Assembly: GCA_977018835.1 (NCBI GenBank)
Contig: OZ361258.1
Location: 3,224,001 to 3,288,000 of the forward strand
Direction of reading: 5' to 3'
Origin: Minutocellus sp. GHC0000111
Taxonomy: Eukaryota
DNA length: 64,000 nt
Positions 1 to 64,000 of the stretch are shown here, one piece after another (position 1 is the stretch's first letter; each line of letters opens with the position of its first letter). Made by a program: the position numbers and the translations under genes. Below the pieces are notes generated by a model. It was not told where the DNA came from, searched no databases, and saw only the letters and a list, made by a program, of their open reading frames with translations.

Positions 1-731
1 GCCGATTCAATTGTTCAGCCAACCACCCGCGGTGGGGATAAAGGGGGTAATTTTTGTGTGAGTTGAAGAAATAAACACAAGACACAAAAGAAAACACGCG
101 ACAGCCGCTTTGCCGATAGCCCCGAGGAATTATTTCCCCACAAAGCAATCTCTGTTGAAAAATACGAGCGGTCCCCAATTTGATGAACCTCCTTGGACCG
201 ACAAACGCCATGCCAGTATGCATGCAGCCGACCGCCGACCCTCCAGTCCCGAGGTTTCGTGCGTGCGTGCGTGTGTGTGGTCCGGAGAAACATTATGTGC
301 CGATCGTCGCGGGTTATACCACCAGCACATATTTCGTCCGGTCTTGCATGCGCCAATTGATCTGCAAAGGTATCCTCGCCATCCATTCACCGGTCGCCTG
401 ATCAGCCGACGCCACGTTCATTCGTTCGGTACCTCCTCACCTTGCTTGTCCGTTTTATGTTTTGCTTGCTTGCCCGGTCTTTTCGGCTTGCGTTGCTTTG
501 ACTTGCCTAACCTCCGCGTGGCGACAAATTCCTTACCCCGAAAACTAGACAAACGCAACAAAGAGATCTTACACCAGAAACGGTCGACAGACAGGCCACT
601 TTTGCCCGCCATCGAAATCAGCACGCACATCTCACATCCCAGCCAAAGGAGAAGAGGTCGGCCCAAGGCATAAAGCAGATCTCCATCGCGTCTCCACCCT
701 CTGATCAGCCCAAACATATAGCAAACACATC

Positions 732-1631
732 ATGGAGGAGGAAAAGGCCCAACGGCTGCACGACACCCTGGCCAAGCTCCGCAAGGGCAACGGTTTGGGC
801 ACTTCCTCCCACTTCAATTTCGGTGGACCGTCGGCGGATGGTCCCATCGTCACCAAGAAGGATGCCAATGGCAATTTGGTGAGGGAAGATGGTCTGCCGA
901 TGAACGGGCTGTATTCCAACTTTGTGCGCGAGGGTGCTGCCTACGATCCGAAAAAGAGTGCGCAGCTCAAGTATGGCGACGGACGGGCCATCAAGCGCAA
1001 CTTTGACGATTGCAAGGGTGGAAGCGATAGTGATAGCAGCGATAGTGATTCGGACTCCTCGTCGTCGAGTAGCAGCAGCAGCAGCAACGATAGCAACGCC
1101 AAGAAAAAGATGAAGTCGCAAAAGAAGAAGGACAAGAAGGCCATCAAGGCGGCGAAAAAGGCGGAGAAGAAGGCCGCCAAGTTGGAAGCCAAGCGTCAGG
1201 CCAAGTTGGCCAAGAAGAAGGCCGAGAAGCTCGAGAAGAAACGGCAGGCCAAGCGGCTGTCCATGGAGACTAATGATGATAGCAGTGATGATGGTGGCGA
1301 CGACAAGACCAAAGAGAAGGCGGCGGTGAAGAAGAATAAAAAGGACAAGAAGCAAAAGAAGAACAAGCGCAAGCGCGAATCGAGCGATGATGAGGAAAAG
1401 TCTCATGAGAATTCAAATGGCAAGGATACTGCCGGCGGTGATAAGACGAAGAAATCAAGCAAGAAGACCACAGTTGTTGAAGAGGAGGGCGGGAAGAGCA
1501 CGATATCGTCCGATCCGTCGTCTCCGCCTCCCAGCAAGCGCCGAAAGAGGAACAAGGATGTGGAGGAGGATGGCGATAAGAAAAAGAAAAGCAAGAAGGA
1601 GAAAAAGGCCAGCAAGAAATCGAAAAAGTAA
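732..1631 (+). CDS. Lys/Ser/Asp-rich low-complexity protein, possibly nucleolar
   Basis: 299-aa ORF with ATG, poly-Ser/Asp tract and many KK/KKE runs; a short ordered N-terminal segment (GLYSNFVREG); no family recognised. Confidence 0.7.
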   Translation: MEEEKAQRLHDTLAKLRKGNGLGTSSHFNFGGPSADGPIVTKKDANGNLVREDGLPMNGLYSNFVREGAAYDPKKSAQLKYGDGRAIKRNFDDCKGGSDSDSSDSDSDSSSSSSSSSSNDSNAKKKMKSQKKKDKKAIKAAKKAEKKAAKLEAKRQAKLAKKKAEKLEKKRQAKRLSMETNDDSSDDGGDDKTKEKAAVKKNKKDKKQKKNKRKRESSDDEEKSHENSNGKDTAGGDKTKKSSKKTTVVEEEGGKSTISSDPSSPPPSKRRKRNKDVEEDGDKKKKSKKEKKASKKSKK

Positions 1632-2274
1632 TGAGATGCCGATCATTGGTATGGATGCGCAGCTTACATACATCGATGATTTCTTCGAAGAAGCGCTTAC
1701 TGCCTATTGGAGTTTTGTCTACACGCATGTACAAACATGCAAAGAGAAAGCTGGCAGGCGAACACACACATACCGTACATGCACGTAGGATTCCTCTTTT
1801 GCCGCTCTGCTAACTTCGGACACTCTTATGCGATACCCTCCTATTGCCGATAAGTTTGCTGATTTGTAACATATTTAATTTAGTTTTCCACATACCGGTA
1901 GAATTGATAGAAATTACAATCATCCCCGCGTGTTGAGTCGAAATTTATCAGTACATGTAGATCTCTACCGCATACCTGTGTAACACTACGAAAGTACTTA
2001 GTCAAGACTGATACCTCAATGGTAGTGGTGCAGGAGTCGTAGATAGATGTCTACATAGCTAGATCTACTTTGTGCGCTTGTCGGGGGTGAATATGCGGGG
2101 AGGACAGCAACATGCACATACCGGTATGGTGATGAATAAAAATGATGGTGCAGCAACATATATCCTGCATGTACCGAAAGCAAGCAACACAATTAAAATG
2201 TCACAAGTATTAATATGAATGCATGTACCGGTACATTTGCTCAGCGAAAGTAAATACACATGTATGTGCATGCA

Positions 2275-3180
2275 CTAAATCAACAGAGGCACCACCAGCA
2301 CCACAACCAAAGGAAGGAATAAGGACTGCTGGAGAGCGAACGATCCAAAGCGCCAGTGCCAGAATGCAAAGGTATCCGGGCCAATACCATTGCCATTGGC
2401 AACGCTCGTCGTCGTCGTCTCCTCTGCCTCTATGGTGTTGCATGAGTCGTCAAACTCACAATGCGGAGTGCTGTTGACGTGGCGGCAAAGGTCGGTCGGG
2501 ACAATCTCGAAGTAGGCCTTGTTGAAGTCCTCGCAGCTCATGGGCCCGTCCTGGTTCCTCACGCGCAAAACGACGAGGGCTTCGGCGAGCTCGACAATAT
2601 TGGGCATCGCCTCGTAGACGTCCAGGTTGTCGTCTCCGTCGTCGTCGACGCAGTATTTCTCCGCCAAGCGGCGCCCCCGCTCCTCCTGAGTCATGCCGAA
2701 TATCCACTCGTTGTAGTCGGCGCATGGCTCGTCGTAATCGGCCTGCTGCTGCTCCTGCTCCTGCTCCTCCACTTCGTCTTCCTGCACTTCCATCTCTTGG
2801 TCCAGTTCCAGCTCCAGTTCCAGCTCCAGCTCCAGCTCTAGCTCTCGCCTACTAGCGGGGCAGTTTCCCTTCGGCGGATAGCAAGGGTCGCAATTGCAGC
2901 CAAAAACATTGCAGTAGCATTCGCCGGGGCAGTCCACCCACTCGCCTAAACGCCTGTCGCCCTTGCCCAATACCCCGCTTCCCCAATATCCCGTTTCGCA
3001 ACTGCTGTCGTCACCGTCTATGTACCAGCATGATTTGTCGCCATTGTAAGTGCTGCAAACATCTCCGCACTGGCACGTTCCGCGCACAGGCCGGGGCCCG
3101 AAGAAGGCCAGCGCAAGAAGGATCTTCGGAAGGAGAACGATCCGGGGCGGCAACGGAAGCGGGAGTGGGAGCTGCGGCAT
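2275..3180 (-). CDS. Secreted/anchored Cys-rich protein with Diedel-like CNVFGCNCD motif
   Basis: Hydrophobic signal-like N-terminus (IVLLPKILLALAFFG); Cys-rich domain ending CYCNVFGCNCDPC; RRELELEL linker; acidic tract; hydrophobic C-terminal tail. ATG at 3180 preferred over ORF start 3204. Confidence 0.7.
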   Translation of the reverse strand: MPQLPLPLPLPPRIVLLPKILLALAFFGPRPVRGTCQCGDVCSTYNGDKSCWYIDGDDSSCETGYWGSGVLGKGDRRLGEWVDCPGECYCNVFGCNCDPCYPPKGNCPASRRELELELELELELELDQEMEVQEDEVEEQEQEQQQADYDEPCADYNEWIFGMTQEERGRRLAEKYCVDDDGDDNLDVYEAMPNIVELAEALVVLRVRNQDGPMSCEDFNKAYFEIVPTDLCRHVNSTPHCEFDDSCNTIEAEETTTTSVANGNGIGPDTFAFWHWRFGSFALQQSLFLPLVVVLVVPLLI

Positions 3181-4126
3181 GGTTTGTTTTACATGTATGT
3201 ACAAGCCAAGTACTTACTTACTCGCATGGTCGAGAAAGAACAATCGTAAAGTTAAAGCAGACCTCCGATCAAGAGGAAAACGTGCAGGTGCACATTAAAA
3301 AGGGCGGTGATTCCGCTGTGAATGCTCTCGAGAGGGCTGACACTGGGTGCAATCAAGGATATTGATCCAAGAAGGGTGGGAACATGTCATGCAAAAGATC
3401 TTTGCAAATTTGCAAAAGTCAGATCTTTGCTTTGACACTGCTACGTACACTGACTGCGCCGCCTCGCTCGTTGATGTCTTCTACGCCGTACCTACGAGGT
3501 CGCGGACAGCAGTTTCAGGGACCCGGTTTTCGGGTCTTTGGGCAAAATCTCATAAAAATCAGCACAAACGCACGCAGCAAGCAGCACTCATTTGCTGTCG
3601 TCCTGTCTTCAAGATGGCGGTGACGGCAGTGCCGACGGCATCCGCTTCACGCAAGGGATAAGCGTGGTATCTCCAGAACGGGTTGGTCCTTGACCTTGGA
3701 CCGACTCGGAGATATCGATTTCATCTTCCCATGCCAGCGTCTGGCCGATTCACCCCATCCATCGCCCCTCCCGACTGCTTCTGCCAGTTTTTCCGATGAC
3801 AACCAGTCACCTCCTCCACCTCCCGACCCCACCACCACCTCCCAAATGCATTGATTCAAGTAGCCACATGGTTTGAGCTCCGATATCGGTCTCCATGGTC
3901 CCCATAATGGCGTATCTTATGCGGTCCGGGTGACCCCGCGCCAAAATCGAGCGGGCCAAAAAATCATCACCCGCCCGGCGCGCCCGCCACTCAATGAAAC
4001 CTTCCTCATTTCCAACCCACCCGACATACAAACTGTTGCTCTACTGCCACAAAATACTGCATCCAACACCATGTTAATGCAAATGGCTGTCACTGCTGCT
4101 GCTGCCACCGCAGCTGATGCGCCAGC

Positions 4127-7018
4127 ATGATGATGTCGCCCCGCTCCCGTCGGTCCGGCAGCTCCATCCCATGCTTTGATTGTTTTGTCCATCGGAGCGG
4201 CACCATCGATGCCTCTGCGATTCGTGGCAAGTCTCCTGGGATGATCCAGACCACCACAGCGAACCGGGCATGGGCGGGCCTCTCACTACAGAAACAGCAG
4301 GATGTTGTGGAGCAAGCCCGAGAGGAGGAGCTGTGCTGTCCGAGCCAGACCGGTCCTGATCCGGCACAAGATGTGCCGATTTCTCAAATTCAAATTGCTC
4401 GGCGCAATTCGTCATCCAATAACGCCGATGCCAGCCCTGAGCCGACGGTCGAGGACAATGCTGGTGTCGCTGCTCGTCCTGGTGATGACAATGTCGAAGC
4501 TGGGGGCATCGCCGAGTCCATGGCTAACAGTGAAGAATCTGGCAATCCTGCCAGTGTCGGTGTTTCTGCTACCGGCACCGCCAATTCTGGTGGATCGACC
4601 GAGGAGAATTTGGATGTGCTGCTGTTGAGGCCGAAGCGCAACACAAAGCTGCAGAGGAGGCTTTGAAAGGGCTAAGGGATGCCTTGAAACGAGAAAAGCG
4701 GAAGGATGAAAAGGCCATGGTCGATGCCGAGAAGAAAAGGAACAAAATGAAGGAGGCGATGCGTCATTTGGAGCAGAGGGCACAAATGAGTGAACATCTT
4801 CGGTCGCACAGGATGCCGACGGATGCACCACCCGAACGCAAGAAAGCAATGAGAATGGAAGACAACATGCGACCTGCCATCAGCATTGGGGAACATGTCC
4901 TTGTGTCTGCCGACTTCAGTCCCAACATGAATCGGCCTGAGGGCAAGGGATTTGTTGTGGTCAGTCGAGGTGTCGGTGGAGGCACTCTTTGCGATGTCCA
5001 GCATGAGAAGCCTTTTGGTGGCATGATGCATGAGAATGTGCCTCTCAAGGCCATCACCCCGATCCCACTCGGCCTCAACACCGATTCAATTGCCAAGGAC
5101 AGGCGCAAACGGACAGCAGCTGCTCAGGCGGGGATGGATAGCAGTGTTGACAGCGCCGGTGCCAACAAGCGCAAAGAGCGATGGCAGTCCGATGGAGACT
5201 CTTGTCGGAAAGCTTTTGCATGGCATGCGACACAGGAAGAAGGATGGATATCTTCGAAAGGAGGCGAATCGAGCAACCAAAGGCAAGAAGGGATTGAACG
5301 ACGAGGACAAGAGCATGCTTTTTGCCCAGGGGTTGCTTGCTTCTGGAAGTGCATTTGAAGAGCACCGGAGGGACGCAGCACTCAAGTAGGAACAGTTCAT
5401 CGCACAAGTTTCAGTCGGATGGGAGGGTCACTATTCGTGAGCTCTGCAGAGCGTGGGGGAAGGGTAAGAATGGGCTGCGAGACATCCAGAACGAGTCTCG
5501 GAAGAATGCCATTGCCCGGGGCACACCAGCAGATCAGGCCGAGCTTGCATTTGTCACCCCCGCTCCCAAGGATTCGTCGGTTCGGCCAAAGTCTACCATT
5601 GACAATTACAAGACGGCTGAGCAGTGCTTTACTGCTAAGCGCCTGTATGCAATCAATAAGTGCAGAGAGGCAAAGGAAGACTGCTATGATTCTGCATCGA
5701 AGGAGGCTGACAATGAGTTGCTCAAAACGCACCTGACCGAGCACGACACCATCAGCGACGATGACAAGCAGCTGTGGGAGCTGAAGAGGCGGGAGCACTT
5801 GGCAAGGCAGCCGTACCTAGGCACATACAGAACGACATTGTTGCGGCCCTTTCCAGCAATCCTCAGCGATCGTTCCGTGGTTTGGAGCAGGACATTGGTC
5901 TGTGGTGCTCGCACAAGACGATTGAGCGGTGGCTCAAGTCATTCGACACCTTCACTTTCTACAAGGAGCGGCTGGTACCGCGCCTGTCGGAGGCTCAAAA
6001 AGCTAAGCGTCTGGCCTTTGCTCAGCTCATGCGGAATTTCTGGAACATTCGGGATGAGAACGGCAATTTACCGAATGGAAAGAAGCGAGTTCTCCTCGTG
6101 CATTACGATGAGAAATGGTTCTGGGGTCTCGTCCTCCGAGCTTTTGCGAAGGCTTGCGAGGAAATCGGCGTGAAAAAGCGAGATTACGCGGCCTTTCACA
6201 GGAGCCACATCAACAAGGTCATGGCCATTGCATTTGTTGCCGCTGTCTTTGACGGTTCTCTTGAGAGTGGGTGCGAGGTTGTAAAACTGCCACTGGTACG
6301 AGCTCAAGCTCCTAAAATAGCGGAGCGAGCTCAGTACGAAGCAGTATCACAGCCTGATGGTTCAATACGGTACCCAAATACCAACCCCGATGGGACACCA
6401 AAGGAACCTCTTCGCCGGAAAGGAGAGTCGTTTCTTGTTGATTGTTGCGTTACTGGATCGAACGAAGGCACCAAAAAGGATCCGAAATGCTCTTTGCTCC
6501 TCGTATTCAAGGAGACTATTTTCCCAGCGATTCTCAACCTTGTCGGTCCGGGCAAGCAATACGAAGATTGCCATGTTATTATCCAGGGCGACCAGGCCGG
6601 GCCTCACGAGGACGGAACCTTCACGCAATTTGTTACTAACTTCTGTGCTGAGCAAGGCTGGACGTGGCAGCCACAGGCACCGCAGATGCCTCACGCCAAC
6701 GTCCTTGACTTGAGCGTGTTCCCCGCGATGAGCCGGCGGCACTCGGAATGGGCACGAAAAATGGTAGGCACCTCCGTCATTTCCACCGACCAGATCTGGG
6801 ACACTGCCGAGGACGTTTACGATAGCATGCCTAACTGCAAAATTGCTTCGGCCTTCATTCAGTACTGGAGGATAATGGGCCTGGTGATTAAGGCCGGTGG
6901 TAGCAATGAGTTTGTTGGAAGGTTGGGTGACGAAAACTTGCACACTGGAATTAGGATCGACTTCAACGAAACGGCCAAGGGGATGGAGCCCTCAGCTCGT
7001 CATCCTTCTAATAAATAG
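4127..7018 (+). pseudogene. Mariner-like DD38D transposase with long N-terminal extension, frameshifted
   Basis: Catalytic motifs VHYDEKWFW, IIQGDQAGPH and QAPQMPHANVLDLSVF resemble plant-type mariner HIDEKWF / QQDNAxPH / QPPNSPDLNVLDL; 38 residues between 2nd and 3rd Asp by my count. Upstream overlapping ORFs join through frameshifts near 4664, 5176, 5331 and 5816. Confidence 0.88.
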
Positions 7019-7113
7019 ATAGTATTAATATCTTTACACATGTATTAAATAAATATTACACGTCTACAAATTATTTATAGATCTACATGTAAGATGCAGC
7101 AGCATTGGTTTGT

Positions 7114-8252
7114 TTATATCACGGTGGGCTTCTTTGTTCTTCTATTTCTACCGGTATTCTTTTTTGCCTCCTTGGCCTTCTTATGATCATTAGAAAGCCA
7201 CACAGCGTGGAGGGACTGACGAATCTTTCCGCGCTTCACACCATATGCATCGGCAAGTTTATTGTCAGTGAGGGCAGGGTGAGCAGTTGGTTGTTTACTC
7301 CCATCCTCATATCCCAACTTATATGCATCTAATGCAATCTTGTCAGTAGATAATGCAATAGAGAATTCTATTGTCTTGTTATCATACAATCCGAGTTCTC
7401 TGCTTCTCCACCCTTTCGGGTAGGCACCACGACCCTCTCTTACTTGGCGATCGACTTCGATCATGCCTAGCACTGTGGTGACCGCGACCTCGCTACCCCA
7501 ACCAGGAACTTGTTTGAAGGGGAGGTAGACCCCTTTCTCTTTTCTTCTTGGTTCGGGCCTCTGACTACATGTGGGTGACTTGTAGTTCTTTATATCTTGT
7601 GGTAGTGGTGCTTCTCCGTACGTCAAAAAGCACGCAAGCCTCCGATGTTCCTCAACCTCTCGTTCAATCTGTCGTTCGGTTGGTTCGGTTGGAGGCAAGG
7701 GCTCCAAGATGGTAGGGGATGACAATTGAAGGTTGCTGAACGACGGGCATGAGCGGCTTGGGGTAAGAGCATACTGAGTATGAACTGACATTGGACTTGT
7801 TACCATGGGCGTGGCGGAGGGAAGGTCGAATGAGCTCACGGGCTTTCTCCTCTCGCCGCTTGGCTTTGCGTCGGCGGTTGCTATGCTCATCTCTGAGAAT
7901 GAATCATCTTCATCAGAATGAGATGAAACGGTAGCGGTACCGCGAAAGTCGGCACGCAATATGTCATGATGCAAGTACTTCCTTGCTTGGGCTTGTTCGG
8001 CGGCGAAGCCATCCTCTTCGTTGTATACTCGCGTCGATATTTCAACACACGAGGAGATGTGAGGTCTGACGATGCCGGTGGGACCCCTTGGTTGTCCTCC
8101 TCGTCATCGTTGTCCTTGTTCTCTCGATACCGCGGATGTTCCGGCGTTTCGTTGGAAGTTTCCTTCTCATGGCGCGAGGGGCTGAATGCAGTCGCCTCGG
8201 CGCGTTTCGGTGGACGCGGTGGACTGAAGATGTGTCCCTTTGGAGTATCCAT
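7114..8252 (-). pseudogene. Second, convergent ORF inside the transposon (unknown function), one frameshift near 7980
   Basis: ORF 7887..8408 (ATG at 8252, MDTPKG...) overlaps ORF 7114..7974 (286 aa, ordered basic C-terminal half); both lie between the TIRs and end in a shared AT-rich 3' spacer 7019-7113. Confidence 0.6.
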
Positions 8253-8733
8253 GAGTATGGAAGCTTCTTGAAGCGCCAGTCGGCAGAAGTTGCCCAGTCT
8301 ATTTGTGGTAATTGCTTGGAGGTCGGTTGTTGACGGATGTGTTTTGATTTGCTTGCTTTGCCGCGTGTTTTTCAAGGTGCGCGCAAACCGCCGTGTCGGA
8401 AAGTCCAAAGACCCAAAAAACCGGGTCCCCGAAATTGCTGTCCCGGACCTCGTAGGTACCTAGGCTAGGTACCTTTACTGTGCGTAGCTAGCCGAGGTGT
8501 CTTGAGAGCTTCAAGTTTCGATGTTGCGACATTGATTTCATTTTCAGGACATTGGTATTCTCGTCAAATCATTCGAACCAAACGAAAGTGATGCAGCCAT
8601 GCAGCCAACCATGATCGGCCATTCCTTCGGCTCTGGCCCTTCCGCGCTCACAGGCCAGGCCGTGCGTGGCTGTTCCCCTGCACTTCTGCGACAACACTTG
8701 CGTCACCGAGCTCAGTATATATACGCAGTAAGA

Positions 8734-11606
8734 ATGGTCGACGGTCAGCCACCCCACAGCGGCGGCGGCGGACAGCGCCGAAGCAACAAGCGCGGCGGAG
8801 GAACCAACTGCAGCAGCACGAAACATGCCAGCGGAACCAGCACGGCCCCGCCGCACCGGTCCAACTTGCGCGGAGACGGCTACGGCGGCGGCGGCAACGG
8901 ATATGCCCACAAGCATCACGGCGGAGGGGGAGGGTACACCGACGACTTTAGCCTGAGCGGCGATTCCTACGACGACGAGGACGGCAGCCACGGCGGAAGT
9001 TCCGTCGACGGACCCATGCTGCGCAACCGCCGGCAGCCGGCCGGGGATCCCCTCGAGCACGTCCAATCGCACAACTACGAACCGGACGAATCCGAGATAT
9101 GGCGCGCCTACACGGCCCAGCAGCACTTTCGCAATCGAGGACAGTGGTGGACCACCGGCAAGAAACGGGCTCTCAAGAGATGGAGTCTGACCCTGCTGAT
9201 TGGGGTTATTCAGGGCATCGTGGCGTTCACGTGTAACATATGGACGCGAAATTTGAGTGCGCGCAAGTTTGATCATGTCAATGCTCTGCTGCAGGGGGAG
9301 AGCTTTGGAGGCGGAGGTGGTGGTCAAGATTTAGGAGATGGTGGCGATGCCTCGACCGACGATCTGTTTCAGGCCGATTTGGGGGATAACAACAATGGCG
9401 GAGATGAGTTTGGTGGAGATGCCTCTGATGGATCCTCCTCCTCCACAGCCGGCACTTCCGGTGGAGGTGGGTTCGCCGCCTACCTCACCTTTTTGCTGTA
9501 CCAAACTGCATTTGCGGCCATTGCCTCCCTGTTCGTGTATCTGGAACCCGTCAGTGGTGGGTCCGGTATACCCGAAATCAAATGCTTTTTGAATGGCATC
9601 GATCTGCCGAGAGTGGTCCGCGTCAAGACGTTGATTTGCAAGGTGGTCGGTGTTACCTTTTCCGTGGCGGCCGGTCTGCCTGTCGGGAAGAGGGACCGAT
9701 GGTAAGTACATTGTTGGAATGCGTGTGGTTTGGAATGTGCATACAGTTATCATATTTTTCACTGAAAAGAATATCTCATCTTTAAATATATTTTATATAA
9801 TACATTATCCACGGACAGGTCCACTCCGGTGCCGTTGTGGCGGCGGGCATCTCGCAGGGCCGGACCAACGTTTGGGGAGTCGATACGTCCTTTTCCAAAT
9901 TCAGTGACTTTCGCAACGATCGCGAAAAGCGGGACTTTGTGGCGTGCGGTGCCGCTGCCGGCGTTACCTCCGCCTTTGGTGCTCCCATTGGTGGTATCTT
10001 GTTCAGTTTGGAGGAGGGTGCCAGTTATTGGTCGACCAAATTGACGTGGAGAGCCTTCTTCTGTGCCATGATCACCCTCGGAACACTCTTTACGGTCAAG
10101 AACTTTGATTCGTGGTGGGGACAGGCCAATATGGAAAAGCTGTTTTCGTTTGGTGAATTCAACTCGCTCACAGGCGACAATGCCAACTTTAGCATCTGGG
10201 AGTTGTCGCTCTTCATCATGATTGGCTGTCTCGGTGGACTCATCGGGGCGGTGTTCAATGCCGCCGACGAGCATTTGACCATCTGGAGGATGAAGAATGT
10301 CAACTACTCAAAGGGCCGACGATTTATGGAGGTCATTTGCGTCAGCATTCTGGTGACGACCGTTTCCTTTGTCATGCCATTGGTTTGGAATCGCTGTACC
10401 GAGCTACCTTCTGACATGGCCGACTGGTCCAACCAAGAGAAGAAGCTCGTGGAGGCATTGGTGCCCTTTCAGTGCGAAGCTGGAAAGGAATACAATGAAG
10501 TGGCCAGTCTGATTTTTACGGATGCCGATACTGCCATCAAGCAACTGTTTCATTTCCGTGAGGCCGGGCAAGATGATTCATCAACCTTTTCGTCTGCGGC
10601 GCTATTCCTCTTCTTCCTTCCGTATATTGCCCTGGCTACCATCACCTACGGCGTAGCCATTCCAAGTGGTTTGTTTGTTCCGTCACTTTTGTCTGGTGCT
10701 GCATTTGGACGTCTCTTTGGTCACTTGCTTCACAAGCTCGATCATACCAGCGGGACCTTTGCCGACAGTGGAACCTATGCGTTGATGGGAGCGGCAGCGG
10801 TGTTGGGCGGTATGGCCCGAATGACTATTTCACTCACCGTCATTCTATTGGAAGCCACCGGCGATATGCAGTATGTTTTGCCTCTCATGTTTACGTTGAT
10901 GGTGGCACGATTCACAGGAAATGTCTTCAACGAAGGTCTGTACGACATTCACATCAAACTGAAGAATATTCCATTCCTGGAGCCAGAGGTACCAACAATC
11001 GCCGAGAAGCACGAAATTGTGGCAGGCCAAGTCATGAGTACCGATGTCAAGTGTTTGCGGCCTGTGGAGAGGGCCGGCGTTGTATATGATTTACTGCGAA
11101 ATTGTTCGCATGGCACCTTCCCCATCGTCGATACAGCCAGTAGTGGAACGCTGTATGGAACAGCCGCTCGGTCCATGCTGTGCACTTTACTGCAACGGCG
11201 AGCATTTGGTCCACCAGATGCCTTGTCGGATTATGACGAGGGTGGCGGCTGTGATAGCCTTGGACCGCGCCGGTTAAGCCCGTTGGTTCAGTGGGATACC
11301 ATTGAGCGTGTCTATCCGAGATATCCAACGATTGACGATGTTGACATGCGAGCTGGAGATCGGAATTGTTGGTTGGACCTTCGACCATATGCAAACACAG
11401 CACCCTACACCGTCAACGAAACAGCTTCTATTCAGAGAACATATCGGTTGTTCCGCACACTTGGCTTGCGATTTCTGTGCGTCGTCAATCACCACAATCA
11501 GGTCGTTGGCATCATCACCCGCAAAGATTTATTACCCGAGTCGTTGTCAGACAGCCTCATGCGTGGGCGAAATGCTCACATGAATACAACCTACGGTTTC
11601 GATTAG
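8734..11606 (+). CDS. CLC: CLC family Cl-/H+ antiporter (CLC-6/7-like) with two CBS domains
   Basis: Motifs GSGIPE, GKEGPM, LFSLEE, PSGLFVP, EGLYD and C-terminal CBS pair. Intron 9702..9818 (GTAAGT..CAG). GKEGP requires a one-base frameshift correction at ~9690. Confidence 0.93.
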
Positions 11607-11701
11607 ATTGATATAACTTGAATGCACATACATAGTAAGAAAACTAAGCACGCAACTTTCATATTAGATGCAATGCGGTTTTATTCACTATTTTATATAC
11701 T

Positions 11702-13010
11702 CTAGAAAATGCCCAGGGCCGTGGTGATGGCAAATACAATGAAAAGGGATCCGCCGATGATGGAAATTGCCTTCTCCGAAATGTACTTGGAAATGTAAGC
11801 TCCACCAATCACAGCAATGCCAGTAGCGATGCCACTGTTGATTATATTGAAATGTAAAGAAAGTTAGAGACAAACCAGGGATATATCGACGACACATTAA
11901 TCATCCTTGAGGTAAAACAAAACTTCAGGGGAGTATAATATAAATCAAAGAAACTCACTGCGCAGCAATTGATCCGGCGGCAACGGCAACAGGGTTCTGG
12001 GCAGCCGAAAGAGCAATGGTCGAAAGGAAGCTGCGGTCGCCAAATTCAGCAGCAAAGACGAGAGCAAAGGTCGACGCAATCTGCGTCAATGCGGTGGTCT
12101 TTTTTATGGTGTCACTCTCATTGACAGTCTCTTCTGCTTCTTCCAACTCTTCGTCCATGAAACTGGAACCCTCCCCATCCTCAAATGCCTCGGCCAAGAT
12201 CTTGATACCAAAGAAAAGGAAGGCCGCGGCAGCCGCAATATCATCGAGGGGCAATCCCTGCGACAAACCACTTGGCACAGCATGGAAGATCTGACCGATG
12301 AGCACAGCCAAAATGGTCATGACGGCCAGGGCGCCCAAACTACCCACGAACGAAACAAATCTCGACAACTTGGCAGCCAACAAACCGGCAACAAAGAATG
12401 TTTTGTCTCCAATCTCCGAAAGAAACACCAAACTGAAGGACTGGTAGAAACCCGAATCGGAAAGCTGCTCCGACAACGTCGAGGCAGTGTCGATGGAACC
12501 ACCGACGATGCTACCGAGTTCGGCCACGGCGGCATGCGAGGCCTGGGGAAAAGCCGCAAGAGCCACGGCAGCCGTCGTAGCGACACCAACAGGAACAATA
12601 TTGCGCCGAATGAACTTGAGCGGTCCAGCAGGAGGCTGCGATGCCACGATGTCTTCCACTTCCTTGTTTTGCAGAGGCTTGGCATACATGCTACTGCCGC
12701 TGCGACTCCGGCTGAAATTTATGTTCGTGCTGGAATCCAAATAGTTGACGGCATTGAAAGGAGATACCACAAACGCATTGTGGATGCCAACGGGACTCCC
12801 GGTGCTGCAAATGATAGAGATGATTGGGGAGGAGGACGTGAGGCACAAATCAAATAAATCAGCAACTTTTCAAAAAGCCAGCACGTGTCGTGCTGGTTTC
12901 ACTAAAATTGAGGCAACACAAACTCACCTGAAACCCTCTACAGAGGGCGAGAGAGCAGCGAGCAGCAGTGCCGCCGCCGCCAAGGCCGTCCGTACCTGCT
13001 TCATCATCAT
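11702..13010 (-). CDS. GDT1/TMEM165 (UPF0016) Mn2+/Ca2+ transporter, plastid-targeted (PAM71-like)
   Basis: EIGDKT and EFGDRS motifs. Three exons: 13010-12928, 12804-11959, 11834-11702, with GT-AG introns in frame. Signal peptide [27 protein letters not shown] followed by a Ser-rich transit-like region. Confidence 0.9.
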
Positions 13011-13302
13011 CTTGGTTGGCTCAAAATGGCAGTGCCTGGTTGGCTGACGTCAGATTTCTCCTAACGTGCATTCTAATGTCCCATGTCCCTCGTGCGTCAT
13101 TTCACCACGCCACAACTTGAAGACGAAAACTGCGGGAGGCAAACAACCACCAAGGCAGCGAGAGCAACCAGAGCGAGGTTCGCAGAGAAGTTGTCGCCTA
13201 TTCCTTCGAGTTCCACAACTCTTCACCCGTTCGTATCTTGATAATTTGTGGCATTTGCTTCGCCGAGAAAATATCCCCCCAAAATAAATATTTTATCGAA
13301 AT

Positions 13303-14776
13303 ATGATGCCGACACGAGAAAGACGACGACGAGGAGGAGGCGGCGGTCTGGCCCTGGGCCTTGGGCTGGCCCTCGGCGTCGTCATGACCACCATGCTCCC
13401 CATCCCAACCAATGCATTCGCACCGTCGTCATCGGCGCGGCATGTACTCGCCAGCTCTCAAAATATCGGCTCGGTGTCGTCCTCTTCGGCATTTCTGGGC
13501 TCTGGTCGGTTCCGTGTGGCAACGCCTCGGTCGGCACCCAACAGACGGAAAGAAAGCGGCATGTCCATGTTCCTCGGACAAGACAGCGGCATCCTCGGCG
13601 TCGGTGCTCCGGAGATTGTAAGTCGTTTTTGCGATAATATTCTTCCGAGTGATTGGATGTTGATTATTATTTTCTTATTTGACCGTTCCTAACACCTCGC
13701 CTTTTCCACACGCAAACACACATCAGGCCGTAATTGTTCTGGTGGGTTACTTCATCCTGGGCCCTACCGAACTGTACAAGCTGACCAAGGAGATTGGCAA
13801 AACCATTCAAAATTTCCGAAGTCTCTCGACGGAGGCCTCCAAGTCGTTCGAATCCACCATGGAGAATCAGCTCGAGCTGGACGAACTGCGCAAGGCCCAG
13901 CGCGAGTTGAACGATGCCTTTAGCTTTCGGAGGAGTATCAATACCGATGAGGTGAGCGACTTCAATGAGGTGGTGCAGCCATCCGAGGCGGAGATTGCCG
14001 AGTCCGCGGCAGCGGCTGCCGGTGCGACTGGTGCGGCAGTTGGAACTGGAGCCGGAGCAGCCCCCAAGAAGCGCAAGGTCAAGAGACGGCGTGTGAGGAA
14101 GCAGCCGGAGGAGGCTGCACCACCGGTTGCCGCCGCAGCAACATCGGACGAAGCAGCAACCATGGCCGCGGCTGGATACGACACCACTGGATTGATGGAG
14201 AGCAACGTTCCCGATCTGGACATGTCGGATGCCTTCAAATCCGACGATGAGAAGCTGCGGGAGGAGCGCATGGCCCGATTGGCTGCTGGCAGTCAATCCT
14301 CGGAGGATAAGCCGGACTGGTTCGACGATCGTGGTTTGGACGAGCTCATGACGACGCCCAAAGCGGCATCCATGGACGAGGAAGCTAGCGCTGATGCAAA
14401 TGCCAATCCGTTTGATACCAGCGACCTGTGGTCGGACCAAGAGTCCAAGGCCGAAGAGCAGGAACGGTTCGCGGCCCAGCTGTCGGGCCAGTGGAACGAT
14501 TCCATCTTGGAGAACGAGGACAAGCTGGGACCGTTGGCCAAGATTATGGATCGGCTGGCGATATTGGAAGAAGAGAAGAAGGCCGCCGTGCTGCGCTTGG
14601 AGGAAGAATTCAAGATGCGGAACGAGCTGGAAGAAAAGTTTTACCAGGCCAAGAGGGAAGCGTTGGAGGAGGCGGCGGCCGAGGTTCAGGCGGATGCGTA
14701 TGCTGGCATGACGGCGGATGCGGCTGCTGGTGGTACTGGTGGAGACGAGGCAACGTCCGGACAGCAGATTAGCTAA
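13303..14776 (+). CDS. Plastid Tat translocase TatA/TatB (Hcf106-like) subunit with long acidic tail
   Basis: Signal peptide + TNA|FAP presequence; GILGVGAPEI|AVIVLVGYFILGPTELYKLTKEIGK is the TatA/B TM + amphipathic helix; intron 13618..13726 joins ORFs 13303 and 13679 in frame. Confidence 0.85.
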
Positions 14777-14989
14777 ATTCTATATATCAAGATACTAGTA
14801 CATGTATGTATACCATGTCAATGCAAAATCAGAATGCATGGATGGCAAAGTTAGAAAGTGAGCTCGAACGGAACGCCAGTCCACTTGACTTCTGCTTTGA
14901 CTTTGTGGGTCGGATTTGACTCGCTCGACTGATTGTTCTAAATCGCTCCCGCTCCCGCGCACAGCACCGCATCACTACTACTAGTACTA

Positions 14990-15851
14990 CGGACAAAAAA
15001 TCATAGTGCTCCCCAGAAGAACCGAATTTTCCCATAGGAGAATCACTCATCTTCAACCAAGTTCGTCCTCCAACGCGGACGAAAGCAAGCGACAATCGAC
15101 GCTCCTTTTCGGAAGCAACAATGGCCATCGAAGCCAATTTCCAGCATGCCGCGACCACCGCGAAAGGTTTTTCGACGCGTGTCTGTGGTTGGTTGTTGTG
15201 ATTTTTATTTTTTGGCTCGAGAAAATCAAATTGACACATCTTGTGCCGCTTTTTCATGACTTCTTTGTGCTTGCCGATCGATTTTTTAACATCCCATGCT
15301 CTGATTTCGATCGGACCAAGACGGAACACGTGCCAAGAGACATGTTGACAAGCGATCCACAAAGCATCGCCTTTGGATTCATCCGACAGCGCCCGTCGTC
15401 GTTGCCTCTTTTTGTCACATCATCGGCTCGAAAATGAGATGGAAACAGGCCAAAATTAGTGGCTGAACGAATTTTTACATAAATTTATTGTGGTGCTAGT
15501 GGATTCATTTTATCCAAAAAATCGTATCTTGTGCACAATTTCTGCTCTTGGGAAAGCTCTTCACAACACTCTTGAACATGCAACCGAGGCTTTTGATGAT
15601 GCGGAATCGAATGATCATGGTTTGACCATTCGGCAGTTTCTTCAGGAACACGTCAAATCTGGCTCAGAAACCCCCCCCCCCGCATCTTGAGTTTTCGGTC
15701 AATTTGGAGCCCTTCTCGCCTGATTTGGAGCGTGGTCAAACGTTCATTCGATTCCTCATGAAATTTTCAATAAGTCTCATGCGGAGAGTTTTGCGCTAGA
15801 GTTTGTGTGGGAGATAGAAAACGCTCAGGTATGTTCAAAAGTTTTTGTCCG
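14990..15851. mobile_element. Non-autonomous TIR element (MITE), ~860 bp, TA-flanked
   Basis: Termini cggacaaaaa ... tttttgtccg; the symmetry extends to tactacggacaaaaa / tttttgtccgtagta; TA at 14988-14989 and 15852-15853; non-coding interior; ends 79 bp upstream of the CBP/p300 ATG. Confidence 0.7.
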
Positions 15852-15930
15852 TAGTAGATCAGCCAGACTTCTCATTTTTGTCCGGAAGCAACTCTGCCTC
15901 AAAGCCCTTGGTAGCCATCCCTTGGTAGCC

Positions 15931-18900
15931 ATGGCCGTCGAGCGGCGATCGTCGTCCCGCCGGCGGCGTTCCACGAATGGAAACACCGCCGGCAACAAGC
16001 GCAAGGCTGCATCGTTGAGCAAGGCCGAGGAGGAGGGGGGCATAAGTGACGACATCAATATCAATAATAACAATAACAATAATATGTGCGGCAGAGGCAG
16101 TGGGGAGGAGCACGAGCGGCCGGAACCGCCGGCACAAGCCGAGACGAGCACCTGCACGAACGGCGGCGGCGGCGGCGGCGCAAATACTGCCGGTACTGCC
16201 AACCACCAGGAAGAGGAAGTTGGGGAGACTGCTGGAGGGAGCTCGGCGGCGACTGCTGCTGGTGCAGATGGAGGCGAAACTACTACATGTGTAACTGCTG
16301 CTGGGATCGGTCGTGATTTGTCGTCGCTGTGTTCAGACGTGCAGCAGCAAGAGCAGCAGCAGCAGGCAGCTCACGAAGGCAAGGCAGCAGAAAAGGAGCG
16401 ACAAGACTATTGTGACGGCGACGATGTCAAGACGGAGCATTCGGCAGGTGGCGGTAACGCTGACGGTGTGGCGACCGATGCTGATGGTGCGGCCGTTGCC
16501 AATTCAGACTCGAAGGCGGCACAAACACAACAAACACAAGAAGCACAAACCGCACGAACACCCGAAGCACAACTGATGCCGAACCCGCTGCACGCCTCCC
16601 CCTCCCTCCTCCGCCAGCACATCCGGTCCCTTCGACTGGATCACACGCTTTTGCCCCTCCGTCCCATACTGAGCCGTCTCATGTCCCACCCGACCTACAA
16701 TCGACGCGGCACCTTCAACAGCCCGGTGGACGCGGACAAGTTGGGGTTGGTCGATTATCACTCCATCATTACGCGGCCGATGGATCTGGGCACCATTAAA
16801 GCCAGGTTGTTTGTCAATGCCTACGGCGGTGGTGGATGTTGTGATGGTGGTGGGTGTGGAAATGTTGATAACGGAGGAGAAGGTTCCGATAACGCCATCG
16901 AAATTGACGTCGACGCCTACCGGTGCCATCCCGACGCGGTGGCCAACGACATTCGGCTGACCTTTCGGAATGCCCTGCGGTACAATCCCCCCTCCCACCC
17001 GGTCCACGAGGCGGCCCGGAATCTGTGGACCATGTTCGAGGACTGGTATGCGGCAAGTTATGCCGCGTTGGGGATCGACGTCGGTCCTCCCGTTCTGCCG
17101 CCTCCGTTGAAGCAAAAGAACAAGGGTGCGGACGACAGTGTTGGATTGGACAATGGGGGTGCGGTCGGGATGACTGCGGCGGCAGGTGCTGCAACTGCAT
17201 CTACTGGTATGGCCACAGCTGCATCACCGATGGGAGGTGGATCGCTTCAGAGGCGCGAGTGGGACATGTCCTTTGGCAACATTGGAGACGTCGCCTCGGC
17301 CGGCAATCGGGGCACCGGGAAGCGATTTCGGTACGTACAGGCCCCGACGCCGCAACCACCGCCAAAGACTTTGGCGGAGGCAGTGCCAACGGCACCAGTG
17401 TTGGCGTCAGCAGCAGCGCCAGCAGCAGTGCCAAACCCTCTCAACCCTGCCGAGGCGGCGGCGGATTTGGCCTTGGCGGCGGCAAAAGTTCCTGCATCAT
17501 TGACTCCGTCACCGGAGGCTCCGGCCGCGGCAAAGGGAACAGCAGACGCTCTGGCCACAGCCGCCCCCATTGTATCCACACAAGCTCAATCTCAAGTCCA
17601 AGCTCCACCTCACGCTCAAGGCGAGATCCGAGCGGTACCGCCTAACCAAACGCCGACTATCACGGCGGCATCGGCCAGCGCCGCGCGTCTGTCCAGGAAG
17701 GCGCCGCACTACTGCGCCTCGTGCCGGGGACGGACTTGCTCGCTGTGTCAGGGCAAGTGCCTGCCGCTCGAACCCACCCTCCTCATATGCAACGGCACCG
17801 GGTGCCGGGGGGCCAAGATCCGCAAGGGGGCGTGGTTCTACGCCGCCGCCGACGGGACCAAGCAGTGGTGCGCCAAGTGCTACGTTGGGCTGCCGTCTCT
17901 CATTCCCGATGAGCAAGATGCCGCGATGGGTTTGGGACTGCCCGGCAAGGCCAAGCGGGATCTGCTCAAGCGTCGCAATGACGAAGAAGTCGCGGAGCGG
18001 TGGGTGGACTGCACGAAATGTGGCCGAGGTTGCCATTCGATTTGTGCCATGCACGATGAGATTGTATCCGAGAGTAGTCGGCAGCCCTTTGTCTGTCCAC
18101 TGTGCAAGGTGGGAGACAGCAATAATGGTAATGATACTGGAAAGCGTTCCAAGTTGGGTTTTGACGCAAGCACCGACACTCCAGATGAACATGCCGATGC
18201 AAATGACGGTGGCGATGCAAACGGTAGAAGTCGTTACACATTTGTGTCGGGCAGTGACGATCCGATTCGCGTTGTGCCAAATCCGGTCGAAACCAAGTTT
18301 GATGCCAACTCTCTTCCGCCCTGCGCCATCTCGTTCTTCATCGAACGAAAGGTACAGGAGAGGATGGTCCAAGTCGGATGCCCTGCCAATGCCGAGAAGA
18401 CGTTGGTGGTTCGAGTCATTTCGGATTACGAGAAGGAATTTCCCGTCCCCGACATTGTTCGCCGGCACTTTCGCCTCGAGACGGTGGCAGAGGCCGAGGC
18501 CGGGGTCGAAGCAGAAGTGGCAAGTGCTGATAGCGGAGAGCGGGATACCATAACTGATACCAAGCCTTCTGCCGCTGCAGCCGCCGCCGCCGCTACCGCT
18601 GCAGTAGCAAGCCCAAGGCCCAAACGGCGAAGGACGTTGCTGCGAAGCTCCAGCTCCGTAGGTCATGACAGCGGAACGCCATTCGTTGCTCCGCCGGAGG
18701 TTGTCAAGTATCATTCCAAGACACTCGCGCTCTTTCAGCGAATTGATGGTGTCGACGTTTGCATCTTTTGCATGTATGTGCAAGAGTACGACGGGGACGA
18801 CGATATAGATGCTGCCGATGCCAGCACCGTGAAGCGTCAGCCCAAACGCGTTTACATTGCCTATTTGGACTCGGTGGGGCACTTTCGACCCCGTTCGTGT

Positions 18901-21357
18901 CGGACGGAGGTCTATCACGAGGTGCTGGTGGCCTACCTTGCGAGCGCTCGTGCAAGGGGCTACGAGACGGCTCATATTTGGGCCTGCCCTCCCGTCCGAG
19001 GCAATTCCTTCGTCTTTTGGAACCATCCGCAGAGCCAGCGCACGCCCTCTCGTGATCGTCTGATATCGTGGTACCATCACAGCCTCAGCCGTGCCATCGA
19101 GGCAGGGGTGGTTACGGATGTATCGAGTCTGTATGAGCACAGCTTCAAGCGACACGCCAAGCCTGAAATATCTTCGAACGATCGGTTACCGGATCCTACC
19201 TCGGAGGGTCACGATGAGACCGTCATGATTTGTCCGCCCATTCTCGATGGGGACATGTGGATCGAAGAGGCCGTCCGGCTGCATGGAGTCAACGTCGCCC
19301 GGCATCTGAAAAGTAGGACGTCTTTGTTTCGAGAAGAAGGAATCCCTGGACGACCCAATGTTCTCTCGAACGGCAATCCTTTGTCAACTGCCGCTGCCGC
19401 TGCCGCAGGCAATGTTGTGACTACTGCTGCGGGTGAAAACGGAGATGCTGTTGCCGCTCCATCCTCTACCACCAGTGCCTCGCTTTTGGCGCACGGCAAG
19501 TCAACTTGTCCCGCCATTCAGGTCGCCGATATGCTTCAGGATCATATCTTGACGCATGCATCGTCGGCTCCGTTCCGTCGGCCGGTCAACGCCGCCGCTC
19601 TAAAGCTCAAGGACTACCACACCATCATCACGAAGCCAATGGATCTAGGCACGGTCCATACGCAGACCGTCATGGGCGAGTATGATACACTGGAGCATTT
19701 GGTATCCGACGTCGAGCTTGTCTTTAGCAATGCCATGCGGTACAATCCCAAGGGCCACTTCGTACACAACATGGCGCTTGAAATGCAAAACTTGTTCTTT
19801 GAGAGACTCAATGAACTTGCCGAGATATGGAGTCACATTGGAGTTAGCCATTCTCTCATCTCTCATGGCGTTGGCGCTGATGGTAGCAATAGTAGTCCCG
19901 TTACAAATGGAGCAAAGAGCAACGGTAGTGGTGACCAAGGCAACTCCGAGACCAACTGGCAGCATTACAAGAGCATGAGTATGCGACTCAGTACCTTTTT
20001 GGATATCCCGCCCCCGTCTCCGAAGCGCGTGAAGGTTGAGATTGCAAACGAGGGCCTTGGGGCCGATAAATCCGTCGTTGTACCTGCAAGCTTTCCTCCA
20101 GTGCCAAATCCGCTGTTACCTGCCCTTGAAGATCAAGAGATGAAGGTCGGTGACGCTCTCCCGACCATTGCAGAAGCCGCACCTGAAGAGACATGCCCAC
20201 CGTTGATGGCCAAGCGACCTTTGGACAGCACTCCAGCTCTTGTCGAGGCGGTTGGCTCTATGCCGGCGCCTTCTCAAACGAAGGCCACTGGCATTGGCTC
20301 TGACATTATTACCGGCCAAGTGACCAAAGAAGGCGGAGATGCCGGGCCTGTTGCTGACAATGCAGCCATCAACCAACCTCCGGGTCAATCTTCTGACGGA
20401 AAGAAGCGAGATGCTGCTGGTGCCGAGGGCCAGAATGATTCCTCAGAGCCACAGCCCAAGAAAGCAAAGCCGTCAAGTCCCAAACAGCAGCCCCCAAAGG
20501 CAAGGACGCCTCCACCGATGCTGGATCTGCTCACCGGTGGTGCCGAATCCGTTGCAAGAAAGATGGTCGGGGAAGATTATTGGCTTTTTGATAAGTCAAC
20601 CATCCAGGCAACAAAGACGGCAAAGAGTAAGGGCAGGAATAAGAAGAAGCGGAAGAAGGGCGCTCCAAGCAAAGGAAAGTCCAACTTGGATGTCGAGATT
20701 GACACAACCACACGCAAACGGAGGGAGTCCTGGCTCGGCGACGACGTCGGCATTACCATTCGAAAGATGAGGCGCGACTTCTTTGTCTGTACCTTGATAC
20801 CGACGGCAAGTTCAGGAGGTGAGAAGGCGCAACACACCTCGCCGTTTGCGGAGTATGCGGCAGGATTTGATCTTTCGTACAAGCACGGCAGCGCCGAGCA
20901 TACGCCTGGCGATGTGACCCCCGGTCTCGCCGATGCCAGGTACGCCCTCCTCGAACTTTTGCAGCAACGCAATCTGGAATTCAACACTCTTCGCAAGGCC
21001 AAGCACAGTACCGCCGTTATTCTCTACTACCTGCACAACAAGAATGCCCCGGGCCTCATCCCGGTGTGTTCCTCCTGCAAGCAGGATATTTGTCATCTCC
21101 GCTGGCACCGCATCAAGAAACCATCGTCCGGGCAGAGGCGCCGCAGTCTTTCGTTCGGCCGGCCGGTCGTCGCTACCAGCGTCCCCGGGGTTACGTCCGT
21201 GGCCCTACCGCCTGCTCCAGCCCCTGCGCCCGCATCAGGCTCGGGCCTCGATGAAACTGGCAAGGAAGACACTGATTTATGCCAAAGCTGTTACGCTGGA
21301 TCCAAGTCAAAAAATGACTACATCCCCGTTAGAATTACATTCGAAAGGTCCGGATAG
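15931..21357 (+). CDS. CBP/p300-type (KAT11) histone acetyltransferase with two bromodomains, RING/PHD-like Cys-rich region and degenerate ZZ-like end
   Basis: Bromodomain motifs (FNSPVD..DYHSIITRPMDLGTI; FRRPVNAAALKLKDYHTIITKPMDLGTV); HAT motifs YVQEYD, RVYIAYLDSV, HIWACPP, RLISWY, EFNTLRKAKHST. ATG 15931 chosen because ORF start 15805 lies within the MITE. Confidence 0.93.
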   Translation: MAVERRSSSRRRRSTNGNTAGNKRKAASLSKAEEEGGISDDININNNNNNNMCGRGSGEEHERPEPPAQAETSTCTNGGGGGGANTAGTANHQEEEVGETAGGSSAATAAGADGGETTTCVTAAGIGRDLSSLCSDVQQQEQQQQAAHEGKAAEKERQDYCDGDDVKTEHSAGGGNADGVATDADGAAVANSDSKAAQTQQTQEAQTARTPEAQLMPNPLHASPSLLRQHIRSLRLDHTLLPLRPILSRLMSHPTYNRRGTFNSPVDADKLGLVDYHSIITRPMDLGTIKARLFVNAYGGGGCCDGGGCGNVDNGGEGSDNAIEIDVDAYRCHPDAVANDIRLTFRNALRYNPPSHPVHEAARNLWTMFEDWYAASYAALGIDVGPPVLPPPLKQKNKGADDSVGLDNGGAVGMTAAAGAATASTGMATAASPMGGGSLQRREWDMSFGNIGDVASAGNRGTGKRFRYVQAPTPQPPPKTLAEAVPTAPVLASAAAPAAVPNPLNPAEAAADLALAAAKVPASLTPSPEAPAAAKGTADALATAAPIVSTQAQSQVQAPPHAQGEIRAVPPNQTPTITAASASAARLSRKAPHYCASCRGRTCSLCQGKCLPLEPTLLICNGTGCRGAKIRKGAWFYAAADGTKQWCAKCYVGLPSLIPDEQDAAMGLGLPGKAKRDLLKRRNDEEVAERWVDCTKCGRGCHSICAMHDEIVSESSRQPFVCPLCKVGDSNNGNDTGKRSKLGFDASTDTPDEHADANDGGDANGRSRYTFVSGSDDPIRVVPNPVETKFDANSLPPCAISFFIERKVQERMVQVGCPANAEKTLVVRVISDYEKEFPVPDIVRRHFRLETVAEAEAGVEAEVASADSGERDTITDTKPSAAAAAAAATAAVASPRPKRRRTLLRSSSSVGHDSGTPFVAPPEVVKYHSKTLALFQRIDGVDVCIFCMYVQEYDGDDDIDAADASTVKRQPKRVYIAYLDSVGHFRPRSCRTEVYHEVLVAYLASARARGYETAHIWACPPVRGNSFVFWNHPQSQRTPSRDRLISWYHHSLSRAIEAGVVTDVSSLYEHSFKRHAKPEISSNDRLPDPTSEGHDETVMICPPILDGDMWIEEAVRLHGVNVARHLKSRTSLFREEGIPGRPNVLSNGNPLSTAAAAAAGNVVTTAAGENGDAVAAPSSTTSASLLAHGKSTCPAIQVADMLQDHILTHASSAPFRRPVNAAALKLKDYHTIITKPMDLGTVHTQTVMGEYDTLEHLVSDVELVFSNAMRYNPKGHFVHNMALEMQNLFFERLNELAEIWSHIGVSHSLISHGVGADGSNSSPVTNGAKSNGSGDQGNSETNWQHYKSMSMRLSTFLDIPPPSPKRVKVEIANEGLGADKSVVVPASFPPVPNPLLPALEDQEMKVGDALPTIAEAAPEETCPPLMAKRPLDSTPALVEAVGSMPAPSQTKATGIGSDIITGQVTKEGGDAGPVADNAAINQPPGQSSDGKKRDAAGAEGQNDSSEPQPKKAKPSSPKQQPPKARTPPPMLDLLTGGAESVARKMVGEDYWLFDKSTIQATKTAKSKGRNKKKRKKGAPSKGKSNLDVEIDTTTRKRRESWLGDDVGITIRKMRRDFFVCTLIPTASSGGEKAQHTSPFAEYAAGFDLSYKHGSAEHTPGDVTPGLADARYALLELLQQRNLEFNTLRKAKHSTAVILYYLHNKNAPGLIPVCSSCKQDICHLRWHRIKKPSSGQRRRSLSFGRPVVATSVPGVTSVALPPAPAPAPASGSGLDETGKEDTDLCQSCYAGSKSKNDYIPVRITFERSG

Positions 21358-21648
21358 AGATCAAATTACATTAGTGCACATACATGATAATCTAGACTTT
21401 TCCTTGCTATAGATACTCTGCTTTACACGCATAGCTGTTCGTTATTGGATCTACAATTTTACGTAGCGTAGCGATGAACTACTGGAGAGAAAGCACGAGG
21501 TTGCACTCTCCTTCGCATGTATCTCCTTCGCATGTATCTTATTAGATCCGATTTCTTTTCCGCCCGTTTGTTCTTCGTTCCTGTTTCCTATCTGCTCGTC
21601 TGTTCTGAATCAAACTCACAACCAAACATGCCGGTTGTCACAACCATA

Positions 21649-22998
21649 CTACCGACCACCCTTTCGTCCGGCGGCGTTGGCACCACCCGAGCCACCGGCC
21701 CTTCTCCGACTGCTCCGCCCACTCCGCGACCCACTACCGGAAGCACCGGCCCGATCCTCCGGCAGGGCATCGTGGTTCCGATGGTACAGACTACTCTGAT
21801 GAATCTTAAAGCCGTAGACCCGAGGACGGTACTGCTGGGTGGGCTTGTTGGGGATGAGGTCGGGATGGGTCATCAAAAACAGATGGGGGAAGGTGGTGCC
21901 ATAGTAGGCCCCGTCGACGTTGGCCTGTCGGGTGGATTTGGGAAAGTACAGTCCGTGACATCGCGGACAAAAGACGTTGACGGTGTAGTTGCGGGGCAGG
22001 TCGGAAAGGCCGACGGGCAGGACGGGCTGGCCTTGACAAAAGACGTGCGGACATCGGCCGAAGGACGCCGTCCGGTACTTTTCGTACATGGCGTGCATGC
22101 CGCGGTTGGTCACGATGTATCGGGCGTGGATGAGGCCATACAGCATCTCGGCGGCACTTTCGACGATCTCCTGCTGCTCTTCGGTGAGGGAGTCCTCCAT
22201 GGGTATCTCTACGTCGAGGACCACGTCGAGGGCGTAGTCGTAGTAGGGCACCAGGCCGTTGAGGCCGGTGAGGTTAAAGGCGTCCTGGATGTAATCCTCG
22301 TCGACCTCACAGAAGAATTCATTTCCGCGGAGGGAGCAGAACCACGAGATCCACGATCCGTCCTCGTCGGAGCCCGACATTTCGGAGGATTCCTCCTCCT
22401 CCTCCTCTTCTTCTTCTTCCTCCTCTTCACCCCCTTCCTCCGCGGCCGCCGCAGCCACCGCAGACGTAGCGGCCGCCTCTCGTGCCTGCCGTTCGGTTTC
22501 TGCTGCTGCGTCTTTTTCCGCTTGCGCAGTGGCCGCAGGAGTCTGGGCCTGAGTCTGAGTCTTTGTCTGTGCTTTGGCCTGGGCCTGCATGGATTCCGGA
22601 CCGCCGGCTCCGCCTTTTGCAGAGTGCTGCGCCTGCAATTTGTGCAACGCGTCGGAAGCGGCCTTGGCGGCAATTTCCGCATCGGTCATTGCTGCAGCTG
22701 TACTAGTAGCGGTGCCGCTATTTTCATCGGCGGCGCCGCCGTTCGCCGCAGCCGCGGAGTCATTGTTGTTATCCTGCAGAGACAGCCGTTCCATACCCCC
22801 TAGATCAGCCGTATCTTTGTCGTTATTTGCATTCGAATTATATCCTGTATTATCACCCCCAGAATTACCTCCGGTACTTCCATTCATGTTGGCGATATCT
22901 TCAGATGCCTTGTCGTTATTAGTAGTGGCAATGCCGACTCCCGGGGCGCCGGCCGACGACTCTGCCTCGGCGGTACCGCCGGTCTCGTCCTTGGTCAT
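21649..22998 (-). CDS. CKB: Casein kinase II regulatory subunit beta with long low-complexity N-terminal extension
   Basis: [56 protein letters not shown] zinc ribbon, [13 protein letters not shown]. Exact start uncertain. Confidence 0.95.
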
Positions 22999-23689
22999 TT
23001 AGGTATTGATCGATGTGCGAAAATTTACGAAATTCAGATATTCAATGAACGATAAATCAAAGATGCAGGTGAGATGCTCTGGGGACGGCGAGAGCGGGTT
23101 GGCAATAATCAATATCTGGCGGGTGCCCAGTTACTTCCTGGCTCCAAAATGAACACATCTCGTGCCAGTTTTTTTTGGGCTGTCTTTGACTAACGACGGA
23201 AAGACCATCATGGTCACTCATCGAGTCGAATAAGTCAAATATAGAGTGGCGATTAAGATATGCAGGCAAATCTGGCTAAAACGAGCCTGCCAGGCAAAAA
23301 AGCGGCAAGGGCATCATCTCATCGGGAAGTTTTTCAAGCATCGGAGGGTTCCCGCCGCAGGGGTGTTCAGTGCTTCAACATGAGCTCCCTCGATGCTTAG
23401 AGCAGCGTAGAGCTTGACGTTTTGAACCTATTTTGGTCGATCTTTGCGCGCATTTTATCATACACGTGCTGATCTGTTGGAGCACTCGCGCCTTCCTCCC
23501 TACTTTTGTTGGCTTGGCGGCATTTCCTTTCCCGCGAGAAAACGCCGACAAAAAGTCTGCTCATCAACTCCACTTTGACTCGATTGTGTGACCTGCACAA
23601 ATCTGATTAGTCATATTGAGGTTATATCCAACGAGAGATACCTGCCATCTTCCGACCAATCCGGTTCTCACAAATATCTTCGACGCAAG

Positions 23690-25415
23690 ATGGAGCAGCC
23701 ATCGTCTACTTCCAACGGAGAAACTTCTTTCGTTGAAGTGTCCGTCGTCGATAAGGCAACATCTCGCGACCCGGAAGCCGACGATGCCGATACCAAGATG
23801 GCATCGGCAAACAATTCCATAGCCGAAGATATGAGCATCTCGACTTTGTCGGTTGAATTGGGCGAGTCTGAGACAAAGCCACCACCGAATAATGTTGATG
23901 CTACTACGAGTGCTGATCAGCAGCAGGAGGAGACTTCTGTACCAGCTGCTGCCGCTGTCGACGAGACATCAGCCCGTCAAATAGATGGGCCGGCTGCTGA
24001 CCCATCACCCAACGATCATGAGGATAAAGTCGAAGCATCTGATAAGAAGGCATTATCCAATTCAGAACAAGCCAAGTCTTTGCCTACCTTTCCAGCGCTG
24101 CCTTCGGGTGGACCAGTGTCTGATACGAGGCAGGAACCTCAAAACTCTGCAAGTAGTCCTACTAAATCATCCGCCGATGATGTCGCAACTTCAACTTCAA
24201 CTGGTCAGCAGCAAAAGCTGGAAACACCGCCTTCTCCCTCGATTGCCATCGCCAAGAGGCCAAAGCCAGGCGGTGTCGCTTCATCTTCCAAGCTACGTGC
24301 TGCGAGCATGCCAAACAATCCCAACAGGGGCGATGACAGAAGTAATAGTACTACGACCTCCACAGCGGCGCCAGCAGCCAACGTCACTCCTCTGAGAAGA
24401 GGGAAGTGGACCAAGGAGGAAGAGGAATATGCCGCCATGGTCATACAAATGTTCAATGCGGGATATCTCCCTGCTCCGGCTGGAACGTGAGTCATTGTTT
24501 TGTTTTTTTTCTATAGTCTTTGTTATTGTTTCTGGTTATAATTATTATATGCTGTTCATTTTCATCCTCACATATAAATTTATTGACCCACTTATCTCCC
24601 GCCTCAGCACCCTTCGAGCTTATCTCTCCGATAAGTTGCACTGCGATCCGATGCGCATCACCAAGAAATTCACCGGAAGCTCGTGTATTGGGAAGCGAGT
24701 ATTCCACCCCGCAGTAAGATGTGCCGAGAACGCAGCTGCCATGGACAGTGCTCAGGATGAGCTGGTCGCCCTGGAGAAGAGCTGGCGAAAACGATTAAAG
24801 CTCAAAAAGAGTTCCAGCAGGAGATCATCGTCCAAGCGCGAACCGAAGGCTGCGACTAGCGCTGCAACGAGTGCTACATCTCTGCCATCTACTTCTACCT
24901 CTGCGACTGCCGGTACAGTAGGTCCCCACGCCGACCCCGCAACAACTACTAATCCTTCTACAACTGGCATTGTCTCGCCTCCAGCTGTATCACCTCCGAG
25001 CGAGGAGTGGTCAGCTGGTTCTTCGTCGTTGACTTGTGCTACTGGCGCTGGTACTCAACGAGGGGCTACTGGGACAACGTCCACAAATTCCTCTCCGCCG
25101 ATACCACAGCCATCAGCTGCTCACCATCATGGTGCCTCGTGGATCGATCGAGCCCATGCTCTACTGGCAAACGGCAGTGGGTCATCGAATAACGGCCCAT
25201 CTTCCGAAAATTCTTACGCACGGCGCAAGGTCTCGGATAGCAGCCATGTCAGCAACGAGGACGGCACTGGCAAGGAGCATCGGCAGACAGTATCATCATC
25301 CAATATCGCAGCCACAGTGACACCCTCCGAGGCGAAGGATGCCGAGGCATTGGTAGGTTTCCTCAATTCGGTCCGTGCCGAGGCTGCTTCTGGCAACGCT
25401 GGTTGCGGTCTGTGA
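23690..25415 (+). CDS. Putative transcription factor-like protein with conserved RRGKWT-EE-Y ... LHCDPMRITKKF domain
   Basis: Intron 24487..24607 (GTGAGT..CAG) joins ORFs 23588 and 24429 into RRGKWTKEEEEYAAMVIQMFNAGYLPAPAGTTLRAYLSDKLHCDPMRITKKFTG; remainder S/T/P-rich and disordered. Myb/SANT-like resemblance is inference. Confidence 0.75.
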
Positions 25416-25881
25416 GAATATATTGGAGATGACCAAAGCCTGGCGACGTTTTACTGAAATCAAAGTTCACCCATATTCTTCAAGCTACGAGAAAGAAAGG
25501 AAAGCCAACAAAGGATAAAAATTGCGTTGCTGTAAACATAAGCTAGCTGGAAATAGGGACTATATCAAGCATTGAATCCTTATTTACATGACAATTCATT
25601 TAGTTCGAGTTGTTATCGCTTCTAGGATGATGATATCCCAAGACCTCTAACGATATTGAGGAATCTGTCTACCATTGAGATCCCCTCGTGGGACTGTTGA
25701 TAGCCCGTCTAACATAAGGAATGCTTACCGCTTACCGCTCGAAAATGCGCGCTTACTCTGATCTCTGCTCCTCCAGCGCACCTCTCTCACGTCAGACGAC
25801 ACTGATTGATTTTGCCCGAATTCAGGCAAATCAATGTGCCCTGCACGACTGGCATCGATCGATTTTGCCAAAATTAATTCA

Positions 25882-26007
25882 GATAAAAATCTCAACCCCA
25901 GACACGCGCACGAGAAAACGTGTCATGGCCAGCAGAAGAATGAACAGAATGGATTTTGATAGCGCCCGATAAAAATCTCAACCCCAGACACGGCCGTGTC
26001 ATGGCCA
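25882..26007. repeat. Direct repeat pair, each copy containing a gacacg..cgtgtc hairpin
   Basis: gataaaaatctcaaccccagacacg..cgtgtcatggcca at 25882-25931 and 25968-26007. Confidence 0.8.
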
Positions 26008-26490
26008 AATGCTCGAAAATCGAGCATTAGTCCTGGCCATCTCTCGCAAACTCGGCTCAGTCATTTTGGACACGGATGCCATGCAACCTCCTCTTTTCTT
26101 CATCAACATCTCTTGGGGGGCGGCCGCGCGCTTTTTGCGCCGACTGCCCTTTCGAGGCAATGTTTCCATATGACGTCGAAAGAGCCTCGACAATGCACAA
26201 AAAGAGCCTTGTCGCCTCATTTTTACGCCCAGGCCAGCTGGCAGCCCTCGCCTCACTTTGGCTGTTGTTTGGCGGTTGTTGGGCGCTGGCTGGCAGGCAG
26301 CAAAGGCGACATCGACTTCTGGATACTATCGGCTGGCTGCCCAATCCCCAATCTGCTAGCTAATCCCATTCGCGGGGTCAGTTTTCGACGCGTGAGTATT
26401 CATCAATCAAGTTTTCTACGTAATTTTTCTCAACATTCCCGCTGCTATAGCTGCGCTGGCACTGCCTCCCTTTGCTTTGCTTTGGCCTTG

Positions 26491-29400
26491 ATGAGCACCG
26501 CCACCACCGACAGTACGGACGAGTCCATTGCCATCCCCGCTTCTTCCTCTGCCTCGATATCTGCAACTTTGCCCGGCAGTAGTAATCCTGGGTTACCGGG
26601 CGGCTCGTACCGGGACGACGACAACGACAAGAAGAAAGCCGGAGGCGGCGGCGGGACCGACGACAAGAGCGGCTCCGACCAGGGAGAGGAAGGAGACAGC
26701 GGCAGTTTCGTTGGGTCGGACTTTGAACCCCTGAGGAGGTTTCGAGACGACGATCAGAAGGACGACCAAAACGACGACAATCTCGATATTAATTTTAATC
26801 TCGACGGCCCGCAGTTCGAGCCCCTTCCCCCGCTCCATTACGAATACGGCCACGACGCCGAGAACAATCAGCAGCTGCAGCTGCAGCTGCAAGAAGACGC
26901 CGACGCCACGGAGGACCTCGACCCGACCTTGCTCACGCTGCTGGCTCGGCTGGGACAGGACGACGACGACGACGATCAAGTAGACGGCGACGACGACAAT
27001 ACAGGCAATAGCAACAATAATCTGGACGCCTTGGCCGGTGACTATCGCGAACCAACTTCTGGAATTGCCAACTTGGACGACGAGGACGAGGACGACCTGC
27101 TGCTCCTCGATTACAACTACAACCACGGCGGACTGGACGATCCGGCGTTTCGGGAGGCGCTGGAGACGGGGGCGGCGCTGACGGCCGTCTTTGACGACGA
27201 CCACGAGGAGGGAGGAGGATCTACTCCCACCGCATCAGCGTCGGCATCGGCATCGGCATCCGACGAGGCTTCGGTTGAAAACAAAGACGTGGGAGGGAAC
27301 TTGGACTTGGCGGAATTTGGCGGTCTGACTCTGGGCACAGACGAGCCAGCAACAGCTACAGCAGTAGGAGGCGAAGAGATTGAAACCGTGTTTGAACCCG
27401 CAGAAGAAGAAGGGAGCAGCAGCGACGCGGCAGCATTTGTGCAAGAGTTCAACCCGTACCTAGGTACCTGCCGGCGTTCTGCCTGCCTTGCTCTGATCAA
27501 CCGTTTCTCCAGCTTCCGCAGCAGTCAAAGTCAGAGTCTGAGTCTGGGCAGCCATCTTCCGGAAACAACAATACTGGCACTGCCCCCAGCGGTACTACCA
27601 ATACCAGCAGCGAAGAAGAATCGCCGACCATCTTTGCCTTGTCGCCCGAGGAGGAGGCCGAGGAGGAACGCAAGCTCCGAGAAAAGCGCAACGCCCTCCT
27701 TCAGCTGAGTGCGCTCGGCCGGCGGAAGTTGGGGAGCATTGCCGAAGAAGGAGGTGGACAACAACAACAACGACAACAGCAACAAAAGGGCGGCCTGCCT
27801 GTATTGTCCGAAGAAGACGGCGTAGCTGGTGGTAGTGAACAGCAGCCACAGCCGATATCGCGTCTGTCGTACGATCTGGATACCGTCGACATTGACTCGG
27901 TGACGGCGCCAGAAGAATTACTGGGTCTAGACGTGGTCAACATCGCTGGTGTCGAGGGTGCCACCATCGATTGGGACGGTACCACCACCACCGACGCCAG
28001 CGGGGATCCGGCCATTACGCTGCCGCCGGGGTTCCAGGACAATTTTGAGGCGGCTGTGATGCAGCATCTCATGGGAGAAATGGAGACCGCCACCAATACC
28101 ATTTTGGAAGGAGAAGGGGAAGAAGAAAGCGGACCGGTCGAAATGGCAACTAATGAAACTTCTGCACCGATTGCGGCTTGCAGCAACCACGACATGAATG
28201 GAGCCACCGAAGCCGCATCACTTCTCGTTGAGGCATTTGGTTCTGCCGAGGGTGCGGCCGAGTCGCCCAAGAACGAACGGCAAATGATTGGTCACAAGGG
28301 CAAGATATTTTGCATGGCCTTTTCTCCCTGTGGATCCTACCTCGTTTCGGCGTCGGAAGACAGCACGGCTGCCATTTGGGACGCCAAGACCCATCGGCGT
28401 CTCCATACTCTTACCGAGCACAGCAAGAATCATGAGCTGTTGCGTGTTGCCTGGTCCTCCCCGAAGTGGAAATCAGAATGTTTGGGAGACGACAAGACGA
28501 GCAGTACAAACGAATCCCCCATCCTGGGGACTGCCGGCGCCGATGGCCTTGTGAAATTGTGGGAAATGCAGTCCGATGCGGCAACTGGATCTACGAAATG
28601 GAACTGCATTGCGCAAAAGAATCATTCTCCAGACTCGGCAACCGACGAAAAGAAGAAAGAAGGAACCACTGGTGATGAAGAAGGCAAAGTGAATGCCGAT
28701 GAGGAGGCAGAAGACGAAGAAGATGATGCACCGCAGATATACGCATTGCAATTCATTGATGATTGGGCCGGCCATCCCGTTCTACTCACCAGCAGTGATG
28801 ATTTCGTCAATATTTGGACGCTTGACAAGCAAGAGCACGTATATGGAGATACCTACCAGCTCACCAAGGCCATGACTCTGCGCTTTTCACACGTTCAGCA
28901 TGTCAATGGCGGCGTGTCATTTCAAGTTGGGGACAACCCATGGGTCGTTGGAACCTCTGGCGATGCCGGTGCCGCCGCCGCATCAGATGATGCTCAAGCA
29001 TTTGGTGGTCATCGGAATCCAGATAATTTGGTCTATGTCTTTGATGCCTCGCACTGTGAAGCGAATGGTCTGCTGGGTGTGGCCCTCGCCGATGGTACTC
29101 TACGATTGGTCAATCCTCGGGGAATCTGTCTGTCGGTTCTATCGCTTCCGGGATGCGAGTCGCATCTAACATCATTTTCTTGGGACTCCACCGGCACACG
29201 GCTCGCATCCTGCGTCGGCACAGGCCACATTGTTCTGTGGCATGTGGAATCCTCAAAGGGGAGTATTCATATCCGTGTCAATTGCACGTGCGTTCTTGGC
29301 GGCGGCCATGCTCCTGGTAGACCAATCTTTGGCGTCAAGAACTTTGCTGGCCCAAACGAGTATCTACTGTTATCATGGGGCGTCGACGGAAAGGTTTGCG

Positions 29401-29618
29401 TTTGGGATCGGTCATCTGTGGGTGAAATTCATGAACCGATCACAACTCTTGTTGCGAAGGCCGATTATCCCATTTATGCCTGCGACGTTACCGAGAACAC
29501 TGAGGAAGGGCTAGTCAGTAGAATTGCCATTGGTGGTGGCAACGAAGGTTCCTTCTTTGGCGTCCCTGCTTTCATCTATGACGTCTATGATTTGAAGGCA
29601 GGGTGCAAACAATGCTGA
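26491..29618 (+). CDS. WD40-repeat protein with long acidic N-terminus, interrupted by an 8-bp insertion at 27457-27466
   Basis: WD repeats (GHKGKIFCMAFSPCGSYLVSASEDSTAAIWD; GADGLVKLWE; GVDGKVCVWD). Removing 8 bp from TACCTAGGTA fuses ORF 25996 (from ATG 26491) to the frame of ORF 27639 with no intervening stop. Confidence 0.8.
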
Positions 29619-29694
29619 GAAGTAAAGTAATTTTGCGCCTATTAGCAACGTAGTTTCCCCATTTACACCTATTAAAGAGAGAGAAGAGCTCCGC

Positions 29695-30921
29695 TCATCG
29701 TGCACCACCCTTCTCTTTTCTCTGCTCCGTTCCAACACTTTCTCCATCAGCATTTTCATCGGACGACTTTTCTTCCTCCTCGCTTTCATCTGCATCTACT
29801 AGTGACTGGCCCTTGGCATCGGCATTTTCATCGCTTTCATCTTTGTCGGGTGTTTCTTCTGTTTCTTCGTCGTCGCTCTCTCCTTTCTCATTTGCTTGTT
29901 TCTCATCGCTTTTATCGATCGCGTCTACCTCTTCGTTGTCGTCGGCATTGCCTTTCGTCACCTTGCTCGAGACAGGGGCGTTTATTTCTTTTTTAGATAT
30001 TGTGCCCTTTTCTGCACTGGATGCTGCATCTGCATTCTGATTGTCTTTCGCCGCTGCTGATTCGTTGTCTTCTGTGTCCTCATCCTTTTCATCGGCGACA
30101 GTATTTTTGTTTTCGGAGTCATCCTCATGATCCCCGACAGTAGTATCCTCAGCTTCTGGTGAGACGTCTGGTAGTTTTACCGCCGACGCGGACTCTCCTT
30201 CTTTCGCTACAACTTGATCGATTCCATCAATACTCGTACTAGTACTGGTAGCATTCAGCGCAGAAGCCACGGTAGCATTGCTAAACTCGCCATTTTTGGT
30301 AATGTGATATGCCGCGGGATGTTTTCCCCCCGAACCCGACGAGTGATGCTGGTATCTGCTGTGCACCTCCTCACTCATGAACAATTGGCGGAATAAAACC
30401 CAGAGACCAAAGGCTAGGGGTGCCAAAAAGAAGCCAATCAGTATCAGAACAATCATGTTCTTGGGAATCTCCACGTTGTAACTCTTTCCGCTGGCATCAC
30501 CCCGATCTCTCCGTCCAAAGGCAATGTTGTCGCCGCGTGAGTGCAGCTTGAGGCGGGTGGTGATGTTGTCCATCATTTTCTTCATCTTGATGTGCCGGGA
30601 GGACATTTTCATTAATTTGGGTGCCTTGGGTGCACCTACACCGCCGACACCGCCAGCTCCAGTACCTGACAAATCGCCCATACCGACGCGTTCTGGACTG
30701 CTCGCCTGAGCAGCTGGGTGATGGTCCGACATTCCGTCATTTGCCAGTAGCGAATGTCGTTCTTGCGCAGTGGCTACCGACGATCGCTGTCCGACTCCAC
30801 CCGTGGAAGAAGGTGCAAAGGCATTGTCGACCGCGGCCGACGCCACCGTCACTGATCGCTGCATGCTCTTGAGCATGGACGGCATGGCCTGCTGCTTCGA
30901 CTTGGGCTTTGGCGGTGCCAT
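29695..30921 (-). CDS. Single-pass membrane protein with acidic low-complexity C-terminus
   Basis: 408-aa ORF, one hydrophobic segment (MIVLILIGFFLAPLAFGLWVLF), D/E/K-rich tail. Confidence 0.7.
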   Translation of the reverse strand: MAPPKPKSKQQAMPSMLKSMQRSVTVASAAVDNAFAPSSTGGVGQRSSVATAQERHSLLANDGMSDHHPAAQASSPERVGMGDLSGTGAGGVGGVGAPKAPKLMKMSSRHIKMKKMMDNITTRLKLHSRGDNIAFGRRDRGDASGKSYNVEIPKNMIVLILIGFFLAPLAFGLWVLFRQLFMSEEVHSRYQHHSSGSGGKHPAAYHITKNGEFSNATVASALNATSTSTSIDGIDQVVAKEGESASAVKLPDVSPEAEDTTVGDHEDDSENKNTVADEKDEDTEDNESAAAKDNQNADAASSAEKGTISKKEINAPVSSKVTKGNADDNEEVDAIDKSDEKQANEKGESDDEETEETPDKDESDENADAKGQSLVDADESEEEEKSSDENADGESVGTEQRKEKGGAR

Positions 30922-31372
30922 GATGATTTGGTGTATTTTATTGAATTTGCAGGTCAGTTACGTTAACCGTCTGACGCTTCTCTGGATCGTTCGTTCGTGC
31001 CGCACGAAATAAATAATTCAAATGGAAAAGAAAAGAGATACAAATAGCAGCGAGAATGCTATGTATGGATATGTCAACAACGATGCGTTGGCTTCGGTTA
31101 TTATTGCAGCCGCTGTTCAATCAATTGAGTGGTTGAGGTCTTACTAGAAGTAGCTCAGGCGAAACAATCATCGTGCTTGGCCTTGTTTTTTAATGCGAAA
31201 AGGGGGGCATAATTGTTTTCTCCCCGTTTAAGGAGCGCCAGCAGGCAAGCAGAAGGCTAAGGAAACATGAAATGCAATGCACAAAATGCAAGGTATCGGA
31301 GGCAGCGATGCATTGGATGCTTGTAAGGAATTGGTTCCCTGCGAAGCAAGAAACCAGTATTGTTGAAATGAT

Positions 31373-32368
31373 ATGACGGCTAGACACTCATCAAATCACG
31401 GAGGAGACGCAGGAGCAGCGCCGCCCATCTCTCCTCGTGGCTTGATACTGATATGCATTGTGTGGGTCCTCATCTCGCAACAGTATCGGCTCATGGTGTT
31501 CTTGAATGACAAGGCCGATTACTTGTCTGCCATCGCTTCCGCCAGTGATTACGCGTCGTTTATGACCTTATACAGTGGCGGCAATGATAGAAGTGCAGCA
31601 GGAGGCGCAGCAGGAGTGTGTGGAGATAGGCGGCCAACCAATCACTCCGTCGCATTCCTGACGGTAACAGGCGACCGACCCAATGGTACCTTCTATTTTG
31701 GGATGACCTTGAGAGCATTGCAAAATGCGCATGTTCCATCCAGCGCTATTCTGGTAAACAATTACAGCGGAAAGAACAACACCAAGCTATACGAACACTT
31801 GGACGAAACTAATCACACCTACGTGCCACGGATAATCACACGACCATCGCATCGACCCAAACCAATGCGTCCGGCATTTGAATTCGACTTTGCCGAAATG
31901 AGGCATGACATGATCAAAACTGCGGGGACCGATGCTCCTCATCGACAACGGTGGAGAATTAACCAAGTCCAAGACTTCTTGTGGGTTATGAGACAGGGTT
32001 TGATCACATTCCCCGAGACGGAATGGTTTGTGTTCATTGAAGATGATGCTGTATGCAAAAAGAATGACATAGATTTAACGACCATGCTGTTGAACTACGA
32101 CCCACCCAAGAGGGGAAAGAGATCCAAAGCCTTTGTGCGTCTGAATGAAGGCCATGGGATGGTGGCACAAATGTTTCATCGCGAGTTTTTAGAAGGATTT
32201 GTTGGGTACTCATCCACTCGCTTCCATTTGGTACCAGTGGATTGGCTTCTGATTCTTTTCTTGGAACATATGGGTCTGAAGTACGAAACGGCTGGAGTCA
32301 TCAAGATATTTCAGCACAAGGGTGAGCAGAGTAGCTTTGCCGACAACGATGCCCGCAAGGTTGACTAG
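31373..32368 (+). CDS. Type II membrane glycosyltransferase, MGAT4/GT54-like
   Basis: N-terminal TM anchor; FVFIEDDA acidic (DxD-like) motif; PVDWLL; FQHKGEQSS resembles the MGAT4 FQHxGxxSS motif. Confidence 0.7.
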   Translation: MTARHSSNHGGDAGAAPPISPRGLILICIVWVLISQQYRLMVFLNDKADYLSAIASASDYASFMTLYSGGNDRSAAGGAAGVCGDRRPTNHSVAFLTVTGDRPNGTFYFGMTLRALQNAHVPSSAILVNNYSGKNNTKLYEHLDETNHTYVPRIITRPSHRPKPMRPAFEFDFAEMRHDMIKTAGTDAPHRQRWRINQVQDFLWVMRQGLITFPETEWFVFIEDDAVCKKNDIDLTTMLLNYDPPKRGKRSKAFVRLNEGHGMVAQMFHREFLEGFVGYSSTRFHLVPVDWLLILFLEHMGLKYETAGVIKIFQHKGEQSSFADNDARKVD

Positions 32369-32696
32369 AGGCGCTGGCGAGCAAGGAGAATACGTTATCG
32401 ATAACGAGAAGATCGCATGCATGTATGTATTTTGATAAATCTCACTTGTAGATGGGGGAAACTACACAAGCGATAAGTCCAGCTACGTAGCTACAGTAGT
32501 AGATCTACCGGTAACACATAACTCCAGTTACAAATCGATTTCGTTTTTTATTAAGAACATATATATGCTTTATGAGATCTCTGATCGGAACGGAAAGGTT
32601 GCAATACAATTGCACCCTCGGCCCATATCAGTCTGTTATTTTGGTTTCTTTTTCACAATATTTGGGCAACGGTACCATGGTACGGTGCACATCAAT

Positions 32697-35555
32697 TCAT
32701 TTACGAGTAGAAGGGCTCTCCGAAATCAGCATCGGAATTGGCCCATGCATCGTCGTCGACTTCTTGGCGCTGCTGCTGCCGTGGGCAAAGGTCCCGCTGT
32801 TGGGTGCCGGCCTCGTCTTGGGCGGGGTGAGAGACGCACGGGCATCTCCAATGGTCTTTCTGGAACCTGTGACCTGCGGCGACGTTCGGCGCAGGTAGGC
32901 GTTCTGGTACATCTGGTCGTTGGTGTAGCCGGCCGTGGGACGGACCTCCTTCTCGATCTTGACGCCCTTGCCGCCCATCCAATCGTTGAGGGCCTTGGCA
33001 CGGTCGCGGATGGACGGAAGGGAATCGGCCGCCTCGAACGTGTCGGGTGCGCCAAAGACGATGGACGAGCCATTGGCGGCGCCAGCGGCAGAAGAGGCGG
33101 CTCGGGGGGAGCCATCGGCGTACTCCCGGTGACGAAGCTGGACAGATGGCGCGGCCGTGCCGGACGAACGGCCGGGCTTGGGCGACACCGATCGAGGACG
33201 GGGCAGGCCAGGATGAGATGATGGCGGTGGGGGAGACGCCGAACCCAGCCGCATGGAGGTCTTGACTCGGTTGGCGACGCTGCGCATGACCTCGTCGTCG
33301 GGTTGGGCCGGATGCGACGAGGAGCTGCCGCGGCTTCGACCCGCACCGGGTGCCGAATGGACGCTGTTGCCAGACGAGGTAGCCGACGGCGGTGGCATGG
33401 GAGCAGTACCGGCCGCCCTCATGGCAGCCGCCATGCGCCGATCGGCAATGACCGAGGCCGGGGTGGCATCGATGCCACTGGGCTTGTCCAGATACGACAT
33501 GGTGTAATCGGGTCCGACGCCGGATCCGGGCACAAAGCCCTGACCACCGACGCCCTGCTTCTGTCCGTTGGGCAGCATCCACGTGCCACGGTACTGAGCC
33601 GCCGATTGCGGCAGTTCCTCCCCGTCGGCACGGTACACGTGGGAGGGCAGAGATGGATTCGCCGGAAAGCCACCCTCGGTGAAGTTGGTAACGCCGGAAA
33701 TCATACTGGAGGGACTGGTGTTGGCGGCATCGCCGTCCTCTCCACTTCCGACGTTGCTGAGATTGTTGGTCGATATGCTGCGGGGGACCCCGCCGACGCT
33801 CTGGCTGGAGCCCATGACGCTCCGATCGTGCGGGCGGGGAATGCCACTGGCGGTGGGGCTGGCAAAGTGGTCGTCCAGCCGAGTTCCGGTAGTGCCAGTA
33901 GAAGGTCGTAGAGCCCCCTTGCCACTCCCACCGCTGCCACGAAGGAGCTTCTCGCGCAACTTCTTCTGCGATTCGCTGAGCACCACCATGTGCTCTGCCC
34001 CCTCCCTCGGTCCGTGGGGATGACGGGGCGGAGTCCGATCGGTGGGTCCATAATCGTCATTGTTGTTGCCGTTGCCGCCATTTCCTCTTCCATCCCGGGC
34101 ATTGGCCGCCGCGGCCGCCTCGTCGGGGAACATGTGCTCACCACCATGCTGATACTGACCAGGATGATGCTCTGCACCATACTCGTCGTCGTCATCATCC
34201 TCCAGCTGACTAATGTCTCTGGGATCGAGTCCAAAGGCAATGTCTTCGGCCGTTATACCATTGACACCGCCAGCAGTAGTCCCATTCTGCACCACCTGCT
34301 TCATCTCGCGACTGCCATAACTTTCTCGGCTGACATTGTTGTTGTTATCTCTACCATTCTGACCATTTCCATTCTCGTCCTCGTCGTCAAAGGTACTGGC
34401 CTCACTTAGCGTCACGACAATCTCACGGAATTCTCCGGCGATGCAGTTGGAATCCACGGCCAATTGGCCAATGTGTTTGGAGCCTGCTGAAGCGACAGAG
34501 TTGCCAGCCACGGAATTGTTGCTGCTGGAAGGCATACCTCGGTGGATGCTCTGGCTGTTGGGTGTGCCGTGAGCATTGGCTGCATTGAAGTGACTCTGGA
34601 GCGATTTCTTCTTCTTGGCCGAACTGAGCAGACTGGCATTGGCGTTGGGGGTAGCATTGGCATTATTGTTGGCAGTATCGTTGGGCTTGGGCGGGAGAGG
34701 GCTGCGGTAGGCCGGGGGTCGTCCAGCAGTAGTATTGGTAGGAGCTGGGCTCTTGGCTGGTGTCGCAGTAGAACTAGCAGCAGCCGAACTTGAATTATTT
34801 GCCATAGTAGCCGAAGCTGCATTAGCTGCATGAGCATGACCAAATCCACTGGTAACGAACCCATCGTCGTCGACCGTCAGGTCCAAGAAGGGATCGTTGG
34901 TGGTGTTCTGCTGCACCCTTGGTGTGCTGCTGTTGCTGTTATTGTTATTGCCATTGTTATTGCCGGTATTGCTGGTATTTGCAAAGCTGGCGGCCGACGG
35001 CGAAACAAACGGATCGATATTGTTATTATTGGATGTGCCGATCGTGGTGCCATTCGCACTACCGCTGCCACCAGCACCAGAAGCAGATGCAGCTGCGGCC
35101 TTCTCGTCGGTGGGAAAGCCAAAGCTGTCGAACGCCGTGCCAGTGGGGGTGAATCCGCCATTGGAGGGAGTTTCCGGCGGAGGAGTTTCGTCCAGATCGA
35201 CGGGAGTCAACGTCCGCCGAGGATCGGGACGGCCGCTGTAGGGAGTTGTCATCGTTAGGGCGAGGGTCGAAGTTGAAGTTGGTGCTGGAGCAGCCGAAAC
35301 AGAAGCCGCAGAAGGCTGCACCGCCGACGGAGTCATTGTTGTTGCTGCTGCTGCTGCTGCGACAGAATTAGAGGCACCACCAGCAGAGGGACCAACAGCA
35401 GCGGCAGGAGACGGCTCGACGGTGTCGTCCAGTCGTGAGAACGACGAGGGCGTCTTGGCCGGACGTCGCAGCGGCGAGGCCGATCGCAAGGGTGAGAGGA
35501 GGCTGCCCTTGCCGCCACGAGGAGTTCGACGGACGCTGCGGGATACTGATGGCAT
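32697..35555 (-). CDS. Large intrinsically disordered S/A/N/P-rich protein, unknown function
   Basis: Uninterrupted ~950-aa frame from ATG 35555 (MPSVSRSVRR), coding-like codon usage, DPF motifs. Confidence 0.7.
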   Translation of the reverse strand: MPSVSRSVRRTPRGGKGSLLSPLRSASPLRRPAKTPSSFSRLDDTVEPSPAAAVGPSAGGASNSVAAAAAATTMTPSAVQPSAASVSAAPAPTSTSTLALTMTTPYSGRPDPRRTLTPVDLDETPPPETPSNGGFTPTGTAFDSFGFPTDEKAAAASASGAGGSGSANGTTIGTSNNNNIDPFVSPSAASFANTSNTGNNNGNNNNSNSSTPRVQQNTTNDPFLDLTVDDDGFVTSGFGHAHAANAASATMANNSSSAAASSTATPAKSPAPTNTTAGRPPAYRSPLPPKPNDTANNNANATPNANASLLSSAKKKKSLQSHFNAANAHGTPNSQSIHRGMPSSSNNSVAGNSVASAGSKHIGQLAVDSNCIAGEFREIVVTLSEASTFDDEDENGNGQNGRDNNNNVSRESYGSREMKQVVQNGTTAGGVNGITAEDIAFGLDPRDISQLEDDDDDEYGAEHHPGQYQHGGEHMFPDEAAAAANARDGRGNGGNGNNNDDYGPTDRTPPRHPHGPREGAEHMVVLSESQKKLREKLLRGSGGSGKGALRPSTGTTGTRLDDHFASPTASGIPRPHDRSVMGSSQSVGGVPRSISTNNLSNVGSGEDGDAANTSPSSMISGVTNFTEGGFPANPSLPSHVYRADGEELPQSAAQYRGTWMLPNGQKQGVGGQGFVPGSGVGPDYTMSYLDKPSGIDATPASVIADRRMAAAMRAAGTAPMPPPSATSSGNSVHSAPGAGRSRGSSSSHPAQPDDEVMRSVANRVKTSMRLGSASPPPPSSHPGLPRPRSVSPKPGRSSGTAAPSVQLRHREYADGSPRAASSAAGAANGSSIVFGAPDTFEAADSLPSIRDRAKALNDWMGGKGVKIEKEVRPTAGYTNDQMYQNAYLRRTSPQVTGSRKTIGDARASLTPPKTRPAPNSGTFAHGSSSAKKSTTMHGPIPMLISESPSTRK

Positions 35556-36328
35556 GGCTAGCTTAGTAGTGGGTATCTTTACCAGATGCCAACGGCACGG
35601 AACGAGCACAACACGTGCTGCCTGCCTGGACTGATGGATTGTTCGAAGGGCAAGCAAGCAAGAACCAGCAAAAGAACGAAAACGACCGATCTGATCGGCG
35701 ATGGAGACACCCGGAGGGCATTGGCCACAAACCGTTATATTTCGGAATGACGTCGTAAAATTCGGACTTCCGGAAAGAGGCCTTTCAAGCGCGAAACCCT
35801 CACAAAATAGCAAGGGCCTTACTTACATGTACCTACGTACTACGTAGTAGGTACACTGACTGTGTGTCACTCGCCACTCGCTCGAACGAATGACGCACGC
35901 ACGCGCTCAGAGCGTCGCACAGCCAAGCACACAAGCTCGGCGAGGTTTATGCATGAGGAACAGCGCCCTAACAAAAAGAACAGATTGGAACAAACCAGTG
36001 CTACCACCCGTTGATTTCCGATGCTACATACATGTAAACGCACGTGGTGTGCCGACGGCTGAGTCTCAGCACAGCCGTTATCCCGTTTTGCATTTTTGGC
36101 GAGAGGCGAGCAGCAGCGGAAGGCCTTCTTCGTTCGGCCGTTCGGCGCGACATGCATGCATGCATGGCACACACAGCATAGCATAGCACAGTCCAGAGAG
36201 CCGTTATCATATGCGCAGTAGCGCATCTCGATCTCTTTCACTCTCCTACGTAGCTAGATCTACAGTGCTAGTCTAGTAGCAGCAGCACACCCACACCACC
36301 GTCAAGGGGGAAGTAGCTAGCAGAAACG

Positions 36329-36997
36329 ATGACCAAGCAACAGGAGTACATTCCCGTCGCCATCTACAGCAGCGGCAACGATGTCTGCTGCCTTGCCGAG
36401 CCGCTGCTGAAAGCCGACGACGAGGAGGAGGGCAATGCTACTGCGCAAGGACACAAGTAAGTATTGCTGCTGCTTCGACATGCGCCGGGCGGTCATCATC
36501 TTGATCAACCTCATCGACTATGTCTTTGTTTTCTTTTTCTTGGCGGGGTTTTATTGCTCTGGCGAGGAGGAGAGCAAAGAAGAGTCTGATCTCTCTGACG
36601 ACTGCACGCCCCTAACATTGCCACTGAACTCTGATTCTGCTTTCCTTGCTTGTGCATTTGCACTCAAGATATTGCTCAATGGCCTAGGCGTTTATGGCGC
36701 CGCTTCGTTCAAAATCTGGCCGGTGGCTCTTTGCCTCGGTGGTCACATTTGCACTTCACTCTTTTTGAAGCAGCAACGTTTGTATACAAAATGCTTCTCT
36801 CTTTTGTCATCTTCATGGTCACAGACATGGATCACCCCAAAATTATGTTCTTCGTCATGATTCTTCCCAGCATTATTATGTTCTTCGCCTTCGTTGCGTA
36901 CCCGCACCTGCGCTTCATGCACGAGGTCAGGACGGGCGTCATGAGCGAGAAGACCTATCCGAGGGAGCGCTCTGGTCTTCTTACTCTCTGCTGTTAA
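36329..36997 (+). pseudogene. Frameshifted paralog of the 38100-38693 membrane protein
   Basis: MTKQQEYIPV..EPLL..GHK|YCCCFDMRRAVII..YPHLRFMHEVRTGVMSEKTYPRERSGLLTLCC; 4-bp insertion TAAGTA at 36458-36463 and a second frameshift near 36750. Confidence 0.8.
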
Positions 36998-37075
36998 TGA
37001 ATGAATGAATCATGCGGAGATTACACATGCATACACGAAGGCAAAGGAGTACCAGCCTCATAGTTCTCAACATAG

Positions 37076-37200
37076 CGTTCAATCGAGACGAATGGAAGCA
37101 CCGCCCCTCTACTCTAACTTCCGAGAGAACTCGATTTGAATAGATTCCCAATACATGTACTAAACATTATAACATGAAGTTGGAAGTGAAGTTTTATCGC
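37076..37200 (+). repeat. Dispersed 3'-flank repeat, also at ~41248-41380 and partially at ~37713-37740
   Basis: Shared cgttcaatcgagacgaatg, ccgagagaact.gatttgaatag.ttcccaatacatgta and tataacatgaagttggaagtgaa. Confidence 0.85.
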
Positions 37201-38099
37201 TTTTGCCATAGACTTTACACTTTACTTATTTGGAGTGCAAAGAGGGGCGAACGACATGCTTTCGTCATTATCTTGTCCTTTAAGCAGGGACTTTTGCGAG
37301 CCCCTAGTCTACGTCAAAAATATTGTATCGAGCTATCACACACGTTTAGAGAGATGATATGTGCAATGTGCTTGATTGGTACTCTCTTCATTCTTGGAGT
37401 ATATCTTGCGAAAGAAGAGCGATAGCAGCACAGTTTTAGGCCATTGCCGCCGCCACCACCCTCTCGATGATGACTTTCATCGGCTGGATATCCCGCGTAC
37501 CTCTGAAGATTCTTGTTCAGGCCAAACCCAAAAAGGGGAAATGACAGATCACTATCAGAGCATCTGCCAAGTCTCAAAATGATTCTTTGCCTCCTCAGCG
37601 ACCTTGCTGCCTCTCCTCTCGAGTCTCGAACAAAATGCAGTCGTGATATCTTGTGTAGGGAGAGACCGCGGGCAATGGCACCAGCAATCGCTCGACGATA
37701 GAGGTGTACATGTATAACATGAAGTTGGAAGTGAAACACATTTATCGAGGTGCTGCTTTGCTATACGGTGACAGGAGATTGGAGGGAGGAAATATGTGGC
37801 CGGGTCTACTGTATCGGTCGGCCGTGGCCTAACAAGCTAAGCCCAAGGTAAAATATTTCAGTCCAAATTTTATTAAATTAATGCAATGTTTCACATGTTG
37901 GGATCCTACTAGAAGACTCTAGAGAAAGACAGTAATCATGTCGCGCTCTTTTGATCAAATGTTGAGACAGGGGCTGTTTTCATTCAGAATTGACGATTAA
38001 AGCACTCTTTCGTCTTTTGCTTAAATGCCTTTTATAGTCTATTATGTATTATTTACTCGCTGGTTGGTGGTGGTGTGTCACGCTTCCAGCACACACTAA

Positions 38100-38693
38100 T
38101 TAACAGCAGAGAGGAATTATTCCAGAGCGTTCCCTTGGATAGGTCATCTCGCTCATGACGCCCGTTCTAACCTCGTACATGAAGCACAGGTGCGGATACG
38201 CAACGAATGCGGTGAACATAGTCATAGGGAAAATATAGTCCTTCCCAACTCCGAAGATGAGATAGAATCCGAGACTGTGAGCGGCGAGGCAAAGAACCAC
38301 CGGCCAGCACTTGAACGCCGAGGCGCCGTAAACGCCCAGGCCGTTCAGCGGAGTCTTGAGCACGGCAACATGAGCAGCCACAAGGGAGACGGATTTGAGA
38401 AATGAAATGATTTGTGTCAAAGCATCGGGTGTCGTGTTGTCGCTAACAAGGACGCCCAAGTCAACCAGCGCCAACACGACGGCACACAACATAGAGAAGA
38501 GGAAGAAGATTGCAAAGTCGATAACGTTTACAATGATGACCGCCCGACGCATGTCAAAGCAGCAGCAATATTTGCGCCCTAGCGCAGGAGCGCCCTCCTC
38601 CTTGCCCGGCAGCAGCGGCTTGACACGGCGACCATCATGATCAGCATCATTGTTGAAGATGGGGACGGGAATGTATTCTGCTTGATTCGACAT
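38100..38693 (-). CDS. Small multi-pass membrane protein (CCCFDMRRAVII family)
   Basis: 197-aa ORF with 3-4 hydrophobic segments, Cys cluster before TM1, C-terminal CC; clear paralog on the opposite strand at 36329-36997. Confidence 0.8.
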   Translation of the reverse strand: MSNQAEYIPVPIFNNDADHDGRRVKPLLPGKEEGAPALGRKYCCCFDMRRAVIIVNVIDFAIFFLFSMLCAVVLALVDLGVLVSDNTTPDALTQIISFLKSVSLVAAHVAVLKTPLNGLGVYGASAFKCWPVVLCLAAHSLGFYLIFGVGKDYIFPMTMFTAFVAYPHLCFMYEVRTGVMSEMTYPRERSGIIPLCC

Positions 38694-38818
38694 CGTCGTT
38701 GAATGGCTTGTACGAGATGAAGAAAAGGATATCTTGACTGCAGCTTTTTAATTTTATTTATGTGCCAGGCGATCTTTCGGCAACATGTAACTGAGTCTAA
38801 TGCTTTTCCAAATCGTTG

Positions 38819-39665
38819 AGTGAATCCCTTAGCGTAACGTATTTTTCTGGCTGAGTCATTCTCTTCACCTCGCCGAGCTTGTGTGTGCTTTCCTTCGGCA
38901 GGATATCCCGCGTGCCGTCGAAGATTCTTCTTGAGGCCTAACCCAAAGTGGGGAATAACTGAAGAATCACCCAAAGAGATTCTCAAAATCATGCAATGCT
39001 GCATGTGTTGGTTAATCGATTTTGCTGTTCTTCATGTAAACCCCCGAGAGCTGACGTATGTCCCTCTGGCTGAGTCATTCTCTCTCCACCTCGCCGAGTG
39101 GCTGTTTTCCTTTCGCCTTCGAAACGGGATATCCCACCTCGCCGAGTGTGCTAATGTGCGTGCCTTCGACGGGATGGTACAATTTAGCGGTTGCGAAAGG
39201 GTCCGCTCTTTTCGTCCTGTCGAGGCCTTATTTTTGTTGACATGCTTTGTGTGCTTCCCTGCGACAGAAACGCCTGTGAGGCCTTTTTGGCCCACTGGTA
39301 TGATCCGCCATAACGGAGGATTTCAGCATCTCAAGAAAACGATTTTAATGCGGACCCTCGTTTAAAGGAAACCCAAATCATGGCTTACGGTAGCCGGTCG
39401 CTGAGTCAGTCCCTCCACCTCGCCGAGTTTGCTTGTGTGCTTCCTTTCGGCGGGATAGCGCCTGATGCAAGATTCTTCACTGTGCTAACCCAGAATGGGG
39501 AATATGTGAAGAATATCTCAATAAAGTTTCTTACAATACGCAATCAACAACGCAATTCTGTGCACACACCTGTATCTATTTGTCATTCTTCGAATGAACC
39601 CCAAGCCTGACGTATGCCGCGGGCTGAGTCGTATCCGCCAATGTCGCCGAGCACTTTGTGTGCGG
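38819..39665. repeat. Degenerate ~220-bp tandem repeat, 4 units, in a divergent intergenic region; a further partial unit at ~37480-37590
   Basis: Core gctgagtca..cacctcgccgag..tgtgtgc with TGAGTC at 38852, 39071, 39402 and 39625 (spacing 219, 331, 223). Confidence 0.8.
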
Positions 39666-39764
39666 TGCCGGTATCACAAGCTCACGCGCCAGATTTTTTG
39701 CATGGTACTCATCACAATTTCAACAAATCACAATAGTTGAAAGCAATCTCCCCGCACTCTGAAC

Positions 39765-41214
39765 ATGATACTTCTTGCCGGTGGCCACGTGGGCGGCAAA
39801 TCAAATGCCATCCTCCTCGTTTTCACCATTCTCTTCATGACTATCGGCACTGTCGACGCTCATGGATACCTCATGTCGCCTCGTTCGCGTAACTTTCTTG
39901 CACACTCTTCACAGGATGGAAAGGCAGGGTGGGAGGGCGGTGCTAGTGATCCGGCGGTTGACTACAATGTAAGAATAAGAATTCAGGAGTCGAATTGTCT
40001 TCTCTTTTGGTCGGCATCGAAGTCATAAACTTGATTCTATTACTCTTTTTAATTTTATTTGACATTCCTGACATGTCTTCACATTTTACCTTTGATTTCC
40101 AACCGGCACTAACGCCAAATCATTTAATCAACGCCAGCCCCATTCTCTCAATCGCGGAGGTTTGTGCGGTGATAACAGGATCAATCCCCCTTATACCTTT
40201 CCCGAGAATGCCGATGGCGGGCCCATGCCCCTCAATATTCAGGCCACCTACCAGCAGGGCCAGGAGATCACTATTGAGGCCGTCCTGACGGCGCATCACT
40301 GGGGACATTTCGAGGTCAAGGCATGTCCCCTCGCTCGGCATGGCGACGCCCCGACGCAGGAGTGCTTCGATCAGTACCCGTTGACATTTGTTGAGGACTT
40401 GATCAATCCTGATTCTCCCAACGACCCTGACTATCCTGGTCGTGCCTACCTTTCCTCTAGGTCTAAGTCGGGTCAAGCCAACTTCGGCAATCCAGCCGGC
40501 ATTCTGTTCCGTCAAAAGTTCAGGCTGCCCTCCAACCTCAACGGACAGATTGTGCTCCTTCAGTGGTACTACAGAACAGGTAACTCCTGCTACAGTCCTG
40601 GATATGAAAAGTACTTCGGTACGGGGTGGGGAGCCGCCCGATCGGATCTTCCCACGTGCCCTAATCCTATCAGTTCGCGCGGCGATGGTGTTCCTGAGCA
40701 ATTCTGGAATTGCGCAGAAATCACCATCAATCGCGGACCCGGTGCATCGCCCACCCCTCCAGCAATTAACCCCCCAGCTCCGGTGCCAGCGCCAACAATT
40801 AGGGGTGGATCCCCAACTCCTCCCTCTTCGCCTTCCTCCTTGAAATCAGACTGGTCCACGTGCTCTTCGAGTGCCGAGTGCCGCGTCTGGACCGATGGTA
40901 CGGGTTGTTGCACCGGCAAGTACTCCCGTGGAGTTGGCAAGTGCGCGCCTTTGTCTCAAGGCTTCAACCAAGAGACCAACGAGTGTATCATTGGCGGTAG
41001 TGGTCCCTCACTGCCGGCAACCGCCCCTCCACCATCGGCCAACCCTCCTGCTGGTGCGAAATCAGACTGGTCTGCCTGTTCTTCGAGTGCCGAGTGCCGC
41101 GTCTGGGCCGATGGCACGGGTTGCTGCACCGGCAAGTACTCCGGTGGAGTCAGCAAGTGCACGCCTTTGTCTCAAGGCTTCAACCAAGAGACCAACGAGT
41201 GTGTTATTTATTAG
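39765..41214 (+). CDS. Secreted lytic polysaccharide monooxygenase (AA15/AA10-like, chitin-binding type 4) with Pro linker and two Cys-rich repeats
   Basis: Signal peptide ending VDA|HGYLMSPRSRN gives an N-terminal His; LTAHHWGHFE; LLQWYYRTGNSC; PEQFWNCAEI; intron 39969..40137 in frame. Confidence 0.9.
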
Positions 41215-41664
41215 TTAATGATGATACCAAAGGCACGTGTGCCACATCGTTCAATCGAGACGAATGAATGCCGCCTCGCTTACTATCTTTGTTGTGTAGA
41301 AGGAAGGCCGAGAGAACTTGATTTGAATAGGTTCCCAATACATGTAAATAGTTATTATAACATGAAGTTGGAAGTGAAACGCTTTACTGTATTGCTACTG
41401 CATTTTGTGATAACTAGAGCATGCAGGGGCCAAAACCACGAAGTAGAGCTGCAGTTCGTCGATGTCCCCGAGGTTTCTGGCTGGCCTTTCGGCGGGCGGG
41501 ATGAGAAAAATAGAAATTATGAATGGAGAAAGAATAGATCGATGCACAGTTGAAAAAGGTTGATAGGACACATATGATCTCCCTCTCTCCTTCTCTTCCC
41601 CGTATTAGTTATTGTATTGGCTATATGAAAATATTCAAATTTAATTGTCTTTTACCGCTACAGC

Positions 41665-41793
41665 TGTAACCGCCCTCGGGCAAATTACTTCGTAATTTGC
41701 GCCCTCGGGACCTCGGTTACATAAATAACGCCCTTCGTAATATTTTTGCGAGCTCTTCAGAGCGAAAAATATTAAATACATCAGGGTCGTTAT
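41665..41793. repeat. Compact multi-hairpin (foldback) element
   Basis: tgtaaccg..cggttaca encloses gcaaattac-ttc-gtaatttgc; ataacgccct..agggtcgttat encloses taatattttt..aaaaatatta and gctct-tc-agagc; direct repeat cgccctcggg twice. Confidence 0.75.
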
Positions 41794-41807
41794 TATAGGT
41801 ATCCTCC

Positions 41808-44751
41808 TCACAAATGACCCACCTCCTTGGCCTTTTGATATTCAGCAAAGCTCAGCCCCTTGCGAACTCGGACGCCGGCTCGACCATTGTCGGAGCCACC
41901 GGTAGCCGCCGCCGCCAACGAATCCGACCCACCACGGATCAAGAGCTCGTCATCAATGGCAAAATCATCATTATTCTTCCGATCATCGGCTGCCGTCGAT
42001 GCATTCTCCTTTCCGGGTACGTTGGCGGCATCACTCGACGAGGCTGCAGCATCGGTGCCCTTTTGGTCGTCTGCTGAAGCCTGACCAGCAGCACCGGCGG
42101 CATCATCAGCTGCGGCAGAGGCCTTGTCCTTGTCGTCCTCGTCGGTCTTCTGACCAACCTCCCACAGAATCTTGGGCTTGACCTTGCGTCGGGCATACGG
42201 GTTGAACTTGGGCGCACCCTGCGCGGCGGCCTCCTTCTTCTCCTGCTCCCGCTGCTGCTTGTAGGCCTCGTAGTCGGCCATCTTGTTCTTCTCCATGGCC
42301 CGCTCGTTGACCTTGTTCCAGTCCTGAATCTTGTCGGCACCCTTGATCCTCTTCTTGCGAATCTCCTCGGCCGTGAGGATGCGCTCCTGCTCGAGCTTCT
42401 TCTCCTCCAGGGTGGACTTGGCATCCTCGAGGGCCTCGGTGGCCAACGTGACGGCGCTCTCGAGCTGCTCGACGCCCATATCGTCCTCGTCGGCCTCGAG
42501 GAGGGCTCTCTTGGCCTCGTCGAGCTTGGCCTCGGCATCGTTGACGTCCTCCTGAGCGGCCTGGACGGCAATGGCGGCCCTGGTCTTCTCGGCACCGATG
42601 CTGCCCACCTTGCGCTTCTTCTTGGCGGCGATGGACTTCTCAATATCCTCCCTCGTGTAGGTGTAGTTGTTGACGAGCTTGTCCTGCAACCTGCGAAGCT
42701 TGATGGCACGCTTCTTGGACAGAATCTCGTCATTGAGGCGGTTGTCCCTCAAATGACTAATGAGGGCCTTGACATCGTCCTCCTGGGGCTTGGAATCGGA
42801 GATCAGTGCCATCCGGAAGGCACGGATGCTGTTGCCAAACTTGAGCTTCAGAACCTTGTTGGTCGATATCGGCTTCTTGTCGCTGTTCTTTTCCGGGGGA
42901 AAGGTATATTCGGCGGGACGGGTTTCCACACCGACAATCTGACAGAGACGGTAGCACGATTTGAGCTTCTGGCTGTCCTTGCCGACGGCCAGCTTGACGT
43001 ACATGTCGGTGACGGCATCCTCAAAGAAGGGTTCGTGACACCATCGCGACAACCGTCTGCGAGGAATGGTCACCTTGACATAGTCGGCCACGTCGGCCTC
43101 GACGAAAGTTGCCGACTGTTGCTGTGAGAGTCGACCACCGGAGCGTTTGTTGCCGTCTTCGTCCTCATCCATCATCATCCCATCGTCGTCATCGTCGGAC
43201 TCGGATTCCGACGACACATCCCTCTGCAGCCGCGTCTTGCGGGTGGTGGTCTGCTTCTTCTGCAACCAGGGCTTATTGACGGCCCCGCCTTCGTCCTCGT
43301 AGTCCGATTCGCTGTCACTGGCACCGTCGTCGCCGTAGTCCAGATCGCTGTCGGATTCGTCGGCCGCGGCCTTTTGCTTGGCGATGGACCGCTCCTCGCG
43401 GAGGGATTTGAGGGCGGCGGCCTTCTTGCCCTTGGACCCGGAGGCATCCTTGTTGCGCTTGGAAGATTCGCGGGTGGTGGACATGGACGCGGCCATGGCG
43501 GCATCGGCCTCCTCCTGTGCCTTTTGTTTTTTGGTCTTGGCCTTGGCCTTGACCTTGGTGGATCGGGTAGCCTTGCCCTTGGTGGCGGCACCCTTCTTGC
43601 CCTTGCCCTTTCCGGCGGCAGCGGCGGCAGCCTTCTTGGCCTGCTCCTTTTCTTCACGGACGCGTTGCTTATCCTGCTGCAGAGCGCGCTTCATATCGAG
43701 CTCGTTCTTGAGCTTCTCGAATCGGTCGGCGAGCTCGGCCTCACGCTCAAACTCGGGCATCTTCTCGAGACGCTTGCGATCGGCCTCGTCCTTGATGAGA
43801 CGAGTGGTATCGAACGTTTCCATGTCGAGCTCTTCAATGTCTTCATCAAGATCATCGTCCTCTTCGTCGTCATCCTCTTCGGCATCTCCAATGGCCTCCT
43901 CTTCTTCCTCTTCGGAAGATTCCTCCATATCGTCATCTGCCGGAGCTGGCTTGCGCAGCTGCTTGCCACCGCCGCGACGAGCCGGGGCTGCAGCAGGAGC
44001 AGGAGTGTCGTCGATATCCATGGCATCGTCATCACTGTCGTCACTGCTATCGCTATCGGCCATGGCAGGCTTGCGCAGCTGCTTGCCTCCGCCGCGATTG
44101 AGCTGCTTGCCAAGGCTCTTTCCGCCGTACTGCGGAACAGGCGCATCGTCGTCAGAAGAATCATCCGAATCATCGCTGTCCTGAGCCGGCCGCTGCAGGG
44201 CCAAAATGTTCTTCCCACCGCCGCCGCCGCCTCCTCGGCCGAGCTGCTTGCCAAGAGACTTGCCGCCGCCAACGGGCCGCTGGACGACGGGCAGGTCGTC
44301 GTCGTCGTCGCTGCTGTCGCTGCTGTCCGAGTCATTCTGGCCGGCTCCAGCTCCTCCAGCGGCCGCCGCGCGCTGCTGCATGGCGGCGAACTTGCCACCT
44401 CCGCGGTGGACGGCCACCTGCTGCGGCTTGAGAGGTCCCTCCTCGTCGGACGAGTCGTCGCCGGGCTGTTGAATAGAAAAAAGAGCAAAAGAGCACGAAG
44501 CACAGAGCACAGAGCAAGCATGTCATGTGTTGCGTTATGTTAGTCTTGACAAACAGAAAGAGCAACCAGTCAATTCGATACCGACCAAGAGCATTGAGCA
44601 GAAGCGATGAAGCATTTACACGTAATGGATGGAACGGGCAGGGCATCTTCTCATTCCAGACGATGTAGTGGAGACCGGATCACACACAAGAAGAGTTCAG
44701 TTTGCAAGTTTCCACTGCACTTGCCGAATAAATACATGCAGCACTCACCAT
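41808..44751 (-). CDS. RTF1: RNA polymerase-associated protein Rtf1 (Paf1 complex), Plus3 domain
   Basis: HMD-like DEADRKRLEKMPEFEREAELADR; Plus3 (IPRRRLSRWCHEPFFE..YRLCQIVGV..ISDS); C-terminal FNPYARRKVKPK. Predicted ATG-only exon 44751-44749 and intron 44748..44466 (GTGAGT..CAG) in frame. Confidence 0.9.
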
Positions 44752-45437
44752 GATTGCTGGAACAGAGGGGGGGTGAATTAAGTTAGCGAGAGAGGAAGAC
44801 TGTTCACGCCGGTACGGGCCGGCCCCACGAGTTTCTGTCGGGTGTACGAATGTGTTGATTTTGAGTTGATGAATAACGGACGAAGGCCAGGACACAATAG
44901 TGGAAAAACTTTCCGAGTGATGCTCTCGTGACGTCGCATCGACAGGTCGATGATCGACATCGACATCCGATCAGCCAACCGTTTTGTTTGTGATGCTGCA
45001 ACAAGCTTGAAAGATACCAAATCGATCTATGTACCGGTACATGTAGACTCTAAGAAGAAGACATAACATTCATATTACATTTGTTACGAGCAATACGAGC
45101 AATATATAGAAATTCCTACTGTCGGGATCAAATAAATAAGCAAAGTGTGTGGTGGGTCTCTACGACATGTTGTGGGTGTGTGGTGGTTGGTGATTGAGGC
45201 TCGCCGGGGTTCTTCTCCTTCAGGAGGTGCGAGAGCGAAGGAATATTGGTAATCAAATCGAGTCAGGAACATCGATGACGATCGATCCTCCTCCTCCTCC
45301 TCCTCTCTCGCACGCCCCCTCTCTTATTCCTCCTTCTATAGCAATAAACTCCTGCTACCGTGCGTAGTACAACCATGCCGCAATTAAGCTGTTGCTGACA
45401 TGCATTCATACCGGTATCGTAATAGCCTCCGACCGAC

Positions 45438-48400
45438 CTAGATGCTGCCCTCGTGGCTGTCCACACGGAGGAGACCCGCGTTCTTGCCACCCTTGGGCGA
45501 GAGCATGCCCTTGCCACCCTTCTTCGAGGACGAGGGTGAGCTACTACTACTAGAGTTCTTCTTCGAGCTCTTCTTGGAGCTGCCGAATACCTTCTTGAAG
45601 ATTCCCTTCTTCTTCTTCTTCTTGGTGGGAGTCTCGTCGGGTGCGCTAACCGGTGCCGCTGCCGGTGCTGCTGCCGCCGCTTTCGACTGCTTCTTCTTGG
45701 CGCTACCGCTCGAAGCGGCCGCAGCGGGAGCAGTTGCCTTGACAGGGCTGGGGCTGCTCTCCTTCATTCCAGCACCACCATCTGATACCGCCGGCTGACC
45801 ACTCGTTGGTGCCGGGGAGAAGTCCTGGAACGCAGCGCTCTCGTCATCGTCGGCAGCATTGGAAATGGCACTAATACCCATGTCCTCATCGTCCGGTCCT
45901 TCCGCAGGAGAATCATCGTCCGCCTCCACGGGAGAGCTTGGGCGTCTCGCCGCATTGCTGTCATCGAGCTTATTGTCACCAGCGTTGGTAGGGCTGGTAG
46001 CCGTCAGACCAGACACGGGAGAAGCAGACGGCGAAGAGGATGGCTTCTTATCAAACGACGGTGATTCATCTCCGGCACTTGGTGAACGCTGATTGGCCGC
46101 CAAGGCGGGTGAATCTCTCAAGCTCGCTGGCAGGTCAGCCATGGCGGCATCGCCCTCGGCGTTGGCCTTGATCAGGGCCTTGGTCTCGAGCAGCTCCAGC
46201 AGGACCGCCTCTCGGCCTTCGTAGGCACGCATAATGGTCGAAACGCGATCGATCTGGCCCGGTACCGAGGTCTTGCCGTACACGTAGTTGAGCAGCTCGG
46301 ATACCTGTGCAATGACCGCGGGGGAGGTACCATCGATGGAGGAGCCAGAGTACTGCGAACCAGACGAGTACGATTCGTGATCCTTGCTGCCACTGACGTC
46401 ACTGACTCCATCCTGCTGGTCCGACGGTCCGGCAGCCTTGTTCTGTGGCGACTGCGCCTGGTTTGCACCGGACGAAGGTGCGGGTGCACCCCAGGCATCT
46501 CCACCGGCGCCAGCAGCAGCAGCAGTAGTGCCAGTGAAGTTGTTGGTTCCACCGAATGTCTCGAATTGAGCCGGCGCCGCAGGAACAGCCTCGGCAGTCA
46601 CACCAGCAGCGGCGGCGTCCGCCTCGGCATTCTTCTCGTACCGGACGCTGAGCTTGGTAATGAGGTGCTCCTCCCGTCCGTCGTACTTGGCCAGCAGCTT
46701 GTCCAACAATCGGACCTTCTCGGGCTCGTTCCGTTCCAGGAGGCCCTGAACGACGTGGCGGTAGAAACGGTCCGGGTCGGATATGATGGCCTCCTGACCA
46801 CCGGGATACTCCGGTCCGTACGCCGAAATGAGGTCGGCCGACACGAACTTGGTCGGTGCCGGCGCCGGCAGGGGCTGCTGCGAGGCCGCGGCCATTTCCC
46901 TCCTCTGCTGATTCTCGATGAGGAGGGACGGCCCACCGAGACTCTCCATGACGGAAACGTCGGCACCGTGATCGAACTGATCGTCGTACTCCAGCTCGGA
47001 GATGGGAAGGTTGGAGGCAGCACCTGCGGCACCGGGAGGTGCCCCGACGTTGAGGTCGGGATCACCAACGGGGTCCGTTGTTGCGTGGTGCTGCATGAAT
47101 GGATCTTCGCCTCCTCCAAATCCTGCTCCGGCACCAGCACCCCCAAAGTTGTTGGACTCGTTGATGGGGGCAAGGCCGAGGGGGGTACTGGTCACGCCGC
47201 CACCGCCGGGGGCTGTGCCGAACGCGCCTCCGGCACCACCGGCATCACCGACGGCGCCCGAAGCCGCAGCGGCGGCGGCCAGGTTGGCGGCCCCCTCGAC
47301 GGTATCGACCGTCTCGAGGGTGGCGTCGTCCTCGTAGGGCTGTGCCGTCGGCGAGGTGGCACTGTTGGAGGCCAGCTTGGCGGCGAGCTTGGACTTGCGA
47401 CTGGACTTGGACTCACCGCCTCGCGATGGTTTGGTGTCGAGTCCCTCCTCATCCTGTTCGTCGATGGTGGGTTGGCTACCGCTGCGGTCTCGGCCTCCTC
47501 CTCCTCTACGGTCGTCGCGGTCGCGGTCACGGTAGTCACGATCGCTCTTTCTACCACTGCTGCCGCCCCGACGACCCTTGGTCTCCTTGGTCATTTCGGT
47601 GACGGATCCGGACTCGTAGGTAACAAAGGTGTCGTCGTCGTAGGTGCCGCGCGAGTCGTAGGTCCGATCGTCGTAGGTGTAGTCGTCCTCGTCGTCGGAG
47701 TAGAAGGAGTCCCCGTCGGTGTCGGACCGGTGCAGCCCACCGCGCTTGCCCTTTTTGCCATCCCCGTGGACGAGGGGGGCACAGAGGGAATCGATGAGCA
47801 TATCGAGGAAGGATTCGCCAAACTTTTCGTAGTCCTTGCGGCTGATGCTGCCGCCCCGACCACCGCCTCGTCTGCTGCTGGACTTGCCACCTCCACGGCC
47901 CTTTTTGCGGTCTCGGTTTTCCATGGTCTCCATGGTCTCCCGCGTTTCAAAGGTCCCGCCGGAACCGACGGTATCGTCATCAATGTGGTGATGGTGATTG
48001 CTATGACGATTGTCTCGGCCGTCTCTGCTGTTGCGATTTCTTCGACTGCTACTGGTACCGCTGGACTTTTTGTCGCCGGCCTCACCACCACCCGAAGCAT
48101 TGGCGGCAGCAGCGTCGGCCGAAGCCTTTTGATGGTCGTCGTCGATCCACTTGACCTTGGCGGTGTCGTTGGTATTGGCATTGCCAGCAGCCGTCCCATC
48201 CAGATCACCACCAGCAGCACCTGCCGCTCCTGCAGCTATGCCTACCCCAGCACCTCCCAACCCGACGCCCATGGCGGCCGCCAAACTTTCCTTGCGAGGC
48301 CGTCGGAAGAGGAGGCTGACGGCCTCCGGGTCGGCCTCGATGATGAAGTCCATAATCTCATCAAAGGTCAGGCGGCTCATGGTCTTGTCGTTGATGCTCA

Positions 48401-48722
48401 AAAGCTCGTCGCCGACCTGCAGCTTGCCGCTGAGGGCCGCCGCTCCGGTGCGGGGCAGGTCGCAAATGCGGACGCCGCGCTGCTGGCTGGCGTTGTGCGG
48501 GTCGGTCATCGGCTCAAAGACGATGCCCATGGGCTTGCGGAGGGTCAGACGGATCAGGCCCGTGCTGCTCGCTCCGCTGGAGTTGTTGTTGTCGGCGTTG
48601 CTGTCGCCAGCCGCAGCCGCTCCGTTATCGTCTTGCTGCTGCGACGGCGGAGGAGGAGAAGCGGCGCCGACGCCGACGCCCGCAGCGCCGCCATATCCCG
48701 CCGGACCAACGTCGCCGTTCAT
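45438..48722 (-). CDS. PDZ-domain protein with two (K/A)YxGRE repeats
   Basis: RKPMGIVFE..GAAALSGKLQVGDELLSIND is a PDZ signature; repeats LLDKLLAKYDGREEHLITKL and VSTIMRAYEGREAVLLELL; ATG 48722 preferred. Confidence 0.85.
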   Translation of the reverse strand: MNGDVGPAGYGGAAGVGVGAASPPPPSQQQDDNGAAAAGDSNADNNNSSGASSTGLIRLTLRKPMGIVFEPMTDPHNASQQRGVRICDLPRTGAAALSGKLQVGDELLSINDKTMSRLTFDEIMDFIIEADPEAVSLLFRRPRKESLAAAMGVGLGGAGVGIAAGAAGAAGGDLDGTAAGNANTNDTAKVKWIDDDHQKASADAAAANASGGGEAGDKKSSGTSSSRRNRNSRDGRDNRHSNHHHHIDDDTVGSGGTFETRETMETMENRDRKKGRGGGKSSSRRGGGRGGSISRKDYEKFGESFLDMLIDSLCAPLVHGDGKKGKRGGLHRSDTDGDSFYSDDEDDYTYDDRTYDSRGTYDDDTFVTYESGSVTEMTKETKGRRGGSSGRKSDRDYRDRDRDDRRGGGGRDRSGSQPTIDEQDEEGLDTKPSRGGESKSSRKSKLAAKLASNSATSPTAQPYEDDATLETVDTVEGAANLAAAAAASGAVGDAGGAGGAFGTAPGGGGVTSTPLGLAPINESNNFGGAGAGAGFGGGEDPFMQHHATTDPVGDPDLNVGAPPGAAGAASNLPISELEYDDQFDHGADVSVMESLGGPSLLIENQQRREMAAASQQPLPAPAPTKFVSADLISAYGPEYPGGQEAIISDPDRFYRHVVQGLLERNEPEKVRLLDKLLAKYDGREEHLITKLSVRYEKNAEADAAAAGVTAEAVPAAPAQFETFGGTNNFTGTTAAAAGAGGDAWGAPAPSSGANQAQSPQNKAAGPSDQQDGVSDVSGSKDHESYSSGSQYSGSSIDGTSPAVIAQVSELLNYVYGKTSVPGQIDRVSTIMRAYEGREAVLLELLETKALIKANAEGDAAMADLPASLRDSPALAANQRSPSAGDESPSFDKKPSSSPSASPVSGLTATSPTNAGDNKLDDSNAARRPSSPVEADDDSPAEGPDDEDMGISAISNAADDDESAAFQDFSPAPTSGQPAVSDGGAGMKESSPSPVKATAPAAAASSGSAKKKQSKAAAAAPAAAPVSAPDETPTKKKKKKGIFKKVFGSSKKSSKKNSSSSSSPSSSKKGGKGMLSPKGGKNAGLLRVDSHEGSI

Positions 48723-49772
48723 CCTGACTGATTTGTCTATTGATATGCTTTGAATAAGCGCGATTTGATCGTCAAGTAGGAGCCTGTAACGCAATGCAAT
48801 GCTGAGAGAGGCCTAACTTTGCTTTGTGCGCGGCGACGGCGGTTCAAATTATTATTGTTCACCGTCCGACCGACCGAGAAAGCTGGACCTATTGTGTGCT
48901 CACCAACAAGATACGACAGGAACAAGAGATGCTCCGCACCGAATATTTATCACCAAGTACACGTAAGTGCTGAGTCAATCAGCCAACCTGAAGGACGCCA
49001 AGCTTTCACTTCACTTCACTTCAATTTCAGCAAGCCAGCGTGGAGCACCGTGATGGTTCGTCCGCCGCCGGCCGGATTCAAAAAGTGTTCGGCGTCGGTT
49101 CGGCGTCCCAGTCGAATGTCGCCTCCGTTCAGATCAAAAGAATGATAACAATCCTCTCAACCCAAAGTATCAGCGCTCGTGTTGGAGCGTCGGCAGTATC
49201 GCTGGACAACCTCCAAAAGGTTATTGTGGCATATGATGTGCCGGCTTTGCTTTGCCCACGTGTACATGTATCCAAGGCAAGGCGGCAGGTCCAATTTTTT
49301 GAACGGCAACAGGCCCGAGCAATGACGACGGGGAGGCCATGCATCCTCGCGATTTGCGACTTTCTTTGGGTTCCGGGTTTTCTTGTCAAAATTACGCAGA
49401 GGGTTATTCATCGGGGGGTTTCCCCAAAACAACGAAAAACAAAGTGGAGCATCTTCGGCGACGATCGATTGAATGCTTGGCTGGGGGCAATGCAATGCAA
49501 TGCATTGAATGAATGCAATGGATTCCGTTGGAGGCACATCATTGGTGCCGGGCGGTTGCACAACAACACAATATATCAATAACGGAATACTCTGTAGGTA
49601 TCTGGCAGATCCATATCAGGTAATACTAGTAGCGGCAAATCACACTCTCAACGATTGAATAGAATTTCCGCCAGTCCAACAGCACGTAAAGAGGTGGACC
49701 AGAGAAGGAAACCGAAATGAATAATCAGCACATGGCCAATTCGTCTACAGCGAAAAGGCAAAGACTTTTGTT

Positions 49773-50237
49773 TTGCAAGATATGAATCTGATCATGATGC
49801 TCAAAAAGGACGGAAAGACGGGTGACACGTGCAAGTTCCAGAGTGCTCCGAGCGCGGGCATGGTCCGATCTCCTGAAGGATATTGGGAGAAGAATCACTC
49901 AGAGTATGTGGATAGTTGGGCCCTCGGAAACGTCATCCACTACGTAATGAGGGGTGATTACGCCTTCTGTGACGAAGACATTTCTGAATTCAAGATCAAA
50001 CTGCTTGTCAAAAAAGGAGACGAACCTCCGAGCTTTCAAAAGATTGAAGAGGATGGAGACGAAATTGAGAAATCGATTCTCGAGATCATTAAGAAGACTC
50101 GGAGTGTGGATCCATTCAAGCGACCAACCGCCTGGGAGGTAAGAGAGTATCTTGAGGAGCAACTAATGCAATTTACAGGAAGTACAGATGCGTTTGTCGA
50201 TATGGCGGAAGTCAACGAACGGCCTTCCAAGCACTAA
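49773..50237 (+). pseudogene. Protein kinase C-lobe fragment
   Basis: RSPEGY (APE region), DSWALGNVI (subdomain IX), DPFKRPTA (XI); no N-lobe, HRD or DFG motif seen upstream. Confidence 0.6.
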
Positions 50238-50350
50238 AGTATAGAACAACGAAATTTGCTGACCTGTTGAGCTCTACTGTAGAGTAGCAGCTACTTAGGA
50301 GGATATACCGGTATTTATCGGGCATAAATTAAGTGAAATAAATGCGCAAG

Positions 50351-53300
50351 CTACTTTATGTTTGCTGCGAATGGATTGTTCGTCTGCTGTGACCAGAAAT
50401 TGCCGCCTGTGGCGTTCTTTTCGTCGTCGTGCTCTGAACTTACATTCAATATATCTTCAACTGAGCCAAATATTCCACCAGCTGGGCCCAATAGGGATGA
50501 AACAAGGTCCCCTCCATTGTTGCCAACGCCAGCACCGCTAAGCATATTATTGACCCCAAAACCACCGGACGCACGGCCGAGTAAAGAAGATTGTGGTGGT
50601 GGGAACAACAAATTGTCGCTGCTAATGGAATTCATATTCTGATTGATCGATGGCGTCGGTACAAATGGATTCGCTGTGTTAAGACTGGGTGGCCCTCCTT
50701 GGAAGGATAATCCAGTAGAAGGCAAGCCGCCGCCGCTACCGGCCGGTGCATGTGCGAATAAATTCGGTTGCATCATTCCCGGTGGAGGGGCATTTCCCGG
50801 TAGACTAGCCCCAGAAGCAAAGCCAGGCGGTGCAGGTCCGGAGCTTGTAAATTGTTGCTGATTCATGCCCTCCAATACCACCCCATCCATTCCCCGTCGT
50901 GCTTGTGGCTGTGGCTGTGGCTGCTGATAAGAAATTCCGGACATCAACGAGGGCTGAGATGTCACGCTCGACGCAGGATTCAATGTCGACGCTGCGTCCA
51001 TCGCACTTGGTTGTGGCTTACGAAGTGCATCAGTGGCTGCTGAAGCTGCTGCCCCGCCGGCATTGCCATCGCCAGCGCCAGCACCAGCACCAAACATCGT
51101 TGGAACCAGTAGAGCCGGTCCGCTGTCCGTTCCCTTTTTGTATTGGAGTAAATTTGCGCTCCCTTCACTCTGCCCAACACCCCCGGCAAGAGAAGGAGAA
51201 GCACAGGTTGTTTCACTGGCTTCAATATCTGCGGTGCCTGCCTCAGCAGGAGCATCGCCCATATCATCATTGTCGTCATTGTCAGATCCAAGGCCGGCCA
51301 TATTGCCATCGCCATCATCCTCGTCGATATTATTCAGAGCACTGCTGTCCAAAATCGATGTCAATTTCCCTCTCTCCTCGAACAGATACTGACCCTCTTC
51401 CATCTTCGGGGCTCCCCGCTCGGGGTCAATGCAGTGTCGCTTGAGAAACAAGAGGAAGTGAAGGACTCTGGCATGGGCCTCGGCAGAGCTCATATAGCTC
51501 TCTTTTGATTTCTGGCCAGAGGCGGATCCTTGAGACTGAGTTTGGGACTGACTTTGGCTCAGATCCAAGACAGTGACGGCCCTTTCAGCGGATAAATAAG
51601 CATCTTTGCCAGAACCTAACCCAGCATCGCTTGACTCGTACGAAGCAAACACCCCGACAAACGGTGCAAAGCCTCTGAAATCACCGTACTCCTTCGGAAG
51701 CGGGAACGCTCGGAGGGCGCCATCGTCCATACCGCTAGCGCTGGTGGTGTTGACCAGCGTGGTAAACGCCTCCATACTCCGAACGGTGTTGGCAACGGCC
51801 GCAACCTGCGTCCAAAAGTCGTACTGGGCCTTGGAAAATGCCGCGGCAACGCCCTCATCACATCCCTTTGAGGAACTGTACTTGCCTTGGCGAATCCCAA
51901 GCGGCAGCGCCATTAGCTCGGCTCCGGCTGCCTGGCCACTGCCGCTGTCGCTGTCACCGTAGAATTGCGATATCAAGTCGCAAAGAACGACGAACGGGGA
52001 AAGGAGCCGGACGCTGAGCTGCTGCTGTTGCTGCCGAGAATCGGTGCAATCCTTCTTTTTCTTCTTCTTGATCTTGGACAGATTCCAGTCCAACTGACGG
52101 CCGATGGTGGCACCAAAGGAGAGGAGAAGTGTTGCCGATAGCAATTCGGCAGCATTGGTCTCACCCCCCGACGTAGCATCAGCGGTAGCGCTGCTGGCCT
52201 TGAAGTAGGAATAGGCGTTGATACAGACAAGCTTGCAGAGCAATGCGTCGCTAAAGGCTGCGATGGTTAGCAGAGACGACAGGGACGCCTCGAGGGTGGA
52301 TATCCTTTGGAGCAATGTGGACGGATCGAACGATCCCAGGTCCATTTTCTGGGCTCCGCCCTCCTGCTGCCCTTGGTCTTTGCGGCTGTTGGACACCATT
52401 GGTGTGAGTGATATCGGCACATCGTAAGCCGCCTGGGCTGCCGCTGCTTCCTCAATGGCCTTGGTCAAATTTCTGATATCATAGTGCACGTCGACAAATT
52501 GCGACAGAAATTTCCGCGACATTGCCGACTTGGCCGCCCTATTGGCCTCGAGCTGGGCCTTGCGATTGCGATTGTTGCTCGATCTGGATCCCCTCGACAT
52601 GTGCGATGTCGATGCCGCTTCGGTCATTTCGCTGGCATCGTCGTTGCCAGCACCACCACCGGCACCGGCACCGGCACCACCGCCACTGATGGTATCGACA
52701 ATGCCCCCGTCCGTGCCGGCGGCAATGTTTTCGGCGACCCACTTTTGGTTCATCACAAATAACCGTTCCATGTTGCTCTCGCTGGTTTCAAAGGCCTCGT
52801 CGGCCAAGAGGCTGCGGCAGTACCAGTACAAGGCGACGGCCGTGAGGGGATGCGCCTGGAGGTTCTGTTCCGACACCTGCGCCACGACGGCCAATTGGTT
52901 GTATGGATTGCCCCTTCCCGGTGCCAACCGCGAGGCCTTGGTGTAGCATTCGGTGGCCTCTTCGTGTTCCATGGCATACCTTTGCAAATCCCCCAAGAAC
53001 AGTAACAATTTGTAAAGGATGGGGACCAAAGCGGCAGGCACCTTGTTTTCGTCGTCATTGTCATTGTCGTTGTAATTGTCGTCCTCGTCACTGCTGCCAT
53101 CACTTTGCCCCTCATTCTTCTTGTTCTTGGTTTTATTCTTGCTTTGTTGTTCCTTCCTGGCAATGGCAAATACATCGTCCTTGTTGGGATCAAACAGACC
53201 CCGCCCAGATTTGCTATTCGAAAGAATGACGGGAGTACTTCCGGAAGTACCGGAAGACATGGATGACTTTTTGCCTTTGCCTTTGTGGTTACCGTCGTCG

Positions 53301-53788
53301 TCCTCCTCGTCGTCGTCATCCCCATCAACGGCATTGAGCAATTTCTGCTCGTACTGACTAATGAGGTAGTTGTACAACGCCATGGCCTCCCCCAAGAACT
53401 TCTTGAGGGACCGCTCCACGTCCTCGACGGCCTGCCGGTGTCTTCCGGCGGCGTCCCTGTCGGACCGTTTGATGCTCTTCTTCATCCTGCCGCGTTCCTT
53501 GGTGGCCCGACTCCGCAGCTCGTTGATGCGATTGTAAAAGCACGCCTTCCACAGACGGGACGGCACGTCCCGCCGGAGGGCAAAGTCCGGATCGCACAGC
53601 AGCACCTCGCAATAATGTTCGCACAGTTTGGTCCTCAGCTTGGACGCCTTGGCTTCGAGGTCGGCGCTGCTGCTGCTGCTTGAGCTGCTCTTGCCGTCCT
53701 TGCGCTTGCTCAGGGCGGTCAGCTTTTCTTCAATTTCTGCGCACTGCGACAGCGTCGACCGCAGCCGATCCAGCAGTGCGGACGACAT
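50351..53788 (-). CDS. SMG7/EST1-like nonsense-mediated decay factor (14-3-3-like TPR domain, no PIN domain seen)
   Basis: RLWKACFY, LLFLGDLQRY, APGRGNPYNQLAV and ALYWYCRSL are EST1/SMG5-7 motifs; low-complexity Pro/Gly/Asn tail. Confidence 0.85.
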   Translation of the reverse strand: MSSALLDRLRSTLSQCAEIEEKLTALSKRKDGKSSSSSSSSADLEAKASKLRTKLCEHYCEVLLCDPDFALRRDVPSRLWKACFYNRINELRSRATKERGRMKKSIKRSDRDAAGRHRQAVEDVERSLKKFLGEAMALYNYLISQYEQKLLNAVDGDDDDEEDDDGNHKGKGKKSSMSSGTSGSTPVILSNSKSGRGLFDPNKDDVFAIARKEQQSKNKTKNKKNEGQSDGSSDEDDNYNDNDNDDENKVPAALVPILYKLLLFLGDLQRYAMEHEEATECYTKASRLAPGRGNPYNQLAVVAQVSEQNLQAHPLTAVALYWYCRSLLADEAFETSESNMERLFVMNQKWVAENIAAGTDGGIVDTISGGGAGAGAGGGAGNDDASEMTEAASTSHMSRGSRSSNNRNRKAQLEANRAAKSAMSRKFLSQFVDVHYDIRNLTKAIEEAAAAQAAYDVPISLTPMVSNSRKDQGQQEGGAQKMDLGSFDPSTLLQRISTLEASLSSLLTIAAFSDALLCKLVCINAYSYFKASSATADATSGGETNAAELLSATLLLSFGATIGRQLDWNLSKIKKKKKKDCTDSRQQQQQLSVRLLSPFVVLCDLISQFYGDSDSGSGQAAGAELMALPLGIRQGKYSSSKGCDEGVAAAFSKAQYDFWTQVAAVANTVRSMEAFTTLVNTTSASGMDDGALRAFPLPKEYGDFRGFAPFVGVFASYESSDAGLGSGKDAYLSAERAVTVLDLSQSQSQTQSQGSASGQKSKESYMSSAEAHARVLHFLLFLKRHCIDPERGAPKMEEGQYLFEERGKLTSILDSSALNNIDEDDGDGNMAGLGSDNDDNDDMGDAPAEAGTADIEASETTCASPSLAGGVGQSEGSANLLQYKKGTDSGPALLVPTMFGAGAGAGDGNAGGAAASAATDALRKPQPSAMDAASTLNPASSVTSQPSLMSGISYQQPQPQPQARRGMDGVVLEGMNQQQFTSSGPAPPGFASGASLPGNAPPPGMMQPNLFAHAPAGSGGGLPSTGLSFQGGPPSLNTANPFVPTPSINQNMNSISSDNLLFPPPQSSLLGRASGGFGVNNMLSGAGVGNNGGDLVSSLLGPAGGIFGSVEDILNVSSEHDDEKNATGGNFWSQQTNNPFAANIK

Positions 53789-54231
53789 TGTCGTATCGTA
53801 TCTGCCCAAGGGTTTGATAGAGGAAGCCAATGTCGTCGTTTTTTTCCTTTCTTTCCGCTCTTCAGCACGTGCTGAAATTTATGGATGTGCTCGATTAATT
53901 TGATTTGCAATTACGGAATCAATCAATTTCAGCCCAGAGATGGAAAGAAGAAGCGAGAGCGCCGGAACAAGTCAAACGGCTGGCCCTCGCTGCCTCCTGG
54001 CTGCAAGAAGTCAAGTTGGCGAGCGTTGGGTAGTACGGTGGGCCCGATGGAGTTTGCATTTGTTTCGGTTTTGGGCGTTGCATTTGGTTGGTTTTCTGGC
54101 CCGGTTACGAATCTACGTCACTTGGATCGGAATCTTTTTTTTAATTTAAAAGGCACTAAACTCTCAAATGTTAGTGCTTCTCTCTCAAAAACGAACGAGC
54201 GCGCGCCGAACACAAACCCAACGCCAGCAAG

Positions 54232-57200
54232 ATGATGATGGACGCCACCGCGGAAGGTCAAGCGGAGCCGCCGCCGTCGACGTCCTCAGCTGGGTCTGCC
54301 GTGAATCCTGCTAACGAAGAGAGCAGCATAAAGTCGGGCGAAGAAAATCCGTCGAATCCCATCGCTGCCGCCACTGACGACTCATCAAAGATTTCAACAG
54401 CAAAAGCAGCAGCAATGGCGGGTGCGCTTTTACCGGTGGTAAATGAAGCGACCACGAATAACAACAACAACAACAACTACATGCACATAATACCACAGGC
54501 ACTGCTCGAAATAACCCCAGAGCAACGCAAGCTGCTCGTCCTGGCGGCACTGGGCATCGTGCTGGTATTTCCCGGCGCGATCCAATATCTGTCGTCGCTC
54601 CTGCTGCGCATCGGCGGCACCGCCGTCGGGATTGGCCTTGGACTTAGCCTGGCGGCGCACATTCACGATGCGCTCGATACCATGGCCGACCGGCATTGGA
54701 GGGAGGTTCAGAGACGACAAGGGCAGCAGACGACGGCGGCGGCGGCGAATGGTGCTGCTGCTGCAACCGCTGCAGGGGCGATACTAAAATTGGATAACCA
54801 GACGAAAGCTCCTGCTGGATCGGCTTCCTCGCGGGCTGTCGGCGCTACTAATAGCAGTCGACGCGCCGATCTGCTCGATGAGAATTCCTATCACGCTCTG
54901 ATGGCATCGGCAGGTTACGATCTACCGGATGGGCTGTTGAGAGGACAGATACTCCGAACGACTTGGCCGTCTACTATAGCTGCTCCTGCTGCTGCTGCTG
55001 CTGTGAATGTGGCAAATGCAAATGTGACAAATAATGCAGAAATTGCAAGTGCTGGGGCTGGCACTGTAGGTGGTGAACAACAAAAGAGACCCATTACAGC
55101 CGCGACGATATTGGAAAACATCGTAACGGACGGACCCAACAAGGGCAGAACTCCCAATCCGCTGTATCCGGCCTCGGTTCCCGATGCCTTTTCCAACTTT
55201 ACCTCCATACCAACGCCGCGAGGTCCCAGCACGCTCAAACGGATGTATCCCAGCCTGCCCACCAACATATGCCACGAATTGGGGACCTTTATGGACCTCA
55301 TCATGCGGGACTTCATCCACTGCTGGTTCTGCACCATCGATCCGGCCGTGCTGTACGAAGATGAGAAGGAACGGAGACAACGAGTCCAGGCCGAGCGGGA
55401 ACGGCAGGCCAAGAAAGCCAAGATGATGGAAGTCATCGAGGAGGGACGCAAGGCCATGGCGGCGGCTGGGGCTGGCGCGGATGCGGCAATGGCAGATGCA
55501 GCGACGGCAGATGCGGTTGTTGGCAATGCTGTTGGCGTCAGCGATGATGCTCGTCATAGCGAGGAGGAGCCCATGGCGAAAGAACAGCGGGCAAACGCAG
55601 CACCATCGAACAAACATTCTCTCATGGTGCTATCGACGGCTCCATTGCGTCCGTCGCCTTTCCCTGAGGCATTGTATGCAACGATGGCGACTCTTTTTGG
55701 TTCCCTTGCGGTGAATGCTAGGGACAATGTCAATATCATGGAGCTTGTCCTTGTCAAAATTGTTCGAGTTTTGAGTCTCAACATCAAGACATATCGTGAA
55801 TTGCGCAAATTTGCCGTCAACAAGCATAGGAGGAGGCTGGCTTCAGCTCGCGGACGGGTGAAAAAGGTTCAACAGTCATCGTCCTCGGCGGCGAAAGATG
55901 TCGGCGTTGGCGTTGGTGCTGCCGAGCTGAGGAGTGCAACGAGTCGTGATCGTCTTGATACTACAGCAAGAAGCGCGGACGCTGGCATTGATGCGGGGTT
56001 GCAGAGAAAGTCATCGCGGGGATCTTTGACATCGCCTCCTGGAAGTGCAAGTGGAAGTGGAAGTGAAAATGGCACCTTTGAAGATGGACTGTCGCCGAGA
56101 GAGAGAGGCCGAAGCTTTGGAGCTTCCTCGACATCTGGTGACAACGCTGCTCTACCTTCCGAGTCAGAAATAACAGAGATTGCCATGATTCGAGAATATT
56201 TACTGGCCGGGAAGCTTCATCGGGCCATCACATTTGGCATGGATGTGCCCTCTGTGCTCTTTGCTGACCCGCATGGCCGAGGTTGCCCTCCTCCGTCCAT
56301 GGAAGATGACGACAGCGACGACGTGGGGCTGCGAAAAGATGACAGCGCTACCGCCACGGGCGGCATTCTGGAGGACGACGACGTGCTCTATGCAAGATTA
56401 TTTTCGCCCAACTCGCAACTTATGGTCGAATCGAAGCTCGATTATTGCAGGATTCTTTCTCACAGACTCATCAAGGAAACTACAACAAAGGTTGATTTCG
56501 ACAGCCCAACGCTACGTTCCATGGCGGTGGAAATGGTTGCCAGCTGCGTCCTTGCACCCATCATGTCATGTTTCTCGCCCGATATGATCAATTACGGATT
56601 GATCAAGGTCCTTGAGCCATACGCGCAAGCTACGAGCAGCCATGCTGGCACTGGCGATGAATCAGAGGAAACCAAGCTGACGACAATGGACAGTGACATG
56701 GATCTCATGAGAGGTTGGGATCAAAGCAGCAGCGGTGCCGAATTGGTTCCAATGGAGGAATCAGAACTGACGCAGCACGTTCAGGCAGAATTTGGAGAGT
56801 TAGAAGAAGCGGACGAATTATCATTGGTCGAGACGCTCGATGACATCGACGCCGGCAATATCTCAGGTGACATCGACACCAATGAACTGACGAGAGATAA
56901 GAGCTGCCAAAACATTTTGACGCTACTGACAATGTCATTGATTGCGTTGCAAGAACATTTGAATTTTGAAGAGATTTAAACTATCTCGAGAGTCCAATAC
57001 TGAAGTGACTGTGAACTGGGATGCACCAAATTGTCGAGCGGCTGTTCGGCGGTTGGTATTAGTCGTCGAAGCCGCTCTCCTACATGGATTGCGAACACAG
57101 CGTGAGAGGAAACAGTCTAGACGGTTAGAGGGAGGCTGCGATGCTGATGAGAGCTTTTCTGAGGACAATGAGTTCAGCCAAAACAATGTTGTAGGGGAAG

Positions 57201-60173
57201 TGGCATTGTTGGATGACGACGAGGAGGACGTAGAACAGGTGGAGGACGCAGCGCATCTTCATCCCACAAGTATAATAGTACTGTTGATGGAACTCACCGA
57301 AAATCTGGATGCCTTCGAGAAGAGGGTGTTGGAGGACGAAGGACTGGGCAGTAGCGCTTCTCTGGATGAGAGCGAACACAGCCACGACGACGCTAATGAT
57401 ACGGAAATGCACAAAATCGACTGGACAACTACTCTTCCGCCGAATGAGGTATCGAGCCTTCGGACTCTCATTGCGGCTTGGCTTCATACCGGTCAACTGT
57501 TTCGGACCCTGTCTGTCTTTCTACAGTCGAGGCGCACAATTCTTCGTCCCTTTTACCATTCCTTTTCATTCATGAGAGATACCGATGCTGCCGCAGGTTT
57601 TGTTAGGCAACTAAAAGTGTTGGATGGAATTGACATCCTCGTCGATACGGCGGCCGTCCTTCGATGTCAGAGTCTCGATTTGCGTGGAGATTTGCAATTA
57701 GAATCAGATGGTGTTGTGGAGGAAGATATTGTGCATGACATTGATGGTAGTGCCGCAGATTCCTTCTTCGCAGCTGATGGTCTAGAGCCTGGAAATGCTC
57801 CTAGCAGTGGGGACGTTGAGCATCCGACCGCAATTACCAGTACACAAGGACTTGGTGGGTCGCTTGTTGGGGGTGTCCGAGCCAATCTACGAACGAATCG
57901 CCAGAGACTTTCGCGGCTCGTCACCACGGATCTTGCAAATGTGGCATCGACCCTCACTGGCTCTGGTTCCTTACATGCTGCTGCTGCCACATCAACATCT
58001 GATAGTGGCAAGTCTCCGCCAACACCTCTCACTGCTGCTGTCGCTGCCATTCATATGCAGCACCAGCGGCAGAACTTTGATGCTCCCCACCTAACATTTT
58101 CTCGCAATGCTGCATTCGCAGAGAACTTACGCAAAGAGAGAGACCGCCGCATGGCGAGTTGGGCGAAGGTAGCTGCTGCTTCCCATCAGAATGCGACAGT
58201 CGATATGATCGTTCACACGCGTGGCTTGACCGATAGAGATGTGCAGATTCACCGAGAGCTGCATGGTTTGGCCAGGTACGTGAGAATGGGAGACCAATAT
58301 TAGATTGCTTGATTTATGGGGCTATTCGCTCTCTCTCTCTCTCTCTCTTTTACTTTTCCTTACTCATGCAATCACACGTACGCCTCCCTCCTGTCACCGC
58401 TTCACTCTCTTTGCACACACAGAGCTTTTTACTCAGGTTCTGTAGTGCTCAACATTTCTCAAAATACTCTTTCCAATGCTCTGGTGATACTGGAAATGGT
58501 AATGAAAAGGGAGCAGAAGCATCCTTCGTGATGAGTCCTTTCCGCCCTTCGTTTCTTCGTGCCGCCCTGCTACAGACATCGACACGACAGGAAGCTCAGC
58601 TACAGTGTCTTTTGACTTGCGTCAAGGCTGGTTCGGCCCGCAATGCCACAAAAGCACGGACGGAAGCCCTGCTACAGCCGGCACTGACGTTGCTAGAGTT
58701 TGCCGTATCAAAGAAGCGCGAGAAGCAATCAATACTTCTCAGAGATTTGAAGCTCGGCATCAATCACATTGACGTAGATCAGCTCCGACGAAATGCTATC
58801 CTTCAACCCAGATATCCAACCGTGCTCCATTCTCTATCGGCCGTCACAGTTGAAGGGGCCGTCAAGTCCAAGGCTTCCAATGACTTGATTGGGTCACCAG
58901 CGATGGTCCTTTACAAAATACGCGTATCTGCCATCGTTGAAGCAATCGATAAGGACGACGCCGACAACTGCTTCTATCGAGAGGAATGGGTCATCCTCCG
59001 ACCATTCCGAGATTTTGTGACGCTTCACAAGTATTTGAAGAAATCCGTCAATGAGAAAGAAAGCAGTGGCAACGGCCAATACTCATACCATCGTTGGGCC
59101 AGGCGAATAAAGCTGGTGCACTCGGCGTGACGCAGAAATCGATTGAAAAGCGGCGAGAGATCTTGAGCCAATATCTTTCATACTTGATGGACCCCAAGCA
59201 TTTGCTTCACCAATGCCCCGAGCTGATGCGTTTTCTTGGCGCATCAGATGCCTTTCCCGAACAGATTGATCCAAACGCGGGCCCTGATCTTCTTGGTCGA
59301 ATCCATTTGAAACGGACGCCGCTGTCTAGAGAAGTCGTTTTAGATGATATGATGCGGCTTGGATTGGGCGTCTCTCATGTAAATATTGCTGGAATTATGT
59401 CCGAAAATACTGACATGGCATCAAGGGGAGCCGCGGTTGCCGTTTCTCCTCGGGGGATGTCCTCGCCTCGGCTGGTCCCTAAATCTGGCTCGACAGGGGA
59501 CCTTCCTGCGGCAAATGTCGATAGCACTACTAGTAGTGCAAATTCAGGGGGCAAAAGACCAGCACGGTCCAGCAGCAGTAGGGCACAGGAAAAGAAGGGC
59601 AATTCTCTACAGAGGGCGCGTTGGGCCTCCATTAAATCTCAGGTGGAACAGGTCTCTCTTAGCGAAGTCAGGAACGGGATCTTTCGATTCATCCGGCATC
59701 TCTTTGATCTTGAGAATGCTTCGTTTTTCCGTAATCGAATTCTGTCGGCCCTTAAAACAATGTCGTTCGCCGTTACTTCAAGTACAGAATTTCATAAATT
59801 GCTCTTTCGAATGCACCTACAGCAGGCATCGGCTGAAGCTTGGGCAGGGTGGATATCCTTCGGACGTGAAATTTTGTGGCCAGATGGAATCTTCTTTGAT
59901 TCTGCTCCGCCCCAGAGTCCCGAAGAACTGAAAGCTCAAGAGGAACAAGCAAAATTATTGCTATTGGCAATGTTCCCTGAGCAAATGCGAGCCGTGTTGA
60001 GTGAGGACATTGCCATGGACGGTATTTGGATACTGCACGAAATGTTGCAGAACAGAGTTGTCTTGCGGAGCATGAGCTACATGCTCATGGATGAAGTGTA
60101 CGCGTCCATATTCCCGGCTTTGAATGATGTTGTCACTGGTGTCTCCGCGGTGGATGTGCAGGATGGTCCATAG
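54232..60173 (+). CDS. PXA-PX-Nexin_C sorting nexin (SNX13/14/25, Mdm1-like); several frame disruptions
   Basis: Two N-terminal TMs; PXA (LIMRDFIHCWF; LRSMAVEMVASCVLAPIM); PX (LRPFRDFVTLHKYL..IEKRREILSQYL); Nexin_C (REILWPDG..HEMLQN..VYASIFP). Intron ~58276..58422; frame breaks near 56970, 58530 and 59073. Confidence 0.8.
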
Positions 60174-60728
60174 CTTAATCTAGGTTCACTATCTAGCTCT
60201 CTTCTTGATAGGTGTTTCTACGTACCGGTAGCACTGAAGTTCTGGCTACTAGTACATGTAGAAGCGACGGTACGAATGGCAATCTGGGGCTTTCTTTGCT
60301 TCTTGGGTTATGCGGGCGCTCTTTCCGGCAGCAGTCACAGAAAAACTTGGTCTTATTTGATGGATGCTTGGAATGCGTTTCGCAAAAATGTTCGCCTACC
60401 AGCTTTCAGGCAAAGATTCCCACTTTGGTTCTCACACAACCCCAACTACCTGGAGGGTTTGGAGACAGATTTTGGAGTTCCTCTCTTTGTACCTAGGTAA
60501 GGCATGCCTTGACGACTCCCGGCGTAGCCATTTTGGTCGATTGTGTTGATCTGATGATGATGAGTACTCGCCTAGTTTATTGGGCTTGAGTTCCCTAATC
60601 TCTAAATGTAAAATCCGCTGTAGCAATTGTCCGAATAAATTAACCGAAAATAGAATCAGAAATCGTCGTTTGACGGAGTTTGTACTTTGCATGCGTGCCG
60701 GATACTAATAATCCTAATCGATGCTCCA

Positions 60729-61881
60729 CTATTTCAGCCCATAGACCTGGGTCTCTAGCAGCTGGCATCCATTCGCTGAGGTCGTTTGCTCTAGATCCGA
60801 AAAACCTAGTTTCTCTAGAGTGTCGCGGTATCCATGTCGAATTGTAACTTTGGCTTTGCCGCGTCGTCTAGATTTTCCATGGCAGAAGGCCCCAAATAAC
60901 TTTCTAGGCAATCTGTTATCTCCCATGTTTGCAACCTTCTCTAACCATCTGCATCTCCTTAGTTCTAGATTGGTTTCCATCGTGTAGGCACTAAGAGCTT
61001 CAGCTCTAATTTCATCGTTTGTGACTTTACCGTCCCGGTAGAAGTTATACCCAATGATTTGACGGAGGCAGTTGTGGTGCATAGATTCTAGCTTTTTGAT
61101 CAGTGATGGTTTGAGCGCCCCCAGCTTTCGCATCCCCATAGAACTGCGTTGACGGTGAGGGCATTGTAGTGTCGTAGTCGCTCGGGTAGTGGTACGTCCT
61201 TGTTGGTGAAGATATTATCTCTCATCGCTTGGAATTGGCCTTTGGCTTGCTTGATTCTGGCATTTGTGTCAACTGTGTCGTTCAGTTGCTTCTCAAGCAG
61301 GCTGCCGAGGCATTTGAATTCATCGGTGTGCGACATGTGTCGGTCATAATCGATAATAATGTCTGCAGTTGCTGCCAGTAGCTCCTCCTCGGTGTGCGGT
61401 TCCTTCCTAGGTGGCGGGATGTACAGGGCTTCTGTCTTGGAGCCTTGTCCGAGGGATCTGCTACCGGTTTGTGCTGTCAGGCCAAATCGCTTGAAATGGG
61501 AGACGATAAGTTTTGTAGCTTTGATGGCATCTTCACGGTTCAACAATATAAATGCGGCGTCGTCAACGTAGCAGGACTTGAAAAAGGAAAATCTCTCTCC
61601 CTCCTTAGTCTTCACCGGCATCTTCGTGAGTTGGCCTCGGGCTCTACCTTCTTTGTCGTCTGGGACACATGCTGAATGAAGGTTAGGCTGCTCAAAATCC
61701 CACAAGTCGTCAAGGCTCTCCGCTACGCAATTCGTAAACATAGTGAATAGGATGGGGCAAGATTGTCGCCTTGCTTTACACCGCAGGTAGAGCCAAAGGT
61801 GGCTTTCTCCTTCCCGATTCGTAGATCAATCTTGACGTCGCGACACAGCTTCTGGATCACCGAAATCAGACTGTTGGGGAC
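60729..61881 (-). mobile_element. Decayed non-LTR retrotransposon (LINE, RTE-like) reverse transcriptase fragment
   Basis: GVKQGDNLAP(I)LF, YVDDAAF, FKCLGS (canonical FKYLGS), LWGCESW, RLPRKL; frameshifts near 61755 and 61118; 5'-truncated at ~61881. Confidence 0.9.
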
Positions 61882-62024
61882 AGTTCAACGCCATCTCATG
61901 CGCCGACTCTTGCAAACGATTGTAGGCCTAGACTTTATGTTCGAGGTGGGGGGCCATGACATTGATGTTCTCTTTGTCAGTCTTAGCGAGAGCACTGTCG
62001 CTTTTCTTGTGTTGATCTGCTGCG

Positions 62025-62331
62025 TCACATTCTCGATAACACACCGCAGGCCAAGGAATTGGCTGCCGCCGCCGCCGATTCGGACGATGGTTCTTCGGTT
62101 TCCAGCAGCAGCAGTTCGTCCAGCTCCTCCAGCTCTTCGGACAGCGGCAGTGACTCCGAGGACGAGAAGCCCACCAAGAAGGAGGACAAGTCCAAGGCCA
62201 AGGCTGCTGCTCCCGCCAAGAAGGACGACAGCAATTCCGATTCTTTGGATTCCGACTCATCCGACAGCGACAGTTCCGACGATGAAGATGACAAGCCCGT
62301 TGCCAAGAAGGCCGCTGCCGCCGCCAAGTAA
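62025..62331 (+). pseudogene. Fragment of a Ser/Asp/Lys-rich (Nopp140/SRP40-like composition) gene
   Basis: Alternating SD-rich and KKAAA blocks with host-like codon usage; no ATG or clean 5' exon seen; lies next to the LINE truncation point. Confidence 0.4.
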
Positions 62332-64000
62332 GACGGCAGTTCTGATTCTTCCGACCCTCAAGGCTGGTGGTGGCAGCAACGCCTCGACGCTTCTACCTCG
62401 GTGGATGGCTGAGCGGCGGCGGCACGAACCTTTTGACAGCATTCTCCCGGCCAGTCTTGTTCACGGGGGAATTCCTAGCTAGCTAGCTACGTAGGAGGTA
62501 GCTAATGAATAATCTCGATTATGGCTTGCTGCATTGCTGCACCGGTAGGCACATGATGACGATAAACGTTTGACGTAGATTTTACTTATACATGTAGGTT
62601 CAAGATTGCTGAATTGCCACTCATTGAAAAGTCCATCTCACATCTTGACAACCAGTGACCAATCGACAATTGAAGCGAAAGCCCTCACCCTTCCCGCGAA
62701 CCTGGTTCCTCCCGGAAGCTTGCTCAGTCTTTAGAACATCTACAAGACGAGAACAACATCGGGGCGGGTTCTGAAGATTTCTTTTAAGAAACTATAGGCT
62801 GGACAAGAAGAGTTCGCAATTGTACATTCGCTGGCCGCGAATCCAAGCTACGCAGAATAATGTCCCAGCCCTGTGTACCCCACCAGTTGCTAATTGGATC
62901 TATCACATTGAATCTAGAAAGCAAGCTGGTGTCGATTCGAAGGGTTGGGTAGACGCTAATGCTAAACCTATTTGTATTATCGGGGATGTTTCGCTTCCGC
63001 TTCATCAGTGGCTTTTGAGAAAGATCCGTCGTGATGAGGTTGTCTCGTGCACTGATCACTCAACGAGAAAAAAATTCGGAATGATATCCCGTGAATTGTG
63101 ATTTCCGTCAAGAGAAAATAATGTTCTGAGATTCAGTGCTATCATCACGTAAAAACAACAAAATTTCCTGAGATGAAAAAAATGCAGTTTCGTTTTCAAC
63201 CTTTTGAGTTCTGACTTTTACTTCTTACTTCATTTGCAATCTGTGATGCTGCTGTCTTCTCAACTCAACTGATTTGCTGATTTCAACGGTATCAAGAGTC
63301 TCAGACTCCAGTGGGATGAGTTGCAACAGAAGCGCCTCTTGAGCCTCTCCCTGCTCTCACCCACCTCAAACAGTCTCCCCCTACTCTAAGAGTAGTGTGA
63401 ACACCGACAGCAGACAAGAGTTAGAGTTAGTCAACATGCAGTCAGATTGTAATCAGGGGCGGTGTAGTGGTAGAACAATGGTACGATTTGATCAACTGTC
63501 GTAGGACCCGCGTCGGTTTGAGTTTCTGCACGGAGTGACAGGAACTACGCCGGTGATCCAACTTTGTTCTGTTTTCTGGGGTACTCTTCAGGTTGTTGTC
63601 ACTGCACCTTTTGTCCTTTGGGTCGCCTCCTACTATGATGGAAGTTCTTGTTGAAGAATCTGCAAATCTGCCGTCGTTAGCCAGTCGTGGTGGGGTGCCT
63701 TGGTGCCTTCATGCTACGTAGAAATTCCTTCGTCTAACTAAAGTTGGCTGCGATGAATTAATTGACTAGGAATTCCTACGTAGCTCGACTGGGTGGTGTT
63801 TGGCTGCGATTAATTTGGAATCTACCATATGTTGCCTGGCTACCTGGCGTCATTGAAGAGGCTGGAATGAGTGGCGCTGCTGGCTGGCTAGATTGGAATT
63901 GTTGACCATGGTTGTTGTTGAAGTCATTGAATGTGTGCTGTCGTTTTTGTTGCAAGTGCAGCTCTTTGTGTCTAGAGTCAGTTGTGTGCAGCATTTAAAT

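Follow-up and report, generated by a model that had tools for sequence, protein, structure and literature searches.

Targeted transitions in foreign and repeated DNA

The closest described process is that of the chlorarachniophyte Bigelowiella natans, in which transitions restricted to TpA arise de novo on integrated NCLDV and virophage DNA and, in some lines, reach ~1000 times the background rate (Mettrop et al., bioRxiv 10.64898/2026.01.13.699255). According to the available text of this preprint, an ADAT2 candidate was proposed, with adenine deamination put forward as a hypothesis only, and its authors suspect transposons as further targets on the basis of Pfam enrichment. Neither "diatom" nor "stramenopile" occurs in that available text, and the accessible main text describes neither a gradient nor a motif extending beyond TpA; its mutation table could hold RTAY. 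Fungal RIP, in the excerpts available, erodes transposons in Neurospora and other fungi through transitions that are specific to a dinucleotide, concentrated in repeats, and found on both strands (PMC7296669). In somatic hypermutation, polymerase eta (pol eta) is described, in the sections available, as producing A→G changes at TA, but also at AA, together with transversions (PMC6423074, PMC7608067).

The process that we describe here shares with that of B. natans, as far as the preprint's available text goes, the T/A→C/G changes at TpA only, their presence on both strands, their occurrence in foreign DNA, and the loss of TpA with a gain of TpG and CpA. It differs in its host, a diatom (stramenopile), and in its target, a multi-copy DNA transposon in which the changes can be followed copy by copy.

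The transposon and its family

The DNA analyzed is a stretch of 64,000 nucleotides, hereafter the window. A neighboring host gene has its named homologs in diatoms (Skeletonema, Seminavis, Mediolabrus, and some under truncated names), and we accordingly take the host for a diatom. The window contains a DNA transposon, with no second copy in its 64 kb, and the following features:

3491..8456, + strand: Tc1/mariner-like DNA transposon of the full-length type, from a multi-copy family (inverted ends, varied flanks, depth, protein clusters)
3489..3490, + strand: left TA target-site duplication, intact in the sequence
8457..8458, + strand: right TA target-site duplication, intact in the sequence; the original insertion site was G-TA-C
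4077..7018, + strand: transposase gene, broken by indels near 4130-4139, 4623, 5170, 5333, and 5815
7114..8103, − strand: second, convergent open reading frame (ORF), 329 aa from stop to stop
5814..5823, + strand: 8-bp insertion matching the footprint pattern of TA, the first 3 and last 3 bases, and TA, the second TA reading CA
8457..8471, + strand: footprint-like string beside the right end, with intact TAs in the sequence

The terminal inverted ends (3488-3541 and 8405-8459) are 89% identical, and sequencing reads show differing flanks behind 8454-8458. The ORFs 4127-4666 and 4663-5358, which the earlier note treated as separate, are frameshifted fragments of one transposase gene of ~970 aa. 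The catalytic D-D-D of the window gene is intact (D697, D858, and D897 in the copy P0037, placed by motif), with 38 residues between D2 and D3, a spacing found in 5/5 proteins counted. The transposase carries a Tc3-type helix-turn-helix (HTH; PF01498, E = 4.7e-10), and the Pfam search of it gave no DDE-domain match. We take the nearest IS630-Tc1-mariner group to be the plant DD39D mariner-like elements, which are defined by 39 residues from D2 to D3, a spacing from which the 38 found here differs. No DD39D elements reported in diatoms emerged from the literature search. The element thus resembles Tc1/mariner transposons in its TA duplication, terminal inverted repeats, HTH and D-D-D transposase, and footprints with 3-base ends, and departs from them in the size and long N-terminal part of its transposase, the 38-residue spacing, and the second convergent ORF. 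The start of that ORF is probably split by a 2-bp insertion at 8024. No Pfam family matched this ORF above threshold (a C-terminal HTH-like match to GntR, E = 0.2, fell under the cut-off), and it had no relatives in 32 related metagenome loci; the shorter related elements L001-L003 lack it. The distant transposase relatives P0015, P0017, and P0020 carry an N-terminal HMG box; Pfam gave no HMG match in the N-terminus of the window family's own transposase.

The family comprises protein clusters of 69, 74, and 35 members (178 in total), and in run X3 the depth was 21248 over the element and 118 over the flank (~180x), an indicative value, depth being no copy number. Many copies lack the segment 4751-6052; in two of these, P0004 and P0005, an in-frame protein of 496-503 aa is retained, which runs straight from the N-terminal part into the catalytic domain, the HTH being absent. 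Non-TpA transitions reach only 0.2-0.3% among copies, so the family is young. The contig of the window's own gene (P0091) equals in length that of the copy P0077, which agrees with an origin of the copies in the assembly of the window. It is abundant and apparently mobile. Contigs of the RNA libraries X2 and X6 contain the element, although presence there does not equal transcription.

The string at 5814-5823 reads TACCTAGGCA, and its 8 bases are missing from the other copies; we read it as a probable excision footprint left by a member of this family, with an altered TA as the earlier note had noticed. Footprint-like marks lie at 5814, 8024, and 8457-8471, all at G-TA-C sites, which suggests repeated insertion and excision in or beside the element. 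Small insertions of 3-8 bases are also clustered at 3775, 4091, 4130-4139, 4250, and 5333, several of them resembling local duplications; they lie in the same half as the TpA mutations described below, and other copies have comparable ones.

TpA depletion of the 5′ half

The composition of the element divides it into the following intervals:

4081..5400: core TpA-depleted stretch, the interval of the earlier note, with 8 TA and 1 RTAY
4675..5138: TA-free run, the longest in the window
3587..5830: hypermutated zone of the window copy, where at least 19 TA sites are now CA/TG; at these, other copies show either TA or the change on the opposite strand
6051..8456: 3′ half of the window copy, with no listed TA→CA/TG change relative to the family majority

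The TpA scarcity reported by the earlier note was reproduced on recounting. Only 8 TpA are present in 4081-5400 (at 4287, 4420, 4525, 4570, 4673, 5139, 5249, and 5387), for an observed/expected ratio (o/e) of 0.124, while 6001-7020 has 33 (o/e 0.56) and the whole window has an o/e of 0.57. In the depleted stretch, TpG (o/e 1.52) and CpA (1.31) are in excess and CpG is at 0.78. It is the minimum among all 1320-bp windows (next non-overlapping value 0.335, median 0.56), and the run from 4673 to 5139 (466 bp) is the longest without TA. The 377 GC-matched (overlapping) windows outside the element contain at least 18 TA each, with a median of 35. Under a Poisson model, 8 TA or fewer have a probability of 9e-9 if the window-wide o/e is assumed and of 7e-4 if an o/e of 0.335 is assumed, values to be read knowing that the stretch was chosen by eye. 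The single RTAY left in it corresponds to 0.8 per kb, against ~10 per kb elsewhere. The 3′ half retains 98 TA.

The mutated zone extends from about 3590 to 5830, beyond the interval first marked. The two ORFs have no Tyr, as claimed, and the His and Cys residues named as lost Tyr are Tyr in other copies and in the aligned outgroup transposases, except at PCFDCFVH, where two of three are Tyr and the third is Phe.

Polarity of the changes

The window sequence 3400-8600 was compared with four read runs, and the following counts concern the 40 substitutions listed out of 52. Of these, 22 oppose TA to CA/TG: at 17 the other copies have TA and the window CA/TG, and at 5 the window has TA and the other copies CA/TG. 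Among the latter, outgroup Tyr places the change in the other copies at 5250 and 5646, and the polarity of 3714, 4420, and 7055 is unassigned. Four more entries correspond to 2 sites read as CA in the window and as TG in the other copies, and the remaining 14 are of mixed kinds. Every one of the 19 TA changes on the window side falls short of position 5750, and none of the substitutions listed changes any of the 98 TA of 6051-8456. The window copy is thus heavily mutated in its 5′ half and clean in its 3′ half.

Polarity was tested because the same differences would result if the other copies had undergone fungal RIP. In 4081-5400, 19 sites that are CA/TG in the window are TA in the outgroup DNA L001, a related element of 70% identity, and 1 site shows the reverse (P = 4e-5); in 6051-7020, the same comparison gave 10 and 13. 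Outgroup transposases also have Tyr where the window has the His and Cys noted, except at the ambiguous position 4957, where they have the window's residue. The family majority and the outgroups carry TA and Tyr, not the His/Cys codons and low TpA of the window copy, so that the refuting outcome named in the earlier note did not occur. At several sites, among them 4073 and 4095, both alleles occur in short-read contigs. Contigs are unbroken over 6381-8457, which is no proof of unmutated copies, since contigs lose variants; copy proteins are mutated at 6560, inside one of them. Likewise, the 32 related metagenome loci have TA o/e values of 0.37-0.69 over the match, none as depleted as the window copy, but these are probably assembly majorities and no evidence of absence.

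Mutation spectrum across the family

Our alignment comprised 45 copy proteins, the 15 listed for each of the three clusters, and excluded near-gap columns. Rates come mostly from proteins and thus concern non-synonymous sites only, in copies that share ancestry; they were computed in the 3′ half, in which the window copy agrees with the majority. In this half, TpA transitions amounted to 68/1076 copy-sites, against 31/16030 for all other transitions and 25/35486 for transversions (20/1248 sites). The TpA transition rate was more than 20 times that of any other change. A site-level test, which is independent of the shared ancestry of the copies, gave 18/38 TpA sites, compared with 12/273 for other T>C and 13/290 for C>T (P ~2e-11 each). 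The A:T→G:C dominance, the restriction to TpA, and the presence on both strands that characterize the B. natans process are thus all found here.

The context was narrow: T>C occurred at 6/2279 TG, 7/2709 TT, and 2/2756 TC copy-sites, and AA>AG at 7/2709, making AA ~24-fold colder than TA. Fungal RIP prefers CpA, and C>T at CA was seen in only 2/1962 copy-sites. CpG transitions (6/1926 in the 3′ half and 11/1631 in the 5′ half) were slightly elevated and far under TpA, not the dominant CpG→TpG/CpA expected of CpG decay. Non-TpA transitions amounted to 43/13246 in the 5′ half and 31/16030 in the 3′ half. These values and the TA→CA/TG polarity agree with the earlier note that the process is neither RIP nor CpG decay. 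It resembles RIP in its dinucleotide specificity, its action on both strands, its erosion of transposons, and what would be a defense-like working. Its target is a repeat, with repetition itself no more than a candidate trigger (the host duplications compared span 50-200 bp). The two differ in that the C→T changes of RIP create TpA and stops, whereas the diatom process removes TpA and can produce no stops, and in that the hits lack strand coordination (20/47 neighboring hits on the same strand, null 22.1).

In 21 Tyr columns, Tyr was replaced by His 56 times and by Cys 39 times, proportions not distinguishable from even (P = 0.10), and never by Arg, for which 8.6 cases would be expected if a second hit were possible; one change therefore destroys the site. 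TA→CG double changes were absent from the copy proteins. His and Cys were both present in 10/21 of these columns, and such alternation at the same codons has TA ancestry as its sole explanation.

Among TA contexts, RTAY was mutated in 60/388 copy-sites and the others in 8/688 (mixed 8/543, YTAR 0/145), and at the site level in 13/14 RTAY and 5/24 non-RTAY (P = 2e-5). The 17 hits listed for the window copy comprise 6 RTAY, 11 mixed, and 0 YTAR, in a list that under-represents the hottest sites. RTAY is thus favored but not required. TAG was the coldest context (0/115).

The changes also followed a gradient, for which the 5′ figures rest on ancestral contexts inferred by hand from outgroups. In copies of the full-length cluster, RTAY Tyr codons were mutated in 50/79 cases before 5800 and in 5/41 after; over all copies, the rank correlation of mutation with position was −0.74 (14 sites, P = 0.0025). 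A local hot patch occurs at 6345-6379, and 2/8 full-length copies (P0037 and P0038) show no 5′ excess. At 6297-6863, deleted copies were mutated in 21/89 cases and full-length copies in 9/69, a comparison made to gauge the effect of distance from the left end, in which the difference was not significant (P = 0.11). Overdispersion of the per-copy load in the 3′ half was not significant (P = 0.15), with no sign of bursts. The conserved Tyr preceding the first catalytic Asp was lost in 3/24.

The tests bear out the earlier proposal of patchy, strand-symmetric TpA→TpG/CpA transitions, confined here to the element, and we put at about 95% the probability of a targeted TpA process as such. Copies differ and the putative excision footprint is itself mutated, and so the process acts after insertion.

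Comparison with host DNA

In the adjoining chloride-channel (CLC) gene, the 39 haplotype differences listed out of 164 comprise 15 transversions and 24 transitions, evenly spread. The share at YpA was 6/39 in this one host gene, against 22/40 in the element (P = 3e-4). Short host duplications (50-200 bp) had 11 YpA among 76 transitions, with no excess. RTAY was not depleted in flanking host DNA (10-14 per kb). The TpA o/e falls as low as 0.32 in host exons, and several AT-rich 500-bp bins outside the element reach TA o/e values of 0.85-1.04. Within this scope, one host gene and window-level TA content, the process is confined to foreign DNA. The data do not support two consequences that the earlier note had drawn. 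As for the destruction of TA target sites, host DNA right of the element keeps 1736 TA. As for the crippling of transposon proteins, the window copy is broken by indels, the change makes no stops, and the family has nevertheless grown to well over 100 copies.

Possible mechanisms

As for the agent, we give roughly even odds to deamination of TpA adenines in transposon DNA by an enzyme of the host. The adenine would become inosine, read as G at copying, through a TadA/ADAT-like enzyme or through methylation followed by deamination. The enzyme could be steered to transposon copies by their chromatin, by RNA, or by transcription starting at the left end, and single hits would accumulate there over many divisions. 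This would explain the clean A→G changes with a 5′ T, and TadA-derived editors are described, in the sources as available, as preferring YA/YAY contexts. The palindromic preference and the absence of strand runs point to hits made singly on duplex DNA, perhaps via methylated adenine. The lack of strand coordination is unlike a processive deaminase of single-stranded DNA, and a palindromic RTAY equally fits a duplex-binding enzyme or DNA shape.

The adenine chemistry proposed in the earlier note agrees with the A→G/T→C transitions at TpA, but a lesion on the thymine side would give an identical spectrum: within the chromatin of transposons, the T of RTAY, oxidized or otherwise altered (to a base of the 5-hydroxymethyl- or 5-formyluracil type), would pair with G and yield T→C, and the near-even His and Cys counts are as compatible with it. 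Dinoflagellates and kinetoplastids have modified thymines on repeats. We know of no TpA-specific thymine modifier in diatoms, and none was evident from the titles and openings returned by our literature search; we regard a thymine lesion as unlikely. Error-prone gap filling by a pol eta-like enzyme at methylated or damaged transposon DNA, with A→G at WA, is a decidedly poor candidate. WA hot spots are the product of pol eta in the excerpts available, which also describe positional decay along the gene; the slightly higher rate of other transitions, CpG included, in the 5′ half and the many small indels of the window copy in that half would fit as well. However, the signature of pol eta in those excerpts includes AA and transversions, whereas AA is cold here and transversions remain at background, and the hits show no strand coordination.

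Damage by the element's own transposase to RTAY targets near copies (local hopping or aborted insertion), repaired into transitions, would account for the insertion site and the footprints at 5814 and 8024 all being G-TA-C, the hot motif, and for footprints that record repeated insertion into the element. Yet breaks should give indels and mixed substitutions rather than clean transitions, single-copy viral DNA in B. natans has the same spectrum in the preprint's available text, and flanking host RTAY is undepleted; we judge this very improbable. There is even less to be said for a genome-wide TpA bias or GC-biased gene conversion visible only under relaxed selection. TpA is indeed under-represented across the window and in host exons, but the AT-rich bins, the flat spectrum of the CLC haplotype differences listed, and the host duplications speak against a general bias, and gene conversion has no dinucleotide context. 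Reverse polarity, with RIP-like CpA→TpA changes in the other copies, could be read into 5 of the 40 substitutions listed, those with TA in the window, three of them unpolarized, and into position 4957; it is refuted for most sites by Tyr and TA in outgroups and by His and Cys at the same codons, while a sequencing or assembly artifact is countered by the two alleles in short-read contigs, and we give this pair of explanations almost no credence. Two other candidates were rejected: the UV TA photoproduct, since such photoproducts lead to transversions, and ADAR-type RNA editing, given the absence of an RNA intermediate, the involvement of both strands, and TAG being the coldest context.

Adenine deamination by a host enzyme may also serve as a defense. 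This role is plausible, if weakly supported; it looks weak because the family is abundant and apparently mobile. A broader and tentative proposal, which we think somewhat more apt to fail than to hold, is that diatoms possess a natural DNA adenine base editor acting as a transposon defense: it would strike duplex RTAY of young insertions in single hits, decay from the left end or promoter, use the same pathway as Bigelowiella, and so be the A-to-G equivalent of fungal RIP, ancient and shared across SAR.

Significance

TpA hypermutation is not new in kind: the earlier note had not decided whether it was already described, and its signature matches that already reported in the available text on B. 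natans. Within the literature searched, what is new is the host lineage (a diatom), the DNA-transposon target followed copy by copy, the wider motif, and the gradient. The search, with most subscription journals outside its coverage, found no TpA hypermutation in diatoms, and neither copy-level proof on a DNA transposon nor the RTAY motif or the gradient. Targeted A:T→G:C genomic mutation is otherwise documented, in the same literature, in one preprint on one rhizarian alga. The RTAY motif, the no-double-hit rule, and the positional gradient are constraints on the enzyme, and well over 100 near-identical copies provide a ready assay. Should the enzyme prove to be a DNA adenine deaminase, nature would have its own version of the engineered adenine base editors. 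In diatoms, the process also skews the dating of transposons and measures of composition that rely on TA.

Other observations in the window

Over 8837-11850, runs X1, X3, and X4 contain the chloride-channel locus in a second version, either another haplotype or a close relative, with up to 15 differences in 232 bases and about half depth in X3 and X4; this second version was not seen over 8503-8836, beside the insertion. An intergenic region at 15001-15800, upstream of a histone-acetyltransferase-like gene, has a TpA o/e of 0.25-0.31 at 46-49% GC and a 246-bp TA-free run, and could be an older mutated remnant. Finally, the region 36300-41400 contains clustered short direct and inverted duplications (72-91%), including an ORF with tandem Cys-rich repeats, which is presumably chitin-binding/LPMO-like, a label given from its motif.
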